Shown: positions 1 through 64,000 of the stretch, one piece after another | How positions within the stretch are numbered: position 1 is the first letter of the stretch | How the letters are laid out: each line of letters starts with the position of its first letter | DNA from: Candidatus Rokuibacteriota bacterium | GTDB taxonomy: Bacteria > Methylomirabilota > Methylomirabilia > Rokubacteriales > CSP1-6 | Length of the DNA: 64,000 bases | Assembly: GCA_044869815.1 (NCBI GenBank) | Contig: JBIOXS010000097.1 | Location: 9,969 to 73,968, forward strand | Direction: 5' to 3' | Translations under genes and position numbers: made by a program | Notes under the pieces: model-generated | Told to the model about the DNA's origin: nothing | Seen by the model: only the letters and a program-made list of their open reading frames with translations | Databases searched by the model: none

Positions 1-634
1 GCGCAAAGCCGGCGGCCGCGAGCACGGCGAAGACGGCGAGTGAGCCGGCCGGCACCGGCGCCAGGTTGCCGAGCAGCCAGTGGATGACGCCGCCCAGCCG
101 GTTGAAGTCCACGATCGAGATGACGACGGTGATGGCCGCTGAAAAGAAGATGCCCACGATCACACCGGCCAGCAGAAGCGTCTGGACGGCGAGCCCTCCC
201 GGCGAGGCGGCGATGAGGTAGACGCTCACGGCGGCCAATAGCGCGCCGCCGAAGGCAAAGGCGGCCACGGCGAGCGCGTCGGCCACGCCGGCGCCGAGTC
301 CCAGGATCTGCGCGAGCACGACGCCGAACGCGGCGCCGCTGGTGACCCCGAGGACGGAGGGCTCGGCCAGGGGATTTCGGGTCAGGCCTTGAAAGGCCAC
401 GCCGGCCACCGCCAGCGCGCCGCCGGCGAGCACGGCCACCAGCACGCGCGGCAGTCGCAGGCCGAGCGTCACGATAGCTTCGACCGATTCGCTCTGCGCG
501 CGTCCCGCCAGCGCGCGCGCCACCGCGGCGGGTGACAGCGCCGCGCTGCCCACGAAGAGCGCCGTGACGGCGACGCTCGCGAGCAACGCGGTCAGCGCCG
601 CCAGCGCCCACGCCAGTCGCCGCCGATCCGTCAC
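1..634 (-). CDS. FecCD-family ABC transporter permease (BtuC/FhuB-like), C-terminus runs off the window
   Basis: Not in the ORF track because no stop lies inside the window. Reverse-strand translation from GTG 634 gives VTDRRRLAWALAALTALLASVAVTALFVGSAALSP...LRLPRVLVAVLAGGALAVAGVAFQGLTRNPLAEPSVLGVTSGAAFG..., the typical N-terminal half of a FecCD permease. GTGA overlap with the stop of the upstream binding-protein gene. Confidence 0.85.
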   Translation of the reverse strand, partial: MTDRRRLAWALAALTALLASVAVTALFVGSAALSPAAVARALAGRAQSESVEAIVTLGLRLPRVLVAVLAGGALAVAGVAFQGLTRNPLAEPSVLGVTSGAAFGVVLAQILGLGAGVADALAVAAFAFGGALLAAVSVYLIAASPGGLAVQTLLLAGVIVGIFFSAAITVVISIVDFNRLGGVIHWLLGNLAPVPAGSLAVFAVLAAAGFA

Positions 635-1512
635 CGAAACGCCTCGGGATGGATGATGCGCGCGAGGAGCTCGAGCCCCTCGGCGACGCGCGGACCGTAG
701 CGGTGGAGGATGGAGAGATCGATCGAATGCAGTCGTCCTGCCCTGATGGCCGGCACGCTCGTGAGCCGCTGCCACTTCTCGGGGGACTGGCGACCGGCCG
801 CCGTTCCGCCCGCGGAATGGTCGGCGAGCACGATGACCTCCGGCGCCCGCGCCACCGCCGCCTCGAGACTGAAGCGGACGTAGCTGTCGCCCTCGGCGGC
901 CGTGATCGAGCGGCCGCCCGCGAGCTCGATCAGCTCGGTGAGATGCGAGGTGCGGCCCGGCACGATGAGCGGCTCCGGCCACAGGACGTACAGCACGCGC
1001 GGGGACGGCAGCGGCGCCACGCGGGCGCGAACGGCCTCGATGCGCCGCCGGATCGAGGCCACCACCGGCACCGCCGCGTCGCCGCGCTCGACCAGCGCGG
1101 CCACCCGCGTCAGCATGTCGAGCGTCTGCTCCACGCGGTGGGCGTGCACGAGATACGTCGGGATGCCCAGCCGGCGGAGCTGGACGAACGTCTCCTCGCG
1201 ATTGCCTTCGTCGGTCGCGATGACGAGATCGGGCTTCAGCGCCACGATCATCTCGATGCTGGGATTGACCATGCCGCCGACGCTCGGCTTCTCCTTCGCC
1301 GCCGGCGGGTAGTCGCACCAGTCCGTCCGCCCGACCAGGCGTGCCTGGCCGCCGAGGACATAGACCGACTCGGTCACGCTCGGCACCAGCGATACGATGC
1401 GCGTGGGCGGCGCGTCGAGCGCGACGTCGCGGGCGAGCATGTCGCGGACGACGAGGGCGGTCGCGGGCCGCGCCAGCGCCAGAACGACGAGCAACGCGAG
1501 GCCGAGCTTCAC
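631..1512 (-). CDS. Periplasmic cobalamin/siderophore-type substrate-binding protein (BtuF/FhuD-like)
   Basis: C-terminal 293 aa of ORF 631..1698; the Arg-rich N-terminal part is discarded. GTG 1512 gives the signal peptide VKLGLALLVVLALARPATA. RIVSLVPSVTESVYVLGG...GRTDWCDYP...PSIEMIVALKPDLVIA fits class III binding proteins. GTGA overlap with the cobQ stop. Confidence 0.85.
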   Translation of the reverse strand: MKLGLALLVVLALARPATALVVRDMLARDVALDAPPTRIVSLVPSVTESVYVLGGQARLVGRTDWCDYPPAAKEKPSVGGMVNPSIEMIVALKPDLVIATDEGNREETFVQLRRLGIPTYLVHAHRVEQTLDMLTRVAALVERGDAAVPVVASIRRRIEAVRARVAPLPSPRVLYVLWPEPLIVPGRTSHLTELIELAGGRSITAAEGDSYVRFSLEAAVARAPEVIVLADHSAGGTAAGRQSPEKWQRLTSVPAIRAGRLHSIDLSILHRYGPRVAEGLELLARIIHPEAFR

Positions 1513-3029
1513 GAGGCCGCCAGCGCCGGCGGACGCCCGGCCAGACGCGCGATCGCGTCGAGGTCGAGGGCGGCCCCGACCAGGTCGGCGAGCCTGTCGT
1601 ATCGATCCGCGCCGCCGCTCGTTCCCCACCGCGGATCGACGGCGACGCCGCGATGCCGCGCGGCCTCCACGAGCAGCGCGCGGCGCAGCGGCGCGCACGT
1701 CAGCAGGCCGTGAACGTAGGTGCCGAACACGCTGCCGGCGACGGCGCCGTCCGACGCGTCGACGGGCGCGCCGCCCCGCTCGACGATCGTCAGCGCTGCT
1801 CGTGCGGCGCGCGTGACGCTCACCCCCGCGTGGATTTCGTAGCCGTGGACGTCGGCTCCCGCGGCGGCGGCGAACGGACCGTGGCCCAGCACGCGCGCGC
1901 GCACGCGCGCCGTCGCTTTCGGCGACGCGAACGTGGTGGAGATCGGCAGGAGGGCGAGCCCAGGAGCCTCGCCCCCCGTCTCGACGCCGTGCGGGTCGGC
2001 GAGACGTTCACCGAGCATCTGGAATCCCCCGCAGAGGCCGAGCACGATGCGCCCGTCGCGGGCGGCGCGCTCGAGTGCCGGCGCCAATCCGCGCGCGCGC
2101 AGCCACGCCAGATCGGCGATCGTGCTCTTGCTGCCGGGCACGAGCACGATGTCGGCGGCGTCGATCTCGGAGGCACGGGTGACGAAGCGCACGGCCACGC
2201 CGGGCTCGCCGGCCAGCGGCTCCACGTCGTCGAAGTTCGCGATGCGCGGCAGCCGTACCACGGCGGCGACGACGCGTGCGTCGGCGACGTCGCCGCTGGG
2301 GACCTCGAGCGCGAGCGAGTCCTCCTCGGGCACGAGACCGGCACCGAGGTGCGGGACGACGCCCAGCACGGGGACGCCCGTGCGCTCGGCAAGCCGCGCG
2401 AGCCCCGGCTCGAGGACCGCACGGTCGCCGCGAAAACGGTTCACGATCAGTCCGGCCACGCGCGCGCGGTCGTCGGGGGCGAGCAGGGCGAGCGTCCCCA
2501 GCAGGGCCGCGAAGACGCCGCCGCGGTCGATGTCGCCGACGAGCACCACCGGCGCCTCCGCCAGCGCCGCCACGCGCATGTTCACCAGGTCCCAGCCGAT
2601 GTTGATCTCGGCGGGACTGCCGGCGCCCTCGATGAGCACGAGGTCGTGCTCCTGGCGCAGCCGCCCGAGGCTCTCGGCGACGATGGGCCAGAGCGTGGGC
2701 ACCATGCCCCCGTACTCCGCCCACCGCACGCTGGCCACGGCGCGGCCGCGAACGACGACCTGCGACCGGTCATCCGCCTCCGGCTTCAACAGGATCGGGT
2801 TCATGTCGACCGTGGCCTCCACACCGGCCGCTTCCGCCTGCGCGGCCTGCGCGCGGCCGATCTCCCCGCCGGCGACGGTCACCGCGGCGTTGAGCGACAT
2901 GTTCTGCGACTTGAAGGGCGCCACGCGATACCCGGCGCGCAGGAAGATCCGACAGAGCGCCGTCGTGAGCAGGCTCTTGCCGACGCCCGATGCGGTGCCC
3001 TGCACCATCAGGCACGCGGCGAGGCTCAT
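1509..3029 (-). CDS. cobQ: Cobyric acid synthase
   Basis: ORF 1509..3059. Motifs: MVQGTASGVGKSLLTTALCRIF, PFKSQNMSLNA, and glutamine amidotransferase GLCGGFQMLG and HGYEIH. Start set at ATG 3029; GTG 3059 is also possible. Confidence 0.93.
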   Translation of the reverse strand: MSLAACLMVQGTASGVGKSLLTTALCRIFLRAGYRVAPFKSQNMSLNAAVTVAGGEIGRAQAAQAEAAGVEATVDMNPILLKPEADDRSQVVVRGRAVASVRWAEYGGMVPTLWPIVAESLGRLRQEHDLVLIEGAGSPAEINIGWDLVNMRVAALAEAPVVLVGDIDRGGVFAALLGTLALLAPDDRARVAGLIVNRFRGDRAVLEPGLARLAERTGVPVLGVVPHLGAGLVPEEDSLALEVPSGDVADARVVAAVVRLPRIANFDDVEPLAGEPGVAVRFVTRASEIDAADIVLVPGSKSTIADLAWLRARGLAPALERAARDGRIVLGLCGGFQMLGERLADPHGVETGGEAPGLALLPISTTFASPKATARVRARVLGHGPFAAAAGADVHGYEIHAGVSVTRAARAALTIVERGGAPVDASDGAVAGSVFGTYVHGLLTCAPLRRALLVEAARHRGVAVDPRWGTSGGADRYDRLADLVGAALDLDAIARLAGRPPALAAS

Positions 3030-3111
3030 CGCCGCCGCTCCGCGCAGGCCCCGAGCCACTTGGCGATCTGCGCCGTCGAGCCATGGTCGCTCACGCCGTC
3101 GAGCGCGCGGA

Positions 3112-4164
3112 TCACGCGGGTCCGTCCACGCCGGCCGACTTGAACGTGGCCATGTCGGTGTAGACGCGCGCGGCCGCGCGCGCGACGTGCACGAAGAGGA
3201 CGGCGCCGGTCCCCTCGCCGAGTCGCAGTCCGAGGTCGAGGTATGGAGTGAGGCCGAGGTGGCGCAAGGCCACGTCGTGGCCGGGCTCGGCCGATCGATG
3301 CGCGGCGAGCATGGCGTGCACGGCGTCTGGGCACAGCGCGGCGGCGACGAGCGCGGCCGCGGCGGCGATGAAGCCGTCGAGGGCGACCGGCACCTTTCTC
3401 GCGGCGCCCGCCAGGACCACGCCCACCAGGCCCGCGATCTCGAAGCCGCCCACCGTGGCGAGCACGTCGAGCCCGTCGCGCCGGTCGGGGCGGTTCACGG
3501 CGAGCGCACGCTCGACGACCTCGATCTTTCGGCGCCAGCCGCCGTCGTCGAGTCCGGTGCCCCGGCCCGTCACGTCCACCGGCGGGCGTCCGGTGATGGC
3601 GGAGGTGATGGCGCTGGCCGCGGTCGTGTTGCCGATCCCCATCTCGCCGGTGATCACGAAGTCGGCGCCCTCGTCGATGGCCGCCTCCGCCAGGCGCGCA
3701 CCCGCTTCGATGCCGCGCTCGGCCTGTGCCCGCGTCATGGCCGGACGGCGCGCGATGTTCGCGGTGCCGCGGCCGAGCGCGCAACGCACGAGCCCGGCAG
3801 CGCTGTCGATGGGGCTCGCCACGCCGAAGTCGGCGACGACGAGCCGCGCGCCTGCCTGCCGGGCGAGCACGTTCACGGCGGCGCCGCCGCGCAGGAAGTT
3901 CTCGACCATCTGCGCGGTGACCGACGCGGGATACGCGCTCACCCCCTCCTCGACCACGCCGTGGTCGGCCGCGAGCGTGAGCACGACCGGCCGCTCCACC
4001 CGCGGCGGCGCACCGCGCAATGCGACGAGCCGGGCCGCCAGCTCCTCCAGGCGTCCGAGACTGCCCGGCGGCTTGGTGAGCGTGTCGAGGTGCCGCCGAG
4101 CCGCGGCCGCCGCGCCTGCGGTCGGCGGCGTGATCGCCGCGCAGAGTCGCGAGAGCGTCGTCAT
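3112..4164 (-). CDS. cobT: Nicotinate-nucleotide--dimethylbenzimidazole phosphoribosyltransferase
   Basis: Residues 103-452 of ORF 3112..4470, from MTTLSRLCAAI. Motifs: KPPGSLGRLEEL, AADHGVVEEGVSAYP, GEMGIGNTTAASAI. ATGA overlap with the cobU stop. Confidence 0.93.
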   Translation of the reverse strand: MTTLSRLCAAITPPTAGAAAAARRHLDTLTKPPGSLGRLEELAARLVALRGAPPRVERPVVLTLAADHGVVEEGVSAYPASVTAQMVENFLRGGAAVNVLARQAGARLVVADFGVASPIDSAAGLVRCALGRGTANIARRPAMTRAQAERGIEAGARLAEAAIDEGADFVITGEMGIGNTTAASAITSAITGRPPVDVTGRGTGLDDGGWRRKIEVVERALAVNRPDRRDGLDVLATVGGFEIAGLVGVVLAGAARKVPVALDGFIAAAAALVAAALCPDAVHAMLAAHRSAEPGHDVALRHLGLTPYLDLGLRLGEGTGAVLFVHVARAAARVYTDMATFKSAGVDGPA

Positions 4165-4685
4165 CGCGGCCCCTTCACGCCGAGCGGCACGCCGGCGACC
4201 ATGAGGACGACGCGGTCGGCGGCGGCCGCCACGCGCTGATTCACCGTGCCGAGCAGATCGCGGAACCGGCGTCCCTCGGCGGTGGGCGGATGCACGCCTT
4301 CGCCCACCTCGTTGGAGACGAGCGTGACATCGACCTCGCGCAGCGACAGCAGCGCGGCGAGATCCTCGCCCTGCTTGACGATCCACTCGTCGGCGTCGCC
4401 GCGGAGCATCAGGTTCGAGACCCAGAGCGTCAGGCAGTCGACGACCACGGCGTCGGCCTCCGCGCAGCACGCGCGCAGGCGGGACACGAGATCATACGGC
4501 TCCTCGACGGTGCGCCAGTGCGCGGGACGCTCGGCGCGATGGCGGGCGATGCGCGCGGCCATGTCGGCGTCGCGCGCCTGAGCGGTGGCCAGGAAACTGA
4601 CCCGCGCGGCGTCGCGCCGAGAATCGATGGCAAAGCGGCTCTTGCCGCTACGCGCTCCGCCGAGGACGAACAGCGATGAGGCCAA
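4161..4685 (-). CDS. cobU: Adenosylcobinamide kinase / adenosylcobinamide-phosphate guanylyltransferase
   Basis: ORF 4161..4733. P-loop VLGGARSGKS and VVDCLTLWVSN. The GTG at 4733 lies inside the riboswitch P1 region. I therefore favour TTG 4685 (MASSLFVLGGARSGKS), which follows a GGGGGA Shine-Dalgarno. The start remains uncertain. Confidence 0.88.
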   Translation of the reverse strand: MASSLFVLGGARSGKSRFAIDSRRDAARVSFLATAQARDADMAARIARHRAERPAHWRTVEEPYDLVSRLRACCAEADAVVVDCLTLWVSNLMLRGDADEWIVKQGEDLAALLSLREVDVTLVSNEVGEGVHPPTAEGRRFRDLLGTVNQRVAAAADRVVLMVAGVPLGVKGPR

Positions 4686-4724
4686 GGCAATCCCCCGGGT
4701 CCTCCCGCGAGGACCGGTGTCGAG

Positions 4725-4900
4725 AAGTAGCACCCGGGCAGGTCTCCTGGCTTTCGGATCGTCCTACTCCCCGCGCCTTCCCGGCCTCGCGGCCAGTGGC
4801 CATCGCGGGTTTCGTCCCCGATTACAGTGACGGGGTCGCGGCGGATTCGCACCGCCTTCCCTGGGGGGCCCTCCTGGGGGCACCCGGGCGCGAACAACGG
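4725..4900 (-). promoter_or_regulatory. Cobalamin riboswitch (B12 element) with SD-sequestering expression platform
   Basis: The minus strand reads ...GGGAAGGCGGTGCGAATCCGCC...ACTGTAA...GCCACTGGCC...GGGAAGGCGCGG...AAAGCCAGGAGACCTGCCCGGG. B12 box AGCCAGGAGACC is the complement of 4741-4752. Palindromic CCCGGG at 4883-4888 and 4733-4738 can close P1. Downstream hairpin GGTCCTC-GCGG-GAGGACC (4698-4715) buries the GGGAGGA Shine-Dalgarno. A TATATA box lies at 4949-4954. Confidence 0.9.
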
Positions 4901-4967
4901 CGAGACGATAACAGGCGCGGCAGGCCACCGCAAGGCGCGGAACCCGCCTATATAAAGGATGCGCCGG

Positions 4968-5750
4968 TCAGGCCTTCCTGTCCTTGTCCGCGTAGCTCAC
5001 GGCGAGCCCGGCGGAGGCGTCGGCCTGGATCCCGTAGGGTGGAATCGGATAGCGCAGACCGTTACGATTGAGGGCGGCCAGACCGTCGATCACCTTGGGC
5101 AGAAAGCGCGGCGGGATGGCCATCAGTAGCTCGTCGTCGGCCACGCCGCCGTAACGCCGTTCCGCATAGCACGGCATGGTCAGCGCCGGCTCTCCGTTCT
5201 TCAGCGCCTTGCCCCACGAGTCCGCGCAGGCCGACTCGCCGACGGAGGTGAAGGACAGCTTCTTGTAGCCGGTCCACTGCAGTCCGTTCACGAAGAAGAT
5301 CATCTGACCAGGCGTGCCGTAGATCAGGCAGATGTCCGGCGGATCGAGCCGGCCCGAGGTGAGCGGAGAGACCGCCATCGCGCGGTATCGGCCGTACGGC
5401 ACGCAGTCCATCGCGTGCTGGTGCGCGCTCGCGTCGTCCCTGGTCTCGAACCACACGCCCGCCATCCGGTTGCCGGACAGCCATTCGTCGTCCTGGGGAT
5501 GGAGGCCGATGACGGCGCCGCACTGGGCGCCCACGAGGTCGCTCATCGTGATGCCGACGGTCCAGCCGAGCTGGCGCGCCTGCGCGACGATCTGGTCGGT
5601 CGTATGCCGGGACTTCGGCCGGCGAATCCTGGGAATGGCCTCCATCTCCTCGACCGTCTCGAAGAGCTTCATGCCGATCGGAATGGATCGCAGTCGCAAA
5701 TACTGATTGAGGCCGCTCACGATCGCCTCGAAGTCGTACTTCTCGCTCAT
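4968..5750 (-). CDS. DUF169-family protein (uncharacterised ArCR, COG2043-like)
   Basis: ORF 4968..5750, 260 aa, non-repetitive composition. The family call rests on my recollection of DUF169 sequence character (..GITMSDLVGAQCG.., ..ICLIYGTPGQM.., ..SVGESACADSW..). ATGA overlap with the hslR stop. Confidence 0.65.
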   Translation of the reverse strand: MSEKYDFEAIVSGLNQYLRLRSIPIGMKLFETVEEMEAIPRIRRPKSRHTTDQIVAQARQLGWTVGITMSDLVGAQCGAVIGLHPQDDEWLSGNRMAGVWFETRDDASAHQHAMDCVPYGRYRAMAVSPLTSGRLDPPDICLIYGTPGQMIFFVNGLQWTGYKKLSFTSVGESACADSWGKALKNGEPALTMPCYAERRYGGVADDELLMAIPPRFLPKVIDGLAALNRNGLRYPIPPYGIQADASAGLAVSYADKDRKA

Positions 5751-6127
5751 CGGAAGCCTCGCAGTCTGTCGAGCGTGCGCCGCTCACGCTTCGTCGGCCG
5801 CCCCGCACCGGCCGGCCGGTACGGCGGTGGCGCATATCGCATCCGCGGTGGCGGCGGCGGCGAATGATCCTCGAACAGCTTTGCCGCCACCTGTGCCGAC
5901 CCGCGCCGATCGTCGATCCCGACCACCTTCAAGATCCGTCGACGTCCCTCCGCCAACGTCACCTTGATCGAATCCCCCACCCTCACCAATCTCGCCGGCT
6001 TCGCCGCCTGCCCATTGACATCGACCTTCCCACCGTCACACGCCTCCGTGGCCAGCGACCGCGTCTTGAACGCCCGCGCCGCCCACAGCCACTTGTCGAC
6101 GCGAACGGATTGCACCTCGTCATCCAC
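5747..6127 (-). CDS. hslR: S4-domain RNA-binding heat-shock protein Hsp15
   Basis: C-terminal 126 aa of ORF 5747..6595, from GTG 6127. VRVDKWLWAARAFKTRSLATEACDGGKVDVNGQAAKPARLVRVGDSIKV is a canonical S4/Hsp15 core, followed by a basic tail. Confidence 0.8.
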   Translation of the reverse strand: MDDEVQSVRVDKWLWAARAFKTRSLATEACDGGKVDVNGQAAKPARLVRVGDSIKVTLAEGRRRILKVVGIDDRRGSAQVAAKLFEDHSPPPPPRMRYAPPPYRPAGAGRPTKRERRTLDRLRGFR

Positions 6128-6275
6128 GCATCGAACGGTATCATGGCCCCCGTTCTTGCCGCGTTCCGAGCGCGGGCTTTGCCCGCGCAATCCTAGGGGG
6201 GAGGCAGGGAGGAGCACGCCGACGGCGTGCGACGACCGTCGGAAGGGGGACGAAGTCCTCCTCCGAGGTGAACTT

Positions 6276-7826
6276 ATGTGGGAAGACGACGTCGAAGAGC
6301 TGAAGCGTCGGGTGGAGCTGGCGCGCGCGATGGGCGGCGCGGACAACGTCGAGCGCCAGCACAAGGCCGGCCGCCTCACCGTGCGCGAGCGCATCGACCG
6401 ACTGCTCGACAACGGGTCGTTCCACGAGACCGGTGCGCTCGCGGGCTCGGCGCAGTACGAGGGCGAGCGCCTCGTCGCCATACGCCCGGCGAACTTCGTC
6501 ATGGGCACCGGCCGGATCGACGGGCGCCGCGTGGTCGTCGGCGGCGACGACTTCACGGTACGCGGCGGCGCCAACGATGCCTCGATCGGCGGCAAGCAGG
6601 GCTACAGCGAGCGCATGGCGCGCGAGCTGCGTCTGCCGGTCGTCCGGCTCGTCGACGGTACCGGAGGCGGCGGCAGCGTGAAGACCTACGAAATCACGGG
6701 TCGCACGTACGTGCCGGGGAACCCGGCCTGGGACATCGTGGCGGCGGCGATGTCGGAGATTCCGGTGGTGGCGGCGGCGCTGGGCCCGGTGGCCGGCCTG
6801 GGCGCGGCGCGCGTGGCGTGCTCGCACTTCTCGGTGATGGTGCGCGGCCTGTCGCAGGTCTTCGTGGCCGGCCCACCGGTGGTGGAGCGCGCGTTCGGCA
6901 CGCCGGTCGACAAGGAGTCCCTCGGCGGCTCCGAAATCCAGGCCAAGGCGGGCGGCGTCGACAACGTGGTGGACTCCGAGGACGAGGCGTTCGAGCAGAT
7001 CCGCCGTTTCCTGTCCTACCTCCCGCGCAACGTGTGGGAAGCGCCGCCGCGCGCCACGGCGGAGGACGATCCGCGCCGGCGCGACGAGGCCCTCCTGTCG
7101 CTCATCCCGCGGAACCGGCGGCGCGGCTATGACGTTCGCAAGCTGGTGGGGCACGTCGTCGACCGCGCCTCGTTCTTCGAGATGGGCCCGCAGTACGGCC
7201 CGTCGCTGATCGTCGGGCTCGCGCGCCTCGATGGCTATCCGATCGGCGTGGTCGCCAACGACCCCGCGCACGCGGGCGGCGCGCTGACGGCGGCCGGGTC
7301 CGAGAAGCTGACGCGGTTCGTCGACCTGTGCGATACCTTCCATCTGCCCGTCGTCAACTTCGTCGACAATCCGGGCTTCCTCATCGGGACGCAGGCGGAG
7401 CGGGACGGCACCATTCGCAAGGGCGTGCGCGCGCTGCAGGCGATCTACCAGGCCACCGTGCCGTGGATCACCGTCATCGTGCGGCGGGTGTTCGGCGTGG
7501 CCGGCGCCGGCCACGCCAACGTGCAGGCGCTGAATCTGCGGTACGCGTGGCCGTCGGCCGACTGGGGCTCGTTGCCGCTCGAGGGTGGCATCGAGGCGGC
7601 CTACAAGCGCGAGCTCCAGGCGTCCGCCGATCCGGCCACGCTGAAGAAGGAGATCGAGGCTCGGCTCAACGTCTTCCGCAGCCCCTTCCGCACGGCGGAG
7701 GCCTTCAGCATCGAGGAGATCATCGACCCGCGCGACACGCGGCCGCTGCTGACCGATTGGATCTCGCTCGCCTACGACAACGAAGCCACCCGCCTCGGTC
7801 CGAAAACCCGCGGCATGCGTCCATGA
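6276..7826 (+). CDS. Acyl-CoA carboxylase carboxyltransferase (beta) subunit, propionyl-/methylmalonyl-CoA type
   Basis: Residues 105-620 of ORF 5964..7826, from MWEDDVEELKRR. Motifs: KAGRLTVRERIDRLLD, GGDDFTVRGGA, VANDPAHAGGALT, FVDNPGF. Confidence 0.9.
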   Translation: MWEDDVEELKRRVELARAMGGADNVERQHKAGRLTVRERIDRLLDNGSFHETGALAGSAQYEGERLVAIRPANFVMGTGRIDGRRVVVGGDDFTVRGGANDASIGGKQGYSERMARELRLPVVRLVDGTGGGGSVKTYEITGRTYVPGNPAWDIVAAAMSEIPVVAAALGPVAGLGAARVACSHFSVMVRGLSQVFVAGPPVVERAFGTPVDKESLGGSEIQAKAGGVDNVVDSEDEAFEQIRRFLSYLPRNVWEAPPRATAEDDPRRRDEALLSLIPRNRRRGYDVRKLVGHVVDRASFFEMGPQYGPSLIVGLARLDGYPIGVVANDPAHAGGALTAAGSEKLTRFVDLCDTFHLPVVNFVDNPGFLIGTQAERDGTIRKGVRALQAIYQATVPWITVIVRRVFGVAGAGHANVQALNLRYAWPSADWGSLPLEGGIEAAYKRELQASADPATLKKEIEARLNVFRSPFRTAEAFSIEEIIDPRDTRPLLTDWISLAYDNEATRLGPKTRGMRP

Positions 7827-8503
7827 GAAGTGTCATGCGTCATCGCGTCGTGCGCGTCGCCGCGGCCCTCTTCGTCGCCACCGCCGCCTGGGCCGCCGAC
7901 GACTTTCTGGTCGAGGACTGGAAGCAAAAGCTCGGCGCCACCGGCATCCCGCCGGGATGGCAGGGGCAGAACTGGGGGAGCCCGAGGTACGACTTCAAGG
8001 TGGAGGAGAGCGACGGCCACGCGGCCGTGCACATGAAGAGCGCCAACGACGGCTCCACGATCAGTCGCGAGATCAAGGGCAAGGTCGATCTGAAACAAAC
8101 ACCCATCCTCGAGTGGACGTGGAAGGTCGTGGCGCTCCCGAAGAACGGCAACTCGTGCAGGAAGGCGACGGACGACCAGGCGGCGCAGCTGTTCGTCGTC
8201 TGGCCCCGGTTTCCGGAGCCCGTCCGCTCGCGCATCATCGGCTACGTCTGGGACACCACGCAGCCCGTCGGCACCGTCTGCAAGAGCGAAAAGACGGGCA
8301 CCGTGACCTATATCGTCGTCCGGTCGGGCAGCGGCGACCTGAGCAAGTGGCTGACCGAGCGCCGGAACGTCGTCGAGGACTTCACCAAGGTCTACGGCGA
8401 GGCGCCGGACAATCCGGCCGGCGTCTCGATCTCCATCGATTCGAACGACACGGACTCCACCTCCGAATCGCTCATGGCCACGATCACCTTCACACGGAAA
8501 TAA
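7823..8503 (+). CDS. Secreted DUF3047-family protein
   Basis: Residues 166-391 of ORF 7328..8503. Signal peptide MRSVMRHRVVRVAAALFVATAAWAADD. The body (..ILEWTWKV..DDQAAQLFVVW..IGYVWDT..) matches my memory of DUF3047. ATGA overlap with the carboxyltransferase stop. Confidence 0.7.
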   Translation: MRSVMRHRVVRVAAALFVATAAWAADDFLVEDWKQKLGATGIPPGWQGQNWGSPRYDFKVEESDGHAAVHMKSANDGSTISREIKGKVDLKQTPILEWTWKVVALPKNGNSCRKATDDQAAQLFVVWPRFPEPVRSRIIGYVWDTTQPVGTVCKSEKTGTVTYIVVRSGSGDLSKWLTERRNVVEDFTKVYGEAPDNPAGVSISIDSNDTDSTSESLMATITFTRK

Positions 8504-8643
8504 CGGCCACGAACCCTCTCGGTCAGGCCACCCACGCCTCGAACCGTACGAACACCCGTCGCTACAAATGACAGCCACCAACCATCTTGGTCAGGCCACC
8601 CACGCCTCGAACCGCACGCACAGCCGTCGCTACAAATGACAGC
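8498..8643 (+). repeat. 68-bp tandem direct repeat (2 full units plus 10 nt of a third)
   Basis: Unit 1 is 8498-8565, unit 2 is 8566-8633, and a partial unit covers 8634-8643. Units 1 and 2 differ at 8 of 68 positions by manual alignment. Each unit starts AAAT(A/G)AC, supplying in turn the TAA stop of the DUF3047 gene, ATG 8568 and ATG 8636. Confidence 0.9.
8568..8639 (+). CDS. Candidate 23-codon upstream ORF encoded by repeat unit 2 (MTATNHLGQATHASNRTHSRRYK)
   Basis: ATG 8568 to TGA 8637-8639. The stop overlaps ATG 8636 of the next gene (ATGA). No obvious Shine-Dalgarno. Coding status unproven. Confidence 0.3.
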   Translation: MTATNHLGQATHASNRTHSRRYK

Positions 8644-9289
8644 GACGCGGGACTTCGTGCACACGCTCGCGGCCGACAACGCGGCCTTCTGGACCGGACG
8701 CGACGTGCGGCTGGACCCGGCCGCCGCGCCCGCCGCGCGGCTCGAGCAGATCCGCTATCGGATGCGGCAGGGCGTGTACAACGAGCTGCGCTCGGTCGAG
8801 CTGATCGCGGCGTGGATCCCCTGGGTCCCCGAACGGGAAATCCGCGAGCTGTTGCCCGGACAGCTCGACGACGAGCATTGCCACTATCAGCTCCTGCGCG
8901 GCCGGCTGCGCGAGCTCGGCGAAGACCCCGACGGCTACCGGCCGCTTCCCGAGTGGGTGGCGCTGTTCGACTGGCTCGTGGAATGCCGCACCCGTCCCAC
9001 GCTCGAGAAGCTCGCCATGTTTCAGTTCGCGGGCGAGACGCAGTCGTGCGAGGGCTTCGAGACGCTGATTGCGCTGGCCAGTGACGTGGACCCGGCCACC
9101 GCGGCGCTGTACCGGGGCCAGATCCTCCCCGACGAGCGGCGCCACGCCGCGATCGGTCGGCGTGCCCTGATGTTGCTCTGCGACACGCCGGCCGCCCAGG
9201 CCCGGGCACGTGCCGCGTGCCGCGAGATGAACGAGCGTATCTCCGCGGCGTACCAGGCGCACCGCGCCCGGGTCGAGATCCGCGGCTGA
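8636..9289 (+). CDS. Ferritin-like diiron-carboxylate protein, function unknown
   Basis: ORF 8636..9289 with high GC3 throughout. Ligand pattern E...EXXH...E...EXXH: YNELRSVE, DDEHCHY, AGETQSCEGFE, DERRHAAIG. Confidence 0.7.
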   Translation: MTATRDFVHTLAADNAAFWTGRDVRLDPAAAPAARLEQIRYRMRQGVYNELRSVELIAAWIPWVPEREIRELLPGQLDDEHCHYQLLRGRLRELGEDPDGYRPLPEWVALFDWLVECRTRPTLEKLAMFQFAGETQSCEGFETLIALASDVDPATAALYRGQILPDERRHAAIGRRALMLLCDTPAAQARARAACREMNERISAAYQAHRARVEIRG

Positions 9290-9349
9290 GCGTCCCGGAC
9301 GGAGCGAATTTCCGGCGGGAAACGAGCGCTCTCGGACGACCATTGAGTC

Positions 9350-10345
9350 ATGATCCACAACGCGCTGATCCGGAGCGTGCCCATCTTCTTCCTCGCGATG
9401 ATCCTGGCCCCTCTTTGTCGGAGCGCCGCCGCGCAGACGTACAAGACGACAGCCGCCGACGGCACGGTGATCTACAGCGACAGGCCGCTGCCCGTCGTTC
9501 CGGAGACGCCGGCGTCGACCGGCACGCCGGTGCCGAGCGTTCGACAGCCGGCGCCGGCGACCAGCGGGACGACCGCGGACGACGTGCTCGAGCTGTCCGG
9601 GGTGCGACCGCAGCTCGCGGCGGCGCCGGCGAAGATGGTCGGCGAGTTCAAGCCGCGTAACGCTCGGCTCAACGCCGAGGACACGGCCGCCCTCGCGCAC
9701 ATTCTCGCGCGGCACTTCGACGCCGATCGCCTGTACGGCCAGGTGCGGGGCGAGTTCAAACGTCGCGCAGATGCCCGCAAGCTCGTCGAAGTCGGCGAGT
9801 GGCTGCGCTCGCCACTCGGACAGAAGATCACGGCGCTCGAGGTCGCGGCGGGGCTGGAGCCCGACGCCGCCCAGCGCATGCTCGCCTTCGCGCCGGGCGG
9901 TCGCGGCGGACCGCCGGCGGCCCGCATCGCCCTCGTCGAGCGGATCGACTGGACGGCGGGCATCACCGACGGCTCGCTCGAATCGTCGCTCGCCGTCGCG
10001 CGCGCCATGGCGATGGCGATCAACCGGGCGCTGCCGCCGGACGAGCGGCAGACCTCGGCGCACATCGAGCGGCAGATCCAGCAGCTGCGCGGCCAGAGCC
10101 GCGCGAAGCTGGCGCAGACGACCGTCGCCTTCATGCTCTATCAATACCGCTCGCTCGAGGACGATGAGCTTCAGCAGTACGCGGACTTCCTCGCCGGCGA
10201 CGCCGGGCGCTGGTACACGGCGACGATATCCAAGGCGATGAACCGGACGGTCGCCGCCGCCGCCCAGCGTGCAGCGAGCGAGGTCATCCGCGCGATCCCG
10301 CCCCCGCGGTGGTCGGGTGGCGCCGCCGCCTCACCCCGTCACTGA
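9350..10345 (+). CDS. Secreted protein with N-terminal DUF4124-like domain
   Basis: ORF 9350..10345. Signal peptide ...FFLAMILAPLCRSAAA. YKTTAADGTVIYSDRP resembles the DUF4124 signature. The rest is a helical domain of unknown function. Confidence 0.6.
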   Translation: MIHNALIRSVPIFFLAMILAPLCRSAAAQTYKTTAADGTVIYSDRPLPVVPETPASTGTPVPSVRQPAPATSGTTADDVLELSGVRPQLAAAPAKMVGEFKPRNARLNAEDTAALAHILARHFDADRLYGQVRGEFKRRADARKLVEVGEWLRSPLGQKITALEVAAGLEPDAAQRMLAFAPGGRGGPPAARIALVERIDWTAGITDGSLESSLAVARAMAMAINRALPPDERQTSAHIERQIQQLRGQSRAKLAQTTVAFMLYQYRSLEDDELQQYADFLAGDAGRWYTATISKAMNRTVAAAAQRAASEVIRAIPPPRWSGGAAASPRH

Positions 10346-10386
10346 CGCAAGACGTCCAGGGTGTGGCAGGCCTCTTGCAATGAGTA

Positions 10387-10650
10387 GTGGCGGAGGGCTT
10401 GATGAACCGACTGACTGCTGAAGAGCGCCGTCGGGCGGCCGAGCTTCGGCGCACGAGCCAGCTGCGTGAGCCGAGCGTGGTCGCGGTCGGAACATTGCCG
10501 GATCGGCCCGAGAGCCGCATGCGCAGCGCTCGGATGGCGGCGCTGGTGACGATCGCCCTGGGCGGCGCCCTGGCGCTGCTCCAGATAGGCCAGCAACTCG
10601 CGATGTACGGTCCCGGCTCGCTGCTCGACTGGCTGCTTCCGCGGCTGTAA
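10387..10650 (+). CDS. Hypothetical small tail-anchored membrane protein
   Basis: ORF 10387..10650 (87 aa, non-ATG start). Reasonable GC3 and a single C-terminal hydrophobic helix (MAALVTIALGGALALLQI). No recognisable family. Confidence 0.35.
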   Translation: MAEGLMNRLTAEERRRAAELRRTSQLREPSVVAVGTLPDRPESRMRSARMAALVTIALGGALALLQIGQQLAMYGPGSLLDWLLPRL

Positions 10651-10654
10651 CGAT

Positions 10655-12271
10655 TCAGATCGCGATCGCGTAGCCGTCGCGACGCGGATCCGCGCCTGCC
10701 ATGAACGCGCCGGATTCGGGGTCACGCATGACGCCCTGCCCGCCGCCCACGATCCAGGACCAGTCGGCGATCGCGTTGACGTCGTGGCCACGCCGTGCCA
10801 GCCCGTCGCGCACGTCTGACCCGATTCGCGCCTCCGCGTCGACCAGCCGATCGCGATAGACGCGCACGCGTGCGGCCTCGATCGCCTCCTGCACGTTCAT
10901 CCCGAACTCCAGGACATTGAGTAGCATCTGCGCGGTCGTTTGCAGAATCCCGTACGAGCCGGGGGTCCCGATCGACAGGAAGAACGCCCCATCGCGGAAG
11001 ACCTGGGTGGGCGACATCATCGTCCCCGCCTTGCGCCCGGGCCGCACGACGTTGGGCGAACTGCTGTCACGATCCATCCACTTGAGGATGTTGTTGAGCA
11101 CAACGCCCGTGCCGGGAACGGCAAAGCCCGAGCCGAACGGGACGCCGAGCGTCTGCGTGACGGAGACGACCAGTCCCGAGGCGTCGGCGCACGCGAAGTG
11201 CGTCGTCTGCTCGTCGGCGAAGTTTGCGGGGTGACCCTCGGCGATCTGATGCGCGAGCTTCTCGGGATTGTGCCGCTCGCCCTCGCTCACGGCCGCCCGC
11301 TTGGGATCGATGCGCGCCCGCTGGCTCTCGGCATAGCGCTTCGACAGCAATCCGGCGATCGGCACCGCGTCGGAGTACGCATAGGCGAGCCGGTCCGCGG
11401 AGCCGAGCTTCACGGCCTCGATGAGGTGATGCAGATAGTCGACGGAGTTGTGACCCCAGCCGCGGAGATCGTGACCCTCGAGGATGTTCAATGTCTCGAG
11501 CATCTGGAAGGCCGAGAACGGCGGCGGCATCGAGTACACGCGCGCCCCGCGGTAGGCGATCGTCGCGGGCTGGCGCCACTCGGGCCTGAACTCGGCGAGG
11601 TCCTCCTCGCTCAGCCAGCCGCCGGCTTCGCGAACCGCCCGCGCGATGCTGCGGCCGATGGGACCACGGTAGAACGCCTCGGGGCCGCCCTCGGCCACCT
11701 GCCGCAACGTGCTCGCCAGCTCCTTGTAGGTGACGAGGGCGCCCGCGCGCGGCGCACCGTTGGCGCGGTAGAGACGTTCGGCCTCCCGCGAGCGCGCGAG
11801 CGTCTCACGGGCCTGCTCGAAGAACTCGACGTTCTTGAAGGTCAGCGGCACCCCGCGCTCGGCGTGGCCGATGGCGGGAGCGAGCACCCGAGCCCGATCC
11901 ATCGTCCCGAAGCGCTCGAGCGCCGCCAGCCAGCCGCCGAGGTTGCCGGGCGTCGCGCACGACTTCGGTCCGCCGATCAGCTCGTCCTCGACGCAGCGCC
12001 CGGCATCGGCAGCCTTCGGCGCGCGCCCGATGAAATCCAGCACGTGGCGCTCGTCGCCGCGCGAGATCAGCATGAGACCGATGCCGCCGGCGCCCGACAT
12101 GAACGGCTCCACGACGTTGAGCGCCGAGGCCACCGCCACCGCCGCGTCGACGGCGTTGCCGCCGGCGAGCAGCATCTCGACGCCGGCCATCGAGGCGAGC
12201 GGGTGCGCGGAGGCGACGACGCCACGGCGGCCCATGACGGTCGGACGGTACGCGAGACGGTGCGGTGGCAT
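10655..12271 (-). CDS. ggt: Gamma-glutamyltransferase
   Basis: ORF 10655..12271. Motifs: GGNAVDAAVA, catalytic DEQTTHFACADASG, MMSPT, GGGQGV. Confidence 0.92.
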   Translation of the reverse strand: MPPHRLAYRPTVMGRRGVVASAHPLASMAGVEMLLAGGNAVDAAVAVASALNVVEPFMSGAGGIGLMLISRGDERHVLDFIGRAPKAADAGRCVEDELIGGPKSCATPGNLGGWLAALERFGTMDRARVLAPAIGHAERGVPLTFKNVEFFEQARETLARSREAERLYRANGAPRAGALVTYKELASTLRQVAEGGPEAFYRGPIGRSIARAVREAGGWLSEEDLAEFRPEWRQPATIAYRGARVYSMPPPFSAFQMLETLNILEGHDLRGWGHNSVDYLHHLIEAVKLGSADRLAYAYSDAVPIAGLLSKRYAESQRARIDPKRAAVSEGERHNPEKLAHQIAEGHPANFADEQTTHFACADASGLVVSVTQTLGVPFGSGFAVPGTGVVLNNILKWMDRDSSSPNVVRPGRKAGTMMSPTQVFRDGAFFLSIGTPGSYGILQTTAQMLLNVLEFGMNVQEAIEAARVRVYRDRLVDAEARIGSDVRDGLARRGHDVNAIADWSWIVGGGQGVMRDPESGAFMAGADPRRDGYAIAI

Positions 12272-12281
12272 GAGTAACTCC

Positions 12282-13172
12282 TCAGTTCGTGCGCTCGGCG
12301 GCGACGCCGCGGAGCCGCGGGTCCAGCAGGTCCCGCAGCCCGTCGCCGAGCAGGTTCAGGCCGAAGATCGTCAGCATGATGGCGGCACCGGGAAAGAGCA
12401 CGAGCCACGGCGCCTGCTGGAGGTACAGCCGGCCCTCCGCGAGGATGTTGCCCCACGAGGGGACGTACGGCGGCACCCCGACGCCGAGGAAGGACAGCGC
12501 CGCCTCCGTCAGCACGGCGGCCGCGAAGACGAAGCTGGCCTGCACGATCACCGGCGACAGGCAGTTCGGCAGGACGTGGCGCGCGATGACGATGACGTCC
12601 GAGGCGCCGAGGGCGCGCGCGGCCTCGACGTAGGTCGTCTCGCGGATGACGAGCACGGAGCCGCGGACGATCCGCGCCACGCGCGGCGCATAGACGACGC
12701 CGATGGCCACGATGACGTTGAGCACGCTCGGTCCGAGGGAGGCCATGAGCGCGATGGCCAGGATGATAGCGGGGAACGCCATGAGCCCGTCCATCACGCG
12801 CATCACGACGTTGTCGAGACGCCGGTAGTAGCCCGCCGTCAGACCGCAGCCGAGCCCGAGCAGGAACGACAGCGCCACCACCGCCGCGCCGACGAGCAGT
12901 GAGAGCCGCGCGCCGTACACGACGCGGCTCCACACGTCGCGCCCGACGTCGTCGGTGCCGAACCAGTGACCGGACCCGGGTGCCGTGAGGCGCCGCGCGA
13001 CGTCGATGCGGAGCGGGTCGCCCGCGACCAACGGCGACAGCAGGCCGACGACGACGACCCCCGCCACGAGCGCCAGCCCCACGAGCGTGGCGCGTCGGCG
13101 GCCGAGCAGCCGGACCCACCGCGGCATGCCACGCCGCTCCGCCACCGTGCGCGGAAGGGCGACGACGCTCAC
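12282..13172 (-). CDS. Peptide/nickel ABC transporter permease (DppC/OppC-like)
   Basis: ORF 12282..13253. GTG 13172 makes a GTGA overlap with the upstream permease stop. Motifs: HWFGTDDVGRDVWSRVVYGARLSL and the EAA-loop YVEAARALGAS. Confidence 0.88.
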   Translation of the reverse strand: MSVVALPRTVAERRGMPRWVRLLGRRRATLVGLALVAGVVVVGLLSPLVAGDPLRIDVARRLTAPGSGHWFGTDDVGRDVWSRVVYGARLSLLVGAAVVALSFLLGLGCGLTAGYYRRLDNVVMRVMDGLMAFPAIILAIALMASLGPSVLNVIVAIGVVYAPRVARIVRGSVLVIRETTYVEAARALGASDVIVIARHVLPNCLSPVIVQASFVFAAAVLTEAALSFLGVGVPPYVPSWGNILAEGRLYLQQAPWLVLFPGAAIMLTIFGLNLLGDGLRDLLDPRLRGVAAERTN

Positions 13173-14113
13173 TGGTATCGCACCCGCGGGTCGAACAGGA
13201 GATAGGAGAGGTCGACGGCGAGGTTCACCAGCATGTACACGCCGGCGATGCACAGCACGACGCCCTGGATCACCGGATAGTCACGCCGCAGCACCGCCGA
13301 GATGATGAGGCGGCCGAGGCCGGGGATGTTGAACACCTGCTCGACCACCACCGAGCCGGAGATGAGGATCGCGAAGGAGATGCCGATGACGGTGACGGTG
13401 GCGATCATCGCGTTCTTCAGCGCGTGCTTGTAGACGACGGCGCTCTCGGCGAGGCCCTTGGCCCGGCCGGCCACGATGAACTGCTCGCGCAGCACGTCGA
13501 GCATCGCCGACCGCGCGATCCGCGCGATGAGCGCCGATTGGACGAGGCCGAGCGCGAACGCCGGCAGCGTCAGCGAGCGGAGCGTCCGAAGCCAGCCGTA
13601 CTCGAGCGGCGAGTACCCGGCCACCGGGAACCAGCCGAGGCCCACCGAGAAGGTCAGGACGAGCAGGAGTCCCAGCAGGAAATTCGGGATCGAGATGCCG
13701 ATCAGCGCCACGCTCATGAGCGCCTGGTCCGTGGTCGTGTTGTGATGCCGCGCCGACAGCACGCCGCTCGGGACACCGACCAGGACGGCGACCAGCATGG
13801 CGTAGAGCGTGAGCAGCAGCGTGGGCTCGACGCGGTCGACGATGGCCTCCAGCACCGGCCGGCGCAGGAAGATGGACTGGCCGAGATCTCCCTGCAGCAA
13901 CCGCCCGTACCAGCGGAAGAGCTGGACGTGATAGGGAGCGTCGAGGCCGAGCTGGCGCTGGAGGCGCGCGATGTCGTCGGCGGTGGCGTCGGGACCGGCG
14001 ATCACGGAGGCGGGATCGCCGGGCGCGAGGTGAATCAGCGTGAAGCCGACGGTGGCGACGACGAGCGCGACCGGAACGAGCGCCAGGAGCCGCCGCGCGA
14101 TGTAGGTCTTCAC
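13169..14113 (-). CDS. Peptide/nickel ABC transporter permease (DppB/OppB-like)
   Basis: Residues 103-416 of ORF 13169..14419, from GTG 14113. VKTYIARRLLALVPVALVVATVGFTLIHLAPGDP is the canonical N-terminus of this family. Confidence 0.9.
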   Translation of the reverse strand: MKTYIARRLLALVPVALVVATVGFTLIHLAPGDPASVIAGPDATADDIARLQRQLGLDAPYHVQLFRWYGRLLQGDLGQSIFLRRPVLEAIVDRVEPTLLLTLYAMLVAVLVGVPSGVLSARHHNTTTDQALMSVALIGISIPNFLLGLLLVLTFSVGLGWFPVAGYSPLEYGWLRTLRSLTLPAFALGLVQSALIARIARSAMLDVLREQFIVAGRAKGLAESAVVYKHALKNAMIATVTVIGISFAILISGSVVVEQVFNIPGLGRLIISAVLRRDYPVIQGVVLCIAGVYMLVNLAVDLSYLLFDPRVRYQ

Positions 14114-14117
14114 GCGC

Positions 14118-15671
14118 TCAGCGCGCGAGCCAGACGTTCCAGAGCGACAGCTCGTTGGTCGCCGTGTAGCCGCGCACCTCCTTGCGCGTGACGTCGAGGG
14201 TGAAGAAGTCGCCGAACTTGATGCGCCCGACATCGTCGTAGAAGTGCTGCTGCACCTTCTCCCACATCGCCTTGCGCTTGCGCGGCTCGCTCTCGCGCGC
14301 GACCGAATCGAGCCAGCGCTCCTTGTCGTCGTGGCACCACCAGCCGGGCCAGTTGCACTGCACGCCGGTGTTGTACGCCGGCTCGGGATTGAAGGTGATG
14401 CCCGTGGAAAAGACGTCATAGACGTCGGGCTTGTTCCGACGCTGCACGAGGGTTGCCCAGTCGACGACTTGCAGGTCGATCTTGAAACCGGCGTCCTCGA
14501 GCTGCTGCTTGGCCACCAGCGCGTTGCTGTACATCCAGAGATATTCCTTGGTGGTGATCCAGCGCACCGGCTGACCGGCGTAGCCCGCCTCCTTCAACAG
14601 AGCGCGCGCCTTCGCCGGATTCTTCTGGTTGTAGAGCTCGCCACCCGCCTTGCTGTACCACTGCGGCTGCTCCATGTGCATCAGCGACGGATCGACGCGA
14701 TAGAAAGCCTTGTGACCGAAGCCGGCGGCCAGGATGGGCTCCATGTCGAGGGCGGCCTGGAACGCCTGCCGGATACGCTTGTCGGTCATCAGGCCCTGCT
14801 TGTGGTTCAGCACCGCGGTGCTCCAGCCAGCCGGCTTGATGATGCCGGGCGTCAGCTGCGGCAGCGTCTTGACCCGGTCGTACTGGTCCTGCTTGATCTG
14901 CTGCCCGTAGTGATACTCACCCGTCTCGACTCCGGCGAGGCGTACGGCCACGTCGGGCACCGGGATGAAGAGGATCTCGTCGAGATAGGCGGTGCGCTTG
15001 CCGCCGGGGCCATTCGGCGCGTCGGTGCGGGCCACGTAGTCCTTGAAGCGCGCCACGCGGACGTGCCGATCGGGCTTGTGCTCGACGAAGCGATACGGTC
15101 CGGTGCCGATGTACTCCTTCACCGGCTGATCGCCGGCCGCGTCGACGATCTCCTTCGGATAGATCGCGGCGCCGTTGTTCGGCCGTGCCAGCGCGGCCAG
15201 CAGGGCGCCCGACGGCTCCTTCAGCAGCATGGCGACCGTGTACGGATCGCGCGCCTCCACACCCTCGACGTTGCGCCAGACGGCCTTGCCGGGCGTGGCC
15301 AGGCGGCCCCAGCGCTTGACGGAGGCGACGACGTCGGCCGAGGTCATTTCCTTGCCGTTGTGGAACTTCACGCCGCGCCGCAGCTTGAACAGATACGTGC
15401 GGCCGTTGTCGGCGGTCGTGTGGGACTCCACCAGCATCGGTACCGCGTTGTACTGCTTGTCGTAGGTGTACAGCGTCTCGTAGAGGTGCCAGGTGATCTG
15501 CTGCACGATGACGGCGGTCGTGGTGTGCAGGTCCAGCGTCGGCGGCTCACCGATCATGGCCGCCTTGAAGACGCCGCCCGCACGCGGCTCGTCGGCGGCG
15601 GCGGGCGAGACGATGGCGAGGACGAGGACGACGAAGACGACGACCGCGCGCATACGCGGCTCCTTTCGCAT
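14118..15671 (-). CDS. ABC transporter substrate-binding protein, family 5 (DppA/OppA/GsiB-like)
   Basis: ORF 14118..15701. Signal peptide MRKEPRMRAVVVFVVLVLAIVSPAAA; the start could be 15671 or 15653. Family 5 character: ..YTYDKQYNAVPMLVESH...FKLRRGVKFHNG. Confidence 0.88.
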   Translation of the reverse strand: MRKEPRMRAVVVFVVLVLAIVSPAAADEPRAGGVFKAAMIGEPPTLDLHTTTAVIVQQITWHLYETLYTYDKQYNAVPMLVESHTTADNGRTYLFKLRRGVKFHNGKEMTSADVVASVKRWGRLATPGKAVWRNVEGVEARDPYTVAMLLKEPSGALLAALARPNNGAAIYPKEIVDAAGDQPVKEYIGTGPYRFVEHKPDRHVRVARFKDYVARTDAPNGPGGKRTAYLDEILFIPVPDVAVRLAGVETGEYHYGQQIKQDQYDRVKTLPQLTPGIIKPAGWSTAVLNHKQGLMTDKRIRQAFQAALDMEPILAAGFGHKAFYRVDPSLMHMEQPQWYSKAGGELYNQKNPAKARALLKEAGYAGQPVRWITTKEYLWMYSNALVAKQQLEDAGFKIDLQVVDWATLVQRRNKPDVYDVFSTGITFNPEPAYNTGVQCNWPGWWCHDDKERWLDSVARESEPRKRKAMWEKVQQHFYDDVGRIKFGDFFTLDVTRKEVRGYTATNELSLWNVWLAR

Positions 15672-15739
15672 CCGGGAGCGGCCCGGGGTGGCGCGTATCA
15701 TCGCAGAAGGACCTGCGACGCGCTACTCGGCGGACGGCG

Positions 15740-16348
15740 TCAGGGCCGCTCGTTCAGCCGACGCAGCACCCAGCCGTCCGACGTACCCTCGAGCACGCTG
15801 AGCGCGCCATAATCCTGGCCGAAGGCGAGCAGCCGCTCGAGCGGTAGCCCGAGCGCGCGGCAGAGCAGCGCGCGGTTGGTGCCGCCGTGGGCGACGATGG
15901 CGACGGCGCCCTCGGGGGCTCCGGCGACGATGCGGTCGAAGGCGGGACCGACCCGCGCGATGAGATCGGGCACGCTTTCTCCGTCGGGAAACGGAAACTC
16001 TCCGATTCGCGTCATCCAATCACGGAAGGCCTCCGGCTCGCGCGCCCGGATCTCGTCGGCCGTCAGGCCCTCCCAGCGGCCCATCGCCATCTCGCGCAGC
16101 GCCGGCAGCGGCCGGGGCGTGAGCCCGTGCGGCGCGCCGATGATCTCCCCGCTGCGTCGGGCGCGCTCGAGGTCGCTCGAGTAGAGCGCATCGATGCGCA
16201 GCGCGGCCAGCCGGCGGGCCTGCGCCGCGCATTGGGCCTCCCCGTCCGGCGAGAGCGGCACATCCAGGTGACCGATGAAACGCCGCGGCTCGGCGCGCAC
16301 GACCTCGCCGTGGCGCAGCAGATAGATCAGACGCGGGCGGAGGTCCAC
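15740..16348 (-). CDS. cobC: Alpha-ribazole phosphatase (histidine phosphatase family)
   Basis: C-terminal 202 aa of ORF 15740..17086, from GTG 16348. Motifs: LIYLLRHGE, SSDLERARRSGE, VAHGGTNRAL. Overlaps the cobS 3' end by 22 nt. Confidence 0.8.
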   Translation of the reverse strand: MDLRPRLIYLLRHGEVVRAEPRRFIGHLDVPLSPDGEAQCAAQARRLAALRIDALYSSDLERARRSGEIIGAPHGLTPRPLPALREMAMGRWEGLTADEIRAREPEAFRDWMTRIGEFPFPDGESVPDLIARVGPAFDRIVAGAPEGAVAIVAHGGTNRALLCRALGLPLERLLAFGQDYGALSVLEGTSDGWVLRRLNERP

Positions 16349-17070
16349 GCCGAAACCGTGAGGAGCACCGAGACCTCGGAGATCTCCACGGCCGCGCCGA
16401 GCACGTCCCCGGTGACCCCGCCGATCCGCCCCGCGACGAAGGCGGTGACGGCCACTGCCGCCACCAGGCCCACGGCAACGGTGGCGACGCCGAAGCCGCC
16501 GAGGGCGAATGTCGCGGCCGCCACGGCGGCGGTCAGGCCGACGGCGATGGCCGACGGGCGCACCCCCGCGTGGAACGCCGCGCCGTGACCGTCGGCTCGC
16601 GCCGGCCGGAAGAGCGCGGCCAGGACCGCCGGCGTGGCGCGCGCGATCACCGGCGCCGCGAACAATGCGGAGCCGCGAATCGGCGGCAGGAGCTCGGCGA
16701 GGGCGACGATCTCGAGCAGGAGAAAGAGGATGAGTCCGATGGTACCGAAGGCTCCGATCCGGCTGTCCCGCATGATGGCCAGTCGATGGTCGGCATCCCG
16801 GCCGGTGAGGCCGTCGAGACAGTCGGCGAGGCCGTCGAGATGGACGCCACCGGTCACGAGCTTCCAGGCGGTCACCGTCAGCAGCGAACCGAGCAATGGC
16901 GAGAACAACCAGGCCGTCAGGCGGTCCACGACCACCAGCAGGAGGCCGATACCGATGCCGACGATCGGAAACCAGGCGGCCGAGCGGCCCAGCGCCTCCA
17001 GCGGGGCGTGCACCGGCCCCGGAACCGGCACGATCGTCAGGTAACGGGCGGCCACGAGCAGGCCGGACAC
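16327..17070 (-). CDS. cobS: Adenosylcobinamide-GDP ribazoletransferase (cobalamin synthase)
   Basis: ORF 16327..17070. Polytopic membrane protein with VTGGVHLDGLADCLDGL and AARYLTIVPVP. Confidence 0.9.
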   Translation of the reverse strand: MSGLLVAARYLTIVPVPGPVHAPLEALGRSAAWFPIVGIGIGLLLVVVDRLTAWLFSPLLGSLLTVTAWKLVTGGVHLDGLADCLDGLTGRDADHRLAIMRDSRIGAFGTIGLILFLLLEIVALAELLPPIRGSALFAAPVIARATPAVLAALFRPARADGHGAAFHAGVRPSAIAVGLTAAVAAATFALGGFGVATVAVGLVAAVAVTAFVAGRIGGVTGDVLGAAVEISEVSVLLTVSAWTSARV

Positions 17071-17120
17071 GGGGGGATGCTAGCACGCGGGTGCAAGAAA
17101 TTTACCGCCGCGCAAGAAGT

Positions 17121-17149
17121 TTGACAGCGCCGCGTCCGCCACGGACAAT
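17121..17149 (+). promoter_or_regulatory. Candidate sigma70-type promoter for pckG
   Basis: TTGACA (17121-17126), a 17-nt spacer, then GACAAT (17144-17149). It sits 47 nt upstream of ATG 17196. AGGCGAGGA Shine-Dalgarno before the start. Confidence 0.4.
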
Positions 17150-17195
17150 CGAATCACCGGGGGGCGTCAGAACTTCAACCAGGCGAGGATTGCCC

Positions 17196-18938
17196 ATGAG
17201 CATGACCAGCGTGGCCGAGCAGTGGGTCAACGACGCCGCGGGTCTGACCGCGCCCTCGCGGACCGAATGGTGTGACGGCTCGAAGGCCGAGTACGACCGC
17301 CTGATCGAGGCGATGCTGCGGGACGGCACGCTGCTGCCGCTCAACTCGCGGACCTATCCCAACTGCTATCTGCATCGCAGCCATCCCTCCGACGTCGCCC
17401 GCACCGAGCAGCTCACGTTCATCTGCACGGGGCGCAAGGACGACGCGGGACCGACCAACAACTGGATGGCTCCGGCCGAGGCCAAGCGCAAGGCCGCCGA
17501 GTATCTGCGGGGCGCCATGCGGGGCCGCACGATGTACGTCATTCCGTACTTGATGGGTCCGGCCGGTTCGGACATGAGCCGCACCGGCATCATGGTGACC
17601 GACAGCGCCTACGTCGTGGCCAGCATGCACATGATGACGCGCGTCGGCCAGGTCGCGCTGGAGGCGATGCGGCGCGACGACGATTTCATCGCCGGCCTCC
17701 ACTCGCTGGGCGATCTCTCACCCGAACGGCGGCTCGTGCTGCACTTCCCCGAGGAAAAGCTGATCTGGAGTGTGGGTTCCGGCTACGGCGGCAACGCGCT
17801 GCTCGGCAAGAAGTGCCACGCCCTGCGACTCGGCTCGGCGCAGGCGCGCCAGGAGGGCTGGCTCGCGGAGCACATGCTCATCATCGGCGTCGAGGATCCG
17901 CAGGGACGCGTGACGTATCTGGCGGCGGCGATGCCGAGCGCCTCGGGCAAGACGAATCTCTCCATGGTGGTCTCCTCGCTGCCCGGCTGGCGCGTGTGGA
18001 CCGTCGGCGACGACATCGCCTGGATGCACATCGATGCCACCGGCCAGCTGCGCGCCATCAATCCCGAACGCGGCTTCTTCGGCGTGGCGCCGAACACGAG
18101 CCCCAAGACGAATCCGAATGCGACACGGATGGTGCGCTCGAACACGATCTTCACCAACGTGGCCCTCACGCCGTCCGGCGAGCCGTGGTGGGAAGGCCTG
18201 ACGCCGGAAGCGCCCGCCGGCCTGCTCGACTGGCAAGGCAACGCATGGAAGGCCGGCACGCTCGCCGCGCACCCGAACTCCCGCTTCACCGTCCTCGCCC
18301 AGCAATGCCCCTCGATCGCCCCCAACTGGGAGGATCCGCACGGGGTGCCGATCTCCGGCCTCATCTTCGGCTCGCGGCGCTCGGCGGTGATCCCGCTCGT
18401 TTTCGAGGCGTTCGACTGGGCGCACGGTGTCTTCCTCGGCTCGGCCATGAGCACGGAGACGACGGCGGCCATCACCGGACAGGTCGGTGTGGTGCGGCGC
18501 GATCCGATGGCGATGCTGCCCTTCTGCGGCTACAACATGGGCGACTACTTCGCTCACTGGCTCGCCATGGGCTCCCGGGTCGCGCGGGCTCCGAGGATCT
18601 TCCGCGTGAACTGGTTCCGTCGCGGCGCCGACAGCAAGTTCCTCTGGCCGGGGTTCGGCGACAACATGCGCGTGCTCAAGTGGATGGTCGAGCGCATCCA
18701 CGGTGGCGCCCGCGAGGTGACCGAGACGCCGATCGGTTATCTGCCGACGCCGGCCGCGCTCGACACCTCCGGACTCACCGTGCGACCGGCGGCCCTCCAG
18801 GAAGCCCTCCGGGTGGACGCCGGTGAGTGGCTCCACGCCCTCGCCGACCTCAGGGACTTCTACGGCCAGTTCGGCGCGCGCCTGCCGCAGCCGATCGCTC
18901 GGCAGCTCGCCGAGACCCGACGCAGCTTCGGCGGCTGA
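17196..18938 (+). CDS. pckG: Phosphoenolpyruvate carboxykinase (GTP)
   Basis: Residues 101-680 of ORF 16896..18938. Motifs: YLHRSHPSDVARTE, GSGYGGNALLGKKC, PSASGKTNL, FRVNWFRR. Confidence 0.95.
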   Translation: MSMTSVAEQWVNDAAGLTAPSRTEWCDGSKAEYDRLIEAMLRDGTLLPLNSRTYPNCYLHRSHPSDVARTEQLTFICTGRKDDAGPTNNWMAPAEAKRKAAEYLRGAMRGRTMYVIPYLMGPAGSDMSRTGIMVTDSAYVVASMHMMTRVGQVALEAMRRDDDFIAGLHSLGDLSPERRLVLHFPEEKLIWSVGSGYGGNALLGKKCHALRLGSAQARQEGWLAEHMLIIGVEDPQGRVTYLAAAMPSASGKTNLSMVVSSLPGWRVWTVGDDIAWMHIDATGQLRAINPERGFFGVAPNTSPKTNPNATRMVRSNTIFTNVALTPSGEPWWEGLTPEAPAGLLDWQGNAWKAGTLAAHPNSRFTVLAQQCPSIAPNWEDPHGVPISGLIFGSRRSAVIPLVFEAFDWAHGVFLGSAMSTETTAAITGQVGVVRRDPMAMLPFCGYNMGDYFAHWLAMGSRVARAPRIFRVNWFRRGADSKFLWPGFGDNMRVLKWMVERIHGGAREVTETPIGYLPTPAALDTSGLTVRPAALQEALRVDAGEWLHALADLRDFYGQFGARLPQPIARQLAETRRSFGG

Positions 18939-18949
18939 CCCCCGGCCGG

Positions 18950-18986
18950 CATCCTGCCCGACCGGCGGCAGCGGTCGGGCAGGATG
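18950..18986 (+). terminator. Stem-loop downstream of pckG (14-bp stem)
   Basis: CATCCTGCCCGACC (18950-18963), loop GGCGGCAGC, then GGTCGGGCAGGATG (18973-18986). It begins 12 nt after the stop. No U-tract. Confidence 0.5.
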
Positions 18987-19101
18987 TGCTCGGCCCGACC
19001 AATCCGGGCGGCCGCTAAAGTCCTGATTCACCGAGCGCCGGCCATGGCACCGTCGATGCTCTCGGCGTCCTCCGGCAGCGAACTTTCCGGAGGAGGCGGC
19101 G

Positions 19102-19605
19102 ATGGAGACGGAGGCGCCACAGGTCATGGAGGCGTTGCGGGCGGTGCCCGGCCTGAGCGAGCGGCTCGCGCAGGGCATCCACGTCGCCGACGTCGGTTGC
19201 GGCTGGGGCGCCTCGACGGTCACCATGGCCGCGGCATTTCCGCGCTCCCGATTTCTCGGCGTCGAGCCCGATCCGGCGAGCGTCGAGCGCGCCCGGCGCC
19301 TCAGGGCGGAGCGCCGGCTGGGCAACGTGTACTGGCTGGCGGCGGCCGCGCATCAGCTGGCGCCGCTGCCGACGCACGACCTCATCTGCGCCTTCGACTG
19401 CATCTACGGCATGATCGATCCGGGGGCGGCGGTGCGCGCCATCCACGCCGCCCTCGCCGAAGACGGCGTGTACCTGTGGTCCGAGCCCACCGCCTCCGAC
19501 AACCAGCGCGGCGTGCAGGAGCTTGCGAACGAGGCGGGGTTCTCACACGTCGACAGCCTGCCGATCGACAGCGCGTCCAATCAGTTCTTCGCGCTGCGGA
19601 AGTGA
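19102..19605 (+). CDS. Class I SAM-dependent methyltransferase
   Basis: ORF 19102..19605. Motif I VADVGCGWG, post-I FLGVEPD, and ALAEDGVYLWSEP. GGAGGAGG Shine-Dalgarno upstream. Confidence 0.8.
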   Translation: METEAPQVMEALRAVPGLSERLAQGIHVADVGCGWGASTVTMAAAFPRSRFLGVEPDPASVERARRLRAERRLGNVYWLAAAAHQLAPLPTHDLICAFDCIYGMIDPGAAVRAIHAALAEDGVYLWSEPTASDNQRGVQELANEAGFSHVDSLPIDSASNQFFALRK

Positions 19606-21135
19606 CTACACGGGATAGACGCCGTTGCGCCGCGCCGGGAACTCGTGCGCCTTGCTCTCGGCATAGACGAGGCGCTTGACGAGCTCGGCGCGCAACGACG
19701 AGCCGGGCACGATATCGTCGACGAGCATCTCGGAGGCCAGGCGATAGATGTCGACATCCTGCGCGTACTCCTCGCGCTTGGCCTTCACCCACGCGGCCCG
19801 TTCGCCTTCCGGCAGCTCCATGATCTTGTTGTAGTAGACGGCGTTGACGGCGGGCTCCGGTCCCATGATGGCGATCTGCCCCTGCGGCAGGCTCAGCGTC
19901 GCGTCCGGCTCGAACGCCGGGCCGCACATGGCGTAGAGACCCGCCCCATAGCACTTGCGGACGATCACGGAGATCTTCGGCACCGTCGCCTGCGACGTGG
20001 CGAAGACCATCTTGGCGCCGTGGCGGATGATCCCCTCGCGCTCGACCTTGCTGCCCACCATGAAGCCGGCGACGTCGGCGAGGTACACCAGCGGGATGTT
20101 GAACGCGTTGCAGAGCCAGATGAAGCGCGCCGCCTTGTCGGAGGAGTCGACCATCAGCACGCCGCCCTTGACCTTCGGCTGATTGGCCACGATCCCGACC
20201 GCGCGGCCGTCGATCCGCGCGAGCCCGACGATGACCTCGGCCGCGAACAGCCGCTTGACCTCGAACCACGAGCCGGCGTCGATCAGGCGATCGATCACCT
20301 CGTACATGTCGAACCACTTGCGCTGATCGTACGGCACGATCTCGTCGATGGACCGGCCCGCCTTCGGCGGGGCGGCGGCCGCCCGCGGCGCGAGCTGCCG
20401 GAACGAGCCGGGCATGAACGCGAGATAGCGCTTCGCGAGCTCGATGGCCTCCTCGTCGGAGCTCGCCAGCACGTCGCCGCAGCCCGAGACGGTACAGTGC
20501 ATGCGCGCGCCGCCGAGGTCCTCGAGCGTCGTCTTCTCGCCGATCGCCATCTCGACCATGCGCGGACTGCCGACGTACAGCGAGGCCTTGCCGTCGACCA
20601 TGATGACCAGGTCGGTCAGCGCCGGCAGATAGGCGGAGCCGGCCGGTGACGGTCCGAACAGGATGCACACCTGCGGCACCACGCCGGAGAGCTGCACCTC
20701 GTTGTAGAAGATGCGGCCCGCGTGGAACCGCCCCGGGAAGATCTTGATCTGCTCCGAGATCCGTCCGCCCGCGGCGTCGACGAGATAGAGCATCGGGACG
20801 CCGAGCCGCGCCGCCTTCTCCTGGATCCGCACGATCTTCAGCACGGTCTTCTCGCCCCACGACCCCGCCTTGACGGTGTAGTCGTTGGCCATGATCGAGA
20901 CCGTGCGCCCGCCGACCTGGCCGACGCCGGTGACGACCCCGTCGGCCGGCGTGTCGGCCTCTTGATTCCGCGCAAAGAGCCAGTCTTCCTGGAATTCACT
21001 GCCCGGGTCGAGCAGCAGCTTGAGGCGGTCCCGGACGAAGAGCTTGCCTTCGGCCTTCAGCTTCTCGCGGTACTTGGCGTGGCCCTGCTCGATCCGCGCT
21101 CGTTCCTGGTGGTAACGATCCTCGCCCTGGCTCAT
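19606..21135 (-). CDS. Acyl-CoA carboxylase carboxyltransferase subunit (methylcrotonyl-/propionyl-CoA type)
   Basis: ORF 19606..21135. Motifs: KLFVRDRLKLLLD, MANDYTVKAGSWG, VANQPKVKGGVL, LADVAGFMVG. Confidence 0.9.
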   Translation of the reverse strand: MSQGEDRYHQERARIEQGHAKYREKLKAEGKLFVRDRLKLLLDPGSEFQEDWLFARNQEADTPADGVVTGVGQVGGRTVSIMANDYTVKAGSWGEKTVLKIVRIQEKAARLGVPMLYLVDAAGGRISEQIKIFPGRFHAGRIFYNEVQLSGVVPQVCILFGPSPAGSAYLPALTDLVIMVDGKASLYVGSPRMVEMAIGEKTTLEDLGGARMHCTVSGCGDVLASSDEEAIELAKRYLAFMPGSFRQLAPRAAAAPPKAGRSIDEIVPYDQRKWFDMYEVIDRLIDAGSWFEVKRLFAAEVIVGLARIDGRAVGIVANQPKVKGGVLMVDSSDKAARFIWLCNAFNIPLVYLADVAGFMVGSKVEREGIIRHGAKMVFATSQATVPKISVIVRKCYGAGLYAMCGPAFEPDATLSLPQGQIAIMGPEPAVNAVYYNKIMELPEGERAAWVKAKREEYAQDVDIYRLASEMLVDDIVPGSSLRAELVKRLVYAESKAHEFPARRNGVYPV

Positions 21136-21184
21136 GGCGTGATTGTAGCGGGTGTCCCGGCGAGCCGTGGCCGGCCTCGGGCCG

Positions 21185-21733
21185 TCATGCTGGCGCGCCT
21201 GGCGCGTAAGGAATCGGTCCGGCGTAGTCGGCGCGCAGCGGCGCCCAGCGGCGCGCGCCGAGCCGCGCCAGGGTCGCCGCGAGCTGCGTGAGGTGCAGGC
21301 GGTCGTGCGTCACCCACGCCGCCAGCAGGTCGAGGCCGGAGAGCGCCCCGGTGCTCGGCGTCGTCACGGTTGCGTGCAGGCGCTCGGGCGCCACCGTCGC
21401 CAGGAACTCGAGATTCGCCGCGCGGCGCTCGGCGAACGCGGCGAGCGCGGCGGCCGGGTCGGCGTCGCGATAGCGTCGCTCGGCGGCCCAGCGCTCGGGA
21501 TCGATGGGAGCAAACCGCGCCCCGCCCTCCACGACCACCCGCACGCGGGCGCCGAAGTCCTCGGCCTCCTCGTCACGCAGATGGCAAACGATCTCCAGCG
21601 GCGACCACTCGGCCGCGGCCGGCCGCTCGCGCCAGAGCGCCGCCTCGAGGCCATCGAGAAGCGCGCTGAGGATCGGCGGCAGCCGCGCCAGGTCGGTCCG
21701 CACACCGGCCAGGACGACCTTCGGATCGAGCAT
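21185..21733 (-). CDS. DinB-family (DinB_2) metal-dependent protein
   Basis: C-terminal 182 aa of ORF 21185..22186, from ATG 21733. Motifs: WSPLEIVCHLRDEE and WVTHDRLHLTQL, the His triad pattern of the DinB fold. Confidence 0.7.
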   Translation of the reverse strand: MLDPKVVLAGVRTDLARLPPILSALLDGLEAALWRERPAAAEWSPLEIVCHLRDEEAEDFGARVRVVVEGGARFAPIDPERWAAERRYRDADPAAALAAFAERRAANLEFLATVAPERLHATVTTPSTGALSGLDLLAAWVTHDRLHLTQLAATLARLGARRWAPLRADYAGPIPYAPGAPA

Positions 21734-21775
21734 CGGCGAGTATTGTAGGCTAGAGGCCGCGATGGAGGCCGGCGG

Positions 21776-22753
21776 ATGAGCTTCGACTACGCGAAGTACT
21801 TCGGCGACATCAAGCTGACGCACGACCTCACCACGCGGCCGGACGAGCGCACGTGGCGTCTCGGCCGCCCCGAGGCCCGCCCCGAGCCGCACAAGGTAAT
21901 CCTCTATCTCGGCTGCAACGTCCTTCGGACCTCGCACATGATCCGGACCGTCACCACGGTATTCGACCGCCTCGGCGTCGACTACATCGCGCTGGGCGGT
22001 CCCACGTACTGCTGCGGCATCGTCCACCATCAGCAGGGCGACGTCGCCGCCGGCGCCGGCATGGGCCACCGCACGCTCGAGCTCTTCCGCCGCTACGAGC
22101 CGGAAGACGTCGTGATGTGGTGTCCCTCCTGCATCTACTTCTACGACGACGTCCTGCACGCCGACGTGCCGTTCCGCGTGCGGCACACGACGGAGTTCCT
22201 GCTCGACCGGCTAGCGCAGTTCAGCTTCACGACGTCGCTGAGCACGACGGTGGCCGTGCACGCGCACGCCGTCGGCGAGGCCCGGCAGCGCGAAGCCCGC
22301 GCGTGTCGCGCGCTGCTGGCGGGCGTGCCCGGGGTGCGAGTCGTCGAGCTCGATCCGGAGCCGCGCTTCGGCCGGTCGTGCGCGCCGGCCATTCCGGCCG
22401 CGCTCGGTCAGGACGTCTGGGACGGCCTCGTCCGCGACGAGATCGAGCGGGCACGGGCGGCCGGCGCCGATACGCTGGCCGGCATCTATCACGGCTGCCA
22501 GCGCATGATCTGCGGCTTCGAGGCCGAGGGACGGCTGACCATCGAGCACTACCTCTCGGTCTTCGCGCGCGGCCTCGGCATCGAGTTCGAGGACACCTTC
22601 AAGAAGTACCGCCTGTGGGCCGATCCCGAGCGGATTCTCGAGGACATGACGGCCTGCCAGCAGGCCAGCCACGTCGACCCCGCGCGGGCCCGGGCGCTCG
22701 TCGACGCGACCTTCGCCCGCCGTCCTCCCGAGCGCAACGGCGCGCCCTCGTAA
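21776..22753 (+). CDS. Cysteine-rich CCG-domain protein (heterodisulfide reductase subunit B-like)
   Basis: ORF 21776..22753. CCG-type motifs: ILYLGCN...GGPTYCCGI, WCPSC, YHGCQR. Confidence 0.75.
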   Translation: MSFDYAKYFGDIKLTHDLTTRPDERTWRLGRPEARPEPHKVILYLGCNVLRTSHMIRTVTTVFDRLGVDYIALGGPTYCCGIVHHQQGDVAAGAGMGHRTLELFRRYEPEDVVMWCPSCIYFYDDVLHADVPFRVRHTTEFLLDRLAQFSFTTSLSTTVAVHAHAVGEARQREARACRALLAGVPGVRVVELDPEPRFGRSCAPAIPAALGQDVWDGLVRDEIERARAAGADTLAGIYHGCQRMICGFEAEGRLTIEHYLSVFARGLGIEFEDTFKKYRLWADPERILEDMTACQQASHVDPARARALVDATFARRPPERNGAPS

Positions 22754-22780
22754 GCTGCGAGGAGCGGCAGAATAGACGCC

Positions 22781-22852
22781 GTTCGAGCGGCGGCTTTGCC
22801 GCCGCAATCTGATCCGGGGGAGGTTCGGAGGGGGCCGTCGAGGCCCTCTCCG
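22781..22852. repeat. REP-like double-hairpin intergenic element, copy 1
   Basis: GTTCGAGCGGCGGCTTTGCCGCCGCAATCTG...TCGGAGGGGGCCGTCGAGGCCCTCTCCGA. It sits between the convergent stops at 22753 (+) and 22858 (-). It is near-identical in sequence and fold to 36221-36292. Confidence 0.85.
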
Positions 22853-22857
22853 ATGAT

Positions 22858-23904
22858 TTATCGCGGCTGCGGGTTGGCGTTGGCCCAGACGATGATTACG
22901 AGCACGCCATCCGCGTGGCGGGGCCCGCCGATCACGGCGGGATTTCCGCGCGCGGCCTGGATCTCGGTCGTGACCTCGGTGACGTTGCCGCGCAGCAGCC
23001 GAACCCGCATGCGCACGGTGTCGCCGCTCACGCTTTCCGGCGTCACCTCGAGTATCCGATCGCCGGGAACCGACCAACGCTCCTGGGAGCCGATCGGCAC
23101 TTCGGCGCGATACCGCTCGAGCGACGTGAACTCCTGGTAGCCCGTGAGCTGTCGAAGGCGCGGCAGAAACTTCTGCAGGCGTTCGTCGGGCGTCGCGTCC
23201 GGCGCGAGCTTCAGCGAGGCCGAGGTGGGCGGCTTGTCCGTCGCCAGCAGCACCCGGGCGCCGAAACGCACGACCTGCTGCGCGTGCAGCAACGCCGGCG
23301 CCGTCGCCACGAGGATGGCGAGCAGGAGCATGAGCAGCGGGCCCAGGGCCGAGCGCAAGCGGCGCCGCGCGTTGTGGAGGCGGGACATGACCGTGCCCAT
23401 CGGGATCTCCAGCACGTCAGCGATCTCCTTGTACGAGAGGCCTTCGATATCGCTCAGCACGATGATGTCGCGATGCTGCGCGGACAGCGTCGCCAGCGCC
23501 TGCATGATCCGCTCGCGGTCCTGGGCGGAGGCGGCCGCCTCGTCCGGCGCCTGCTCGCCGGCCGGCCTGTCGACCATGACCCGCTCCCAGTCCTCCTCGG
23601 GGACACGCTCCGTCCCGAACGCCCGCCCGCGGGCGGCGCGGGCGCGCGCCCGATCGGAGGCGACGTTCATCACGATCCTGAACAGCCAGGTATAGAATGC
23701 CGACTGACCGCGGAACGCGGGCAGCGCCTGGTAGGCGCGGATGAAGGCCTCCTGTGCGACGTCCCACGCGTCCTCCCGGTCACGCAACACGTTGTAGGCC
23801 AGACGCCACACGCGCTGCCGGTACTTTTCCACCAGCGGCTCGAAGGCCGCGACGTCGCCCTTGCGGCATCGCTCGACGAGCGCAGCATCGTCCTCGGCGT
23901 TCAC
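22858..23904 (-). CDS. ECF sigma-70 factor fused to a transmembrane helix and a ~140-aa extracytoplasmic domain
   Basis: ORF 22858..23904 (348 aa, one frame, no internal stop). Sigma2: FEPLVEKYRQRVWRLAYNVLRDREDAWDVAQEAFIRAY. Sigma4: LSYKEIADVLEIPMGTVMSRLHNARRRLR. These are followed directly by LGPLLMLLLAILVATAPALL and a beta-rich domain of unknown family. Confidence 0.85.
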   Translation of the reverse strand: MNAEDDAALVERCRKGDVAAFEPLVEKYRQRVWRLAYNVLRDREDAWDVAQEAFIRAYQALPAFRGQSAFYTWLFRIVMNVASDRARARAARGRAFGTERVPEEDWERVMVDRPAGEQAPDEAAASAQDRERIMQALATLSAQHRDIIVLSDIEGLSYKEIADVLEIPMGTVMSRLHNARRRLRSALGPLLMLLLAILVATAPALLHAQQVVRFGARVLLATDKPPTSASLKLAPDATPDERLQKFLPRLRQLTGYQEFTSLERYRAEVPIGSQERWSVPGDRILEVTPESVSGDTVRMRVRLLRGNVTEVTTEIQAARGNPAVIGGPRHADGVLVIIVWANANPQPR

Positions 23905-23953
23905 CGGACTAGCCTAACCCGGCCTCGGAGGTTAGACGCGACAAGGGCCGGAC

Positions 23954-24418
23954 TTATTTGGCGGCGCGGCGTCCCCGCAGCATGAGGAGCGCGTCCAGGC
24001 CGAGCAGGTAGCTCTGGGCGCCGAACCCGGAGATCTGCCCCCGGGTGGCGGCGGCGATGACCGACTGACGGCGGAACTCGTCACGTGCATGGATGTTCGA
24101 GAGGTGGACCTCGACGACCGGCAGGTCGATGGCCGCCACCGCGTCGCGGAGGGCAATCGAGTAGTGGGTGAAGGCGCCGGGGTTGAAGACGATCCCGAAG
24201 AAGCCATCCTTGCGGGCGCTCTGCAGCCAGTCGATCAGCTGGCCCTCGTGATTCGACTGTCGGCTCTCCACGTGGATGCCCAGCTTGCGTCCGCGCTCCC
24301 GCACCAGGCGGTCGACTTCCGCGAGCGTCATGCGTCCATAGACTCCGGGCTCTCGCGTGCCGAGCAGATTGAGATTCGGCCCATGCAGCACGAGCGCCCC
24401 GGCCGGCCCGGGTGTCAA
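23954..24418 (-). CDS. aroQ: 3-dehydroquinate dehydratase, type II
   Basis: C-terminal 154 aa of ORF 23954..25249, from TTG 24418. Motifs: [43 protein letters not shown]. Confidence 0.9.
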
Positions 24419-25161
24419 TGCTGAAGATACTGCGAGAACAACCAGTCGACGGCGATGAAGAAGAGCAGCCCGCCGAAGACCGTATAGGCGAGGCTCGGCT
24501 GATCGTCCTCGCGGTTCACCTCGGGAATGAGATCGGAGGCGGCGACGTAGATCGTCACGCCCGCCGACAGCGCCAGCGCGTACGCGACATGCGAGGTCGC
24601 GAAGAGGCCGGTCAGGAGCGCGCCCATCAGGGTGAGCACTCCCAGCGTCGTGCCCGCGCCGAGGGCGGCCGTCCGGGAGTGGCCGCCCGCGAGCATGATG
24701 GAGGCGATGGTGAACCCCTCGGGCAGCTTGTGGAGGAGCACGGCGATGAAGATCACCGCGCCCAGGGCCGAGCTGACCATGAATCCGGCCGCGATGGCCA
24801 CGCCGTCGAAGAGGGTGTGGACGCCGAGACCGACGAGCGCCAGCCAGCCGGCCGAGGGCCGCAGCAGCGCCTCGTGATGGATCTCCTCCCCGAAATGGAA
24901 GTGCGGCGCCACGGTGTGCTCGAACAGATGGATCCCGAAGTAGCCGAGCACGACGAAGACGAAGGCGTGGGGGACGTGCACGCTCTCCGGGAGCATCCTG
25001 ACGAAGGCGGCGGCCAGCATGAAGCCGGCGCCGGCGGCCACGAAGTACCGCAGGCGGGCGTGACTGGGCTTGTGGGCGGTGGTGACGATGGCGGCGCCGG
25101 CGACGTCCGCCGCAGCAGCGACGGCCGCGAACGCCAGGTATGCTAACATTGGCGCGAGCAT
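24415..25161 (-). CDS. ZIP-family divalent metal transporter (ZupT-like)
   Basis: Residues 63-310 of ORF 24415..25347, from ATG 25161 (alternative 25149). Polytopic membrane protein with [15 protein letters not shown] and a His-rich loop [11 protein letters not shown]. Confidence 0.85.
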
Positions 25162-25164
25162 AGC

Positions 25165-26862
25165 ATGGCCAACGGAGCCCGTTCCCGTCTCCTTGGCGAG
25201 ATCCTCGTCGCCGAAGGACTGACGAGCCCCGACGCCGTCGAGCGCGCACTCGCGCGCCAGCGGACGACCGGGGAGCTCATCGGCCAGGCGCTCGTCGCTC
25301 TCGGCGTCGTCACTCAGGACGAGGTCCTGCGCGCGCTCGCCACTCAACAGGATCTGCCGTTCCTGCCGCGTGACGAGATGCCGTCCGCGCTGCCGGTGCT
25401 CAAGAACCTGTCGGCGAAGTACCTGCGGACCTATGCCGTGTGTCCGGTGAGCGTCGAGGGCGGCCTGATGACCGTCGCCACCTCCGACCCTCGGAACCCT
25501 GTCGTCGTGGACGACCTGCGCCAGACGACCGGCCTCAGCGTCAAGCTCGTCATCAGCTCACCGGAGGCGATCACGGAGGCGATCGATCGGACCTACGACG
25601 GGGCCAACGCCTCGGCACTGCAGCGCATCGTCGAGGGCATGGACGATGAGCGCGGCGGCGAAGGCGACGAGGACGTCAGCCATCTGCGCGACATGGCCTT
25701 CGAGGCGCCGGTGGTACGGCTGGTCAATCTGCTGGTGGAGAACGCGATCACCGCCGAGGCCTCGGACATCCACATCGAGCCGTTCGAGGACACGCTGCGG
25801 ATCCGCTATCGCATCGACGGCATCCTGTACGACCAGGAGGCGCCGCCGCGGCGTCTGCAGGCCGCCGTCACCTCGCGGATCAAGATCATGGCCGAGATGA
25901 ACATCGCCGAGCGGCGCCTGCCGCAGGACGGTCGCATCCGCGTGAACCTACACGGCACGCGGGTCGACATCCGCGTGTCCACGATGCCGACGGTGCACGG
26001 CGAATCGATCGTCATGCGGCTCCTGCAGCGCTCGAGCGTCTTCCTGCCGCTCGACAAGCTCGGCTTCCCGGCCGACACGCTGAAGCGCTTCGAGTCGCTG
26101 ATCAAGCGCCCGCACGGCATCATTCTCGTCACCGGGCCCACCGGCTCGGGCAAGACGACCACGCTCTACGGCGCCCTCGACAAGATCAACTCGCCCGACC
26201 GCAAGATCATCACCGTCGAGGATCCCGTCGAGTACCAGCTCAAGGGCGTGAACCAGATCCCGGTGAAGCCGAAGATCGGCCTCACCTTCGCCACCGGGCT
26301 GCGCCACATCGTCCGCCAGGACCCCGACGTCATCCTCGTCGGCGAGATCCGCGATCTGGAGACAGCCGAGATCGCCATCCAGGCCTCGCTGACCGGTCAC
26401 CTCGTCTTCTCGACCCTGCACACGAACGACGCCCCGGCCGCCATCACGCGCCTGCAAGATATGGGGGTCGAGCCCTACCTGGTCGCCTCCGTGCTCGAGG
26501 CGGTGCTCGCGCAGCGACTCGTACGCCGGATCTGCGGCGCCTGCCGCGTCCAGGACACGCCGAACGCGGCCGATCTCGACGCGCTCGGGGTGACGGCGCC
26601 CGCGGGCACGCGGCTGTTCCGTGGCAAGGGCTGCGAGGAGTGTCGCGGCACCGGCTACCGCGGCCGGATGGGGATCTACGAGCTATTCCCCATCACCGAG
26701 GACGCGCGCAGCCTGGTACTCCGGCGCGCGGCCGCGCGCGACATCCGGCACTACGCGATCTCGGCCGGCATGGTGACGCTGCGGATGGACGGCTGGCGCC
26801 GGGCGTGCGAGGGGCTCACGACGATCGAGGAGATCCTGCGCGTGACCCAGGAAGACGCCTGA
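25165..26862 (+). CDS. gspE: Type II secretion / type IV pilus assembly ATPase
   Basis: ORF 25165..26862. Walker [11 protein letters not shown], Walker B ILVGEIRD, His box [12 protein letters not shown], and tetracysteine CGACRV...[13 protein letters not shown]-terminal T2SSE_N/MshEN-like helices. Confidence 0.93.
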
Positions 26863-26866
26863 GGCG

Positions 26867-28078
26867 ATGCCGGTCTTCGTCTACAAAGCCGCGGATCGTC
26901 GCGGCCAGACGGTGGATGGCGTCATGGAGGCGGCGGACGCTCGGGCGGTGGTCGAGCGACTCCACAAGGAAGCCTACTACCCCATCCGGGTGGCCCCTCA
27001 CGGCGAGCGCAGCGGCTTTCTCTCGCTCGGCGTGTCGTCGCGCATCCGGCAGCGCGACCTCCTCGCCCTGACCCAGCAACTCGCCACCCTGTTCGAGGCC
27101 GGCCTGCCGCTCGACCGCGCGCTCTCGATCCTGCAAGAGCTCGCCGACGGCGCGCGCGTGAAGGCGATCGTGAGCGATCTGCTGCACAGCGTTCGCGGCG
27201 GCGCGTCGTTCAGCGAGGCGCTCGCCAAGCATCATCCGCGACCGTTCTCCCGCCTCTACATCAACATGGTGCGGGCGGGCGAAAAGGGCGGTGTGCTCGA
27301 GGTCTCGCTGCGACGGCTGGCGGAATTCCTCGAGGCCCGGGCCGCCTTCAACGAGGCGGTGCTCTCGGCGCTGGCCTACCCGCTCGTCATCACCACCGTC
27401 GGCGCCGGCGCCATTGTCTTCCTGATGACCTTCGTCATCCCGCGCTTCGCCTCCATCTTCCAGGACCTGGGCCAGACGATCCCCCTGCCGACCCAGATCT
27501 TGCTGAGCATCAGCGCGGGACTGCAGACGTACTGGTGGGTCGGCGCCCTCATCGCGCTCGTCGCCATCCTGGCCTGGCGTGTGTGGACGGCCAACCCCGA
27601 GGGACGGCGCGCCGCGGACCAGACACTGCTGGGGCTGCCCCTGATCGGCCCGCTCACGATGAAGGTGGAGACCGCGCGCTTTGCCCGCACGCTCGGCACC
27701 ATGCTGCGCTCCGGCGTGCCCGTGCTCGGGGCCATGGGCGTCGTCGGCGACATGATGTCGAACCAGGCGGTCGGGTTGGCCGTCTCGCGGCTCGCCGAGG
27801 GCGTCAAGCGCGGTGGCACCATCGCCGCCGGCATGCAGCAGCACGGTGCCTTTCCCGCGCTGGCCGTTCACATGGTGCGTGTGGGCGAGGAGACGGGCCG
27901 GCTCGAAGAGATGCTGCTGAAGGTGGCGGACACCTTCGAGACGGACGTCCGCACGGATCTCAAGCGCGTGCTCGGGCTGCTCGAGCCGGCGATCATCCTG
28001 GCCATGGGGGTCCTCGTGGCGTTCATCGTGGTCGCGATGCTGCTCGCCATCTTCTCGATCAACGAGATGCCGCTGTGA
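26867..28078 (+). CDS. gspF: Type II secretion inner-membrane platform protein
   Basis: ORF 26867..28078 (403 aa). Two GspF/PilC repeats and three predicted TM segments. Motif LPLDRALSIL. Confidence 0.9.
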   Translation: MPVFVYKAADRRGQTVDGVMEAADARAVVERLHKEAYYPIRVAPHGERSGFLSLGVSSRIRQRDLLALTQQLATLFEAGLPLDRALSILQELADGARVKAIVSDLLHSVRGGASFSEALAKHHPRPFSRLYINMVRAGEKGGVLEVSLRRLAEFLEARAAFNEAVLSALAYPLVITTVGAGAIVFLMTFVIPRFASIFQDLGQTIPLPTQILLSISAGLQTYWWVGALIALVAILAWRVWTANPEGRRAADQTLLGLPLIGPLTMKVETARFARTLGTMLRSGVPVLGAMGVVGDMMSNQAVGLAVSRLAEGVKRGGTIAAGMQQHGAFPALAVHMVRVGEETGRLEEMLLKVADTFETDVRTDLKRVLGLLEPAIILAMGVLVAFIVVAMLLAIFSINEMPL

Positions 28079-28518
28079 GGCCCCGGCGCCTCCGCCTCCG
28101 CTCCGACCGCGGCTTCACGCTCATCGAGCTGCTCGTCGTGATCATCGTGCTGGGCTTGCTGGTCGGTCTCGTCGGCCCGCGTTTGTTCCAGAACGTCGGG
28201 AAATCCAAGCAGGCCGCGGCCAAGGCGCAGATCGAGCTCTTCGGCGCCGCCCTGGACCAGTACCGACTCGACGTCGGCTCCTATCCGAACGGGTCGCAGG
28301 GACTGGAGGCGCTCCAGAAGAATCCGAACGTCCAGAACTGGAACGGGCCCTACCTCAAGAAATCGGTGCCGAAGGATCCATGGGGTGAGGCGTACAAGTA
28401 CCGGTGCTGCCCGGGCCAGTTCGGCGACTACGACATCTGGTCCGAGGGCGCCGACAAGACGCCCGGTGGCGAGGGCGAGAACGCGGACGTCGTCTCGTGG
28501 GATGTGGAGAAGCGCTAG
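28075..28518 (+). CDS. gspG: Major pseudopilin
   Basis: C-terminal 147 aa of ORF 27535..28518, from GTG 28075 (GTGA overlap with gspF). Prepilin motif G|FTLIELLVVI. Motifs: KAQIELFGAALDQYRLD and PKDPWGEAYKY. Confidence 0.9.
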   Translation: MRPRRLRLRSDRGFTLIELLVVIIVLGLLVGLVGPRLFQNVGKSKQAAAKAQIELFGAALDQYRLDVGSYPNGSQGLEALQKNPNVQNWNGPYLKKSVPKDPWGEAYKYRCCPGQFGDYDIWSEGADKTPGGEGENADVVSWDVEKR

Positions 28519-28948
28519 TCGCGGCTTCACGCTCCTCGAGCTGATCGTCACGCTGTTCGTGATCGTGTTGACGATCGGGCTCGCCGTGCCCGTCGTCGGC
28601 CGCAGCTCGAGCGCGATCCGCGCGCGGGCCGACGTGGCCGGGTTCTCGGCCGTCCTGCGCCACGCCCGCGAGCGCGCGATCACCAGTCGCCGAACCCATG
28701 CCGTCGTGATCGATCCCACCGCGCGCAAGATGACCGTGTTCGCCGGCGGCGCGGACGGCGACGTCAAGGAAACGCGCGCGCTGCCGGAGCGACTCACCGT
28801 GCAGGCCACACCGCCGCCGGCGCTCACCGTGCGCTTCGAGCCCGAGGGAACCTCCTCGGGCGCCGACTACCGCGTGACCGCGGGCGACGTCGTCTATCGC
28901 GTCACCGTCGATCCGGTCACCGGCCGCGTCAAGAACACCAAGCTATGA
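28502..28948 (+). CDS. gspH: Minor pseudopilin (GspH-like by position and size)
   Basis: Residues 40-187 of ORF 28385..28948. MWRSASRG|FTLLELIVTLFV prepilin N-terminus. Confidence 0.65.
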   Translation: MWRSASRGFTLLELIVTLFVIVLTIGLAVPVVGRSSSAIRARADVAGFSAVLRHARERAITSRRTHAVVIDPTARKMTVFAGGADGDVKETRALPERLTVQATPPPALTVRFEPEGTSSGADYRVTAGDVVYRVTVDPVTGRVKNTKL

Positions 28949-29361
28949 CGCGCCCGAGCCTCGCTCCTCGCGGCGGCGGATTCACGTTGCTCGAGGTTCT
29001 CGTGGCGCTGGCGATCTTGAGCTTCGCCATCGTGGTTTCGATCCAGGCCTTCGCGGGTGGACTCAGGCTCCTGAAGCTCTCGGGGGAGCATCAGGAAGCG
29101 ATGCTGATCGCGGATCAGAAGGCGCGAGAGATCGTTTCGCCGACATCGGGCGGCGTGGAAAGCGGCACCGAAGGGGCCTATACGTGGGAGCGCGAGGTGA
29201 AGATCGTGGCCACGCCGGACCTCGACGTGGAAGGCCGCGTGGTGAGGTGGCGCGTCTGGGAGGTCGACGTGCGCGTGCGCTGGGGTGATCGCCGGCAGGT
29301 CTCGGTGGCGACGTTGCGCACCGTTGCCGGCGAGGGCGACCGCACGAGGCAGCGACCATGA
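28945..29361 (+). CDS. gspI: Minor pseudopilin (GspI-like)
   Basis: ORF 28945..29361. ...PRGGG|FTLLEVLVALAIL. The size (138 aa) and position fit GspI. Confidence 0.65.
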   Translation: MTRPSLAPRGGGFTLLEVLVALAILSFAIVVSIQAFAGGLRLLKLSGEHQEAMLIADQKAREIVSPTSGGVESGTEGAYTWEREVKIVATPDLDVEGRVVRWRVWEVDVRVRWGDRRQVSVATLRTVAGEGDRTRQRP

Positions 29362-29972
29362 GGCGCTCGCGCGGCTTCACGCTGCTCGAGGTCCTGATCG
29401 CCATCTCGATCGTCGGCGCCCTGCTCGTCATCGCCTTCGGTGGCCTGCGGGTGGCCATCGCCGCGTGGCGCCAGGGAGAGACGCGGGTGGAGGCGCACCA
29501 GCACATCCGCGCGGTGGCCTACACGCTCTCGCGCGCGCTCGGCGCGGCCTATCCGTACCGCGCCACCAAGGGCACGTCGCCGGAGGTGGTCGTGCTGTTC
29601 GACGGCACCGAGAAGCGGTTGGAGTTCGTCACGCACTCCCCGCCGCTGCCGCTGCAGGCGCCGATCGCCTTCACCGCCGTCGGCATCGCCCTCGAGGAGG
29701 GCGACGAGCCCGGACTCGTCGTCCGCGAGCGAGCGCTCCCCAACCGCGATCCGTTCACGGAAGGCACCGTCGTGATGCGCGACCCGAGCGTCACCTCCCT
29801 GGCCTTGAGCTTTCTCAGCGAGGACGGCAACTGGGTGGACACCTGGAACGGGCAGGACACCAAGACCATCCCGCGGTCGATCCAGCTGAAGCTCGGGGTG
29901 ACCCTCAACGGTCGTACTCAGGCCATGCCGCCGATCACCGTCACCCTGCGCGCCGCCCCGGTGCCGAGATGA
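29358..29972 (+). CDS. gspJ: Minor pseudopilin (GspJ-like)
   Basis: ORF 29358..29972. MRRSRG|FTLLEVLIAISIV. 204 aa. Confidence 0.65.
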   Translation: MRRSRGFTLLEVLIAISIVGALLVIAFGGLRVAIAAWRQGETRVEAHQHIRAVAYTLSRALGAAYPYRATKGTSPEVVVLFDGTEKRLEFVTHSPPLPLQAPIAFTAVGIALEEGDEPGLVVRERALPNRDPFTEGTVVMRDPSVTSLALSFLSEDGNWVDTWNGQDTKTIPRSIQLKLGVTLNGRTQAMPPITVTLRAAPVPR

Positions 29973-30934
29973 GCGCCACCAACCGTCCCCGCACGACCAG
30001 CCGTCGGTACAGATGCGACCGCCGCGGGTTCGCGCTCATCGCGGTGCTGCTCGTACTGGCCATGGTGGGCGTCATCGGCGCGGAGTTCGCGTATTCGATG
30101 CGGCTCGAGGCCACGTCGGTGCGATCGTTCAAGGACAACCTCATCGCCGGTCACCTCGCCGAGGCCGCCGTCGAGCAGGCCATACGCGAGATCGCCGGCG
30201 ACGTGGCCTTCGTCGCCACCGACGACGACGGCGCCCTCACGTTCTACACGCGCGATCGGGTCGCGCTGCCGCGCCTGGCCCGCTCGAACGTGCCCCTCGG
30301 CGGCGGGCACTTCACCTACCGGGTCACCGACGAGGAGTCGCGGCTGAACCTCAACGCAGCGACACCGGACCGCGTGGAGCGTCTGCTGCAAGCGCTCGGC
30401 GTCGACAAGATCGAGCGCGACGCGATCAACGACAGCCTTCAGGACTGGCGCGACGCCAACGAGGAGCACCGGATCAACGGCGCCGAGAGCGACGACACGT
30501 ATCTGAAGCTGCCGCTGCCGTACCGGTCCAAGAACGCGGCTCTCGACTCGATCACCGAGTTGCTCCAGATCAAGGGCGTGACCTCGGCGATCTTTCACGG
30601 CACCGCCGGCAAGCCGGGCCTCGCCGCCTACGTCACGGTGAAGAGTCCGGGGCAGGTCAATCTGAACACCGCCCCCTGCCTCGTGCTGAAGGCGCTCGGC
30701 TTCGGCGATGCCGAATGCACCGCCATCGACCAGGCCCGACGTGGCGCTCCCTACACCACCGTGCCCGGACAGTTCGGCGGACGCGGCCTTGGCACGACGA
30801 CGCGCACGTTCCGCGTCGAGGCGGAGGGAATCATCGGCGGCGAGGTGCGCGCGCGACTCACCGCGATCCTGCAGCGACGCGCCGACGCGGCCAACGACAG
30901 CCTCGACGTGCTCGAATGGTCGGGCGTGCGATGA
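29969..30934 (+). CDS. gspK: Minor pseudopilin GspK-like (no Glu+5)
   Basis: Residues 229-549 of ORF 29285..30934, from ATG 29969 (ATGA overlap). ...DRRG|FALIAVLLVL lacks the E5 residue, as expected for GspK. Motifs: ESRLNLN, DWRDANEE, GQVNLNTAP. Confidence 0.8.
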   Translation: MSATNRPRTTSRRYRCDRRGFALIAVLLVLAMVGVIGAEFAYSMRLEATSVRSFKDNLIAGHLAEAAVEQAIREIAGDVAFVATDDDGALTFYTRDRVALPRLARSNVPLGGGHFTYRVTDEESRLNLNAATPDRVERLLQALGVDKIERDAINDSLQDWRDANEEHRINGAESDDTYLKLPLPYRSKNAALDSITELLQIKGVTSAIFHGTAGKPGLAAYVTVKSPGQVNLNTAPCLVLKALGFGDAECTAIDQARRGAPYTTVPGQFGGRGLGTTTRTFRVEAEGIIGGEVRARLTAILQRRADAANDSLDVLEWSGVR

Positions 30935-32472
30935 CCGGCAAAGTTTTGCAGATCGCGGGGTTATCTCGTACCCTACACGCCGTGAACTTCAGGCCGATCA
31001 GGCTTTCGGTGGCGCTGCTCGGCGACCGTCTCGCCGTTGCGGTCCTCAGCGGCTCTCGCGTCGAAGCCTTCACGGTCGATGCCGAGAGTCCTGCGGTCGC
31101 GCTGCGCGCTGAGCTCGAGGCGCGCCGACTGCCCGCGCGTGCCGCATCGCTGGGCGTGGCGCGGAGCGCCGTGTCCGTCAAGCAGATCGAGCTTCCGGCC
31201 GTCGCCGGCGACACGCGCGAGATGGTCGGCTTCGAGCTCGAGCGCCATCTGCCCTTCCCCGCCGAGGACGCGACCTTCGACTTCGTCGCCGTGCCCCCCG
31301 AGCCCGCCGCCGAGCGCGGCGGGCCCGTCGGACAGCGCGTGCTGATCACCGCGGCCGACCGGCGCGTCGTCGACGCCGCGCTGCGCCTCGCCGACGAAGC
31401 GCGTCTCCGCCCGCTATCGCTCACCGTCGCCGTGCACAACCTGCCCGTGCTGGCGCGGCTCCGTCGCGACCGACGCGTGGCGTGGGTCCACCGCGCCGGC
31501 GAGGCGATCGATCTGCTCCTGCTCCAGGGCGAGGCGCTGCTGCTGAGCCGGAGCCTGCCGCCGGGCGAGGACGCGGCGATCGCCGAGGAAATCCAGCGCT
31601 CGATCGCCGCCGTCCGCTGGCGGGACTGCAACGCGATCTGGCTCTCCGGCGACGAGCCGCCCGACGGGCTCGGCTCGGCTCCGCTGACATCGCTGGGCGT
31701 GCCGGTCACGGAGCCGGCATGGACGCCGGTCGCCCGGCAACGCCTCGCGGGACTTGCGCCCGAGCAGCGCGGCGCGCTCCAGCTGGCAGTGGCGCTCGTC
31801 TCGAGCCGCGGCGCGCAGCCGCTCGAGCTGTTGCCGGCCACCGTCCGACCCCGGCGGCTCAGCCGCCCGCAGGCGATCACGCTCGGCATGACGGCGGTCA
31901 CGACCGTGCTCGCCGTTCTCGCGCTGCTGGCGCCAGGCTGGCGCGAGCAACGTCATCTCAAGCGCGTGAACGCGGAGATCGCGCGCCTCGAGCCGACCGT
32001 GAAGGAGGCCGATCGCGTGGTGCGCGAGCTCGAGCGCAAGCGCAAGCTGATCGCCACCGTCGACAGTATCGAGTCGACGGGCATCCGGCCGCTGCCCGTG
32101 CTCCGCGACCTGACCGAGCTCCTGCCCGGCGACGCGTGGCTCACCACGGTGTCGCTCGACTCGAAGGGCGTCGAGCTGACGGGCGCGGCGTCGGCGGCGA
32201 GCACGCTCATTCCCCTCCTCGAGAACTCATCGCGGCTCGAGCGCGTGGAGTTCTCATCGCCGGTCACCCGCGGCCGCGACAACAAGGAGCAGTTCCGGAT
32301 CCGCGCCGCGTGGGAGCCCGGCGGCGGAGGCGTGCCGTCTGCGGCCACATCAGCCGTGCCCGGCGCAGGGACCGTCACGCCGCCTGCGCCCGGAGCTCCG
32401 CCCGCGACGTCCGGCGTCCCCGCGGCGGCGCCGCCGCGCCGTCCGGTTCAGCCCGGAGCCGCGCGACAGTGA
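30931..32472 (+). CDS. gspL: GspL-like assembly protein built as a PilM-like cytoplasmic domain + TM + PilN-like periplasmic domain
   Basis: Residues 307-819 of ORF 30013..32472, from ATG 30931 (ATGA overlap). FELERHLPFPAEDATFDF is PilM/GspL-like. It is followed by TM ITLGMTAVTTVLAVLALLA, a coiled coil, a PilN-like ...LTTVSLDSKGVELTGAA segment and a Pro-rich tail. Confidence 0.75.
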   Translation: MTGKVLQIAGLSRTLHAVNFRPIRLSVALLGDRLAVAVLSGSRVEAFTVDAESPAVALRAELEARRLPARAASLGVARSAVSVKQIELPAVAGDTREMVGFELERHLPFPAEDATFDFVAVPPEPAAERGGPVGQRVLITAADRRVVDAALRLADEARLRPLSLTVAVHNLPVLARLRRDRRVAWVHRAGEAIDLLLLQGEALLLSRSLPPGEDAAIAEEIQRSIAAVRWRDCNAIWLSGDEPPDGLGSAPLTSLGVPVTEPAWTPVARQRLAGLAPEQRGALQLAVALVSSRGAQPLELLPATVRPRRLSRPQAITLGMTAVTTVLAVLALLAPGWREQRHLKRVNAEIARLEPTVKEADRVVRELERKRKLIATVDSIESTGIRPLPVLRDLTELLPGDAWLTTVSLDSKGVELTGAASAASTLIPLLENSSRLERVEFSSPVTRGRDNKEQFRIRAAWEPGGGGVPSAATSAVPGAGTVTPPAPGAPPATSGVPAAAPPRRPVQPGAARQ

Positions 32473-33038
32473 TCGCCAATCTTTCCCCACGCGAACGGAC
32501 CATCGTCCTGGCCGGGGGCGGCTTGCTCCTCGTGGTCCTCGCCTGGCTGTTCGTGGTCGCTCCCCTGCGCGATCGCAGCCGCGCGGCCGCCGACCTCGTG
32601 CCCGAGCGGGAGCGCGCCCTCACGCGCCGGCTCGACCTGCTCGCTCGACGCAATCACATCACGACGGAGCTCGAGGCCGCCACCGGGCGCGTCGATCGCC
32701 TGACGTCGCGGCTGCTGACCGCCGCGGCCCCGGCCGTTGCGGCCTCCGAGCTGCAGAAGCTCGTGAAGGACATGGCGGCGGAGGCGACGACGGAGATCCG
32801 CAGCGAGCGTATCCTGCCGCCCGAGGAGCGGGGCGAGCTGCTCGAGATCCCCGTCGAGATCGCCGTCTCGGCGGAGATCCGCCAGCTGGTCGACCTCCTC
32901 GCCCGGGTCGAGGGCTCGCAAAAGCTCTTGACCGTCAAAGACCTGCGGGTCAGAGTAGTCAACGTCAGCCAGCCGCGGGAATTGCTGGCGACTTTGACCG
33001 TTTCGGGGTTCATCCTGCCGAGCAAAGCTAAAGTGTGA
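32469..33038 (+). CDS. gspM: GspM/PilO-like assembly protein
   Basis: C-terminal 189 aa of ORF 31482..33038, from GTG 32469 (GTGA overlap). Single N-terminal TM, coiled coil, ferredoxin-like C-terminus. Confidence 0.7.
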   Translation: MIANLSPRERTIVLAGGGLLLVVLAWLFVVAPLRDRSRAAADLVPERERALTRRLDLLARRNHITTELEAATGRVDRLTSRLLTAAAPAVAASELQKLVKDMAAEATTEIRSERILPPEERGELLEIPVEIAVSAEIRQLVDLLARVEGSQKLLTVKDLRVRVVNVSQPRELLATLTVSGFILPSKAKV

Positions 33039-33802
33039 TGCCAAGACGATTCGTAGCCTTGAACGTCGTGCTCGCCGCGCTATCCGCGGTGTTGATCGCC
33101 TACATCGTGCGCCAGCTGGTGATGCCGACGCCGTTGCCGGTGGGCGGCCGCCGCGCCGCCGCTACCACGGTCGTGCCGGCCGCCGTCGAGACGCCGCGGG
33201 CGCCGGCAGGGGCCTACACGGTCGTCGCCGCACGGAATCTCTTCAGTCCCGCCCGGACCGAGTCGCCGACGAGCACGACCACGGCTGCCGCCTCGCCGCT
33301 CGTGAGGCCCAACCTCTTCGGCATCGTGGTGCGCGACGGCGGCTCCATCGCGTATCTGGAGGACCCGGCCACCAAGCGCGTCGTCGGCTACCGCGTGGGC
33401 GACAAGGTCGTCGGCGGCACCGTGCAGACGATCAAGGCCGACAGCATCGTGATCGAGCGCCCGGAAGGTCCCCTCGACGTCCGGCTTCGCGATCCCGGCA
33501 AGCCGCGCACGGCGGCGATGCCGGGCCAGCCGGGCGCGCCGCAGATTGGCGCGATGCCGCCGGGCACGCTGCAGCCGGGACAACCGGGGGCGGTGTTACC
33601 CGGGGTCATTCCGCCGGCGGCATCGGTGCCAGCGCCGCAGGTGGCCCAGCCTCAAGTCCCGCAGCCCGCGCAGCCGCCTGGCGTGGTCGCGCCGGGCACG
33701 CAGTCGCCGATGGTCGTGCCGCCGGCGGGCGCTCGCCGCCCATTGCCGCCGAACCTGCTACGTCGTATGCCTCCGGGCATGGGCGATGCGCCGCAGCAGT
33801 AA
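33035..33802 (+). CDS. gspC: GspC/PilP-like protein with HR domain and Pro/Gln-rich tail (no PDZ)
   Basis: ORF 33035..33802. N-terminal TM, then RNLFSP, then LFGIVVRDGGSIAYLEDPATKRVVGYRVGDKVVGGTVQTIKADSIVIERPEG (HR/PilP-like beta domain), then about 100 aa of P/Q/G-rich sequence. Confidence 0.7.
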   Translation: MMPRRFVALNVVLAALSAVLIAYIVRQLVMPTPLPVGGRRAAATTVVPAAVETPRAPAGAYTVVAARNLFSPARTESPTSTTTAAASPLVRPNLFGIVVRDGGSIAYLEDPATKRVVGYRVGDKVVGGTVQTIKADSIVIERPEGPLDVRLRDPGKPRTAAMPGQPGAPQIGAMPPGTLQPGQPGAVLPGVIPPAASVPAPQVAQPQVPQPAQPPGVVAPGTQSPMVVPPAGARRPLPPNLLRRMPPGMGDAPQQ

Positions 33803-36209
33803 TGTAAGCGGCTTCATCGCGAGCGTCGTTCTTCTCACCGCCGCCGGGTGCGCGACCACGCGCTCCGAGCCCACGGCCACACCACCGACGATCCCCGTGC
33901 CGGCGCCGACCGTCACCGTGCAGACCGAGCCGCCGGCGCCACCGATGCCGCCGGTGTCGATCGGGCCGCGCGCGCCCGAGCCACCGCGCCCCGAGCCGCC
34001 CGCCACGCCGGCGCCGGCCCCGCCGCCGCCGAAGCCTCCCGTCACCCGGCCGTCGATCGCGCCGCCGACCGCGCCCGGTGCGAGCGGGCGCTTCATCGTG
34101 CTGAACTTCGACAACGCCGATATCGAGACGGTGATTCACGCCGCCAGCGAGATCGTCGGCTTCAACTATGTCCTGTCCCCCGATGTGCGGGGCAAGGTCA
34201 CTGTGCAGACCTCCGGCCGCATCCCGCAGGACGACGTGTTCGGCGTGCTGCTCGGCATTCTCGAAGTCCACGGCTTCACCGCCGTGAAGGCGGGCAATCT
34301 CTACAAGATCGTGCGACTGGAGGGCGCGCGCGAGCGCGCGGTACCGACCATCGTGGGCGATCTCGCCGTCGATACGCGCAATGCCGACGAGATCATCACC
34401 CAGATCGTCCCGATCCGGTACGCCTCCGTCAACGATCTCGGCGTGCTGTTACGGCCGTTCGTCTCCTCGCGCGGCACGCTGGTGGCGAACCGCGAGACCA
34501 ACGTCCTCGTCATCACCGATGCCGTGGCCAACATCCGTCGCGTGCTCGACATCGTGAAGCTCGTCGACGTCCAGGTCTCGCTGGACGAGGTACAGATCAT
34601 TCCCATTGCGTTCGCGGACGCCACCGAGGTGGCCGCCATCCTGAACCAGCTCTTTGCCGGCGGTCGACTGCGCGCCGCCGCCGCGCCGGCCGCCCCGACG
34701 CCGGTGCCGGGGCAGGCGGTGGCTCCTGGCGGGGCCGTGACGACGGAGCGGCCCCCGCTGGTGATCGCCGAGCGGCGGTCGAACTCCATCGTCGTCCACG
34801 GCCGGCGATCGGAGATCGAGACCATCCGCCGCATCCTCACGCAGCTCGACATCAACGTGACGGGCGGCCGCCGCGTGTTCATCTACTTCGCCGAGAACGC
34901 GAAGGCGAAGGACCTCGCGGCCACGCTCAATGCCATCTACGGGGCCAAGGAGACCGTGGCCACGGCGGCGCCGACACCGCCCACGACGCCGCGGACACCG
35001 GGCCAGCCGCCACCACCACCGCCGCCGCCGCCCACGACCGCGCCCGGCGGCCCCGTCGGCGGGCCGAGCGGCCTGGCCGAGCTCGGCCTGGCCGAGGGCC
35101 AGTTCCGCTTCATCGCCGACGAGACGACGAACTCCGTCATCGTCACCACCACGCCGCGCCAGTGGACCGACATCGAGCCGACGGTCAAGCAGCTCGACAA
35201 GATGCCGCGCCAGGTGCTGATCGAAGTGCTGGTGGCGGAGATCACGCTCCAGGACGACACGAAGCTCGGCGTCGACTGGGCGCTGAAGACGGGCAGCTTC
35301 CGCGTCGTCAGCCAGTCGGTCACGACCTCCACCAGCGGCACGCCCGGCATCACGGCACCGACCGGACTGGACGCCCTCGGCGCCGCCACCGCGATCGCCG
35401 GGCTGCCGGGCGCGGGACTCACCGCCTTCGCGTTCGCCACCGACAAGTTCTTCGCGATGCTCAACGCGCTGGCCAGCGAGAACCGGGTGAACGTGATCTC
35501 GAACCCACACGTCATGACATCGGAGAACAAGAAGGCTATCGTCAACGTCTCGGCATCGATCCCGATCGTCACCAGTCAGCAGACGGGCACGCTCAGCTCA
35601 CCCGCCCAGGTGGCGGGCACGACGAGCACGGTGGCCACCACGGGCAGCGTGAACCAGACGGTGGAGTACCGCGACGCCGGCGTGGTCCTGACCGTCACCC
35701 CGCGGATCGGCGAGCGCGGCACCGTGGCCCTCGACGTCAAGCAGGAGGTCAACGACATCGGCGATCCGGAGCCGCCTACCGGCTCGCGTCGGATCAACAA
35801 GCGGGAGGCCGAGACGTCGGTGGTCCTGCTGAACAACCAGACGCTCGTGATGGCGGGTCTGATCCAGGAGCGGCGGGGCGCTTCCGACCGCGGCATCCCC
35901 GTCCTCAGCCGGATCCCGTTCCTCGGGTTCCTCTTCGGGTTCAAGGAGCGGACAGTGGAGAAGCGGGAACTGATCCTGCTCATCACGCCGCGGGTCGTGG
36001 GCACGCCACTCGACGCCCAGCGCATCACCGACCAGATGCGCCGCGCCACGCCGGAGCTGGACGATGCCGTGCGCCACGCTCCCCGCGCGCCGAGCACGAC
36101 CCCGATGTCGACGCCCGCGACGCCACCGTCCGGCGTTGTCGTCCCGTCGATTCCGGAGCCGACACCCAGCGGCGTCCCGCCCATTCCGCCGGCTCCGCCG
36201 CAGCGCTGA
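33786..36209 (+). CDS. gspD: Secretin (outer-membrane channel), predicted lipoprotein
   Basis: Residues 81-887 of ORF 33546..36209. Lipobox VLLTAAGC, a Pro-rich linker, N-domains, and the secretin core ...NVISNPHVMTSENKKAIVNV...IPVLSRIPFLGFLFG. Confidence 0.92.
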   Translation: MRRSSNVSGFIASVVLLTAAGCATTRSEPTATPPTIPVPAPTVTVQTEPPAPPMPPVSIGPRAPEPPRPEPPATPAPAPPPPKPPVTRPSIAPPTAPGASGRFIVLNFDNADIETVIHAASEIVGFNYVLSPDVRGKVTVQTSGRIPQDDVFGVLLGILEVHGFTAVKAGNLYKIVRLEGARERAVPTIVGDLAVDTRNADEIITQIVPIRYASVNDLGVLLRPFVSSRGTLVANRETNVLVITDAVANIRRVLDIVKLVDVQVSLDEVQIIPIAFADATEVAAILNQLFAGGRLRAAAAPAAPTPVPGQAVAPGGAVTTERPPLVIAERRSNSIVVHGRRSEIETIRRILTQLDINVTGGRRVFIYFAENAKAKDLAATLNAIYGAKETVATAAPTPPTTPRTPGQPPPPPPPPPTTAPGGPVGGPSGLAELGLAEGQFRFIADETTNSVIVTTTPRQWTDIEPTVKQLDKMPRQVLIEVLVAEITLQDDTKLGVDWALKTGSFRVVSQSVTTSTSGTPGITAPTGLDALGAATAIAGLPGAGLTAFAFATDKFFAMLNALASENRVNVISNPHVMTSENKKAIVNVSASIPIVTSQQTGTLSSPAQVAGTTSTVATTGSVNQTVEYRDAGVVLTVTPRIGERGTVALDVKQEVNDIGDPEPPTGSRRINKREAETSVVLLNNQTLVMAGLIQERRGASDRGIPVLSRIPFLGFLFGFKERTVEKRELILLITPRVVGTPLDAQRITDQMRRATPELDDAVRHAPRAPSTTPMSTPATPPSGVVVPSIPEPTPSGVPPIPPAPPQR

Positions 36210-36220
36210 GAGCAACGCTG

Positions 36221-36292
36221 GTTCGAGCGGCGGCTTTGCCGCCGCAACCTGCTCTGGGGGAGGCATCGGAGGGGCCACCGAGGCCCCTCCGA
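36221..36292. repeat. REP-like double-hairpin intergenic element, copy 2
   Basis: GTTCGAGCGGCGGCTTTGCCGCCGCAACCTG...TCGGAGGGGCCACCGAGGCCCCTCCGA. It sits between the convergent stops at 36209 (+) and 36298 (-). Same orientation as copy 1. Confidence 0.85.
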
Positions 36293-36297
36293 GAAAT

Positions 36298-37083
36298 CTA
36301 CTGCCCGGTGAATTTTGGGGGGCGCTTCTCGAAGAATGCGGCGAGTCCTTCCTGGTGGTCCTCGGAGGCGATGGCGATGCCCTGGGAGAACGCCTCGAGG
36401 TCGAGGGCGGAGGCCAGATCGGACGTCGCCGCCCGGTTGACCATGTGCTTGGCCATCTTGAGCACGGCCGGCGGGCCGGCGGCGATCTTCTCCGCGAGCG
36501 CGCGGGTGGCACGCTCGAGATCGGCGGCGGGCACCACGTGGTTCACCAGGCCGATCCGCGCCGCCTCCGCCGCGTCGATGATGTCGGCGGTGAAGATCAG
36601 CTCCTTGGCCCGGGCGAGGCCGACCACCCGCGGCAGCAGCCAGGTGCCGCCGCCGTCGGGCACCAGGCCGATCTTCCAGAAGAGCTCGCCGAACCGCGCG
36701 CGGTCGGAGGCGACGATGAGGTCGCAGCAGAGCGCCAGGTTCGAGCCGGCGCCGACGGCATAGCCGTCGACCATGGCGATGGTCGGCTTCGGGAAGCTCA
36801 CGAGCCGCTGGACCATCGCGTTGAGGAGCTCGACGCGTCCCCGTCCCTCGGCCGCCGTGTGTCGCTTCTCGCGCATGGTCTTGACATCGCCGCCGGAGCA
36901 GAAGTGCCCGCCGGCGCCGGTGACGATCACCACGCGCGCGCTCTCGTCGGCCTCGATCTCGTCGAGGACGGCGACGAGCTCCTGGCGCATGACGATATCG
37001 AGCGCGTTCCGCGCCTCCGGCCGGTTCAGCGTGATGGTGGCGACGGCACCGCTCCTGCCCTGAAACAGCGTCTGGTAGCCCAC
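36298..37083 (-). CDS. Enoyl-CoA hydratase/isomerase (crotonase family)
   Basis: ORF 36298..37083. Motifs: VIVTGAGGHFCSGGD and MVDGYAVGAGSNLALCCD. Confidence 0.9.
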   Translation of the reverse strand: MGYQTLFQGRSGAVATITLNRPEARNALDIVMRQELVAVLDEIEADESARVVIVTGAGGHFCSGGDVKTMREKRHTAAEGRGRVELLNAMVQRLVSFPKPTIAMVDGYAVGAGSNLALCCDLIVASDRARFGELFWKIGLVPDGGGTWLLPRVVGLARAKELIFTADIIDAAEAARIGLVNHVVPAADLERATRALAEKIAAGPPAVLKMAKHMVNRAATSDLASALDLEAFSQGIAIASEDHQEGLAAFFEKRPPKFTGQ

Positions 37084-37164
37084 GGATGACTCCTTTCGGG
37101 AGAGGCGTCGATCAGGAACGGACCGACGCTGACGCGGATGATGCTACAATTTCGCTCGACTGTC

Positions 37165-37935
37165 ATGCGCCTCATCGGCATGGTCCATCTCCCGCCGCTG
37201 CCCGGCAGCCCTCGCTGGGAAGGCTCCATGGAACGCGCGATCGCCACCGCCCTCGCCGACGCCCAGACGCTCGTCGACGGCGGCATGGATGCGCTCATCG
37301 TCGAGAATTACGGCGACGCGCCGTTCACGCCCGGCCGCGTGCCGCCCTCGACGGTGGCCGCGATGGCCGTCGTCGCCGCCGAGCTCCGCCGCACGCTCCC
37401 CGCCACGCCCCTCGGCGTGAACGTGCTCAAGAACGACGCGCGCGCCGCGCTCGCCATCGCCCGCGCCGTCGGCGCCACCTTCATCCGCGTCAACGTCCTC
37501 GCGGGCACGGTTGTGGCCGACCAGGGCGTCGTGCAGACGGAGGCGTTCGATCTGCTCCGCGAGCGCCGGCTGCTCGGCGGCGAGATCGCCATCTTCGCCG
37601 ACGTGCAGGGCAAGCACGCGGTGCCGCTCGTGCCGGTGGAAATCGAGCAGCAGGCGCGCGATCTCACGCATCGCGCGCTCGCCGACGGCCTCGTCGTCTC
37701 CGGCCGCGCGACCGGCGAGGCGACGCCGCTCGAGGACGTCAAGCGGGTGCGGAGCGCCGTTCCCGACGTGCCGATCCTCGTCGGCAGCGGCGTGACGCCG
37801 GAGACGGCCGCCGAGCTCCTGTCCGTGGCCGACGCGCTCATCGTCGGCACCGCGCTCAAGCACGGCGGCGACGTCGGCCAGCCGGTAGATCCCGCGCGCG
37901 TGCGTCGACTCGTCGACGCCGTCGGTGGCCGCTAG
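37165..37935 (+). CDS. BtpA/SgcQ-family TIM-barrel protein
   Basis: ORF 37138..37935. Motifs: MRLIGMVHLPPLPGSP...DALIVENYGDAPF...NVLKND...FIRVNV. Start moved to ATG 37165 because a TACAAT box (37145-37150) lies inside the longer ORF. Confidence 0.75.
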   Translation: MRLIGMVHLPPLPGSPRWEGSMERAIATALADAQTLVDGGMDALIVENYGDAPFTPGRVPPSTVAAMAVVAAELRRTLPATPLGVNVLKNDARAALAIARAVGATFIRVNVLAGTVVADQGVVQTEAFDLLRERRLLGGEIAIFADVQGKHAVPLVPVEIEQQARDLTHRALADGLVVSGRATGEATPLEDVKRVRSAVPDVPILVGSGVTPETAAELLSVADALIVGTALKHGGDVGQPVDPARVRRLVDAVGGR

Positions 37936-39046
37936 CCTCCGGCGCGCCTCGCTCGTCGCTCTCCTTCTGCTCGTCGCTTCCGGCTGTCGGACCGGCGCGG
38001 ACGCCGCGCGGAACGAGCGCGCGGCGCGGCTCTGGCCGCGGCTCGGCGAGGTCCTGCTCGTCGGCTTTCACGGCACGACCGTCGAGGACAACCCCGACGT
38101 CGAGCGTCTCCTTTGCCGCGTGCGCGTGGGCGGCGTGGTCCTGTTCGCCCGCAACATCGTCGATGCCGACCAGCTCGCCCGGCTGACGCGGGGTCTCACC
38201 GACCGCACGCGCGAATGCACCGGCCGCACGCTGCTGATCGCGGTGGATGCGGAGGGCGGCCGGGTGATGCGCCTCGGGCCGGGCGCCGGCTACACGGCCA
38301 CCCTGTCGCATCAGGATCTCGGCGACGCGAACGATCTCGCGCAGACGGAGCTCGAGGCCCGACGCATCGGTACGATGCTGCGCGAGGCCGGCATCAACTG
38401 GAACCTCGCGCCCGTGGTCGACGTCGGCTACAACCCGGCCAATCCGGTCATCGTCGGCGAGGGCCGGTCCTTCGGAGCCAACCCGGCGCTGGTGGCCGCC
38501 CAGGCCCGCGCCTTCATCTCCGGCATGCACGCCGCCGGATTGATCACGGCCCTCAAGCACTTCCCGGGCCACGGCTCGAGCGTCGCCGACTCCCACCACG
38601 GCTTCGTCGATGTCAGCGAGACGGCCAATCCAGCCGCCGAGCTAGCGCCCTATCGCATGCTGCTGGCGGAAGGGGTTGTCGACAGCGTGATGACGGCTCA
38701 CGTCTTCAACCGGCGGCTCGATCGACGCCATCCGGCGACGCTGTCGGCGTCCACCATCACCGGGCTGCTGCGGCGCGATCTCGGCTGGCGCGGCGTGGTG
38801 GTGAGCGACGACATACGGATGGGCGCCATCGACAAGCACTATGGACTGGGCGACGCCGCCATCCGGGCCATCCGTGCCGGCGTCGATGTCGTGCTCATCG
38901 CCGACGATCGGCTACCCGGCGGAGCGTCGGCTGCCGACACGGTCATCGCCGGCCTTGCCATGGCGGTGCGCCGGGGGCGCATGCCCCTCAAGCGTATCGA
39001 GGAGGCTCTCGTTCGGATTGAGGCAATGCGCGCCAGACTCCCGTAA
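37925..39046 (+). CDS. nagZ: Beta-N-acetylhexosaminidase, GH3 (NagZ-like), predicted lipoprotein
   Basis: ORF 37925..39046. Lipobox LLLVASGC. Motifs: IAVDAEGGRV, KHFPGHGSSVADSHHG. Confidence 0.85.
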   Translation: MAASLRRASLVALLLLVASGCRTGADAARNERAARLWPRLGEVLLVGFHGTTVEDNPDVERLLCRVRVGGVVLFARNIVDADQLARLTRGLTDRTRECTGRTLLIAVDAEGGRVMRLGPGAGYTATLSHQDLGDANDLAQTELEARRIGTMLREAGINWNLAPVVDVGYNPANPVIVGEGRSFGANPALVAAQARAFISGMHAAGLITALKHFPGHGSSVADSHHGFVDVSETANPAAELAPYRMLLAEGVVDSVMTAHVFNRRLDRRHPATLSASTITGLLRRDLGWRGVVVSDDIRMGAIDKHYGLGDAAIRAIRAGVDVVLIADDRLPGGASAADTVIAGLAMAVRRGRMPLKRIEEALVRIEAMRARLP

Positions 39047-39113
39047 GTAAAGGGGTTCTGCGGTGTCGTAGAAAATTGACCAGCGCCGGGGCCGGACGAT
39101 ACGCTGATTTTCT

Positions 39114-40505
39114 GTGAGAACTGCACCGGTGAGGTTCCGGCTGCCCCTCAAGGTGAAGCTGAGTCTGCTCATCACCGGCCTCGTGGTTCTCGCCGTCCTG
39201 CTCGTCAGCGCCTCCCTGCTTCGCAAGCAAGCCCAGACGCTCACCGATGCCGTGACCAAGCGAGGCTTGACGATCGCCGCCAACCTGGCCGGCGGCGCGA
39301 AGAGCGCGCTCGTCTCTGACGATGACCTGACGCTCAACATCCTGGTCAAGGAAGCGATGCACGACAAGGACGTCGCCTACGTCATCTTCGTCGACGAGGA
39401 CGGCATCGTGCGCGCGCACTCCAACGTGTCGATGATCGGCAAGCGTCTCAGCCGGCCGCCCTCGCTCACCGTGCCCACCGATCGGGCGGTGATCCAGACC
39501 TACCGCCCGGAGGACGGCGAGGCCGAGATCATCGACTTCGCGACGCCGCTCGTCTTCAGCAAGACGCCGATCGGCACCCTCTACATCGGCTTCAGCAAGC
39601 TCGCGGTGACCCACGCGGTCACCGAGGCGCGCCAGCAGGCCCTCTACGTGACGGCCTTCATGATCGTGCTCGGCGTGGCGGGTGCGGTCACCCTGGCGAC
39701 GGTCCTGTCGCGCCCGATCTTCCGCCTCGTCGAGGCCACGCACCTCATCAGCTCCGGGAATCTGTCGGTCGAGGTCCCGGTGACCACGCATGACGAGCTC
39801 GGCGTGCTCACGGCCTCGTTCAACCGGATGGTGCGGAGCCTCCGCGAGAAGGAGATGATCAAGCGCGCCTTCACGCGGTACGTCGCGCGCGAGGTCGTGG
39901 AGGAGGTGCTCAAGGACCCCGAGCACCTGATGCTGTCGGGAGAGCGCCGTGAGGCCACCGTTATGTTCTGCGACATCCGGGGCTTCACGACGCTCTCCGA
40001 GCGTCTGACGCCGGAGCAGGTGGTCAGCCTCCTCAACGAGTTCTACACGACGGCCATCGAGACGACCTTCAAGTACGACGGCACCCTCGACAAGTTCCTC
40101 GGCGACGCCGTCATGTGCGTCTTCGGCGCGCCGATCGCCCATCCCGACCACACCGCCCGCGCCGTGAAGACGGCCATCGACATGCGCACGGCGCTGACGG
40201 AGCTCAGCAAGCGGCGCTCGATCCGCGGGCTCGATCCCTTCGAGGTCGGCATCGGCGTCGCCCTCGGCGAGGTGGTGGCCGGCACCGTCGGCACCGAGGC
40301 GCGGATGGAGTACACGGTCATCGGCGACAGCGTCAACGTGGCCGCCCGATTACAAGATCATGCCAAGGCCGGCTGCATCCTCCTCTCGCGCCGGACGTAC
40401 GAGGCGGTGCACGACCTCGTCGAAGCCCGGTCGCGCGGGCCGCTCAAGGTGAAGGGCAAGGAAGAGCAAGTCGAAGTGTACGAGGTCGTCGGATTCCGCC
40501 GTTGA
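39114..40505 (+). CDS. Membrane adenylate/guanylate cyclase with periplasmic sensor, HAMP and class III cyclase domains
   Basis: ORF 39114..40505 (GTG start). Two TM segments flank a ~150-aa sensor. HAMP: PIFRLVEATHLISSGNLSV...FNRMVRSLRE. Cyclase: ATVMFCDIRGFTTLSE, GDAVMCVFGAP, YTVIGDSVNVAARL. Confidence 0.9.
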   Translation: MRTAPVRFRLPLKVKLSLLITGLVVLAVLLVSASLLRKQAQTLTDAVTKRGLTIAANLAGGAKSALVSDDDLTLNILVKEAMHDKDVAYVIFVDEDGIVRAHSNVSMIGKRLSRPPSLTVPTDRAVIQTYRPEDGEAEIIDFATPLVFSKTPIGTLYIGFSKLAVTHAVTEARQQALYVTAFMIVLGVAGAVTLATVLSRPIFRLVEATHLISSGNLSVEVPVTTHDELGVLTASFNRMVRSLREKEMIKRAFTRYVAREVVEEVLKDPEHLMLSGERREATVMFCDIRGFTTLSERLTPEQVVSLLNEFYTTAIETTFKYDGTLDKFLGDAVMCVFGAPIAHPDHTARAVKTAIDMRTALTELSKRRSIRGLDPFEVGIGVALGEVVAGTVGTEARMEYTVIGDSVNVAARLQDHAKAGCILLSRRTYEAVHDLVEARSRGPLKVKGKEEQVEVYEVVGFRR

Positions 40506-41506
40506 CACGCGCGCTCACTCTCGCGGCCGCCGTGGTGCTGAGCGGCTGTGCGACGCTTGCCTCTCTCCAGCAGCGCGTGACGGCGGCCTCCACGGCCGGC
40601 AGCGTGGTCGGCGAGTCCGACGACTTCATCGTGCTCGGCGCGAAGGGCGGGGAGACGGCGGAGGGCCTCGCGCGCACCCATCTCGGTGACGCCGGCAAGA
40701 GCTGGATGATCGAGGACTTCACGGGCGCCCGCCGCTTCACGCGGGGTCAGCACGTGGTGATTCCGAAGAAGCCCTGGAACGTCTCGGGCGTCGAGGCGAC
40801 CGGCTACCAGCTCGTTCCCGTCCTCGTCTATCACAACATCGGCAAGGACCCGCGCGGCCGGCTCGTGCTCGGCGTCGATGCCTTCACGGAGCAGATGAAG
40901 TACCTCAAGGCCAACGGCTTCCGCGTCGTCAGCGTCACCGAGTTCGTCGAGTGGGTCCACCTCCGCCGCCAGCTTCCGAAGAAGGCGGTGGTGTTGACGT
41001 TCGACGACGGCTACCGCTCGTTCCGCGATCACGCCTATCCCGTCCTGAAAGAGCTGAAGTTCACGGCGACCCTCTTCGTCTACACGGACTACGTCGGCGC
41101 CGGTCGCAACGCGCTCACCTGGGACGAGCTGAAGGCGCTGGCGGCCGAGGGGTTCGACGTGCAGGCGCACTCGAAGTCGCACGGCGACCTGCGTCGCGGC
41201 AACCACGAGAGCGAGGCCCAGTACGCCCGCCGGATGCACGCGGAGCTGATCGAGCCGCCGCGCGTGCTCGCACGGAGCGTCGGCCGGCCCGTGAGCTTCC
41301 TCGCCTATCCGTACGGGCGGGTCGACGACGCCGTCCTCGCCAAGGTGAAGGATCACGGCTACCAGGCGGCCTTCACCGTCAGGCGCGAGAGCAACGCCGC
41401 CTTCGTGGACGTCCTGCGCATCAGCCGCAGCCAGGTCTACTCCGAGATGACGCTCGAGCAGTTCGCGAAGAACCTGAATGTCTTCCATCCCGAGAACCTG
41501 CGATGA
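40502..41506 (+). CDS. Polysaccharide deacetylase (CE4/NodB) lipoprotein with N-terminal LysM-like segment
   Basis: Residues 130-463 of ORF 40115..41506, from TTG 40502 (TTGA overlap with the cyclase stop). Lipobox VVLSGC. Motifs: VLTFDDGYRS, HSKSHGDL. Confidence 0.8.
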   Translation: MTRALTLAAAVVLSGCATLASLQQRVTAASTAGSVVGESDDFIVLGAKGGETAEGLARTHLGDAGKSWMIEDFTGARRFTRGQHVVIPKKPWNVSGVEATGYQLVPVLVYHNIGKDPRGRLVLGVDAFTEQMKYLKANGFRVVSVTEFVEWVHLRRQLPKKAVVLTFDDGYRSFRDHAYPVLKELKFTATLFVYTDYVGAGRNALTWDELKALAAEGFDVQAHSKSHGDLRRGNHESEAQYARRMHAELIEPPRVLARSVGRPVSFLAYPYGRVDDAVLAKVKDHGYQAAFTVRRESNAAFVDVLRISRSQVYSEMTLEQFAKNLNVFHPENLR

Positions 41507-42588
41507 GATGGGCGGCGGCTCTGATGGCCGGCGCCGTCCTGCTCGCCGGCTGCGCCACGGCCCCGCCGCGCGCGGAGATGGTGTCCGCCCATCGTGAGCG
41601 TGCCCGCACGCTCGAGCGGGACGGCCACCTCCGCGCCGCGCTGCTCGAGTGGAAGGTCGCGCGCACCATCGATCCCGACGACACGGAGGCGCGCGCCGAG
41701 CAGGCGAAGCTCGAGGCCCGCATCCAGCGGCGCGTCGCCGAAAGGCTGGCCGAGGCGCGCGCCGCCGCCGCCCGCGGCGTCCACGTCGAGGCGCGGCGCA
41801 AGCTGATGTCGGTGCTGGCGCTCGACCCCGAGAACGCCGCCGCGGCGGCCATGCTGCGCGGCTCGGGGCGCGAGGGCGAGTTCGTCACCCACACGGTGCG
41901 GGCGGGCGAAACGCTCGGGACGATCGCCGAGCGCTACTACAGTGACCGCTCGCGCAGCGAGGTCATCTGGGAGACCAACCGCCTGCCGCCCGGCCGACCG
42001 CTGGTGGTGGGCAGCACGCTCAGGATCCCCGAGATCCCGGGCCTGCCATTCGCGACGGGCGGCGCCAAGGCGGCCACGGCGCCGAGCCCGCCGACTCCGC
42101 CGCGGCCGACCACCGATCGCGCCGGCACGACCGAAGAGCCGCCCGAGATCAATCCGATGCTCGCCGACATCCGTGACGCGATCGACCGCAAGGATTACGC
42201 AGCCGCGCTCGCCGACATCGACCGGTACATCGCGCTCAATCCGGGCGACCCCGAGCCGGTGGAGCTCAAGAAGCTGACGCTCTATCGCCAGGGCTACACG
42301 CTCCTCGAGCAGAAGAGCTACGACGAGGGCTACAGGGCGCTGCGGCAGCTCGCCAAGCTGCAGCCGGACTACCTGGACATCACGAGCCTCGTGCAGCAGG
42401 CGCGCCGCCAGGTCATCGACCATCACTACCAGGAGGGCATCCGGCACTTCCGCGAGGAGCGGCTGCAGGAGTCTATCGGCGAGTGGCGCCTCGTGCTCGA
42501 CATGGAGCCGCAGCATCCGAACGCGCGCCGGAACATCGAGCAGGCCGAGCGTCTGCTCGAGGCTCTCGAGCGCCGCAAGACGCGCTAA
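41503..42588 (+). CDS. Lipoprotein with LysM domain and TPR-like repeats
   Basis: Residues 185-545 of ORF 40951..42588, from ATG 41503 (ATGA overlap). Lipobox LLAGC. LysM: HTVRAGETLGTIAERYY...STLRIP. TPR-like helices on both sides. Confidence 0.75.
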   Translation: MRWAAALMAGAVLLAGCATAPPRAEMVSAHRERARTLERDGHLRAALLEWKVARTIDPDDTEARAEQAKLEARIQRRVAERLAEARAAAARGVHVEARRKLMSVLALDPENAAAAAMLRGSGREGEFVTHTVRAGETLGTIAERYYSDRSRSEVIWETNRLPPGRPLVVGSTLRIPEIPGLPFATGGAKAATAPSPPTPPRPTTDRAGTTEEPPEINPMLADIRDAIDRKDYAAALADIDRYIALNPGDPEPVELKKLTLYRQGYTLLEQKSYDEGYRALRQLAKLQPDYLDITSLVQQARRQVIDHHYQEGIRHFREERLQESIGEWRLVLDMEPQHPNARRNIEQAERLLEALERRKTR

Positions 42589-43481
42589 CCCGCGAGCCGC
42601 TCCAGCTCCGCGCGCGCCGGCAGCGACGCCTGCGCGCCACGACGCGTGCACGCCACCGCCGCCGCCGCATTGGCGAAGCGCACCGCCGCCAGCAGCTCGC
42701 GCCCCTCGGCGAGCGCCACCGCCAGCGCCCCGTTGAAGGCATCGCCGGCGGCCGTGGTGTCGACGGCATCGACGCGGAAGGCCGGAACGTGCCGCGGCGG
42801 GCCGTCGCCGCACGCCAGCACGCCGCGCTCGCCGAGGGTCACCAGCACCCGCCGCGCGCCGCGCGCCCGCAGGGCGGCGGCCGCCGCCTCCTCACCGTCG
42901 CCGCCGGACAGTCGCGCCGCCTCGCCCGCATTGGGCGTCAGGTAGTCGACGAGCTCGAGAAACTCGAGGCCGGCGTCCGGCACCGGCGCCGGGTTGAGGA
43001 TCGTCGGCACCCCGCGGTCACGCGCGAGCTCGAGCGCGCAGCGCACGGTCTCGAGCGGAATCTCGCAGGAGGCGACCACGATCTCGGCCCAAGCAAAGTC
43101 GTCGACACGGTCACGCACGTGCTCGACCGTGAGCGCGCGGTTGGCGCCGGGAGCGACGGCGATCTGGTTGCGCCCCTCGCGGTCCACGACGATCAGCGCG
43201 GTGCCGGTCGCGGCCGCCGCGCTCGTCACGACTCCCGTCGTGCCCACACCCTCGGCGGCGAGCGCCGCGCGCAGCGCGCGCCCGGAGGCGTCGTCGCCGA
43301 CGCAGCCGATCAGCCGAACGTCGGCGCCCAGCCGCCGCGCCGCCACCGCCTGGTTGGCGCCCTTGCCCCCGTGGTTGACGAGCAGCGTGCCATTGGTGAC
43401 GGTCTCGCCGGGCTGCGGCAGGCGCGCGAGCGCCATCGTGAAGTCGACGTTGGCGGAGCCGACTACGAGGACGCGCGGCAC
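42585..43481 (-). CDS. rbsK: Ribokinase (PfkB family)
   Basis: ORF 42585..43481. Motifs: VVGSANVDF, NHGGKGANQAVAA, DTTAAGDAFNGAL. Confidence 0.9.
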   Translation of the reverse strand: MPRVLVVGSANVDFTMALARLPQPGETVTNGTLLVNHGGKGANQAVAARRLGADVRLIGCVGDDASGRALRAALAAEGVGTTGVVTSAAAATGTALIVVDREGRNQIAVAPGANRALTVEHVRDRVDDFAWAEIVVASCEIPLETVRCALELARDRGVPTILNPAPVPDAGLEFLELVDYLTPNAGEAARLSGGDGEEAAAAALRARGARRVLVTLGERGVLACGDGPPRHVPAFRVDAVDTTAAGDAFNGALAVALAEGRELLAAVRFANAAAAVACTRRGAQASLPARAELERLAG

Positions 43482-44356
43482 AGCGCGGCCAGGAAGCTCT
43501 GCATGAACCGCGGGGCGTCGACGCGACGCGCGATCCGCACATTCGGCGCGCCCGTGAGGCGCCGGGTCTCTCCGTCGGGTCCGACCTCGAGCCGGACCGG
43601 CTCCCAGGTCGTCAGCGATGGATCGACCGCCACGCCCACGGCGAGCGGGTCGTGGAGCGTCATGCCGCGGGTGCCGAACGACCGCGCCGTGAAGCGGACA
43701 ACCCGCTCCGCGAACGGCGCGGGCGTGGCGGCGAGCGCGGCCTCCAACGCATGGCGCTCCAGCACCGCCTGGCGCGTGGCATCGAGCGGGACGAGATCGA
43801 GCGGCAGCCCGGCGTCGAGCACGCGCCGGGCGGCATCCGGGTCGACGTGGACGTTGAACTCCGCGTCCGGCGTCACGTTACCGGGCACGTCCACCGCGCC
43901 ACCCATGGCCACCACGCGCCCGACGGCCCGCATCGCAGCGGCGTCGGCCTCGACGGCGAGGGCGACGTTCGTCAAGGGCCCGAGCGCGATGAGGGTGAGC
44001 CGGTGGCGGTGGCGCTGCGCCGCCTCCAGCATGAGTGCGACGGCCCCCCCGGCCGCGAGCGTCGGGTGGGCCGCAGGCCAGTCATCGAGGTCGCCCAGGC
44101 CGTCTTCGCCGTGGTGACGCGTCGCGGTCCGGAGGGCGCGGGCGAGCGGCGCCACCGCACCCTGCCCCACCACCGGCGCCGGCCGCGGATCCCGCAGCGC
44201 CAGCAGCCGGAAGACGTTGAGGGTCCCCACGGCCACCGGGACGTTTCCGGCGACGGTGGTGATGACCTCGACCTCCAGCGACGGCGTCCCCCACGCCTGG
44301 AGGAGGGCCAGCGCGTCGTCCACGCCGGGGTCGGTATCGATCAGGACCGGCGGCAT
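43463..44356 (-). CDS. Inosine/uridine-preferring nucleoside hydrolase
   Basis: ORF 43463..44356. N-terminal IDTDPGVDDALAL signature. Confidence 0.9.
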   Translation of the reverse strand: MPPVLIDTDPGVDDALALLQAWGTPSLEVEVITTVAGNVPVAVGTLNVFRLLALRDPRPAPVVGQGAVAPLARALRTATRHHGEDGLGDLDDWPAAHPTLAAGGAVALMLEAAQRHRHRLTLIALGPLTNVALAVEADAAAMRAVGRVVAMGGAVDVPGNVTPDAEFNVHVDPDAARRVLDAGLPLDLVPLDATRQAVLERHALEAALAATPAPFAERVVRFTARSFGTRGMTLHDPLAVGVAVDPSLTTWEPVRLEVGPDGETRRLTGAPNVRIARRVDAPRFMQSFLAALCRASS

Positions 44357-44425
44357 CGAATCCTCAGACCGAGTGCCCGACTCTTATACAATTGAGGGCG
44401 AGAGCGCTCGGGAGGAGGTGCGCGC

Positions 44426-44653
44426 ATGGACATCGAGATCCTGTATTGCGGGGAGTGACACTACCTGCCCCAGGCCTCCAGTTTGCAGGCCGCCATCAAA
44501 GACAAGTACGGCATCACCGCCAAGCTCCGCGAGGGCGCGGGCGGTATCTTCGAGGTTTCCATCGACGGCAGCACGGCGTACTCGAACCAGGAGACGTACC
44601 GCTTTCCGGAGAACGAGGAGATCTTCGCCAAGATCGACGCCGCTAGGAAGTGA
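44426..44653 (+). CDS. SelW-like / Rdx-family selenoprotein, Sec (TGA) at codon 11
   Basis: Not in the ORF track. GGGAGGAGG (44410-44418), 7 nt, then ATG 44426. Translation: MDIEILYCGE-U(TGA 44456-44458)-HYLPQASSLQAAIKDKYGITAKLREGAGGIFEVSIDGSTAYSNQETYRFPENEEIFAKIDAARK, stop 44651-44653. CxxU motif after beta1 and a GG.FEV..DG core, as in SelW. Candidate bSECIS stem at 44473-44491. TACAAT box at 44387-44392. Confidence 0.75.
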
Positions 44654-45914
44654 GCGCACGCTCGAGCTCTTCCCGATAGCGCGGGTGGGCCACGGTGGTC
44701 AACGCCGCGGCCCGCTGTCGCACCCCCAGTCCTCGTAGCCGCACCGCCCCGTGCTCCGTCACCACCCAGTCGGCGAGATACCGCGGCGTGCTGACCGCCG
44801 CTCCCGCCCCCAGCCGCGGCACGATCCGTGAGACGGCGCCGTCGCGGCCGCCCCTCGACGGCAGCGCAATGACGGCGGCACCCTGCTGCGCGCGAGAGGC
44901 GCCGAGCACGAAGTCGAACTGTCCACCGATGCCCGCCACCTGACGGCCGCCGAGGCTCTCGGCGTTCACCTGGCCGCTGAGGTCGATCTCGAGCGCCGAG
45001 TTGATGGAGACGAAGCGGTCGAGTCGGGCCACCACGTCGGGGTCGTGGACGAAGGCGGACGACTCCATGTTGACGCGCGCGTTGTCGTGCAGGAAGTCGA
45101 ACAGGCGCCGCGTGCCCATCGCCTCCGCGATGTCGAGCCGTCCCCGGTGGAACGGCTTGCGCGCCGCCGTCACCACGCCGCGCTCGATCAGCGTCACCGA
45201 AGCATCGACGAGCAGCGAGTGGAGCGCGAGGTCACGATGGTCGCCCAGCGCCTCCAGCACCGCCTGCGGGATGGCGCCCACGCCGACCTGCACGGTGGCG
45301 CCGTCCGGGACGAGGCCGGCGACGTGGCGCCCGATGGCGCGCTCGACGTCACCGACGGCGGGCGGCGGGTACTCGAGCAGGGGCTCGTCGACCTCGACCC
45401 AGGCGTCGACCTGGCTCCGATGCAACCAGCAGTTGCCACGCGTGCGGGGCATGCGCGGATTCACCTGGGCGATCACGAGCGGCGCCGTGCGCGCGGCCGG
45501 CAGGGCCACGCCGACGGCGACCCCGAGACTCAGATAGCCGCGCGCGTCGGGCGGCGCCGTGTGGACGAGCACGCAATCCGGTGCCCACGCGCCCCCCCGC
45601 GCGAACACGCTGACGACGTCGAAGTACCGCACGGGGACGAAGTCGACGCGGCCGCGACGTCGGGCGTCGTCGAGCTCTGGCGACATGTGCCAGCTCGCCG
45701 CCGCCAGCGTGGCGTGCTCCGGTCGCGCGAAGCCGAAGTCGCCGAGATGAATGCCGCCGAGCACCGTGAGATCGCGCAGGCGGTCGGCCTGGCGACAGAT
45801 CTCGGCGAGCAGCGCGGTCGGCTCGCCGCACCCGGGTGGGACGAGGACCTTCATGCCGGGTCGCAAGCGCTCGACAGCGCCGGCCACCGTTTCGCGGACG
45901 AACGCGCGGGGCAT
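44643..45914 (-). CDS. Acetyl-CoA hydrolase/transferase family protein (4-hydroxybutyrate CoA-transferase-like)
   Basis: Residues 181-603 of ORF 44643..46454, from ATG 45914. Motif: SINSALEIDLSGQVNAESLGGRQVAGIGGQFDF. Confidence 0.85.
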   Translation of the reverse strand: MPRAFVRETVAGAVERLRPGMKVLVPPGCGEPTALLAEICRQADRLRDLTVLGGIHLGDFGFARPEHATLAAASWHMSPELDDARRRGRVDFVPVRYFDVVSVFARGGAWAPDCVLVHTAPPDARGYLSLGVAVGVALPAARTAPLVIAQVNPRMPRTRGNCWLHRSQVDAWVEVDEPLLEYPPPAVGDVERAIGRHVAGLVPDGATVQVGVGAIPQAVLEALGDHRDLALHSLLVDASVTLIERGVVTAARKPFHRGRLDIAEAMGTRRLFDFLHDNARVNMESSAFVHDPDVVARLDRFVSINSALEIDLSGQVNAESLGGRQVAGIGGQFDFVLGASRAQQGAAVIALPSRGGRDGAVSRIVPRLGAGAAVSTPRYLADWVVTEHGAVRLRGLGVRQRAAALTTVAHPRYREELERALTS

Positions 45915-45938
45915 GGGCGGCCCGTATAATACCGCGCC

Positions 45939-46115
45939 ATGACCACGCGCTTGCTCGTCCTCGCCCTCGCCGTGCTCGTGATCTGCGGGTGCAGCTCGTC
46001 TCGCCACGGCGCCCCGGCGTCGACCTCCGGCGCGCCGCGCGCGCGCTGTCTCGTGGATCCGAACGAGGGCGGCACCCGCCCGCTCATCTATCTGTTGTGC
46101 ATCGAGAGCCCGTAA
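45939..46115 (+). CDS. Small (58 aa) putative lipoprotein
   Basis: Below the ORF-track size cut-off. MTTRLLVLALAVLVICGCSSSRHG... is a signal peptide with a lipobox-like ICGC. High GC3. TATAAT (45925-45930) lies 8 nt before the ATG, and the stop lies 1 nt before the SDR gene. Confidence 0.45.
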   Translation: MTTRLLVLALAVLVICGCSSSRHGAPASTSGAPRARCLVDPNEGGTRPLIYLLCIESP

Positions 46116-46116
46116 G

Positions 46117-46896
46117 ATGAGGGGCGTGACTCCCCGCGTGGCACTCGTCACCGGCGGCGGCCGCGGCATCGGCCGCGCCATCGTCCTCAGGCTCGCCAAG
46201 GAGGGACTGCGGGTGGCCATCGGCGCGCGGACAGCGGAACAGGTCCAGGAGACCGCGCGTGCCGCCGGCGCCGCCACGCTCGCCCTCGCCCTCGACGTCG
46301 CCGACGCCGCGTCGGTCGCCGCGGCCGCCCGGCGCACCGTCGACGAGCTCGGCCCGATCGACGTCCTCGTCAACAACGCCGGCGTCGCCGAGTCCGCCCC
46401 GCTGGGCCGCACCGATCCCGAGCTCTGGGACCGGCATTTCCGGGTCAACGTCACCGGGCCCTATCTGCTCACGCGTGCCCTCCTGCCCGGGATGCTCGAG
46501 CGGCGCTGGGGACGCGTCATCAACGTCGCATCGCTGGCCGGGCTTCACGGCTCGCCGTACGTGACCGCCTACACCGCCTCGAAGCACGCGCTCGTCGGCT
46601 TCACCCGCGCGCTGGCGACCGAGGTCGCCGGCAAGGGCGTGACCGTCAACGCGCTCTGCCCGGGGTTCACGGCGACCGACATGGTCTGGCGCGGCGCGCG
46701 GAACATCGTGGACAAGACCGGCACGTCGTTCGAGGAGGCCGTGCAGGCGCTCGCCCACATGAATCCGGGACGGCGGCTCATCGAGCCCGAGGAGGTCGCG
46801 GAGGCGGCCGCCCGCCTGCTCGACGACGTGGCCACCAACGGCGAGTGCATCGTGCTCGACGGCACCGAGCCGGCCCCGAAGGGAGCGAAGCGATGA
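46117..46896 (+). CDS. Short-chain dehydrogenase/reductase (3-oxoacyl/3-hydroxyacyl type)
   Basis: ORF 46117..46896. Motifs: TGGGRGIGRAI, NNAG, YTASKHAL. Confidence 0.9.
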   Translation: MRGVTPRVALVTGGGRGIGRAIVLRLAKEGLRVAIGARTAEQVQETARAAGAATLALALDVADAASVAAAARRTVDELGPIDVLVNNAGVAESAPLGRTDPELWDRHFRVNVTGPYLLTRALLPGMLERRWGRVINVASLAGLHGSPYVTAYTASKHALVGFTRALATEVAGKGVTVNALCPGFTATDMVWRGARNIVDKTGTSFEEAVQALAHMNPGRRLIEPEEVAEAAARLLDDVATNGECIVLDGTEPAPKGAKR

Positions 46897-47306
46897 AAGA
46901 CCACATCTCGGCGGTGAGACCGCGAACGCTGCCCAGGCCCGCGGGCTTCTCCTATGGCTACGAGGTCAAGAGCGGACGCCTGGTGTTCGTCGCCGGCCAG
47001 GTCGCCGTCGACGCCGACGGCCGCATGGTCGGCCAGGGTGACCTCGTCGCGCAGTTCCGCCAGACGTGCGCGAACATCCACACCGTGCTGAGCGCCGCCG
47101 GCGGCGAGATGACGGACCTCGTGAAGCTCACCATCTATGTCCTCGACGTCGCCGACTACAAGAAGAACCTCAGGGCCATCGGCGACGTGTACCGCGAGTA
47201 CTTCGGCAAGCATTTCCCGGCCATGACGCTCGTCGGCGCGCGCGACCTGTTCGACGCCGCCGACGGCGCGTTGATCGAGATCGAGGGCGTGGCCGCGCTG
47301 GCATGA
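46893..47306 (+). CDS. RidA/YjgF-family enamine/imine deaminase-like protein
   Basis: Residues 17-153 of ORF 46845..47306, from ATG 46893 (ATGA overlap). Motifs: LVFVAGQVAVD...VKLTIYV...PAMTLVGARDL...IEIEG. Confidence 0.85.
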   Translation: MKDHISAVRPRTLPRPAGFSYGYEVKSGRLVFVAGQVAVDADGRMVGQGDLVAQFRQTCANIHTVLSAAGGEMTDLVKLTIYVLDVADYKKNLRAIGDVYREYFGKHFPAMTLVGARDLFDAADGALIEIEGVAALA

Positions 47307-48946
47307 CGGCGGGGCTGGCCGACGCGCTGCCCGCGCCCGCGCTGATGCCGGAGCGCATCTACACGCTGCCGGAGCTGCGCTACCCGCGACGCCTGAACGT
47401 CGCCGAGCAGCTGCTCGACGCCAACGCCGATGGAGATCGCGCGGGACGCGCGGCCGTGATCGCGGGTGGCACGACGCTGACCTACGGCGAGCTCGCGCGG
47501 AGCGTGAGCCGGCTGTGCCACGGCCTCCGCGATCTCGGCCTCGAGCCCGGCGATCGGCTCCTGCTTCGACTCCCGAACGTTCCCGAGTTCGTGGTCGCCT
47601 GGCTCGCCTGTCAGAAGCTCGGGGTGATCACCGTCGGCACCATGCCGATGCTCCGTGCGCGCGAGCTCGCCTACATCGCCGAAGACTCCGGCGCCAAGGC
47701 TGCCATCGTGTGGGGCGGGCTCCGCGACGAGCTCGAACGCGCCCGCGAGCAGGCGCCCGGGCTGGAGCGGCTCATCGTCGCCGGCGAGGCGAAACCCGCC
47801 GACACGACGCTGGCGGCGCTGATGAGCGGCCGCCCGGAGCGCTTCGCCGCCGCGCCGACCGACCGCGACGACGTCGCGATGCTCGCCTACACCTCCGGCT
47901 CCACCGGCGTGCCGAAGGGCTGTGCGCACGTCCACCGCGACATCCTCGCCTCCGCCGACTCGTACGCGCGCCACGTGCTCGCCCCCACCGAGGACGATCG
48001 CTTCGGCGGCCATCCGACGCTCGCCTTCACCTTCGGCACGGGCGGCCTTCTGGTCTTTCCGTTCCGCTTCGGCGCCGCCACCGTGCTCAGCGGGCCCTTC
48101 ACGCCGGAGGCGATGCTGGAGACCTTCGCCCGCGAGCGCGTGACCGTCGCCTTCTGCGCACCCACGTCGTATCGCTTCATGCTCGGGGTGGCCGACATGA
48201 CCAAGCGCTATGACCTGGGCGCCCTGCGCTTCGGGGTCTCGGCGGCCGAGCCGCTGCCGGCGGCGACCTGGGAGGCGTGGCACGACGCCACCGGCATCGA
48301 GCTGCTGGATGGGATCGGCTCGACCGAGATGTTCCACATCTTCGTCTCGTCCCGGCCCGGGCGCGTGCGCCCCGGCACCACTGGCCTCCCTGTTCCCGGC
48401 TACGACTGCCGCGTCGTCGACGAGCAGGGGCGCGAGGTCGAGCCCGGCACCGAAGGCCTCATCGCCATCAAGGGCCCGACCGGGTGCAAGTACTGGCGCA
48501 AGCCCGAGCGTCAGGCGGAGTACGTGCGCTTCGGCGGCTGGAACGTGACCGGCGATGTCTATCTGCAGGATGCGGAGGGATACTTGACGTATCGGTGCCG
48601 GTCGGACGACATGATCGTCTCCGGCGGCTACAAGATCCCGGGACCCGAGGTGGAGCACGTGCTGGACGAACATCCATCGGTGGCGGAGTCGGCGGTGGTG
48701 GCAGCACCGGATGCCGCGCGCGGCTACGTCGTGAAGGCCTACGTCGTGCTGCGGCCTCCGGCGCGGCCGTCGGCGGATCTGGTCGGCGAGCTCCAGGATC
48801 ACGTCAAGCGCGAGCTGGCGCCGTACAAGTATCCGCGCGCGATCGAGTTCATCGAGCGGCTGCCGCGCACGGAGACCGGCAAGATCCAGCGTTATCGGCT
48901 CCGGCTGAGTGACGTTCTCCCGTGGGACCCGACGAGTCGGGAGTGA
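47303..48946 (+). CDS. Aryl-/acyl-CoA ligase (AMP-forming; benzoate/2-aminobenzoate-CoA ligase-like)
   Basis: Residues 80-626 of ORF 47066..48946, from ATG 47303 (ATGA overlap). Motifs: RLNVAEQLLD, YTSGSTGVPKG, SGGYKI, PRTETGKIQR. Confidence 0.88.
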   Translation: MTAGLADALPAPALMPERIYTLPELRYPRRLNVAEQLLDANADGDRAGRAAVIAGGTTLTYGELARSVSRLCHGLRDLGLEPGDRLLLRLPNVPEFVVAWLACQKLGVITVGTMPMLRARELAYIAEDSGAKAAIVWGGLRDELERAREQAPGLERLIVAGEAKPADTTLAALMSGRPERFAAAPTDRDDVAMLAYTSGSTGVPKGCAHVHRDILASADSYARHVLAPTEDDRFGGHPTLAFTFGTGGLLVFPFRFGAATVLSGPFTPEAMLETFARERVTVAFCAPTSYRFMLGVADMTKRYDLGALRFGVSAAEPLPAATWEAWHDATGIELLDGIGSTEMFHIFVSSRPGRVRPGTTGLPVPGYDCRVVDEQGREVEPGTEGLIAIKGPTGCKYWRKPERQAEYVRFGGWNVTGDVYLQDAEGYLTYRCRSDDMIVSGGYKIPGPEVEHVLDEHPSVAESAVVAAPDAARGYVVKAYVVLRPPARPSADLVGELQDHVKRELAPYKYPRAIEFIERLPRTETGKIQRYRLRLSDVLPWDPTSRE

Positions 48947-48947
48947 C

Positions 48948-50447
48948 ATGAGCGCCGCCGGCGAGCGTCTCCGGATCAAGCACGCCCTGCCCGCCGCGCG
49001 GTGGCCGACCCGCGAGGAAGCCGCCCGCGCTCGCCTGTTCCAGCCGGCGTCCATCGGGAGCCGAACGGTGGCCGAGCAGCGGACGTGGGTGCCCGCGATG
49101 GTGCCGTGGCGCGCCACCGAGGACGGCTTCGTCACCGAGGAGGTCCTCGCCTGGTACGCGCGCTTCGCCGACGGCCGCCCCGGCGTGCTGGTGGTGGAGG
49201 CCACCGGCATTCGCGACGTGGCGAGCGGTCCCTTGCTGCGGATCGGCGACGACCGCTTCATTCCGGGCCTGCGCCGGCTGGTCGACGTCGTGCGCGACCG
49301 CAGCGGCGGCCACACGCGCCTGTTCATCCAGCTGATCGACTTCGTGGCGGTGCGGCGGCGCCCGGAGCCGGAGAAGTACTTCGGGCGTCACCTCGGCGTG
49401 GACGAGTCGCTGCGCCGGCGGATGGCGACCGCCGCCGACGACCCCGCCTGGCTGGCCGCGGACGAGCGCGTCATCCGGCAGCACCTGCTCGCCTCGCTCG
49501 TCGACGACCGGCCGTTCGTCGAGCGCGTGCTGACCCCGCGCCAGCTGGAGGCCCTCGACTATGGCTATCGCGAGCGCATCTGGGACACGCACCTGCCGTG
49601 GATCGAGGAGCTCCCGCGCGTGCTGCCGGAGCTCTTCGCGGCGGCGGCGCGACGCGCCCGGGAGGCCGGCTTCGATGGCGTCGAGCTCCACTACGCTCAC
49701 GCCTACACGATGTCGTCGTTCCTCTCGCGCCTCAACGTCCGCGCCGACGGCTACGGCGGCTCGCGCGAGCACCGCGTGCGGCTTCCGCTCGAGGTGCTGG
49801 CGGCCACGCGCGCCGGCGTGGGCGAGGACTACGTGGTCGGCATCCGCGATCTCGGCGACGACGTCGTCGCCGGCGGCAGCGACGTGGAGGAGGCGGCGTG
49901 GTTCGGCGCCCGCTTCGCGGCCGCCGGCGCCGACTATCTCTCGGTCTCGAAGGGCGGGCGCTTCGAGGACGCCAAGCAGCCCCGCGTCGGCGAGGCCGTC
50001 TACCCCTACACGGGACGATCCGGCTACGAGTGCATGCCGACGGTGATCTCCGACGAGCGTGGGCCCTTCGGACGCAACGTCCCGCTGGCCGCGCGGATCC
50101 GCGGCGCCGTGCGCGAGGCGGGGTTCAGCACGCCCGTCGTCACCAGCGGCGGCATCGGAACGTTCGACCAGGCGGAGGGCATCCTCGCGCGCGGCGAGGC
50201 CGATTTCGTGGCCGCCGCGCGCCAGACACTGGCCGATCCCGACTGGTTTCGGAAGATGCGTCTCGGCGACGGTCATCTCGTGCGACGCTGCGAGTTCACG
50301 AACTATTGCGAGGGCCTAGACCAGCACCACAAGCAGGTCACCTGCAAGCTGTGGGATCGCCTGGAGCTCGACGCGCCCGATGTGCGCCTGGCCGCCGACG
50401 GCAAGCGGCGGCTGTCGGCGCCGGCGTGGACACCCTCCACGGACTGA
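48948..50447 (+). CDS. Old-yellow-enzyme family NAD(P)H:flavin oxidoreductase
   Basis: Residues 14-512 of ORF 48909..50447. Motifs: VPAMVPWRATEDG, VLVVEATGI, GFDGVELHYAHAYTMSSFLS, ADFVAAARQTLADPDW. Confidence 0.85.
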   Translation: MSAAGERLRIKHALPAARWPTREEAARARLFQPASIGSRTVAEQRTWVPAMVPWRATEDGFVTEEVLAWYARFADGRPGVLVVEATGIRDVASGPLLRIGDDRFIPGLRRLVDVVRDRSGGHTRLFIQLIDFVAVRRRPEPEKYFGRHLGVDESLRRRMATAADDPAWLAADERVIRQHLLASLVDDRPFVERVLTPRQLEALDYGYRERIWDTHLPWIEELPRVLPELFAAAARRAREAGFDGVELHYAHAYTMSSFLSRLNVRADGYGGSREHRVRLPLEVLAATRAGVGEDYVVGIRDLGDDVVAGGSDVEEAAWFGARFAAAGADYLSVSKGGRFEDAKQPRVGEAVYPYTGRSGYECMPTVISDERGPFGRNVPLAARIRGAVREAGFSTPVVTSGGIGTFDQAEGILARGEADFVAAARQTLADPDWFRKMRLGDGHLVRRCEFTNYCEGLDQHHKQVTCKLWDRLELDAPDVRLAADGKRRLSAPAWTPSTD

Positions 50448-50569
50448 GCCGTCTGCTACAATCGCCGCACTTCGTCCCCGGAGGCGCGGCATGCGGACAC
50501 AGCAGCGCGAGCGGCCATGATACCTTACCCCCCACTTTCGCCACGTCAGCGTCGACGGAGGACACCGCC

Positions 50570-50752
50570 ATGCCGTTCGTGAACATCACCATCTACGAGG
50601 GGCATCCGAAGGAGCGCAAGGACGAGATCGCGCGCCGGGTGACCGACACCCTGACCGACGTGTGCAAGCTGCCGCGGGAAGCGGTCTGGGTCGTGTTCAA
50701 CGAGGTGACGCCGCCGGACTGGTACGTGGCGGGGAATCCCGGCAAGAAGTGA
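50570..50752 (+). CDS. 4-oxalocrotonate tautomerase family protein (60 aa)
   Basis: C-terminal 60 aa of ORF 49001..50752. MPFVNITIYEGHPKERKDEI... has the catalytic Pro1 pattern. GGAGGA Shine-Dalgarno 7 nt upstream. Confidence 0.8.
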   Translation: MPFVNITIYEGHPKERKDEIARRVTDTLTDVCKLPREAVWVVFNEVTPPDWYVAGNPGKK

Positions 50753-51591
50753 CGGCGGCGTTCGAGCAGCTCGGCACCGGCTTTCTCTTCACCGAGGGCC
50801 CACTCTGGCATCCGACCGGGAAATTCCTGCTCTGGAGTGACATGCCCGGCGATCACATGCGGCGCTGGTCGGCCAGGGACGGCGTCACCACGTTCCGCAA
50901 GCCGAGCAACATGTCGAACGGGCTCACCTACGATCGTCAGGGACGGCTGCTCGCGTGCGAGCACGCCAGCAGCCAGGTGACCCGCACGGAGAGGGACGGC
51001 CGCATCACGCCCATCGCCACCCACTACGCCGGCAAGCAGCTCAACAGCCCCAACGACATCGTGTGCAAGTCCGACGGCGCCATCTACTTCTCCGATCCCC
51101 CGTACGGGCGCGCCAAGTTCTACGGCGTCGAGCGACCTCAAGAGCTGGACTTCCAGGGCGTGTACCGTGTCGGCAGCGACGCGAAATCCACCGAGCTGCT
51201 CGTGGACGACTTCGAGCGGCCGAACGGGCTCTGCTTGTCGCGCGACGAGCGGCGACTGTTCATCAACGACACGGCGCGCAAGCACATCCGCGTCTTCGAC
51301 GTGACGCCGACCGGCACGCTGAAGAACGGGCGCGTGTGGGCGGAGACGAAGGGCGACAAGCCTGGCGCGCCGGACGGCATGAAGATCGACTCGGCGGGCA
51401 ACGTTTACTGCTGCGGGCCGGGCGGCATTCACGTGCTCGATCCCGACGGCCGTCTCCTCGAAGTGCTGGAGGTGCCCGAATACACCGCGAACTTCGCGTG
51501 GGGCGACGACGACTACCGCTCGCTCTTCATCACGGCGTCGACCTCCCTCTATCGCCTCCGGCGCACCACACCCGGTCTCCCGGTCTTCTGA
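50749..51591 (+). CDS. SMP-30/gluconolactonase/LRE-like beta-propeller hydrolase
   Basis: Residues 30-309 of ORF 50662..51591, from GTG 50749 (GTGA overlap). Motifs: TEGPLWHP, NSPNDIVCKSDGAIYFSDP, PNGLCLS, PDGMKIDSAGNVY. Confidence 0.85.
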   Translation: MTAAFEQLGTGFLFTEGPLWHPTGKFLLWSDMPGDHMRRWSARDGVTTFRKPSNMSNGLTYDRQGRLLACEHASSQVTRTERDGRITPIATHYAGKQLNSPNDIVCKSDGAIYFSDPPYGRAKFYGVERPQELDFQGVYRVGSDAKSTELLVDDFERPNGLCLSRDERRLFINDTARKHIRVFDVTPTGTLKNGRVWAETKGDKPGAPDGMKIDSAGNVYCCGPGGIHVLDPDGRLLEVLEVPEYTANFAWGDDDYRSLFITASTSLYRLRRTTPGLPVF

Positions 51592-51604
51592 CAAGGAGGA
51601 TTCA

Positions 51605-52795
51605 ATGCAGCGACGTACGCTCCTCGCCCTGTTGCTCGCGGCCGTGCTCGTCGCACCGCTCGCGGCCGACGCCCAGAAGCCGATCAAGGTCGGCATGCCG
51701 ATGCCGCTCTCGGGCCCGCCGGCGCTGTTCGGCGAGCCTGCCACCAAGGGCGCCCAGATGTTCGTCGACGAGATCAACGCCAAGGGCGGCGTGCTGGGCC
51801 GCAAGCTCGAGCTGCTCACGCGCGACTCGAAGGCGGACGCCAACGAGGCGGTGCGGCAGGCACGCGAGCTGATCCTGAAGGACAACGTGGACTTCCTCGT
51901 GGGCACGCTCACCTCCGCCGAGGGACCCGCGGTGTCCGTGGTCGCGAAGGAGAACAAGATCGTGTTCATCGCGCCCATCCCGAAGACCGACCAGCTGACG
52001 GCGGCCGACAAGCTCCACCCCTACGTCTTCCGCGTCGCGGCCAACACGACGATGGAAGGACGGAGCGCGGCCGAGATCGTGGCCAAGTGGCCGGTCACGA
52101 AGGTGGCCACCATGTCGTTCGACTACGCCTACGGCCAGGACGTGACGAAGGCGTTCGTCGAGCATCTGAAGAAGATCAAGCCGAGCGCGCAGATCGTCGA
52201 CCAGCAGTGGCCGAAGCTGGGCGAGCAGGACTACAACCCGTTCATCAACGCCCAGATGGCCAAGAAGCCGGAGGCGATCTTCTCCTCGATCTGGGGCGGC
52301 TTCTTCGTGACGTACTCCAAGCAAGGCAAGGCGCTCGGCATGTTCGACGCCATCAAGTACAACTTCATCGGCGTCGGCGAGGCCGGCTCGCCGGAGACGA
52401 CGAAGTCGATGGGCGTCGACTACCCGGTCGGGATCTGGGGCAACTCCTACGACGCCTTCTACTGGGGCGAGACGGCCGCGCACCGGGACTACACGGCGCG
52501 ACTCTCGAAGTACCTGAAGGACGAGTACCCGTCGTCGTGGGCCATCCAGGGCTACATCGGGATGCAGTTCCTGGCCGAGGCGATCAAGAAGGCGAACAGC
52601 ACCGACTCCGACAAGGTCTCCAAGGCGCTGCTCGGCCTCACCGTCGAGACGCCGATCGGTCCGCAGACGATCCGCGAGAAGGACCACCAGGCCAATCGCG
52701 GTCAGCTCTACGGCAAGACGGCCATGGACTCGAAGTATCCGTTCCCGATCATGAAGCCGGTCACGTACGTCGATCCGACGAAATTCATGGATTGA
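51605..52795 (+). CDS. Branched-chain amino acid-type ABC substrate-binding protein
   Basis: ORF 51605..52795. Signal peptide followed by IKVGMPMPLSGPPALFGEPATKGAQMFVDEINAKGGVLGRKLEL, typical of the LivK/Peripla_BP_6 family. Confidence 0.9.
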   Translation: MQRRTLLALLLAAVLVAPLAADAQKPIKVGMPMPLSGPPALFGEPATKGAQMFVDEINAKGGVLGRKLELLTRDSKADANEAVRQARELILKDNVDFLVGTLTSAEGPAVSVVAKENKIVFIAPIPKTDQLTAADKLHPYVFRVAANTTMEGRSAAEIVAKWPVTKVATMSFDYAYGQDVTKAFVEHLKKIKPSAQIVDQQWPKLGEQDYNPFINAQMAKKPEAIFSSIWGGFFVTYSKQGKALGMFDAIKYNFIGVGEAGSPETTKSMGVDYPVGIWGNSYDAFYWGETAAHRDYTARLSKYLKDEYPSSWAIQGYIGMQFLAEAIKKANSTDSDKVSKALLGLTVETPIGPQTIREKDHQANRGQLYGKTAMDSKYPFPIMKPVTYVDPTKFMD

Positions 52796-52800
52796 TTGAC

Positions 52801-52828
52801 AATGGGGGGGCTGGACGGCCCCCCCATT
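52801..52828 (+). terminator. Strong intra-operon hairpin after the binding-protein gene
   Basis: AATGGGGGGGC-TGGACG-GCCCCCCCATT. The 11-bp stem starts 6 nt after the stop. It probably acts as an attenuator or mRNA-stabilising hairpin that raises binding-protein expression relative to the permease genes. Confidence 0.5.
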
Positions 52829-52879
52829 TGCCCCCCGATTCGCGTGATGCCCGACCAACGGTCCGAATAGAGAACGCGC

Positions 52880-53764
52880 GTGCCCGACCCCTCGTTCGTC
52901 TTCGCACAGTCCGTCAGCGGCCTCACGGCCGCGATGTTCCTCTTTCTCATCGCCTCCGGGCTCTCGCTGATCTTCGGCGTGCTCCGCGTGCTGAACTTCG
53001 CGCACGGGACGTTCTACATGCTCGGCGCGTACTGCGCCTACCAGTTCATGGTCTGGCTCCGGCCCGGGCCGGGCAAGTTCTGGCTGGCCGCGATCGCGGC
53101 CGGGCTCGTCATCGCGGCGCTAGGCGGCCTCATCGAGCGCCTGCTCTTCCGGCACCTGTACGGCAAGGAAGAGCTTTATCAGCTCCTGTTCACCTACGCG
53201 CTGGTCCTCATCCTCAGCGACGCCGCCAAGATGATCTGGGGCACGCAGCAGAAGTCGGTGTCACGGCCGCCCGAGCTGAGGGGCGCCTTCACGGTCTTCG
53301 GCGCCACCATCCCCGATTACAACCTCCTCATCCTGCTGCTGGGGCCCGCCATCGCGCTGGCCGTCTGGTACGTCCTGCAGCGGACGCGCGTGGGGCGCTT
53401 CATCCGCGCCGCCGCCCTGGACCGCGAGACGCTCGGCGCGCTCGGCGTGAACGTCAACGCCCTTTACACGTGGGTGTTCGTGATGGCCTCCTTTCTCGGC
53501 GGCCTCGGCGGCGCGCTCATCAGCCCCATGCGGGCCACCGTGCCCGGCATGGACACCGAGGTCATCGTCGAGGCGTTCGTCGTCGTCGTGATCGGCGGGC
53601 TCGGCTCCTTCTGGGGCACGTTCCTCGGCGCGCTGATCTACGGCCAGGTGCTGTCCTTCGGCATCCTGTTCTTCCCGCGGTTCTCGATCTTCGCCGTCTT
53701 CGCCCTCATGGCCGCCGTCCTCATCGTGCGCCCCTGGGGCCTCCTCGGGCGCCCGCTCAAATAA
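52880..53764 (+). CDS. livH: Branched-chain amino acid ABC permease
   Basis: ORF 52880..53764. Polytopic. Motifs: LSLIFGVLRVLNFAHG and the AAALDRE region. Confidence 0.9.
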   Translation: MPDPSFVFAQSVSGLTAAMFLFLIASGLSLIFGVLRVLNFAHGTFYMLGAYCAYQFMVWLRPGPGKFWLAAIAAGLVIAALGGLIERLLFRHLYGKEELYQLLFTYALVLILSDAAKMIWGTQQKSVSRPPELRGAFTVFGATIPDYNLLILLLGPAIALAVWYVLQRTRVGRFIRAAALDRETLGALGVNVNALYTWVFVMASFLGGLGGALISPMRATVPGMDTEVIVEAFVVVVIGGLGSFWGTFLGALIYGQVLSFGILFFPRFSIFAVFALMAAVLIVRPWGLLGRPLK

Positions 53765-53766
53765 TC

Positions 53767-54750
53767 ATGACCGCCCGGCGCACGCGGCTACCGTGGGGCC
53801 TCGTCGTGCTCGTCGTCGCCTTCCTCGTGCCGGCCGCCGGCTCGCGCTTCTACACGTTCCTGGCCAACGACGTGGTGATCTGGGCGCTGTTCGCGACGAG
53901 CCTGAACCTGCTCGTCGGCTATACCGGGCTCGTGTCGTTCGGCCACGCGGCCTACTTCGGCATCGGCGCCTACACGACGGGCTTGCTGATGAAGAAGCTC
54001 GCCCTTCCCTTCGTGCTCGCCTTTCCGGCGGCCGGCGTCCTGGCCGGCGCCTTCGCGCTGGTGTTCGGATTCTTCTGCGTGCGGCTGACGCGCATCTACT
54101 TCGCGATGCTGACGCTCGCCTTCGCCCAGATCGTCTGGGCCATCTGCTTCAAGTGGAACGAGGTCACCGGCGGCGAGCAGGGCATGCCCGAGATCCCCTA
54201 TCCCGATTTCGGCTGGCTCGACCGCCTCGCCTCCGTCCCTCTCGTCGGCGGCTGGCGCACGGCCGAGTACTTCTACTTCCTCACGCTGATCCTGGTCGCG
54301 CTGTGCCTGTGGGTGCTGCGCCGGATCGCCGGCTCGCCGTTCGGCCGCATGCTGACGACGATCCGTGAAAACGCGGAGCGCGCCGAGTTCATCGGCGTGA
54401 ACGTGCGGCGCTACGAGCTGGCGGCCTTCGTGCTGGCCGGCGCCTTCGCCGGCCTGGCCGGCGGACTGTTCGGCATCTTCAACCGCGGCGTCTTCCCGGA
54501 CTTCGCGTACTGGACGAAGTCGTCCGAGGTGCTGATCATGACCCTGCTCGGCGGCATGGGCACGTTCTACGGGCCCGCAGTGGGGGCGCTGGTGCTGATC
54601 CTGCTCAATCAGCAGATCACCTCGTACACCGAGTACTGGCCGTTCGTCCTCGGCACCATCCTCGTCATCCTGCTCTTCGTCTTCCCGGGCGGCCTGGCCG
54701 GGGCCGTGGAGGTCATCGGGCGTCGGTTCGGGAGCGCCCGCCGTGCTTGA
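53767..54750 (+). CDS. livM: Branched-chain amino acid ABC permease
   Basis: In-frame C-terminal 327 aa of ORF 52087..54750, from ATG 53767. Motifs: NLLVGYTGLVSFGHAAYFGIGAY, IRENAERAEFIGV. Confidence 0.9.
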   Translation: MTARRTRLPWGLVVLVVAFLVPAAGSRFYTFLANDVVIWALFATSLNLLVGYTGLVSFGHAAYFGIGAYTTGLLMKKLALPFVLAFPAAGVLAGAFALVFGFFCVRLTRIYFAMLTLAFAQIVWAICFKWNEVTGGEQGMPEIPYPDFGWLDRLASVPLVGGWRTAEYFYFLTLILVALCLWVLRRIAGSPFGRMLTTIRENAERAEFIGVNVRRYELAAFVLAGAFAGLAGGLFGIFNRGVFPDFAYWTKSSEVLIMTLLGGMGTFYGPAVGALVLILLNQQITSYTEYWPFVLGTILVILLFVFPGGLAGAVEVIGRRFGSARRA

Positions 54751-55480
54751 GGTGCGCGACATCCGGAAGGCGTTCGACGGCTTCCTCGCCGTCGGTGGCG
54801 TGAGCCTCACGGTGGCGCCCGGCCAGATCGCGGCCATCATCGGCCCCAACGGCGCGGGCAAGACGACCTTCTTCAACCTGATCACCGGACACCTGCGGCC
54901 CGACGCCGGCTCCGTGCTCCTCGAGGGCCGCGACATCACGGGCGTGGCGCCGCACGACGTCTGCCGCCTCGGCATGGGCCGCTCGTTCCAGCGGACGAAC
55001 ATCTTTCCGCGGCTGACCGTCTTCCAGAACGTGCAGGCCGCCTACATCTCCCACCGCGGGCGCGGCCGCGACCTCTTCCGCCGCGTGGACCGGCTGTACG
55101 CCGAGGAGACGGAGGCCGTGCTCGCGTCGCTCGGCCTGCTCGAGCGCCGCGGCGAGGTCAGCGGCTTCCTGTCGCACGGGGCGCAGAAGCAGCTCGAGCT
55201 CGGCATCGCGCTCGCCAGCGAGCCGCGCCTGCTGCTGCTCGACGAGCCGACGGCCGGCATGTCGGCCGGGGAGACGCGGGAGACGATCCATCTGATCGAC
55301 CGCCTCGCGCGCGAGCGCGGCCTCACGCTGCTCTTCACCGAGCACGACATGGAGGTGGTCTTCTCGATCGCGCAGAAGATCACCGTGCTGCACCAGGGCC
55401 GCGTGATCGCCGACGGCGCGCCGGCCGCGGTGCGGGCCGACGCGGAAGTGCGCCGCGTCTATCTCGGCGAGCGCCGGTGA
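54743..55480 (+). CDS. livG: Branched-chain amino acid ABC ATPase
   Basis: ORF 54743..55480. Walker A GPNGAGKTT, signature LSHGAQKQLEL, Walker B LLLLDEP. Confidence 0.92.
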   Translation: MLEVRDIRKAFDGFLAVGGVSLTVAPGQIAAIIGPNGAGKTTFFNLITGHLRPDAGSVLLEGRDITGVAPHDVCRLGMGRSFQRTNIFPRLTVFQNVQAAYISHRGRGRDLFRRVDRLYAEETEAVLASLGLLERRGEVSGFLSHGAQKQLELGIALASEPRLLLLDEPTAGMSAGETRETIHLIDRLARERGLTLLFTEHDMEVVFSIAQKITVLHQGRVIADGAPAAVRADAEVRRVYLGERR

Positions 55481-56181
55481 GCGCCCTTCTGGAGACGCAC
55501 GATCTCCACACCGCCTACGGGCTGTCGCGCGTGCTGTTCGGCGTGTCGATCGAGGTCGGCGACGGCGAGTGCGTCTGCCTGCTCGGGCGCAACGGCGTCG
55601 GCAAGTCGACGACCATGCGCTCCATCATGGGGCTCACGCCGCCTCAGTCCGGACGCGTGCGCTTTCGCGGCACGGACATCACCGGCTGGGCGCCCTACCG
55701 CGTGGCGCGGGCGGGGCTGGGATTCGTGCCCGAGGATCGCCGGATCTTCGCCGACCTGACCGTCTGGGAGAACCTCGATGTCGCCCGGCGCGCCGCCGGC
55801 GGCGCCGGATTCACGCTCGAGCGGGTCTTCGATCTCTTCCCGAAGCTGCGCGAGCTCACCGCCCGCCAGGGCGGCCACCTGTCGGGCGGCGAGCAGCAGA
55901 TGCTCACCATCGCGCGCACGCTCATGGGCAATCCGCGGCTCTTGCTCCTCGACGAGCCGTCCGAGGGGCTGGCGCCCATCGTCGTGGATCACCTTCGCGA
56001 GCAGATCGCGCGTTTGAAGCGGGAGGGCCTGACGATCCTGCTCGCCGAGCAGAACACGGAGTTCTCGCTCTCGCTGGCCGACCGCGTCTACGTGCTCGAG
56101 AAGGGCTCCATCAAGTTCAGCGGGCCGGCCGCGCGTTTGCGAGATGACGCCTCGCTCCGCCAAGAGCTCCTCGCGCTCTAG
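55477..56181 (+). CDS. livF: Branched-chain amino acid ABC ATPase
   Basis: ORF 55477..56181. Walker A GRNGVGKST, signature LSGGEQQML, Walker B LLLLDEP. Confidence 0.92.
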   Translation: MSALLETHDLHTAYGLSRVLFGVSIEVGDGECVCLLGRNGVGKSTTMRSIMGLTPPQSGRVRFRGTDITGWAPYRVARAGLGFVPEDRRIFADLTVWENLDVARRAAGGAGFTLERVFDLFPKLRELTARQGGHLSGGEQQMLTIARTLMGNPRLLLLDEPSEGLAPIVVDHLREQIARLKREGLTILLAEQNTEFSLSLADRVYVLEKGSIKFSGPAARLRDDASLRQELLAL

Positions 56182-56884
56182 GCTCTGGCCGCCGCTGGTC
56201 GCCGTCGGGATGGTGACGGCGCTGGCATTCATGGCGTGGGAGGCGATCAGCTGGCCGAACGTGTCGGCGCTCGCCACGCGGCCGCCCGCGAGCACCGCCT
56301 TCATGGACCGGTATCGCGCCCTCGAGCGAGAGGCCGGGCGTCCCGCCCGCGTGCAGTGGACGTGGGTGCCGTACGCTGGCATCGCGGCCTCGCTGAAGCG
56401 CGCCGTGGTCGTGGCCGAGGACGCGAGCTTCTTCGCGCACCGGGGCTTCGCCACCGCCGAGATCCGCGAGGCGATCGACAAGGCCGTCAAGGAGTTCGGG
56501 CTGCCGCGCGGCGCCTCGACGATCACCCAGCAGCTCGCCAAGAACCTCTGGCTCTCGCCCTCCCGCAACCCCGTCCGGAAGGCCAAGGAGGCGGTACTCA
56601 CCTGGCAGCTGGAAAAGGCGCTGAGCAAGCGCCGCATCCTCGAGCTCTACCTGAACGTCGTCGAGTTCGGCCCGGGCGTGTACGGCGCGGAGGCGGCCAG
56701 CCGGCGCTACTTCGGCAAGTCCGCCGCCGAGCTCAGCGACGAGGAGGCGTCGGAGCTGGCCGCCGGCCTGCCGCGTCCCGCCATCTGGCACCCCGGCGTC
56801 CGCGCGAGCCCGTACCGACGCTACGTCGACGACATCCGGCGCCGCATGGAGCGCATCGCCCTGCCGGCAAAGGAGCTGCAGTAA
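56144..56884 (+). CDS. mtgA: Monofunctional peptidoglycan glycosyltransferase
   Basis: ORF 56144..56884. N-terminal TM anchor. GT51 motifs: EDASFFAHRGF, GASTITQQLAKNL, RILELYLNVVEFG. Confidence 0.9.
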   Translation: MTPRSAKSSSRSRLWPPLVAVGMVTALAFMAWEAISWPNVSALATRPPASTAFMDRYRALEREAGRPARVQWTWVPYAGIAASLKRAVVVAEDASFFAHRGFATAEIREAIDKAVKEFGLPRGASTITQQLAKNLWLSPSRNPVRKAKEAVLTWQLEKALSKRRILELYLNVVEFGPGVYGAEAASRRYFGKSAAELSDEEASELAAGLPRPAIWHPGVRASPYRRYVDDIRRRMERIALPAKELQ

Positions 56885-56887
56885 GCG

Positions 56888-57328
56888 TCAAGCGGCGGGA
56901 TCGATCAGCGCCAGACCGCTGTCGGGGTCGTCGCGCTTGCGCAGGAACGCGGGCGACTCCACCAGGATGACCTCGAGCGTCGGCCAGACGCGAGCGGCGA
57001 GGAGATGGCCGCCGCGGGTGTGGCCGTCGGAAAGCCCGACCACCGCGTGCGCGTGCACCTTCGGAGCATTCGCGCGGTCGAGGGCGATGTCGCCGATGAG
57101 CGAGAGCACCTCCACCTGCTCGGCCACGACCATCCGCTTGTAGTCTTTCCGGTCGCGCTCGAAATAGCCGAGGGTTACCTCGCTGAAGGCGCCGATGGCC
57201 GTGAAGTGCGCGGCGCCGACGCGCTGGGCCTTTGCGAACGCGGTGAGCCCCGCCACCGCGTCCTCGTCCTTGTCGAACACGAGCGCGAACGTCTTCTGCC
57301 CCGTGGCGTCGAGCAGCTTCGACTTCAT
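56888..57328 (-). CDS. PPC/DUF296-domain protein
   Basis: C-terminal 146 aa of ORF 56888..58906, from ATG 57328. ...FTAIGAFSEVTLGYF...VLSLIGDIA...HAHAVVGLSDGHTRGGHLL fits the PPC (DUF296) fold. Confidence 0.7.
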   Translation of the reverse strand: MKSKLLDATGQKTFALVFDKDEDAVAGLTAFAKAQRVGAAHFTAIGAFSEVTLGYFERDRKDYKRMVVAEQVEVLSLIGDIALDRANAPKVHAHAVVGLSDGHTRGGHLLAARVWPTLEVILVESPAFLRKRDDPDSGLALIDPAA

Positions 57329-59118
57329 CACACCAGCTCCCGCACGCGGTCGCCCAGCACGGTCAGCGCGATCTTCTCCCGGTTGGGCTCGCCGCGGACC
57401 AGTGACCGCGCGAACTTGGTCGCCTGCTCGAGCGTGATCTTCGCGGGCAGCGGCGGCTCGTGCGGATCGACATGGGCCTGCACGACCACCGGACCCGGCG
57501 TCGCGAGCGCGCGGTCGAGCACGGGTCCGCACTCGTCCGGCCGCTCGATCGAGAATCCGCTCGCACCGCACGCCTCGGCGACGCGCGCGAAGTCGATCGG
57601 CTGCAGCTCCACGCCATACTCGGGGTTGCCCAGGAACACCATCTGCTCCCACTTGATCTGGCCGAGCACGTTGTTCCGCACCACCACGACCTTCACCGGC
57701 AGCTCGTACTTCACGCAGGTCGCCATCTCGGCCATCAGCATCGAGAAGCCGCCGTCGCCCACGAAGGCCACGACCTGCCGGTTCGGATACGCGAGCTGGG
57801 CGGCCATCGCATAGGGAACCGCGCAGGCCATGGTGGCGAGGTTGCCGGACACGGAGTGCATCTGGCCGCGGCGGGCCGGGATGTGGCGGGCCCACAACGC
57901 CGTGATGGTGCCGCTGTCGCAGGCCACGATGGCGTCGTCGCGCAGCCGCCGTCCGAGCTCGGCCGCGACCACCTGCGGCTTCATCGGCGTGTCGCGGCGC
58001 GAGGCGCGCTCCTGCATCAAGGCGTTCCACTCCTTCATCCCCGTCTGCGCCGTCTCGAGGAACGACCGGTCCGAGCGCCGCTTCAGATGAGGCAGCAGGG
58101 CCCTCAGCGTGCGGCGACTGTCGCCGACGAGGCCGACCTCGACCGGATAGCGGAGGCCGATGCGCATCGGATCGAGCTCGATCTGGACGCCGCGCGCCTG
58201 ACCGGGCCTCGGGTAGTACTCGATGTACGGGAAGGACGTGCCGACCATCAACAGCGTGTCGCACGCTTCGAGGGCCTCCTGGGACGGACGCGTGCCGAGC
58301 AACCCGATTGCGCCCGTCGTGTACGGACTGTCGTCCGGCACGGCCGCCTTGCCGAGCAGGGCCTTGACGATTGGCGCGCCGAGGGTCTCCGCCGCGCGCT
58401 CGAGCTCGTCCGTGGCGCCGAGGGCGCCGCGGCCGGCGAGAATGACGGTCTTGCGACCCGCGTTCAGCACCTCGGCCGCGTCGCGGAGATCCGCCTCCGC
58501 CGGCAGGCCGGCGCCGCCGGCGTGGACGTCGGACGTGTGATGCGGCACGTTGCGCTTCGAGCGCTCGCGGCCGGCGGCCTTCTCCTGCACGTCGACCGGG
58601 ATGGCAACGTGCGCGACGCCCCGATAGGCGAGCGCGCTGCGGCAGGCGAGATCCACCACGCCCTCCATGTGATCCGGTCCCATCACGCGCTCGTTGTACT
58701 TCGCGACGTCCATGAACACGCGATCGAGCGCCACGTCCTGCTGGGTGGCGGTGCCGATGAGGTCGTGATACGGAAGCCCGGTGATGGCGAGCACGGGCTG
58801 GCCATCGAGCTTGGCGTCGTAGAGACCGTTCAGCAGATGGATGCCGCCGGGGCCGGAGGTGGCCAGGCACACGCCGAGCCGACCGGTGAACTTCGCATAG
58901 CCGCACGCCATGAACGCGGCCGTCTCCTCGTGACGGACCTGCACGAAGCGGATGCGGTCGCGCCGCGTGCGCAGCGCCTCCATGATGCCGTTGATGCCGT
59001 CGCCCGGCAGACCGAAGACGATGTCGACGCCCCAGTCCATGAGCGCTTCCACCAGCACGTCCGACGCTGTCTGTCCCATGAGAGCCTCCGGCTCTCCGGG
59101 CTGCATCGGCAATGCCAC
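57328..59118 (-). CDS. Thiamine-pyrophosphate enzyme, pyruvate oxidase/PoxB-like
   Basis: ORF 57328..59118 (start possibly ATG 59079). Motifs: GLPGDGING, ATSGPGGIHLLNGLYDA, and the TPP-binding motif FVGDGGFSMLMAE. Confidence 0.85.
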   Translation of the reverse strand: MALPMQPGEPEALMGQTASDVLVEALMDWGVDIVFGLPGDGINGIMEALRTRRDRIRFVQVRHEETAAFMACGYAKFTGRLGVCLATSGPGGIHLLNGLYDAKLDGQPVLAITGLPYHDLIGTATQQDVALDRVFMDVAKYNERVMGPDHMEGVVDLACRSALAYRGVAHVAIPVDVQEKAAGRERSKRNVPHHTSDVHAGGAGLPAEADLRDAAEVLNAGRKTVILAGRGALGATDELERAAETLGAPIVKALLGKAAVPDDSPYTTGAIGLLGTRPSQEALEACDTLLMVGTSFPYIEYYPRPGQARGVQIELDPMRIGLRYPVEVGLVGDSRRTLRALLPHLKRRSDRSFLETAQTGMKEWNALMQERASRRDTPMKPQVVAAELGRRLRDDAIVACDSGTITALWARHIPARRGQMHSVSGNLATMACAVPYAMAAQLAYPNRQVVAFVGDGGFSMLMAEMATCVKYELPVKVVVVRNNVLGQIKWEQMVFLGNPEYGVELQPIDFARVAEACGASGFSIERPDECGPVLDRALATPGPVVVQAHVDPHEPPLPAKITLEQATKFARSLVRGEPNREKIALTVLGDRVRELV

Positions 59119-61369
59119 TAGCCGCGCGGGGTGAAGTCCTTGACGGGCTCGTACGGAGGAGGCCAGGGCAGGTCGACGCCCTGCGCGCGGGCGGCGTGCC
59201 GCGTCCAGTACGGGTCGTAGAGGTGCGCGCGCGCGAGCACGCAGAGATCGGCCCGGCCGGCGGCGAGGATGGAGTTGACGTCGGCGTAGGAGGCGATGTT
59301 GCCGACGGTCATCGTCGGGATCGTCGCCTCGTGGCGAACGCGATCGCTGAATGGCGTCTGGAAGAGCCGGCCGCGCGCCGCCGGCGCGTTCGCGACCGCG
59401 TGACCGGCCGACACGTCGACGATGTCGCAGCCGTGCGCCTTCAGCGCCCGCGCGGTCTCCACGGCGTCCTCCGGCGTGGCGCCGCCCTCCATCCAGTCGG
59501 TGGCGGAGATGCGCACCGAGATCGGCTTGGCGGCGGGCCAGACCGCGCGCACGGCGTCGAAGACCTCCAGCGGAAATCGCAGGCGGCTCGCCAGCGCGCC
59601 GCCGTACTCGTCGCGCCGCCGGTTCGTCAGCGGCGACAGGAACGTCGCCAGCAGGTAGCCGTGAGCGAAGTGGAGCTCGATCAGGTCGAAGCCCGCCTCG
59701 TCGGCCATCCGCGCCGCGCGGGCGAAGTCCTCACGCACGGTGTCCATGTCGGCGCGCGTCATCTCTTTCGGGACCTGACTGTGCGGGAGGTACGGGATCG
59801 GGGAGGCCGCGATGAGCGGCCAGTTGCCATCGTCGAGCGGCTCGTCCATCCCCTGCCACATCAGCCGCGTCGAGCCCTTGCGGCCGGCGTGGGCGATCTG
59901 GATCCCGAGCTTCGCGCGACTCGCCCGGTGCACGAAGTCGACGATCCGCTTCCAGGCCCCGACGTGCTCCGGCTTGTAGAGGCCGGTGCAGCCCGGCGAG
60001 ATCCGGCCGTCGCGGCTCACGTCGGTCATCTCGGCGATGACGAGGCCGGCGCCGCCCACGGCGCGGCTGCCGAGATGACGAGGTGCCAGTCGTTGGGCGC
60101 ACCGTCCTCCGCCGAGTACTGGCACATCGGCGACACCACGACACGATTGTCGAGGACGAGCTCGCGCAGGCGAAACGGGGTGAACATCGGGGGCGGCGGC
60201 GGCGTGGCGGGCACCACGCGCCCGCTCTGCGCGGCCGCCTTCGCCGCGAACCAGCCGTCGACGGTGGCCACCAGCTTGGGGTCGCGCGCCTTGAGAGTGT
60301 CGTGGCTGACGCGGAGGCTGCGAGTCAGCAGGCTGAAGGCCATCTGCACGGGCTCGAGCCGGCCGTGGTACCGCTCCGCCTGCTCGAACCACTCGAGGCT
60401 CGTCTGCGCCGCCCGCTGGATGGCCTCCACCTGCGGCCGCCGCTCGGCCTCGTACGCGGCGAGCGCGGCGGGGACGTCGGACCCGGCGCGTAGCGCGCCG
60501 GCCAGAGCGATGGCATCCTCCATCGCCAGCTTGGTCCCGGACCCGATCGAGAAGTGCGCCGTGTGCGCCGCGTCACCGACGAGCACCACGCGGCCGTGAT
60601 GCCAGCGAGCGTTGCGGATGGTGGGGAAGGCGCGCCACAGCGAGCGATTCACGAGGATCGGATGCCCGTCGAGCTCGCGCGCGAACAGCCGCTCCGCGAA
60701 CGCCTTCGTCGTCGCCTCGTCGGCCCGATCCAGACCGGCCCGCCGCCAGACGGCCTCGGTCGTCTCGAGGATGAACGTCGAGTGCCGCCCGTCGTAGCGA
60801 TAGGCGTGCACGCGCCAGAGGCCGTGCTCGTCCTCCTTCAGCATGAAGGTGAAGGCACGGAACGGAAACGTCGTGCCGAGCCAGACGAACCGGTTCGGCC
60901 GCCAGTCGATCCGCGGACCGAACCACTCCGCGTGAGCGCCCCGCAGCCAGGAATTGGCGCCGTCGGCGCCGAGGATGAGATCGGCATCGGCGTACGCCGT
61001 GAGGTCGGCGACCTCCGTCTGATGGCACAGTGTCACGCCGAGGGCGCGGCAGCGCTCCTGCAGGATCGTCAGCAGCGCCTGACGGGACATGCCGGAAAAG
61101 CCGTGGCCGGTCGACGTCAACACCTGCCCGCCATAGTGGATGTCGATGTCGTCCCAGTGCGCAAAGGCGCCGATGATCGCGGCGTGCGTCTCGCGATCGG
61201 CCTCGCGGAAATTGTCGAGGGTGGCGTCCGAGAAGACGACGCCGAACCCGAAGGTGTCGTCCGGCCGGTTGCGCTCGAGCACGGCGATCTCGTGCGCGGG
61301 ATCGGCGTTCTTCATGAGGATCGCGAAGTACAGACCCGCGGGACCGCCGCCGACCGAGACGATCTTCAC
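59118..61369 (-). pseudogene. Fused FAD-monooxygenase / OYE-reductase gene (2-aminobenzoyl-CoA monooxygenase/reductase- or salicylyl-CoA hydroxylase-like) interrupted by a 1-nt frameshift
   Basis: ORF 60026..61369 encodes the FAD monooxygenase (MKIVSVGGGPAGLYF..., GDAAHTAHFSIGSGTKLAMEDA) and the first ~30 aa of an OYE domain (FRLRELVLDNRVVVSPMCQYSAEDGAPNDWHLV). The OYE domain then continues in another frame in ORF 59118..60392 (HLGSRAVGGAGLVIAEMTDVS...). The junction is at 60077/60078, where one base appears to be missing. Confidence 0.8.
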
Positions 61370-61440
61370 GCCGTCAATTGTAGTGCAGGTGACAGGCGTG
61401 CCTACAATCGTGGGACCGACCCTATCCCGAGGAGGCGCCG

Positions 61441-61617
61441 ATGAAACAGCTTCGATGCGGCGATCTGATGCCGGGCTGCAACGCGGTCATCGAGGGCAAG
61501 GACGAGGCCGAGGTGATGCAGAAAGGCGCCGAGCACGCCAAGCAGGCGCACGGGATGAATCCGATCCCACCCGACGTCGCGCAGAAGGTGCGCGGCGCCA
61601 TCCGCGACACGAAGTAA
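61441..61617 (+). CDS. DUF1059-family small metal-binding protein (58 aa)
   Basis: Below the ORF-track cut-off. GAGGAGG Shine-Dalgarno at 61429-61435. MKQLRCGDLMPGCNAVIEGKDEAEVMQKGAEHAKQAHGM... matches the DUF1059 pattern (C..D....C....G.....V......H....HG). Confidence 0.7.
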   Translation: MKQLRCGDLMPGCNAVIEGKDEAEVMQKGAEHAKQAHGMNPIPPDVAQKVRGAIRDTK

Positions 61618-61734
61618 TCGCTCGACTCCGACGTCGCGCGCTTCCCCACGCGGGGGCAGCGCGCGGCACCGCCGCCGCAGCAAAACTTACACGTCGCGGC
61701 TCGACGGTCTGGTGTTTGCACGGGACTACCGTCG

Positions 61735-62010
61735 ATGGCCGAGCTGATTCACGAGTTCACTGTCCAGGTGAAGGACCGTCAGGTCGGCAGCTACGTCGCC
61801 CAGGCCTGGGGCCGCCGGATGGAGGACGGACGCTGGGAGGGCTGGCTCGTGTTTCTGCCGCTCGCGCGCGGCTTCGCGCGGCGGACCGGGCGGGAAACGA
61901 CGCAGGCCAATCTCGAGGCGCTCGCCTACTGGGTCACCGGCCTGGAGCCCGTCTACCTCGAGGGCGCCCTCGAGCGCTCGTATCCGCTTCGTCTCGACTC
62001 CGCCGCCTGA
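61735..62010 (+). CDS. Hypothetical protein (91 aa), no recognised family
   Basis: ORF 61735..62010. Balanced, non-repetitive composition and high GC3. It lies immediately upstream of lhr. Confidence 0.45.
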   Translation: MAELIHEFTVQVKDRQVGSYVAQAWGRRMEDGRWEGWLVFLPLARGFARRTGRETTQANLEALAYWVTGLEPVYLEGALERSYPLRLDSAA

Positions 62011-62011
62011 C

Positions 62012-62040
62012 CTGACGCCCGAGCGGGCCGGCGGTACAAT
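62012..62040 (+). promoter_or_regulatory. Candidate promoter giving a leaderless lhr transcript
   Basis: CTGACG (62012-62017), a 17-nt spacer, then TACAAT (62035-62040). Only 6 nt separate the -10 box from ATG 62047, and there is no Shine-Dalgarno. Confidence 0.35.
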
Positions 62041-62046
62041 CGTTCG

Positions 62047-64000
62047 ATGCCGCAGTTCCTGCCGTTCGTTCAGCGCTGGTTCGACGAGACATTCCGCGAG
62101 CCCACTCCGCCCCAGCGCGACGGCTGGCAGGCGATCGCGTCGGCCCGCGACACGCTGATCGTCGCCCCCACCGGCTCGGGAAAGACGCTGGCCTCGTTCC
62201 TGTGGGCGCTCGACCACCTGCATCGTCTTGCGGTAGATGGGCGTCTCGAGGACAAGGTCTATGTCGTCTACGTCTCGCCGCTGCGCGCCCTGAACAACGA
62301 CATCGAGAAGAACCTGCGCGAGCCGCTGGCCGGCATCCGCCGCGCCGCGGAGGCGGCGGGCCTCGACCTTCCGGAGGTGCGCGTGGCCGTCCGCACCGGC
62401 GACACGCTGGCCGCGCAGCGGCAGGCCATGACCCGCCGGCCGCCGCACGTCCTGATCACGACGCCTGAGTCGCTCTACATCTTACTGACGTCGGCCGGCT
62501 TTCGTCCGGCGCTGGCGCAGGCGCGCTTCGTCATCGTCGACGAGGTCCACGCGCTCCTCGGCGGCAAGCGCGGCGCGCACCTGGCGCTCTCGCTCGAGCG
62601 GCTGCAGGCGCTCGTGCAGGAGGCGGGTGGCCCGCGGCCGCAGCGCATCGGCGCCTCCGCCACCGTGCGCCCGGTCGAGGACGCCCTGGCGTTTCTCACG
62701 GGCGCCACCGCCGTCGATCCGGTCGCGGTCGACGCCGGATTCTCGCGCGATCTCGACGTGCGCGTCACCTCGCCCGTCGACGATTTCCTCACCACCCAGA
62801 GCGACATGGTCTGGGACGCCACCCTGCAGCAGGTGGCCGAGCTCGTGCAGTCGCATCGCACGACGCTCGTCTTCGCGCAGAGCCGTCGCTCCGCCGAGCG
62901 CCTCGCGCGCGATCTCAACGACCGCATCGTGGACGGCCGCGTCGCCGCGCACCACGGGTCGCTCTCGCGCCGGGCGCGGCTCGACGCCGAGAATCGCCTC
63001 AAGGCCGGCGACCTCAAGGCGCTCGTGGCCACCTCTTCGCTCGAGCTCGGCATCGACGTCGGCGCCATCGACCTCGTCGTGCAGCTCCAGTCGCCGCGCA
63101 ACGTGGCGGCCGCGCTGCAGCGCGTCGGCCGGGCCGGCCACGCGCTGTCGCGCGTATCCAAGGGACGGATCGTGGTGACCAAGGGCGAGGAGCTGGTGGA
63201 GGCGGCGGCCGTCGTGCGGTCGATCCGGGAGCGCACGCTCGACCGCATGCACATGCCGAACGCGCCGCTCGACGTGCTGGCCCAGCAGATCGTGGCCGCC
63301 GTCGCCGCCGAGTCGCTGGACGTCGACCTCCTCTACCGCCGTTTCAGCGCGGCCGCCCCCTATCGCAAACTCACGCGCGAGACGTTCCTCGAAGTCGTCC
63401 GCTCGGTGGCCGAGCCGCTGCCTCACGAGGTGAAGGGCGCCGCTCCGCGCATCCTGTGGGACCGGGTGAACGACCGCCTGCACGCGCGGCGCGGCACGCG
63501 GTTCCTCGCGCTGACCTCCGGCGGGACCATCCAGGACGCCGGCCTCTACGACGTCTACGTCGCCGACACCGACTTGAAGGTCGGCACCCTCGACGAGGAG
63601 TTCGTCACCGAGTCGCTGCCGGGCGACGTGTTTCTGCTCGGCTCCAACGCGTGGAAGATCGTGCGCGTGCGCGCCGACCGCGTGCTGGTCGAGGACGCGC
63701 ACGGCATGTCGCCCACGATCCCCTTCTGGAAGGGCGAGCACCCGTCGCGGTCCTACGATCTCGGCGTGGCCGTCGGTCGCCTGCGGCGCGAAGCGGCGGA
63801 GCGCATCGACGACCCGGACTTCGTGGCCTGGGCCGAGCGCGAGTGCGGGCTCGAGGAGCGCGCGGCCCTCGCCATGCGGGCCTGGCTCGCCAAGGCCGGC
63901 GAGGTCCTCGACGGCGTGCCCGACGATCGTGGCCTCGTGGTGGAGTCCTTCGCCGACGAGATGGGAGGCCGCCACGCGATGATCCACTCGGTCTTCGGCA
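62047..64000 (+). CDS. lhr: Lhr-type large ATP-dependent DEAD/DEAH helicase, N-terminal ~650 aa (runs off the window)
   Basis: Not in the ORF track because no stop lies inside the window. MPQFLPFVQRWFDETFREPTPPQRDGWQAI..., motif I APTGSGKTL, motif II VIVDEVHAL, SAT GASATV, motif VI QRVGRAGH, followed by the Lhr WH/beta-barrel region. Confidence 0.9.
   Translation, partial: MPQFLPFVQRWFDETFREPTPPQRDGWQAIASARDTLIVAPTGSGKTLASFLWALDHLHRLAVDGRLEDKVYVVYVSPLRALNNDIEKNLREPLAGIRRAAEAAGLDLPEVRVAVRTGDTLAAQRQAMTRRPPHVLITTPESLYILLTSAGFRPALAQARFVIVDEVHALLGGKRGAHLALSLERLQALVQEAGGPRPQRIGASATVRPVEDALAFLTGATAVDPVAVDAGFSRDLDVRVTSPVDDFLTTQSDMVWDATLQQVAELVQSHRTTLVFAQSRRSAERLARDLNDRIVDGRVAAHHGSLSRRARLDAENRLKAGDLKALVATSSLELGIDVGAIDLVVQLQSPRNVAAALQRVGRAGHALSRVSKGRIVVTKGEELVEAAAVVRSIRERTLDRMHMPNAPLDVLAQQIVAAVAAESLDVDLLYRRFSAAAPYRKLTRETFLEVVRSVAEPLPHEVKGAAPRILWDRVNDRLHARRGTRFLALTSGGTIQDAGLYDVYVADTDLKVGTLDEEFVTESLPGDVFLLGSNAWKIVRVRADRVLVEDAHGMSPTIPFWKGEHPSRSYDLGVAVGRLRREAAERIDDPDFVAWAERECGLEERAALAMRAWLAKAGEVLDGVPDDRGLVVESFADEMGGRHAMIHSVFG

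What the first reader, a model, noticed from the sequence alone, without database searches (positions are those of the whole stretch)
8498..8643. 68-bp tandem repeat that chains stop/start overlaps and creates a uORF in front of a ferritin-like diiron gene
- **Repeat structure.** The 68-bp unit occurs head to tail at 8498-8565 and 8566-8633, and its first 10 nt recur at 8634-8643. The two full units differ at 8 of 68 positions.
- **What each unit supplies.** Every unit begins AAAT(A/G)AC. In unit 1 this gives the TAA stop of the DUF3047 gene. In unit 2 it gives ATG 8568. In unit 3 it gives ATG 8636 of the diiron gene.
- **Resulting uORF.** Because 68 = 3n+2, ATG 8568 opens a 23-codon ORF (MTATNHLGQATHASNRTHSRRYK). 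That ORF ends exactly on the TGA overlapping the next ATG (ATGA). This is a classic translational-coupling/uORF geometry.
- **Unit 1 peptide.** Unit 1 encodes the near-identical ITATNPLGQATHASNRTNTRRYK but has ATA where unit 2 has ATG.
- **Substitution pattern.** Five of the 8 substitutions fall on third codon positions of this frame, and 4 are synonymous. This is a weak hint, on a small sample, that the peptide frame is constrained.
- **No known explanation.** I know of no described regulatory element with this layout.
Basis: seen in the sequence. Interest (0 to 1): 0.6.

Follow-up and report, generated by a model that had tools for sequence, protein, structure and literature searches.

The report
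MIRU-like intergenic repeat pair, Rokubacteria
The 68-base tandem repeat is real, but it is two copies of a short repeat found about 40 times in this soil bacterium's genome. That repeat usually sits right on gene start codons, much like the MIRU repeats of mycobacteria, so the small upstream reading frame is a by-product of the repeat, not a dedicated switch for the downstream gene.

Summary
**Observation.** It is confirmed to the base: two 68-bp units (8498-8565 and 8566-8633, 8 differences) plus a 10-nt third start. TAA 8501 ends the DUF3047 gene. ATG 8568 opens a 23-codon ORF that ends on the ATGA of the downstream gene's start, ATG 8636.

**What the unit is.** It is not unique. It belongs to a 62-68-nt dispersed repeat family:
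- about 42 copies lie in this 3.7-Mb MAG;
- all 11 congeneric genomes carry it, and so do many Rokubacteria/Methylomirabilota MAGs;
- arrays reach four units.

**Family traits.**
- At 84 of 132 loci a co-oriented gene starts at the element's 3' end; 44 of these are flush (ACAATG or ACAAATG).
- Most units have no stop codon in any sense frame.
- No conserved hairpin, terminal inverted repeat, Rfam match or RAYT gene was found.

**This locus.** Copy number varies:
- 0 in two congeners, which have a plain GTGA stop/start overlap;
- 1 in a third congener;
- 2 here;
- 1 in three soil metagenomes with near-identical flanks. That allele has no uORF.

**Peptide.** Different copies are read in different frames, and conservation shows no 3-nt periodicity, so the peptide is not constrained.

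**Verdict.** This layout is the published layout of mycobacterial MIRUs. I read it as a new member of a known kind, apparently undescribed for this phylum. Ribosome relay through the mini-ORF is inferred, not shown.

The parts
7820..8503 (+). Upstream gene, DUF3047 family. Its TAA stop (8501-8503) lies inside the first bases of repeat unit 1. The exact start codon was not verified.
   Evidence: Pfam PF11249, E=9.4e-35. The ORF ends at 8503.
8498..8565 (+). Repeat unit 1 (68 nt) of the dispersed family. It has ATA at the position where other copies have ATG, so it has no mini-ORF start.
   Evidence: nhmmer family hit at C97:18474-18535, E=8e-13.
8566..8633 (+). Repeat unit 2 (68 nt). It is 88% identical to unit 1, which is its nearest relative among all copies, so the pair arose by local duplication.
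8634..8643 (+). Partial third copy (AAATGACAGC). It contains ATG 8636 of the downstream gene.
8568..8639 (+). 23-codon mini-ORF (MTATNHLGQATHASNRTHSRRYK) whose TGA overlaps ATG 8636. It is the frame-1 'relay' ORF typical of one subfamily of the repeat.
   Evidence: Four other loci in the same genome carry the same RTGACRGCC left end and a homologous ORF.
8556..8575 (+). First copy of a 20-nt identical direct repeat (CCGTCGCTACAAATGACAGC). It is the left end-point of the 68-bp deletion allele.
   Evidence: Joint 8555->8624, 'skips 68, both=20', in contigs of runs X1, X2 and X3.
8624..8643 (+). Second copy of the same 20-nt direct repeat. It is the right end-point of the deletion allele.
8636..9289 (+). 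Downstream gene, 217 aa, ferritin-like/DUF455-like (weak match only). Start ATG 8636 is supported by orthologues that begin V/MTA(P/T)RDFV at a GTGA overlap.
   Evidence: Pfam PF04305, E=1.7e-4, below the curated cut-off. Orthologue alignment A1 and translations.

Best explanation
**What it is.** The array is a local tandem duplication of one copy of a dispersed 62-68-nt repeat family of Rokubacteria (Methylomirabilota). The consensus is (AACGGA)GCCACGAACCATCTCGAACAGGCCACCCACGGCTCGAGCCG-(about 14 variable nt)-CGCTACAA(T/ATG). The family is built and distributed like the mycobacterial MIRUs.

**How the element behaves.**
- It shows insertion/deletion polymorphism and lands on start codons and RTGA stop/start overlaps of co-oriented genes.
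- It carries no stop codon in the sense frames and no stable secondary structure.
- It re-creates a start codon at its 3' end (ACAATG or ACAAATGA).

**Inferred consequence.** Because of those properties it can sit between two translationally coupled genes without separating them. A ribosome that ends the upstream gene can restart on the element's mini-ORF. It then restarts again at the ATGA on the downstream gene.

**At this locus.**
- The ancestral state was a direct GTGA overlap between the DUF3047 gene and the ferritin-like gene.
- One unit was inserted, then duplicated in place.
- In near-identical strains the second unit is absent; I infer loss by recombination between 20-nt direct repeats.
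- The 23-codon uORF is a structural by-product of the repeat, not a regulatory leader peptide.

**Shown:** family membership, distribution, orientation bias, copy-number variation, filled and empty sites, and the lack of peptide constraint.
**Inferred:** mobility as such, the mobilising mechanism (unknown), and ribosome relay or re-initiation.
For: **Dispersed family.**
- BLAST and iterated nhmmer find 41-42 copies on about 30 contigs of the window's own genome, on both strands.
- All 11 same-genus genomes carry it (3 to 36 or more scored hits each). Two of 7 other genera of the family give weak hits. None of 12 genomes in the other families of the order has it.
About 70 of the 80 loci listed are Rokubacteria, Rokuibacteriota or Methylomirabilota MAGs.

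**Tandem arrays recur.** Of 173 loci, 20 have 2 units, 4 have 3 and 2 have 4, with periods of 63-71 nt.

**Start-codon association and orientation.**
- At 84 of 132 evaluable loci a co-oriented gene starts within -8 to +25 nt of the 3' end. In 44 of them the start is at -1 or 0. The mirror-image control gives 9.
- Pfam domains begin at residues 1-12 of ten such proteins, so these are real starts, and the genes are functionally unrelated.
- Only 2 of 56 flush starts have a Shine-Dalgarno-like motif, against 16 of 27 spaced starts.

**Translation-transparent design.**
- 51 of 84 full units have no stop in any sense frame, against 6 of 84 on the antisense strand.
- RNAalifold finds no consensus structure on either strand.
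- Fold z-scores are -0.3 and -0.24 for the two strands, and -0.76 for the array itself.

**Filled and empty sites.**
- This junction has 0 copies in G008 and G004 (plain GTGA overlap).
- G010 has 1 copy, with a complete relay ORF, MTTTDRLDQATHAPSRMKRRRYQ*, and ATGA at both ends.
- This genome has 2 copies.
- At least three other sites are filled in relatives and cleanly empty in this genome; two more comparisons are less clear.

**Population polymorphism.** Contigs of three soil metagenomes with 0-3 mismatches in the flanks join 8555 to 8624. They skip exactly 68 nt between two identical 20-nt repeats.

**Local duplication.** Units 1 and 2 are each other's nearest relatives (88%, against 83% or less to any other copy).

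**No peptide constraint.**

**Literature.**
- MIRUs are 40-100 bp, with 40-50 copies, lying in the intergenic regions of polycistrons. They contain ORFs that overlap the adjacent genes and are flanked by short direct repeats at filled sites (PMC3184786).
[quoted passage not shown] 1997).
Against: - No transcription or translation data exist. No RNA run holds the locus, so relay or re-initiation is untested.
- In this window the first link is broken. Unit 1 has ATA, so the DUF3047 stop is 65 nt from ATG 8568 and neither ATG has a Shine-Dalgarno motif. How the ferritin-like gene is initiated here is not explained by coupling alone.
- At 54 loci the element abuts a start codon with no upstream co-oriented gene. 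Relay cannot be the whole story there.
- The phase of relay ORFs at two-gene junctions (13 relay, 6 in-frame, 8 none) does not differ significantly from chance. Selection for coupling is therefore not demonstrated.
- No mobilising enzyme was identified. The very high conservation of the core CAGGCCACCCACG (90-99% in 77 copies) could equally mean a host function.
- Ten units lie antisense, flush against tRNA 3' ends. The start-codon model does not predict this.
- Sequence relatedness to true MIRUs was not tested.
Confidence: 0.75

Rival explanations
1. **Dedicated uORF or leader-peptide control.** The 23-codon ORF is a regulatory upstream ORF. Its translation, or its peptide, sets expression of the ferritin-like diiron gene.
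For: - The ATGA overlap of the mini-ORF stop with ATG 8636, and the absence of a Shine-Dalgarno motif before 8636, are real.
- Five of the 8 unit differences fall at codon position 3.
Against: - The uORF is absent from the one-copy allele of near-identical strains.
- It is absent from the empty-site orthologues.
- The same element and ORF precede unrelated genes.
- Copies are read in different frames.
- There is no 3-nt periodicity of conservation.
- P=0.088 for the codon-position count.
Confidence: 0.04
2. **Host cis-element kept by selection.** Under this reading the family is not a selfish repeat. It would be a portable Shine-Dalgarno-independent translation leader, an internal promoter, or the binding site of an RNA- or DNA-binding protein. 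That element would serve dozens of genes.
For: - A near-invariant, asymmetric 13-30-nt core lies beside a freely varying 3' segment.
- 56 genes start flush with the element, and only 2 of them have a Shine-Dalgarno-like motif, although the organism otherwise uses AGGAG.
- The sense strand is C/A-rich and unstructured.
- 54 loci have no upstream gene to couple to.
- MIRU-containing spacers in M. tuberculosis have reported promoter activity (PMC4213456).
Against: - There is no sigma-70-like promoter in or near the array, and TACAAT sits too close to the ATG to serve it.
- The downstream genes are functionally unrelated.
- Presence or absence differs at orthologous sites between congeners.
- Copies occur in frame inside coding regions and antisense next to tRNAs.
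- Copy number differs between near-identical strains.
Confidence: 0.15
3. **Assembly artefact.** The two-copy state would be a chimeric join of two strain alleles, each with one unit.
For: - No indexed run contains unit-2 words.
- All contigs that span the locus in X1-X3 have one copy.
- This is a metagenome-assembled genome.
Against: - The unit1-to-unit2 junction (…CGCTACAAATGACAGCCACC…) exists in neither one-copy form, so it needs real reads at any k above 20 (inference).
- Tandem arrays of 2-4 units are common in other assemblies of the phylum, including long contigs of 1-3 Mb.
Confidence: 0.05

Closest known systems
MIRUs (mycobacterial interspersed repetitive units; Supply et al. 1997, as summarised in PMC12548453 and PMC3184786)
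   Same: - Size in the 40-100 bp range, with tens of dispersed copies.
- Located between co-oriented genes, in the same orientation as the genes.
- Contain small ORFs whose ends overlap the neighbouring stop and start codons (ATGA, -4 spacing).
- Inserted at start codons.
- Short direct repeats flank filled sites, and empty sites exist in relatives.
- Tandem arrays whose copy number varies between strains (VNTR behaviour).
- The mobilising mechanism is unknown.
   Different: - The phylum is unrelated (uncultured Rokubacteria/Methylomirabilota).
- Sequence relatedness was not tested and is not expected.
- There are no terminal or internal inverted repeats here, whereas PMC3184786 describes imperfect TIRs and GC-rich internal inverted repeats in MIRUs.
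- Some copies lie in frame inside coding regions.
- Some copies lie antisense, flush against tRNA 3' ends.
REP/BIME elements with RAYT transposases
   Same: Short, abundant and extragenic, often between co-oriented genes.
   Different: - There is no palindrome or hairpin.
- No Y1 transposase/RAYT gene is present in any of the 12 genomes of the genus.
- The element is strictly oriented and tied to start codons.
RPEs (Rickettsia palindromic elements) and MITEs
   Same: - They are non-autonomous short repeats.
- RPE-like in-frame insertion into a coding region is seen: 60 nt inside an FAD-oxidase-like gene of G006, at a site that is empty in this genome.
   Different: - There are no terminal inverted repeats and no palindrome.
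- The main habitat is the start codon, not the ORF interior.
Translational coupling through a short leader cistron (natural uORF delivery; engineered 'bicistronic design', PMC12548453)
   Same: A short ORF that ends in ATGA on the start of the main gene, with no Shine-Dalgarno motif of its own for the main gene.
   Different: - Here the leader cistron is carried on a dispersed repeat and varies in copy number.
- At this locus the first unit has lost its start codon.

Membership tests
MIRU-like intercistronic repeats | Unit of 40-100 bp, with tens of dispersed copies per genome | tested here: met
   The model is 62 nt and the tandem period is 63-71 nt. There are 42 nhmmer hits in a MAG that is 80% complete.
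MIRU-like intercistronic repeats | Lies between or ahead of genes, in the same orientation as the flanking genes | tested here: met
   84 of 132 loci have a co-oriented gene start at the 3' end, against 9 in the mirror control. 28 have a co-oriented stop at the 5' end, against 12 in the mirror control. Exceptions are 10 tRNA-adjacent antisense units.
MIRU-like intercistronic repeats | An internal small ORF whose start and stop overlap the stop and start of the neighbouring genes (-4 spacing) | tested here: met
   13 of 27 two-gene junction loci have it, and G010 has it at this very locus. In the window it is met only at the downstream end, because unit 1 has ATA.
MIRU-like intercistronic repeats | Filled versus empty orthologous sites, with short direct repeats at filled sites | tested here: met
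   Copy number at this junction is 0, 1 or 2 (alignment A1). At least three further sites are filled in relatives and cleanly empty here. RTGAC or ATGA(+2-6 nt) is repeated on both flanks.
MIRU-like intercistronic repeats | Tandem copy number varies between strains (VNTR) | tested here: met
   A one-copy allele is present in three metagenomes with near-identical flanks. Arrays of 2-4 units occur elsewhere.
MIRU-like intercistronic repeats | Co-transcribed with the flanking genes as one polycistronic mRNA | not testable with these tools
   No RNA run holds the locus. No promoter-like or terminator-like site lies in the array, which is compatible but is not a test.
MIRU sensu stricto (Mycobacterium) | Sequence homology to the mycobacterial MIRU consensus, with a mycobacterial host | not tested
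The host is Rokubacteria/Methylomirabilota. It is therefore filed as 'works like', not as a member.
REP/BIME | GC-rich palindrome that forms a stem-loop | tested here: not met
   RNAalifold gives an empty consensus structure on both strands. Fold z-scores are about -0.3. No inverted repeat lies in the units.
REP/BIME | An associated RAYT (Y1 transposase) gene in the genome | tested here: not met
   PF01797 is absent from all 12 genomes of the genus, although it is detected in the control genomes and in other families of the order.
MITE | Terminal inverted repeats | tested here: not met
   The consensus ends (AACGGAGCC... and ...CGCTACAA) are not complementary, and the repeat finder finds no inverted pair in the units.
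Regulatory uORF / leader peptide | ORF or peptide conserved with, and specific to, the regulated gene | tested here: not met
   It is absent from the orthologues and from the one-copy allele. The frame differs among copies, and there is no codon periodicity.
Known structured RNA families (Rfam 15) | A match to a covariance model | tested here: not met
   There are no hits at E<=1 in 8300-8900 on either strand.

The most novel reading that the evidence does not exclude
Rokubacteria may carry an active, non-autonomous element of a mechanistically unknown class. On this reading it has three properties:
- It specifically targets start codons and RTGA stop/start overlaps (and tRNA 3' ends).
- It evolved independently of the mycobacterial MIRUs.
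- It doubles as a portable, Shine-Dalgarno-independent translation-initiation leader.

Two observations fit. 56 fetched genes start flush with the element and only 2 of them have a Shine-Dalgarno-like motif. The near-invariant core CAGGCCACCCACG could be the recognition site of the still unidentified mobilising or binding factor.
Probability: 0.2. Interest if true: 0.7.

Novelty: new member of a known kind. Interest (0 to 1): 0.4.

Why it matters
- **For annotating this genome.** The spacer needs no special regulatory story. The uORF, the 'peptide' and the odd missing Shine-Dalgarno motif are all explained by a repeat family. Gene callers should expect its mini-ORFs and its start codons.
- **More broadly.** A second, phylogenetically distant lineage with start-codon-seeking, stop-free, tandemly expanding repeats suggests that 'translation-transparent' interspersed repeats are a convergent solution. 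They would not be a mycobacterial curiosity.
- **As a data set.** The hundreds of copies and the filled and empty sites in Rokubacteria MAGs could be used to look for the insertion mechanism, which is still unknown even for MIRUs. They could also be used to ask how genes that start flush with the element, without a Shine-Dalgarno motif, are translated.
- **As markers.** The arrays are potential strain-typing (VNTR) markers for an abundant uncultured soil phylum.

Tried and rejected
- **Structured RNA, riboswitch or ribozyme.**
  - Rfam finds nothing.
  - There is no consensus structure on either strand.
  - Folding is no better than for shuffled sequences.
- **Sigma-70 promoter or intrinsic terminator in the array.** None was found. 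The conserved TACAAT looked like a -10 box, but it sits 0-1 nt from the ATG, so it cannot serve that start.
- **REP/RAYT or IS200-type mobilisation.** There is no palindrome and no Y1 transposase in the genus.
- **MITE.** There are no terminal inverted repeats.
- **Conserved micropeptide.** The 23-aa ORF does recur, at 5 loci in the genome including this one. But the same DNA is read in another frame elsewhere, or not at all, and conservation has no codon periodicity.
- **Selection for relay phase.** The split of 13 relay, 6 in-frame and 8 none is not distinguishable from chance.
- **RNA evidence.** No RNA run could be listed.
- **Independent confirmation of the two-copy allele.** No run holds unit-2 words. 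Contigs of X5, X21, X22 and X7 gave only fragments of this copy or of other family copies.
- **Published description of the family.** A search for 'Rokubacteria' + 'repeats' + 'intergenic' returned no papers in the held library.
- **tRNA-like T-arm resemblance of GGTTCGAGCC.** I considered this by eye and dropped it, because the stems do not pair.
Full report
**1.
- Tandem Repeats Finder reports a single strong array at 8498-8643: period 68, 2.1 copies, 89% matches, score 236. The repeat finder returns the same two units.
- The units differ at 8 of 68 positions.
  - TAA 8501-8503 ends the DUF3047 gene (Pfam PF11249, E=9e-35).
  - ATG 8568 opens a 23-codon ORF.
  - The TGA of that ORF overlaps ATG 8636 of a 217-aa ORF. 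That ORF has only a weak DUF455/ferritin-like Pfam match, below the curated cut-off.
- Unit 1 has ATA where unit 2 has ATG.

**2. The unit is not unique: it is a dispersed repeat.**
- A search of the window's own assembly (3.69 Mb, 190 contigs, 70% G+C, about 80% complete) finds 41 matches on many contigs and both strands.
- Iterated nhmmer converges on 42 copies of a 62-nt core.
- The aligned consensus from 77 near-full copies is (GCGGAGCGGA)GCCACCAACCATCTCGAACAGGCCACCCACGGCTCGAGCCG-variable-CGCTACAA(T).
- Conservation is block-wise. CAGGCCACCCACG is 90-99% conserved, and about 14 nt before CGCTACAA vary freely.

**3. Distribution.**
- All 11 other genomes of the same genus carry the family, with 3 to 36 or more scored hits each.
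- Two of seven other genera of the same family give a few weak hits. None of the 12 genomes from the other families of the order has any.
About 70 of the 80 loci listed are Candidatus Rokubacteria, Rokuibacteriota or Methylomirabilota MAGs from soil and groundwater.
- Most of the few other hits are what chance would give for 19 specified bases.
- One contig labelled Actinomycetota is an exception: it carries four tandem units.

**4. Family anatomy.** I analysed 207 units at 173 loci, taken from the own genome plus the fetched loci.
- *Arrays.* 147 loci are single units, 20 are pairs, 4 are triplets and 2 are quadruplets, with periods of 63-71 nt.
- *Start-codon association.*
  - At 84 of 132 evaluable loci a co-oriented gene starts within -8 to +25 nt of the element's 3' end.
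  - In 44 of them the start codon is flush (ACAATG or ACAAATG).
  - The mirror-image control gives 9.
- *These starts are real, and the genes are unrelated.* For ten such genes in this genome the Pfam domains begin at residues 1-12. The genes are an Era-type GTPase, a PHP-domain polymerase, MatE, an amidohydrolase, an alpha-amylase-family enzyme, PNPOx, a sigma-54 activator, an ABC permease and an AIRC-family protein; one has no Pfam match.
- *Shine-Dalgarno use.*
  - Flush starts almost never have a Shine-Dalgarno-like motif (2 of 56). Starts 7-24 nt away often do (16 of 27).
  - That motif is frequently supplied by a partial next unit, ACAACGGAG.
- *Open frames.* 61% of full units have no stop codon in any of the three sense frames, against 7% on the antisense strand.
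- *No structure.*
  - RNAalifold gives an empty consensus structure on both strands.
  - Single-sequence folds are no better than shuffles.
  - There are no inverted repeats and no Rfam match.
- *No RAYT.* No Y1 transposase/RAYT gene occurs in any of the 12 genomes of the genus.

**5. This locus in relatives.** Orthologues of the downstream protein exist in five congeners.
- In G008 and G004 the DUF3047 gene and the ferritin-like gene overlap directly: ...AAGCCGTGACCGCGCCGCGCGACTTC, with GTG start and TGA stop sharing GTGA.
- G010 has one unit between AAATGACG and CCAATGACGGC. It carries a complete 23-codon relay ORF with ATGA at both ends.
- This genome has two units (alignment A1; translations).
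- In G007 and G003 the upstream gene is different.
- Units 1 and 2 are each other's closest relatives (88%, against 83% or less to any other copy). The pair therefore arose by local duplication, not by a second insertion.

**6. Variation within populations.**
- Five soil metagenomes hold this stretch.
- In three of them (X1-X3) contigs match the flanks with 0-3 mismatches but join 8555 directly to 8624, skipping exactly 68 nt.
- The two break-points lie in an identical 20-nt direct repeat, CCGTCGCTACAAATGACAGC.
- This one-copy allele keeps unit 1, which has ATA and no start codon. It therefore has no uORF in front of the ferritin-like gene.
- No public run indexed here contains unit-2 words, so the two-copy state rests on the assembly alone. 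A chimeric origin is unlikely, because the unit1-to-unit2 junction exists in neither one-copy form.

**7. Other filled and empty sites.**
- Sites occupied in G010 (two units), G006 and G002 are cleanly empty in this genome. Two further comparisons, with G011 and G008, are less clear.
- In G006 the element is a 60-nt in-frame, stop-free insertion inside an FAD-oxidase-like coding region.
- Two copies in this genome also lie inside long ORFs.
- Ten units lie antisense with their 3' end flush against the 3' end of a tRNA gene: tRNA-Met six times, Gly twice, Tyr once and Thr once.

**8. The peptide is not constrained.**
But P=0.088.
- Mean information content by phase across 77 copies is 1.06, 1.00 and 0.98 bits, so there is no periodicity.
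- Relay ORFs use different frames in different copies: MTATNxLDQATHGSSR... in five loci of this genome, including this array, and M.PRASRTGHPRLEP...SLQ in others. In six junctions the element is simply an in-frame N-terminal extension.
- Among 27 loci with a gene on both sides, 13 have a relay ORF, 6 an in-frame extension and 8 neither. This is not clearly different from chance phase.

**9. What it is like.**
- The published description of mycobacterial interspersed repetitive units matches point by point. MIRUs are 40-100 bp, with 40-50 copies, in the intergenic regions of polycistrons. They hold ORFs whose ends overlap the adjacent genes, with empty sites in relatives and short direct repeats at filled sites (PMC3184786).
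[quoted passage not shown] 1997).
- MIRU-containing spacers have also been reported to have promoter activity (PMC4213456). That keeps a functional reading alive.
- The differences here are the unrelated phylum, the absence of inverted repeats, the intragenic in-frame copies and the tRNA-flush antisense copies.
- I found no paper on such repeats in Rokubacteria in the held library.
- Earlier notes of this scan describe the same kind of family in other Rokubacteria genomes. I reached the MIRU reading before seeing them (note), and I treat them as agreement, not as evidence.

**10. Mechanism, with its status.**
- *Shown.* The array belongs to a dispersed, oriented, start-codon-associated, stop-free and unstructured repeat family. 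Its copies come and go at orthologous sites and expand or contract in tandem.
- *Inferred.* The family persists because it is 'translation-transparent'. Ribosomes ending the upstream gene re-initiate on the mini-ORF and again at the ATGA of the downstream gene, or they simply read through in-frame copies.
- *Unknown.*
  - What mobilises the element.
  - Why the core is so conserved.
  - How flush starts without an upstream gene or a Shine-Dalgarno motif are initiated.
  - At this locus, how the ferritin-like gene is initiated now that unit 1 has lost its ATG.

**11. Verdict.** This is not a bespoke uORF switch and not an unknown layout. It is a tandem pair from a MIRU-like repeat family, a new member of a known kind in an uncultured phylum. 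Interest is moderate (0.4).

Noticed in passing
window 29969-30015: An internally deleted relative of the repeat lies at the 5' end of the putative gspK gene. It reads ATGAGCGCCACCAACCGTC|CCCGCACGACCAGCCGTCGGTACAGATG: the left and right parts are present and the conserved core is missing. nhmmer with the family model does not detect it.
   Followed up: partly
own genome outside the window: C117:10420-10480, C117:10699-10752, C10:3194-3251; also loci L060, L080, L110, L117, L126, L132: Ten units lie antisense with their 3' end (…TACAA) flush against the 3' end of a tRNA gene: Met(cat) six times, Gly(tcc) twice, Tyr and Thr once each. The exact abutment suggests a shared target (T-R-R after ACAA) or a role as tRNA spacer or trailer. 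It is not explained.
   Followed up: partly
L016:1494-1554 (G006), compared with own genome C64:19841-19851: The element is a 60-nt in-frame, stop-free insertion inside an FAD-oxidase-like coding region, at a site that is empty in this genome. This is behaviour like that of Rickettsia palindromic elements.
   Followed up: partly
fetched loci, e.g. L055:4753-4938, L017:1501-1561; own genome C156:57249, C5:4223, C148:45321: When the gene start lies 9-15 nt beyond the element, the spacer is often ACAA(A/C)GGAG…. This is the first bases of a further partial unit, and it supplies the Shine-Dalgarno motif.
   Followed up: partly
L091:7353-7603 (contig JBKOWS010000011.1, labelled Actinomycetota MAG): Four tandem units of the Rokubacteria family sit on a contig binned as Actinomycetota. 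This is either a binning error or a transfer.
   Followed up: no
window 9350-10345: The gene after the ferritin-like ORF encodes a protein with DUF4124 and DUF2059 matches. It follows after a 60-nt gap.
   Followed up: no
window 8505-8512: A related strain in run X5 (about 96% identical) has 6 nt deleted within unit 1 (2+3+1 nt). So the unit also varies by small indels between strains.
   Followed up: no

Follow-up and report, generated by a model that had tools for sequence, protein, structure and literature searches.

Membrane-tethered ECF sigma factors are already known or predicted, namely IutY (ECF243) and the groups ECF48, ECF52 and ECF53 (PMC8999054). IutY of Pseudomonas putida, a fused sigma/anti-sigma protein, is a single polypeptide that starts with an ECF sigma, crosses the membrane by one helix and ends in the periplasm, with a FecR-type anti-sigma domain placed between sigma4 and the membrane; it serves TonB-dependent cell-surface signalling, and its activation proceeds by stepwise proteolysis, in which Prc acts first and RseP then releases the protein (PMC8999054; PMC10202637). 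The actinobacterial ECF48, ECF52 and ECF53 proteins (e.g., SCO4117) bear C-terminal extensions of up to ~400 aa that combine a ZAS-like zinc-finger anti-sigma module with one or two membrane helices and an extracytoplasmic domain and that include Pro-rich and carbohydrate-binding parts; their proteolytic release has been predicted (PMC8999054; PMC5826349). In the RsiV/sigmaV and RsiP/sigmaP systems, signal peptidase I is the site-1 protease that cuts a separate anti-sigma factor beside its membrane helix, before a site-2 protease acts (PMC4183432, PMC8844934), while RseP and Eep are able to cleave signal peptides (PMC10202637). Pro-sigmaK of Bacillus subtilis, a group 3 sporulation sigma with a short N-terminal pro-sequence and no exported domain, is an inactive membrane-associated precursor freed by an S2P-family metalloprotease, as cited in PMC10202637.

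We herein describe a Rokubacterial gene that shares features with each of these systems but coincides with none of them. It lies at positions 22858..23904 (minus strand) of the window (the whole 64,000-nt stretch of DNA that was analysed) and forms a single 348-aa frame with a GTG start, a TAA stop and no internal stop codon, in which an ECF sigma is followed by a signal-peptide-like anchor and an exported domain. Similarly to IutY, the protein would join an N-terminal sigma, one membrane helix and a periplasmic C-terminus, and we propose a comparable scheme of sequential proteolysis with an RseP-like protease acting last; unlike IutY, it has no FecR-type domain, its anchor resembles a signal peptide and its periplasmic domain is unrelated. 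The extension also recalls those of ECF48, ECF52 and ECF53, for which release is likewise predicted; however, it is only ~160 aa long, contains no zinc finger and comes from a different phylum. With regard to RsiV and RsiP, the difference is that the sigma itself would carry the signal-peptidase site. The sequence-only reading of this DNA had described a single 348-codon frame with complete sigma2 and sigma4 regions, a positive-inside hydrophobic helix and a beta-rich domain outside known families, and our analyses bear out this layout. It had also called a membrane-tethered ECF factor with an unassigned periplasmic domain unusual; the tethering itself is known, so that what is unusual is the missing anti-sigma domain and the signal-peptide-like anchor.

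The fusion is real and does not result from an assembly error, since independent soil-metagenome contigs run through the junction without gaps and the single frame is kept in almost all genomes of the family and also in a sister family. These contigs cover positions 23150-23500 with 0 gaps and 0-2 substitutions (one of the runs may be the source sample) and show no frameshift there. Nearly every genome sampled from this family, which spans 38 genera, yields a full-length match in a single frame, and a sequence search with the C-terminal part found 588 homologues, of which nearly all of the 120 listed are ~345 aa long with sigma domains. Moreover, the junction itself (LGPLL) is conserved in the family alignment. 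That two genes, a sigma and a secreted-protein gene, were joined in this bin by a sequencing or assembly frameshift or a lost stop could have been suspected from the split versions seen in other lineages, such as locus L009, where the sigma stop codon and the beginning of the partner gene overlap, and from the split matches in a few relatives (e.g., G126 and G133). Given the zero gaps in independent contigs, the shared frame and the conserved junction, this reading is effectively refuted, and we assign it only a negligible probability. An internal start of a separate secreted protein at Met173 was likewise considered and rejected: this Met lies within the invariant sigma4 motif GTVMSR, and as the split sigmas have it as well, it provides no evidence for such a start.

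The N-terminal part belongs to the ECF (group 4) sigma-70 factors, which consist of sigma2 and sigma4 only, without sigma3 or sigma1, and score above the superfamily cut-off. As the sequence-only reading had stated, both regions are complete: region 2 (aa 24-90; 23635..23835, minus strand) matches PF04542 with E 1.7e-17, and region 4 (aa 130-186; 23347..23517, minus strand) matches PF08281 and PF04545, with Sigma70_r4_2 covering aa 130-183 at E 8e-17. Sigma70_ECF (PF07638) spans aa 7-186, and the NCBIfam model TIGR02937 (sigma70-ECF) is matched with 116.7 bits, its cut-off being 42.9. Among solved structures the sigma domain is nearest to AlgU and RpoE, and on these matches the sigma part is classed as an RpoE/AlgU-like ECF. 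It resembles the RpoE-RseA-RseB and AlgU-MucA-MucB systems also in its GAAy...TCTAA-type promoter and its candidate regulon of envelope genes; however, a true RpoE/AlgU equivalog would score above the cut-off and be accompanied by adjacent genes for an RseA/MucA-type anti-sigma factor and for RseB/MucB, whereas here TIGR02939 gives 153.2 bits against 236.15 and NF008888 gives 154.5 against 204, and neither partner gene is adjacent. Sigma-domain identity is 35-46% to the sigmas of split operons versus up to 41% to paralogues in the same genome; the sigma part is thus no closer to the former than to its own paralogues, and orthology to the split systems is unsupported. Rokubacteria are not mentioned in the main text of the ECF classification of Casas-Pastor et al. 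2021 (PMC7826278), and a literature search for a description of a Rokubacterial ECF returned nothing relevant.

The transition from sigma to membrane is short. The sigma4 recognition helix GTVMSRL (G170-L176), invariant in 117 sequences, runs directly into the hydrophobic segment, whose core begins 2-4 residues past sigma4; the distance from the sigma4 'AR' to the predicted cut is just 28 residues. Fused sigma/anti-sigma ECFs (IutY/ECF243; ECF48, ECF52, ECF53) are defined by a FecR-type or zinc-finger ZAS-type domain between sigma4 and the membrane helix, and Pfam searches of the 348-aa protein matched none of FecR, zf-HC2 and RskA and gave no family outside the sigma part. As judged from these profiles and this spacing, an anti-sigma domain is absent between sigma4 and the membrane segment, and the protein falls outside this class.

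The hydrophobic segment (aa 186-208; 23281..23349, minus strand) is the only one in the protein with a Kyte-Doolittle mean above 1.6, reaching 2.34 over 19 residues, and it agrees within a few bases with the anchor previously placed at 23287-23346. It has the anatomy of a Sec/signal peptidase I signal peptide, that is, a positively charged start, a hydrophobic core of ~10-20 residues, a helix breaker near position -6 and small or neutral residues at -3 and -1: the start region RRRLRS is followed by the core ALGPLLMLLLAILVATA and the end region P-A-L-L-H-A. The core comprises ~16 residues, which is shorter than a typical stable membrane helix. Statistics from 114 family members place the predicted signal peptidase I site at L-H-A / Q (aa 208/209, nt 23281/23280; 23278..23289, minus strand). 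Of the 114, 113 have A, S or G at -1 and all have A, L, V, S, T, I or G at -3, while Pro occupies -6 in 89 and -5 in 26 (~115 counts across 114 members); the four features are kept in 113-114 of 114. The conservation of -1, -3 and the Pro positions counts for cutting, as these would be dispensable in a permanently uncut anchor. In addition, the signal peptides at the N-termini of standalone homologues align with this segment. In the full-length AlphaFold2 (AF2) model, aa 169-206, i.e., the last sigma4 helix and the membrane helix, form one continuous helix, while the packing between domains is not confident (pTM 0.42). Site-2 protease (S2P) substrates require helix-destabilising residues, as the RseP literature holds, and 104 of the 114 members have a Gly-Pro pair at the helix's cytoplasmic end; AF2 models this region as unbroken helix, which counts against the release model favoured below.

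The exported domain (aa 209-348; 22861..23280, minus strand) is predicted by AF2 as an all-beta fold of eight strands and one helix (mean pLDDT 88.4, pTM 0.80). It is well conserved, with a mean column identity of 73% and 41 invariant columns (alignment A1), and there is no Cys in the C-terminal extension. The sequence-only reading had been unable to place this ~140-aa beta-rich domain. The beta fold stands, and Pfam and NCBIfam searches with the domain and its standalone homologues indeed gave no family; nevertheless, the domain can now be placed, by its homologues and their gene order, in an unnamed family of ~150-aa exported proteins encoded behind ECF sigma genes. Membership is defined by homology over a ~120-140-aa domain, a preceding signal peptide and a position next to an ECF sigma gene. 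We found 183 representative clusters at E<=1e-3; the standalone proteins are ~150 aa long, 47 of 47 carry an N-terminal signal peptide, and an ECF sigma gene lies upstream in all five informative contexts, with an anti-sigma gene in between in four. The intervening gene is usually a zf-HC2 anti-sigma, so that in the split relatives the domain's gene occupies an RseB-like third position (sigma / zf-HC2 anti-sigma / X). The zf-HC2 anti-sigma factors of these split operons have short periplasmic tails, with a conserved TVIWV-like strand at their end. PDB sequences compared with the profile of alignment A3 gave no match even at E 10, and Foldseek of the domain model against the PDB returned nothing at E<=1e-3, so that neither RseB nor LolA came up in this fold search. 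The top Foldseek matches, a designed beta protein, the InvG secretin and CRABP, were rejected as the fold, with TM-scores of 0.46 or less.

A limited similarity to secretins was seen in the central four-strand meander. The Pfam secretin domain PF00263 requires a score above the gathering threshold across ~170 residues, and the domain reaches 12.1 bits (E 0.15) against a cut-off of 27.5; of 48 family members, just 3 give weak matches. In a comparison with a secretin alignment of 15 sequences, hhalign matched 49 columns with a probability of 78% and a score of 36.4, compared with 19.9 or less in 60 shuffles, whereas the secretin of the window used alone gave a non-significant 1.4%. These profile comparisons point to a local resemblance to the secretin core, not to family membership. 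The domain is also encoded ~12 kb from a T2SS secretin gene in at least eight genera. Because of this proximity and the four-strand secretin-core motif, we speculate that the exported domain may monitor secretin or outer-membrane assembly, an idea to which we give a low probability.

Directly upstream of the fusion gene and on the same strand is aroQ (type II 3-dehydroquinate dehydratase, PF01220, E 1.9e-57; 23954..24430), which occupies this place in several relatives as well; one gene call, P0083, is a chimeric aroQ-sigma call. Downstream is a convergent CCG-domain gene. Neither an anti-sigma nor an RseB gene is adjacent to the fusion gene, which agrees with the earlier description of the locus, as does the presence of aroQ, a ZIP transporter and the T2SS cluster in the vicinity. 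An unlinked anti-sigma factor elsewhere in the genome is possible, since the assembly is only ~80% complete. The same genome encodes an M50 RseP-like protease (242 bits) and a signal peptidase I (195 bits).

The fusion gene is preceded by a conserved promoter of the RpoE type, AAT-N16-GCGTCTAA (23932..23958, minus strand). This promoter overlaps with the stop codon of aroQ, and the end of its -10 element lies 27 nt upstream of the GTG start. The motif is invariant in 12 genomes of at least five genera, while its flanks vary; across the family genomes it has 52 matches in 41 of 81, against 1 for a reversed control, and at least 33 of them lie directly upstream of the fusion gene. The promoter probably drives autoregulation. 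With the strict pattern, the gene's own site is the only exact match in this genome, and looser patterns mainly yield the canonical GAAC-N17-GGTCTAA promoters of a paralogous ECF (contig C14) along with one site on contig C144. Since the strict pattern gives no second site here, the regulon was taken from relatives, where each of the 13 additional exact sites is followed after 4-45 nt (counted from the end of the motif to the start codon) by a start on the same strand. The confirmed products are an LTXXQ Spy/CpxP-like protein, an HlyD adaptor, an MMPL transporter, a DksA/TraR zinc-finger protein and another ECF sigma, and the rest read as small exported proteins. We infer from these relatives a candidate regulon of envelope genes, and the conserved promoter together with the relatives' sites indicates that the sigma is a working transcription factor.

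Given that sigma, secretion signal and exported domain reside in one protein, the sigma is probably held at the membrane and freed by cutting and not by a separate anti-sigma factor. On balance, and with somewhat better than even confidence, we favour the reading that the gene product is a pro-sigma tethered to the membrane, which signal peptidase and a subsequent site-2 protease would release. Upon insertion, the sigma would stay in the cytoplasm and the exported domain would face the periplasm; in this tethered state the -35-binding helix of sigma4 would abut the membrane, and therefore the sigma could not work with RNA polymerase. Signal peptidase I would start activation by cutting the conserved AxA|Q site, a step possibly gated by the folded exported domain or its ligand, and the RseP-like protease would then cleave the leftover sigma-plus-signal-peptide, as it does ordinary signal-peptide remnants. 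The freed sigma would act at its own promoter and at a set of envelope genes. The need for proteolytic release had been suggested from the sequence before; the signal peptidase I motif, the continuous helix in the AF2 model and the presence of both proteases in the genome now give it better support, although the release itself is still inferred. The RseP cut could also leave a hydrophobic tail on sigma4, which might act as a degradation tag instead of bringing about activation.

A closely related possibility is that every molecule is processed constitutively, the sigma serving as an oversized cytoplasmic start to a cleavable signal peptide and becoming free through routine signal-peptide clearance, with no ligand sensed. 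The system would then scale with the capacity for Sec export and processing, or merely set a 1:1 output of sigma and periplasmic protein, and the exported domain would not be a sensor. The full signal-peptide anatomy with its short core, the homology of the segment to real signal peptides of standalone proteins and the clearance of signal peptides by S2P enzymes would fit this well. However, ungated release combined with positive autoregulation would lead to runaway expression unless otherwise limited, the exported domain is more conserved than a passenger needs to be, and in the split systems it is encoded within sigma/anti-sigma operons, where a regulatory role is expected; we thus consider constitutive processing rather unlikely. 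Separately, we put forward, as a tentative suggestion in which we place less than even confidence, that a cleavable Sec signal peptide has the sigma itself as its cytoplasmic start region, and that the sigma operates without any anti-sigma protein; equally tentative is the corollary that sigma activity is set by export of the domain, the signal-peptidase I cut and S2P clearance of the remnant.

One-component membrane-bound transcription activators exist, and the sigma might similarly be active while tethered, in a ToxR/CadC-like manner, with the periplasmic domain acting by conformation or oligomerisation and without proteolysis. The absent anti-sigma domain and an AF2 model without inhibitory packing of the C-terminal domain on the sigma would be compatible with this; yet the 2-4 residues between the -35 recognition helix and the membrane helix leave no space for the beta-flap or DNA, and the conservation at -1, -3 and -6 would go unexplained, which makes tethered activity improbable. 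Still less probable, to the point that we give it hardly any weight, is a cytoplasmic regulatory extension that contacts the sigma as in ECF41 or ECF42, with the hydrophobic stretch as a buried linker. C-terminal extensions are the second commonest mode of ECF regulation (PMC7826278), and those of ECF41, ECF42, ECF56 and ECF238 are soluble SnoaL-like, TPR or Cys-rich parts contacting the sigma core; the present extension shows no Pfam match to SnoaL or TPR domains, is not Cys-rich and lies behind a signal-peptide-like segment. Further arguments against a buried linker are a hydropathy of at least 2.3 across 15-19 residues flanked N-terminally by positive charges, the signal peptides of all 47 standalone homologues and the lack of a confident domain contact in the AF2 model.

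Our collective results suggest that a widespread, uncultured soil lineage joins sigma4 directly to a signal peptide and an exported domain, and they add a new family of exported proteins linked to ECF sigma operons in many metagenomic lineages. If the release of the pro-sigma by signal peptidase and S2P is true, the protein would be a very small transmembrane signalling unit and a possible compact part for synthetic biology; should the sigma indeed be the start region of a cleavable signal peptide, it would constitute a one-protein envelope-stress pathway in which the machinery of signal-peptide processing is the signal transducer. For Rokubacteria, organisms without genetics, a promoter motif and a set of candidate envelope-stress targets are now at hand.

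The gene at window positions 22858-23904 (minus strand) is a single 348-codon open frame that begins with GTG. Its product opens with a sigma factor in which Pfam places an ECF model (aa 7-186), Sigma70_r2 (aa 24-90) and Sigma70_r4_2 (aa 130-183), and it passes the NCBIfam ECF superfamily model (116.7 bits; cut-off 42.9). It falls below the cut-off of every NCBIfam equivalog model, the best being an RpoE-like model and RpoE itself, and the nearest solved structures to the sigma part are AlgU (6in7), E. coli RpoE (1or7) and SigW. The sole hydrophobic segment, aa 186-208 (Kyte-Doolittle mean 2.34 over 19 residues), directly follows RRRLRS; for the last 140 residues, neither Pfam nor NCBIfam has a matching family. 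The coordinates, frame, domains and single hydrophobic segment described in the sequence-only reading were thus right, and its claim of a fusion in one frame was likewise borne out. Soil-metagenome contigs cover region 23150-23500 with no gaps and 0-2 substitutions, one of the runs possibly being the source sample. Searching with aa 186-348 retrieved 588 proteins; nearly all of the 120 matches listed are of about 345 aa and carry sigma domains, and those that are named belong to Candidatus Rokubacteria or NC10. In a search of 151 genomes from the phylum, nearly every member of the window's own family, which spans 38 genera, had a full-length match in one frame, while in the sister family the sigma is followed by open frames of 415-444 aa, two of which (P0134 and P0159) have a Pro-rich insert ahead of the same C-terminal domain; the remaining families of the class have sigma-domain paralogues only. 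Because the metagenome contigs are gapless and the single frame is conserved, we rule out a frameshift or assembly artefact, to which we give practically no credence.

The junction between the two parts is short. In 114 family members, the sigma4 recognition helix (GTVMSRLHNAR) ends only 28 residues (range 24-35) ahead of the C-terminal domain's first strand. The junction opens with three Lys/Arg, followed by a hydrophobic core (Kyte-Doolittle value at least 2.25 over 15 residues) and a Pro at -6 (89 members) or -5 (26 members) relative to the predicted signal peptidase I cut; every member has A, L, V, S, T, I or G at -3, position -2 is variable, and 113 members have A, S or G at -1. The junction thus shows every element of a Sec signal peptide. 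Pfam finds no anti-sigma domain in the protein, and the junction is too short to hold one.

The exported domain itself (aa 209-348) also occurs outside the fusion. Exhaustive phmmer searching of 1.84 billion representatives yielded 183 clusters that match it, the distant ones being mostly proteins of about 150 aa with an N-terminal signal peptide followed by the domain; all 47 standalone homologues examined have that peptide, and the homologues' signal peptides align with the hydrophobic segment of the fusion protein. One match, P0156 (890 aa), is highly repetitive, with a unit of about 68 aa in tandem and 10 stretches matching the domain; it looks like a spurious match to the repeat rather than a relative. 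AlphaFold2, given a 29-sequence alignment, modeled the domain confidently (pLDDT 88.4, pTM 0.80) as eight long strands and one helix. Neither Foldseek with this model against the PDB (E<=1e-3) nor a profile search of PDB sequences returned a match. Since Pfam gave a weak Secretin match (E 0.15), the domain-family profile was tested against 15 aligned secretin domains of the same phylum, giving a probability of 77.6% and a score of 36.4 over 49 columns, against a maximum of 19.9 for 60 column-shuffled controls and 19.9 for the reversed alignment. The matching columns read L-x-V-T-P...V-x-h-x-V, then T-x-h...viGG. At the level of sequence profiles, the domain thus genuinely resembles, over a local stretch, the secretin core's central hairpins; membership of the secretin family was rejected, the similarity being confined to those 49 columns.

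A secretin also lies nearby. On the minus strand, the ZIP transporter gene, aroQ and the fusion gene follow one another, the fusion gene last (aroQ-ZIP block, 23954-25347); this run diverges from an 11-gene T2SS cluster (25165-36209, plus strand). The secretin, about 12 kb away on the same contig, keeps this spacing in at least eight genera (block conserved in relatives G002, G012, G013, G017, G021, G024 and G025), and the window's own genome encodes one secretin and carries the exported domain once. The proximity of sigma and T2SS may reflect inherited gene order and not a functional link; the split systems considered next have no T2SS nearby (neighborhoods L011, L013 and L014). The aroQ-sigma order is also seen in a public protein of 421 aa (P0083), in which the N-terminal two-thirds of AroQ lead into the fusion sigma at the latter's residue 23; it is probably a frameshift or gene-call artefact.

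Five standalone domain homologues had informative neighborhoods. At loci L011, L014 and L053, an ECF sigma gene, a zf-HC2 anti-sigma gene and the domain gene follow one another, overlapping or abutting; at L013 the middle gene has no Pfam match and is matched by an NCBIfam anti-sigma model; at L009 the sigma gene's stop and the domain gene's start overlap, with no anti-sigma gene between. These gene orders form a series from sigma / anti-sigma / X, where X is the standalone domain protein, through sigma / X to the fusion. In comparison with rpoE operons, the domain protein of the split systems takes the position of RseB. The split-operon sigmas are 35-46% identical to the fused one, and since paralogues within the same genome are equally close, orthology of the sigma part to the split sigmas is not established. 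The periplasmic tails of the anti-sigmas (L011:2174-2668, L013:5493-6011 and L014:1308-1850) are very short, about 50 aa, and finish with a conserved hydrophobic strand (TVIWV or KVIWIF) that could pair with the partner domain protein's sheet.

Upstream of the fusion gene, the sole element common to 12 genomes (at least five genera), with variable flanks, is a two-part promoter motif, AAT-N16-GCGTCTAA(C), which resembles the RpoE type (GAAC...TCTAA). In the window it lies at 23958-23932 (minus strand), overlapping the aroQ stop codon and ending 27 nt before the GTG. An inverted repeat, CTAACC-N10-GGTTAG (6 bp; 23914-23935, minus strand), overlaps the -10 element and the short leader; it is unconserved in the other genera of the 12-genome alignment. 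The exact motif AAT-N16-GCGTCTAA has 52 occurrences in 81 family genomes, and the reversed control has one; at least 33 of the 52 directly precede the fusion gene. The 13 located away from it (L054-L066, from G002, G099, G075, G068, G015, G035, G043, G021, G038, G157, G154 and G164) all end 4-45 nt before a start codon on the same strand. The genes that follow encode HlyD-type membrane-fusion proteins (three genera; PF16576 confirmed for one), small exported Pro/Tyr/Trp-rich proteins of no family (five sites) and, at one site each, an LTXXQ (Spy/CpxP-like) protein (PF07813, 32.2 bits), an MMPL transporter, a DksA/TraR zinc-finger protein, another ECF sigma and a small ORF whose product is unclear. 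Together they make a candidate envelope regulon, and the motif distribution fits a sigma that responds to envelope stress and regulates itself. The window's own genome, about 80% complete, has the exact motif only at the fusion gene. A paralogous ECF on another contig of this genome (C14; 36% identical) has the canonical GAAC-N17-GGTCTAA, which stands at 7314 and 8744 (plus strand), before the paralogue and before a downstream exported 282-aa protein; cross-talk between these two RpoE-like sigmas is possible. Additionally, GAAC-N18-CGCGTCTAA occurs on contig C144 at 43345 (minus strand), ahead of a 122-aa protein whose N-terminus resembles an export signal (possibly Tat).

Membrane-tethered ECFs are known or predicted (IutY/ECF243, ECF48, ECF52 and ECF53; PMC5826349, PMC7826278, PMC8999054), and the characterized and reviewed single-helix examples have an anti-sigma module between sigma4 and the membrane. 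The present family, of which a literature search found no published account, differs from these in having no anti-sigma module, a tether that looks like a still-cleavable signal peptide and a new exported domain family, and in being near-universal in one uncultured lineage. With the sigma presumably in the cytoplasm and the exported domain in the periplasm, we consider regulated release of the tethered sigma by proteolysis somewhat more probable than not as the mode of action; that the C-terminal domain is instead a cytoplasmic extension is very improbable, given the signal-peptide anatomy of the junction and the signal peptides of the standalone homologues. The full-length AlphaFold2 model (pLDDT 79.8, pTM 0.42) shows no confident interdomain packing; in it, aa 169-206 form one unbroken helix that takes in both the sigma4 recognition helix and the hydrophobic segment. 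In 104 of 114 fused proteins a Gly-Pro pair marks the helix's cytoplasmic end. The -35-binding helix would be held against the membrane and the sigma kept inactive, and activity in the tethered state is a reading to which we give little weight.

For regulated release, signal peptidase I would make the site-1 cut at A208|Q209, and S2P would then cleave the stub and free the sigma; the genome encodes both an RseP-like M50 protease and signal peptidase I. Both cuts have precedents: RsiV and RsiP are cleaved at site 1 by signal peptidase (PMC4183432, PMC8844934), and S2P removes leftover signal peptides and acts with Prc to free the fused protein IutY (PMC8999054, PMC10202637). Were the signal-peptidase step constitutive, release would simply be coupled to export, which we regard as unlikely but the strongest of the alternatives. 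A gated step, on the other hand, would make the exported domain a sensor.

Follow-up and report, generated by a model that had tools for sequence, protein, structure and literature searches.

Introduction

Bacterial SelW-like CxxU selenoproteins, together with SECIS elements located in the coding region, have been described since 2005, that is for about 20 years. The proteins reported by Zhang, Gladyshev and colleagues (PF10262; TIGR02174) are of small size and carry their CxxU motif directly after the first strand (β1) of the Rdx domain, and their genes display, soon after the UGA, a SECIS hairpin whose small apical loop contains a G. With 48 genes, SelW-like proteins outnumbered every other selenoprotein family in the Sargasso Sea data, where their function was termed unclear and a redox role was deduced from the CxxU motif (PMC1088965). 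Geobacter, Desulfotalea and Symbiobacterium are among the bacteria in which the family occurs, and Cys-containing homologues are scarce in organisms that use Sec (PMC1794560). A 2026 review lists the family in a table as PF10262/CxxU (PMC13188914). In Epsilonproteobacteria, the SelW genes were missed by annotation and a 5/6-bp apical hairpin was found a few nucleotides after the TGA (PMC4607533). Gene finders routinely truncate members of the SelW-like family, and this omission is already documented.

More distant relatives are known as well. The Campylobacter-type proteins described by the NCBIfam model NF041051 have the same minimal architecture of about 70 residues, devoid of extensions, as the protein reported here. 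Mammalian SelW (2NPB) and MIEN1 (2LJK) have in common with it the Rdx fold and the position of the CxxU/CxxC motif. The eukaryotic SelW gene employs a SECIS placed in the 3'-UTR together with SBP2 and eEFSec, whereas the bacterial element is a hairpin internal to the coding sequence and bound by SelB.

For the RNA element itself, the formate dehydrogenase gene fdhF of E. coli offers a point of comparison. Its minimal SECIS, attributed to Liu et al. in 1998, reportedly consists of a 17-nt upper stem-loop starting 11 nt after the UGA, with G23-U24 in the loop. The hairpin of the locus presented here approaches that of fdhF in its geometry and is likewise a short element of the coding sequence located just past the UGA and displaying an apical G-U. 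It nevertheless differs from that of fdhF by a spacer of 14 instead of 11 nt, by a G-U at +26/+27 (counted from the U of the UGA) instead of +23/+24, by an internal C·C mismatch where fdhF has a bulged U, and by the sequence of its stem.

The locus belongs to a 64,000-nucleotide stretch of DNA from a Candidatus Rokuibacteriota bacterium, the whole of which is referred to below as the window. Compared to the bacterial SelW-like selenoproteins already described, nothing essential is different in this gene, but the group to which it belongs has its own near-invariant SECIS and a fixed neighbourhood. No explicit description of this Rokubacteria/Methylomirabilota orthologue group was found in the literature searched.

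Results and Discussion

An earlier note, prepared from the DNA letters alone, had proposed that a SelW/Rdx-type selenoprotein gene interrupted by an in-frame UGA is hidden at this locus. The features of the locus are collected in Table 1. The reading frame given in that note matches the sequence: the ATG start codon (44426-44428) opens a run of ten residues, MDIEILYCGE, followed by the TGA and by 64 sense codons up to the true stop. The Shine-Dalgarno sequence that had been placed 7 nt before the ATG is present too. Judging from sequence comparison, the segment is very probably a functional gene encoding a 75-residue SelW-like selenoprotein (Rdx family, SelT/SelW/SelH superfamily). The proposed reading was supported, and none of the tests run refuted it. 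The correct gene model is written as 44426-44653 with a transl_except Sec at codon 11.

Table 1. Coordinates of the SelW-like gene, of its regulatory and decoding elements and of the surrounding genes, in window positions.
Feature	Position	Strand	Description	Basis
PfkB kinase	42585-43481	-		
Inosine-uridine nucleoside hydrolase	43463-44356	-		ORF list, Pfam
Divergent intergenic region, hydrolase/SelW-like gene	44357-44425	.	69 nt; presumed promoters	
Shine-Dalgarno GGGAGGAGG	44410-44418	+	7-nt spacer to ATG	Sequence read directly
SelW-like/Rdx selenoprotein CDS, complete (very probable)	44426-44653	+	75 codons including Sec, then stop	Translation
CxxU redox motif: Cys8 (TGC), Gly9, Glu10, Sec11 (TGA)	44447-44458	+		
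In-frame UGA, codon 11, probably read as selenocysteine	44456-44458	+		Conserved TGA in window and 80 orthologues
Bacterial SECIS hairpin (predicted)	44473-44491	+	Starts 14 nt after UGA	MFE fold, synonymous constraint
Acetyl-CoA hydrolase/transferase family gene	44643-46454	-	11-nt overlap with the SelW-like gene, 44643-44653	PF13336, E = 9e-52
True stop codon TGA	44651-44653	+		Translation, ORF list

Two open reading frames overlap the gene, at 44392-44646 (+) and 44384-44659 (-), and both had been considered Arg-rich shadow frames. Their existence was verified; the Arg-rich composition applies to the plus-strand frame and not to the other. No Pfam match was obtained for either of the two or for a longer frame, 44217-44738 (+), that overlaps the gene as well.

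The assignment of the product to the Rdx family is based on profile searches in which Sec was written as Cys. Pfam Rdx (PF10262) was matched with 56.8 bits (E = 2.7e-15; curated cut-off 22.6 bits), residues 3-71 being aligned to positions 2-73 of the 74 of the profile, and NCBIfam TIGR02174 (CXXU_selWTH) with 51.1 bits (cut-off 34.2 bits) over its positions 1-73 of 74. Both alignments run from end to end and cross the TGA; the lack of any Rdx/SelW profile match had been named in the earlier note as evidence against its reading. The best-scoring NCBIfam model was NF041051 (SelTWH_Campy), on which residues 3-70 were aligned to positions 1-69 of 70; since the score of 73.7 bits lies below the 88-bit cut-off, the gene falls outside this equivalog, and it originates from another phylum.

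Comparison to the PDB sequences using phmmer returned Rdx proteins only: MIEN1 2LJK, SAV_2001 3DEX, 2OKA, Atu0228 2FA8, 2OJL, 2OBK, mouse SelW 2NPB and 2P0G. Their CxxC motif was aligned to Cys8/Sec11, and the position of the in-frame TGA is accordingly a Cys in the solved Rdx homologues. The similarity to the mammalian proteins is low, with E-values of 0.083 for SelW and 1.7e-5 for MIEN1 and an identity of only 20-24%.

A structural model was produced with AlphaFold2 for the orthologue P0001, which is 77% identical and has a Trp at the Sec position, from an alignment of 28 sequences. The model reached a mean pLDDT of 96.6. Its predicted elements (strand 3-8, helix 14-28, strands 33-37, 43-46 and 49-53, helix 63-74) are arranged in the order β1-α1-β2-β3-β4-α2, a thioredoxin-like topology of the Rdx type, and the CxxU site falls in the β1-α1 loop, after strand 3-8 and before helix 14-28. 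When this model was compared to the PDB using Foldseek, ranks 1 to 23 were all occupied by members of the Rdx family, i.e. bacterial SelW-related proteins, mouse SelW and MIEN1, with TM-scores of 0.62-0.91 and an rmsd of 1.2-1.7 Å for the best chains, and generic thioredoxins ranked below. The SelW-like thioredoxin-fold architecture put forward in the earlier note is thus the one predicted for P0001. The closest structures are the Cys-type bacterial Rdx proteins (2FA8, 3DEX, 2OKA, 2OJL, 2OBK and 2P0G; TM 0.8-0.9), which share the fold and the position of the motif but possess a CxxC instead of a CxxU, comprise about 100 residues and need no SECIS. Lower scores were obtained for MIEN1 (TM 0.75) and for SelW (TM 0.62).

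The species representatives of GTDB were scanned for orthologues and 80 loci were obtained, almost all from Rokubacteria/Methylomirabilota; the counts out of 81 given hereafter refer to these loci plus the window. A TGA occupies codon 11 in all 80 orthologous loci, hence in 81/81 sequences with the window, and Cys8 is invariant in all 81. The YC[GAS]E motif preceding the TGA is conserved across the orthologues. The start codon is ATG in 79 of the 80 orthologues and GTG in the last one; upstream of it, an SD-like core is found between -17 and -4 in 79/81 sequences and a purine-rich block is conserved at -13 to -6. Past the TGA, the frame is open, conserved and colinear in all 80 orthologues and is closed by a TAG, TAA or TGA at codons 75-79. 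The earlier note had regarded orthologous loci ending at this TGA as evidence against its reading; none of the 80 terminates there.

The hairpin that had been proposed as a bacterial SECIS, starting 14 nt past the UGA, is built from the pairing of GGCCU (44473-44477) with AGGCC (44487-44491). Further in, a C·C mismatch is followed by two pairs, C-G and A-U, and by an apical G-U-U of which the G-U is G44481/U44482; one additional pair is possible between C44471 and G44492. Bacterial SECIS elements are characterized by a stem-loop located shortly after the UGA and displaying a small apical loop with a G or G-U (PMC1088965, PMC4607533). The predicted hairpin agrees with this description in its 14-nt distance and its G-U-U apex. 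It is the minimum-free-energy fold of the region in the window and the minimum-free-energy fold in 71/81 sequences, with a median core pair probability of 0.94. Taken alone, the hairpin of the window showed no advantage over shuffled sequences (z = 0.77 and 0.33); the fold of this single sequence being within chance, comparative evidence was relied upon instead.

This comparative evidence stems mainly from the codons that encode the hairpin, a segment nearly invariant among the 81 sequences. The codon of Ala17 is GCC in 81/81 sequences despite its four-fold degeneracy, and that of Ser18 is TCC in 81/81 despite a six-fold degeneracy. Ser19 is encoded in 81/81 sequences by AGT, a rare codon accounting for about 6% of the Ser codons of three neighbouring genes, and it is this AGT that supplies the G-U of the loop. 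Leu20 is encoded by TTG in 64 sequences and by CTG in 17, whereas CTC, which is the favoured codon for Leu (52%), never occurs there. Elsewhere in the gene, the synonymous entropy amounts to 1.1-1.6 bits at conserved Gly, Val, Thr, Arg, Pro and Leu codons. Synonymous sites frozen in the hairpin, as opposed to four-fold sites varying freely elsewhere, argue that the predicted element is under selection at the RNA level, and the bacterial SECIS proposal is upheld on this ground. A TGA at codon 11 in 80/80 loci together with these frozen sites rules out chance as the origin of the whole feature.

Changes within the stem are few. No double compensatory change was observed among the 81 sequences, a count that is uninformative because the stem hardly varies. 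One orthologue (L007) carries a C31G change by which the C·C mismatch becomes a pair. In six sequences where GCC is replaced by GAG (Ala22Glu), GGCCUCC can pair perfectly with GGAGGCC to form 7 bp while the G-U is kept in the loop; RNAfold returned this re-registered stem in L041, L042 and L043, and a different fold of nearly equal energy in the other three.

RNAalifold suggested a different and weak consensus helix (columns 13-20 with 26-34, -3.6 kcal/mol). It was rejected since it is the minimum-free-energy fold in only 7/81 sequences, its pairs have a median probability of 0.0 and its loop contains no G. A search for Rfam SECIS models gave no match in the whole window at the gathering threshold or in 44380-44700 at E <= 10, and no curated Rfam model covers this type of bacterial SECIS. 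The sole weak Rfam match was to a lncRNA and is meaningless. Additional copies of the SECIS core were searched for in the window and in the related loci, and nothing was retrieved apart from the gene and the reverse complement of its core.

In protein databases, these genes appear mostly in truncated form. A search of a collection of 5.8 billion proteins produced 326 matches, nearly all of which are fragments of 56-62 residues beginning past the TGA. Many of these entries are named "selT/selW/selH-like putative selenoprotein" (JGI), and the NCBI name for such entries is "Rdx family protein [Rokubacteria/Methylomirabilota]". The identity of the JGI-named orthologues, truncated as they are, reaches 98% in the aligned region, and an exact look-up of the 56-residue ORF of the window returned no record. 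The few full-length entries have a W or an L at residue 11. The W is found in the JGI entries P0001, P0002 and P0005; the DNA of P0005 reads TGA and its translation with table 11 differs from the recorded protein, which points to a gene call made with a non-standard code. A genuine TTA is present at codon 11 in P0003, which lies on a single contig of 637 nt.

The window and the related loci were also searched for components of the Sec machinery, and none of selA, selB, selC and selD was found in them. ARAGORN detected no tRNA gene in the window, hence no tRNA-Sec, and its scan of 60 of the 80 loci (L001-L060) was likewise negative for tRNA-Sec. Searches by tblastn, in which the SelA and SelD of E. 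coli served as queries, detected neither gene in the window or in 1.21 Mb of related loci, a weak negative as the queries were approximate and the DNA sample small. Further selenoprotein genes were searched for in the window with a GC3-based screen for in-frame TGA codons, a crude procedure by which short genes would be missed; only same-frame adjacent genes and shadow frames were obtained. One such case is the stop at 62008, which is followed by an Lhr-type helicase gene in the same frame. At the level of the phylum, the 2026 review mentions 63 selenoprotein genes predicted in one MAG of Methylomirabilota (PMC13188914), and Sec-containing group 4 hydrogenases have been reported in Methylomirabilota (PMC13582414).

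Other readings of the codon have to be weighed against its decoding as Sec. The standard code reads TGA as a stop, this codon is the commonest stop of the window, where it terminates 17 of the 25 long coding-like ORFs, and the full gene is uncalled in most database entries. The locus might on these grounds encode a 10-residue peptide followed by a decaying Rdx pseudogene left by a TGC/TGT-to-TGA nonsense mutation. Such an interpretation is extremely unlikely and is effectively refuted by conservation at the sequence level: exactly TGA is kept in every one of 80 separate species, the 64 downstream codons are open in all orthologues and match the Rdx profile, and the real stop is conserved at codons 75-79. 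The third codon position is moreover the most variable (0.85 bits, vs 0.57 for the first and 0.52 for the second), and a pseudogene would not be expected to stay intact among sequences whose nucleotide identity over the gene is only 71-91%. A related possibility is that translation begins at an internal start, for instance TTG 44483, and covers only the part located past the TGA, yielding the truncated Rdx-like protein of 56-62 residues that most database entries record. This TTG is codon 20 and offers the earliest in-frame start downstream of the TGA; it is found in 64/81 sequences, but it is replaced by CTG in the other 17/81 and no other start is conserved, so the downstream part has no conserved start of its own. 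The ATG, the Shine-Dalgarno and the YCxE motif are on the contrary conserved upstream of the TGA. With β1 and the entire CxxU missing, both the fold and the active site of the truncated product would be incomplete, and a gene of this kind is regarded as very improbable, if slightly less so than the pseudogene.

It could alternatively be proposed that the UGA is decoded, but as an amino acid other than Sec, with an alternative code giving Trp or Gly, or near-cognate read-through giving Trp or Cys. The JGI entries bearing a W and the failure to detect Sec machinery in the window and in the related loci searched speak in favor of this possibility. The W entries nevertheless correspond to TGA in the DNA and to a mismatch with table 11, as detailed above. 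No internal TGA was found in three Pfam-verified neighbouring genes, whose Trp codons are TGG; this, together with the predominance of TGA as a stop, excludes a reassigned code. Codon 11 is furthermore aligned with the redox Cys/Sec of the family, the frozen hairpin that immediately follows is required by Sec insertion and would be needless for a reassigned codon, and the use of Sec is reported for the phylum. Decoding as a residue other than Sec is therefore given hardly any credit, no more than the pseudogene, and the selenoprotein reading is retained in what follows.

The genomic environment of the gene is conserved in nearly all of the loci. The nucleoside hydrolase gene is located divergently, within approximately 70-250 nt of the SelW-like gene, in 78/80 loci, and the gene of the CoA enzyme adjoins or overlaps its 3' end convergently in 79/80, the exception being L065 where the two are separated by about 2.1 kb. 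In L082 the arrangement is that of the window locus. The ORF list and Pfam confirmed the 11-nt overlap with the convergent CoA-enzyme gene that had been noticed earlier. The divergent spacer presumably contains promoters, and a search for a sigma-70 consensus within its 69 nt gave no match. This conserved synteny is without obvious functional link. That the orthologue group is more than a generic SelW-like gene, as its synteny and its invariant 19-nt SECIS might suggest, is considered unlikely. Two ideas can still be formulated along this line. The fixed synteny with the hydrolase/PfkB pair and the CoA enzyme could mean that one of these proteins is a dedicated redox partner of the product, and the invariant hairpin, with its C·C mismatch, AGU apex and 14-nt spacer, could represent a lineage-specific consensus for recognition by SelB.

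By analogy with the established bacterial Sec pathway, expression of the gene may be briefly summarized as follows. Translation would start at ATG 44426 behind a strong Shine-Dalgarno. With the UGA of codon 11 in the A site, the hairpin located 14 nt downstream would present its apical G-U and recruit SelB·GTP·Sec-tRNA(Sec), selenocysteine being then inserted in competition with RF2. Once Sec is inserted, 64 more codons would be translated. The product is predicted by modelling to adopt a minimal thioredoxin-like fold, β1-α1-β2-β3-β4-α2, with Cys8 and Sec11 in the β1-α1 loop, and these two residues may, as suggested by the family, cycle between a reduced form and a selenenylsulfide. Motif and fold together suggest a thiol/selenol oxidoreductase activity.

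Conclusions

The gene is a genuine but ordinary member of a known family and reveals no new mechanism or family. Its main value is practical and consists in a corrected annotation: for this lineage, the corrected model replaces the two shadow ORFs as well as the public fragments of 56-62 residues. If the hairpin does correspond to a SelB consensus, the latter would help to explore the unusually large selenoproteomes described in Methylomirabilota. The gene is also an indication that the organism from which the window originates decodes UGA as Sec, in which case selABCD should be present in its genome, probably along with other selenoprotein genes that are still hidden.

Gene neighbourhood and additional features of the window

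The order PfkB kinase, nucleoside hydrolase, SelW-like gene and acetyl-CoA hydrolase/transferase, observed at positions 42585-46454 of the window, is near-universal when this segment is considered together with the 80 Rokubacterial species-representative loci. In 79 of the 80 loci, the SelW-like gene and the convergent acetyl-CoA hydrolase/transferase gene have 3' ends that either adjoin or share a few bases. The two terminator-like matches located in this area each consist of a 5-bp stem followed by a weak T tract. They could serve as terminators for the convergent CoA-enzyme gene; the matches are weak and may have arisen by chance.

The remaining features are listed below. The riboswitch scored 110.7 bits in the Rfam scan of the window, as compared to a gathering score of 31.5. 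The Lhr-type helicase gene starts shortly after a TGA stop at 62008 and is read in the identical frame. An in-frame TGA in the style of FdhF was considered at this position and rejected as an appearance only, the arrangement being that of two adjacent genes. L082, a further DNA record, likewise carries an Lhr-type helicase gene some 9 kb downstream of its own SelW-like gene.

Additional features of the window
Feature	Position	Strand	Remark
Cobalamin riboswitch aptamer	4720-4902	-	Rfam RF00174, full length
Two overlapping terminator-like matches	44508-44522	-	within the SelW-like coding sequence
Lhr-type DEAD-box helicase gene	about 62050-64000	+	runs past the window end

The UGA codon and its context

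The codon found directly 3' of the UGA in the window (44459-44461) is CAC (His) and is unique among the 81 sequences. AAC (Asn), never AAT, occupies this position in 79 of the remaining sequences and GAC in one. The UGA is consequently followed by C here versus A in nearly all relatives.

Two kinds of records depart from Sec at codon 11. In L081 (ENA ERZ27276474 k141_5862998), a metagenome contig of 637 nt, positions 412-414 read TTA (Leu), which differs from TGA by a single base, and the SECIS hairpin is preserved in full. This codon reflects either an error of sequencing or assembly or the recent inactivation of the allele. The Sec position is occupied by Trp in the JGI protein entries P0001, P0002 and P0005. 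The corresponding DNA, read for P0005, displays TGA (L082, 10031-10033), and the recorded P0005 protein is not reproduced upon translation of its DNA with table 11. The Trp residues look like the product of gene calling under a code in which TGA specifies Trp.

Possible re-registration of the SECIS stem

In six sequences (L024, L032, L038, L041, L042 and L043), Ala22 is replaced by Glu through a GCC to GAG change. The substitution creates GGAGGCC, the perfect complement of the 5' arm GGCCUCC. The alignment columns concerned are 15 and 33-39, and column 15 is G in all six. The SECIS stem of this subgroup can thereby be re-registered to 7 bp with an 8-nt loop, inside which the G-U is still found. 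The six sequences probably constitute one clade, and the GCC to GAG change may therefore represent a single evolutionary event.
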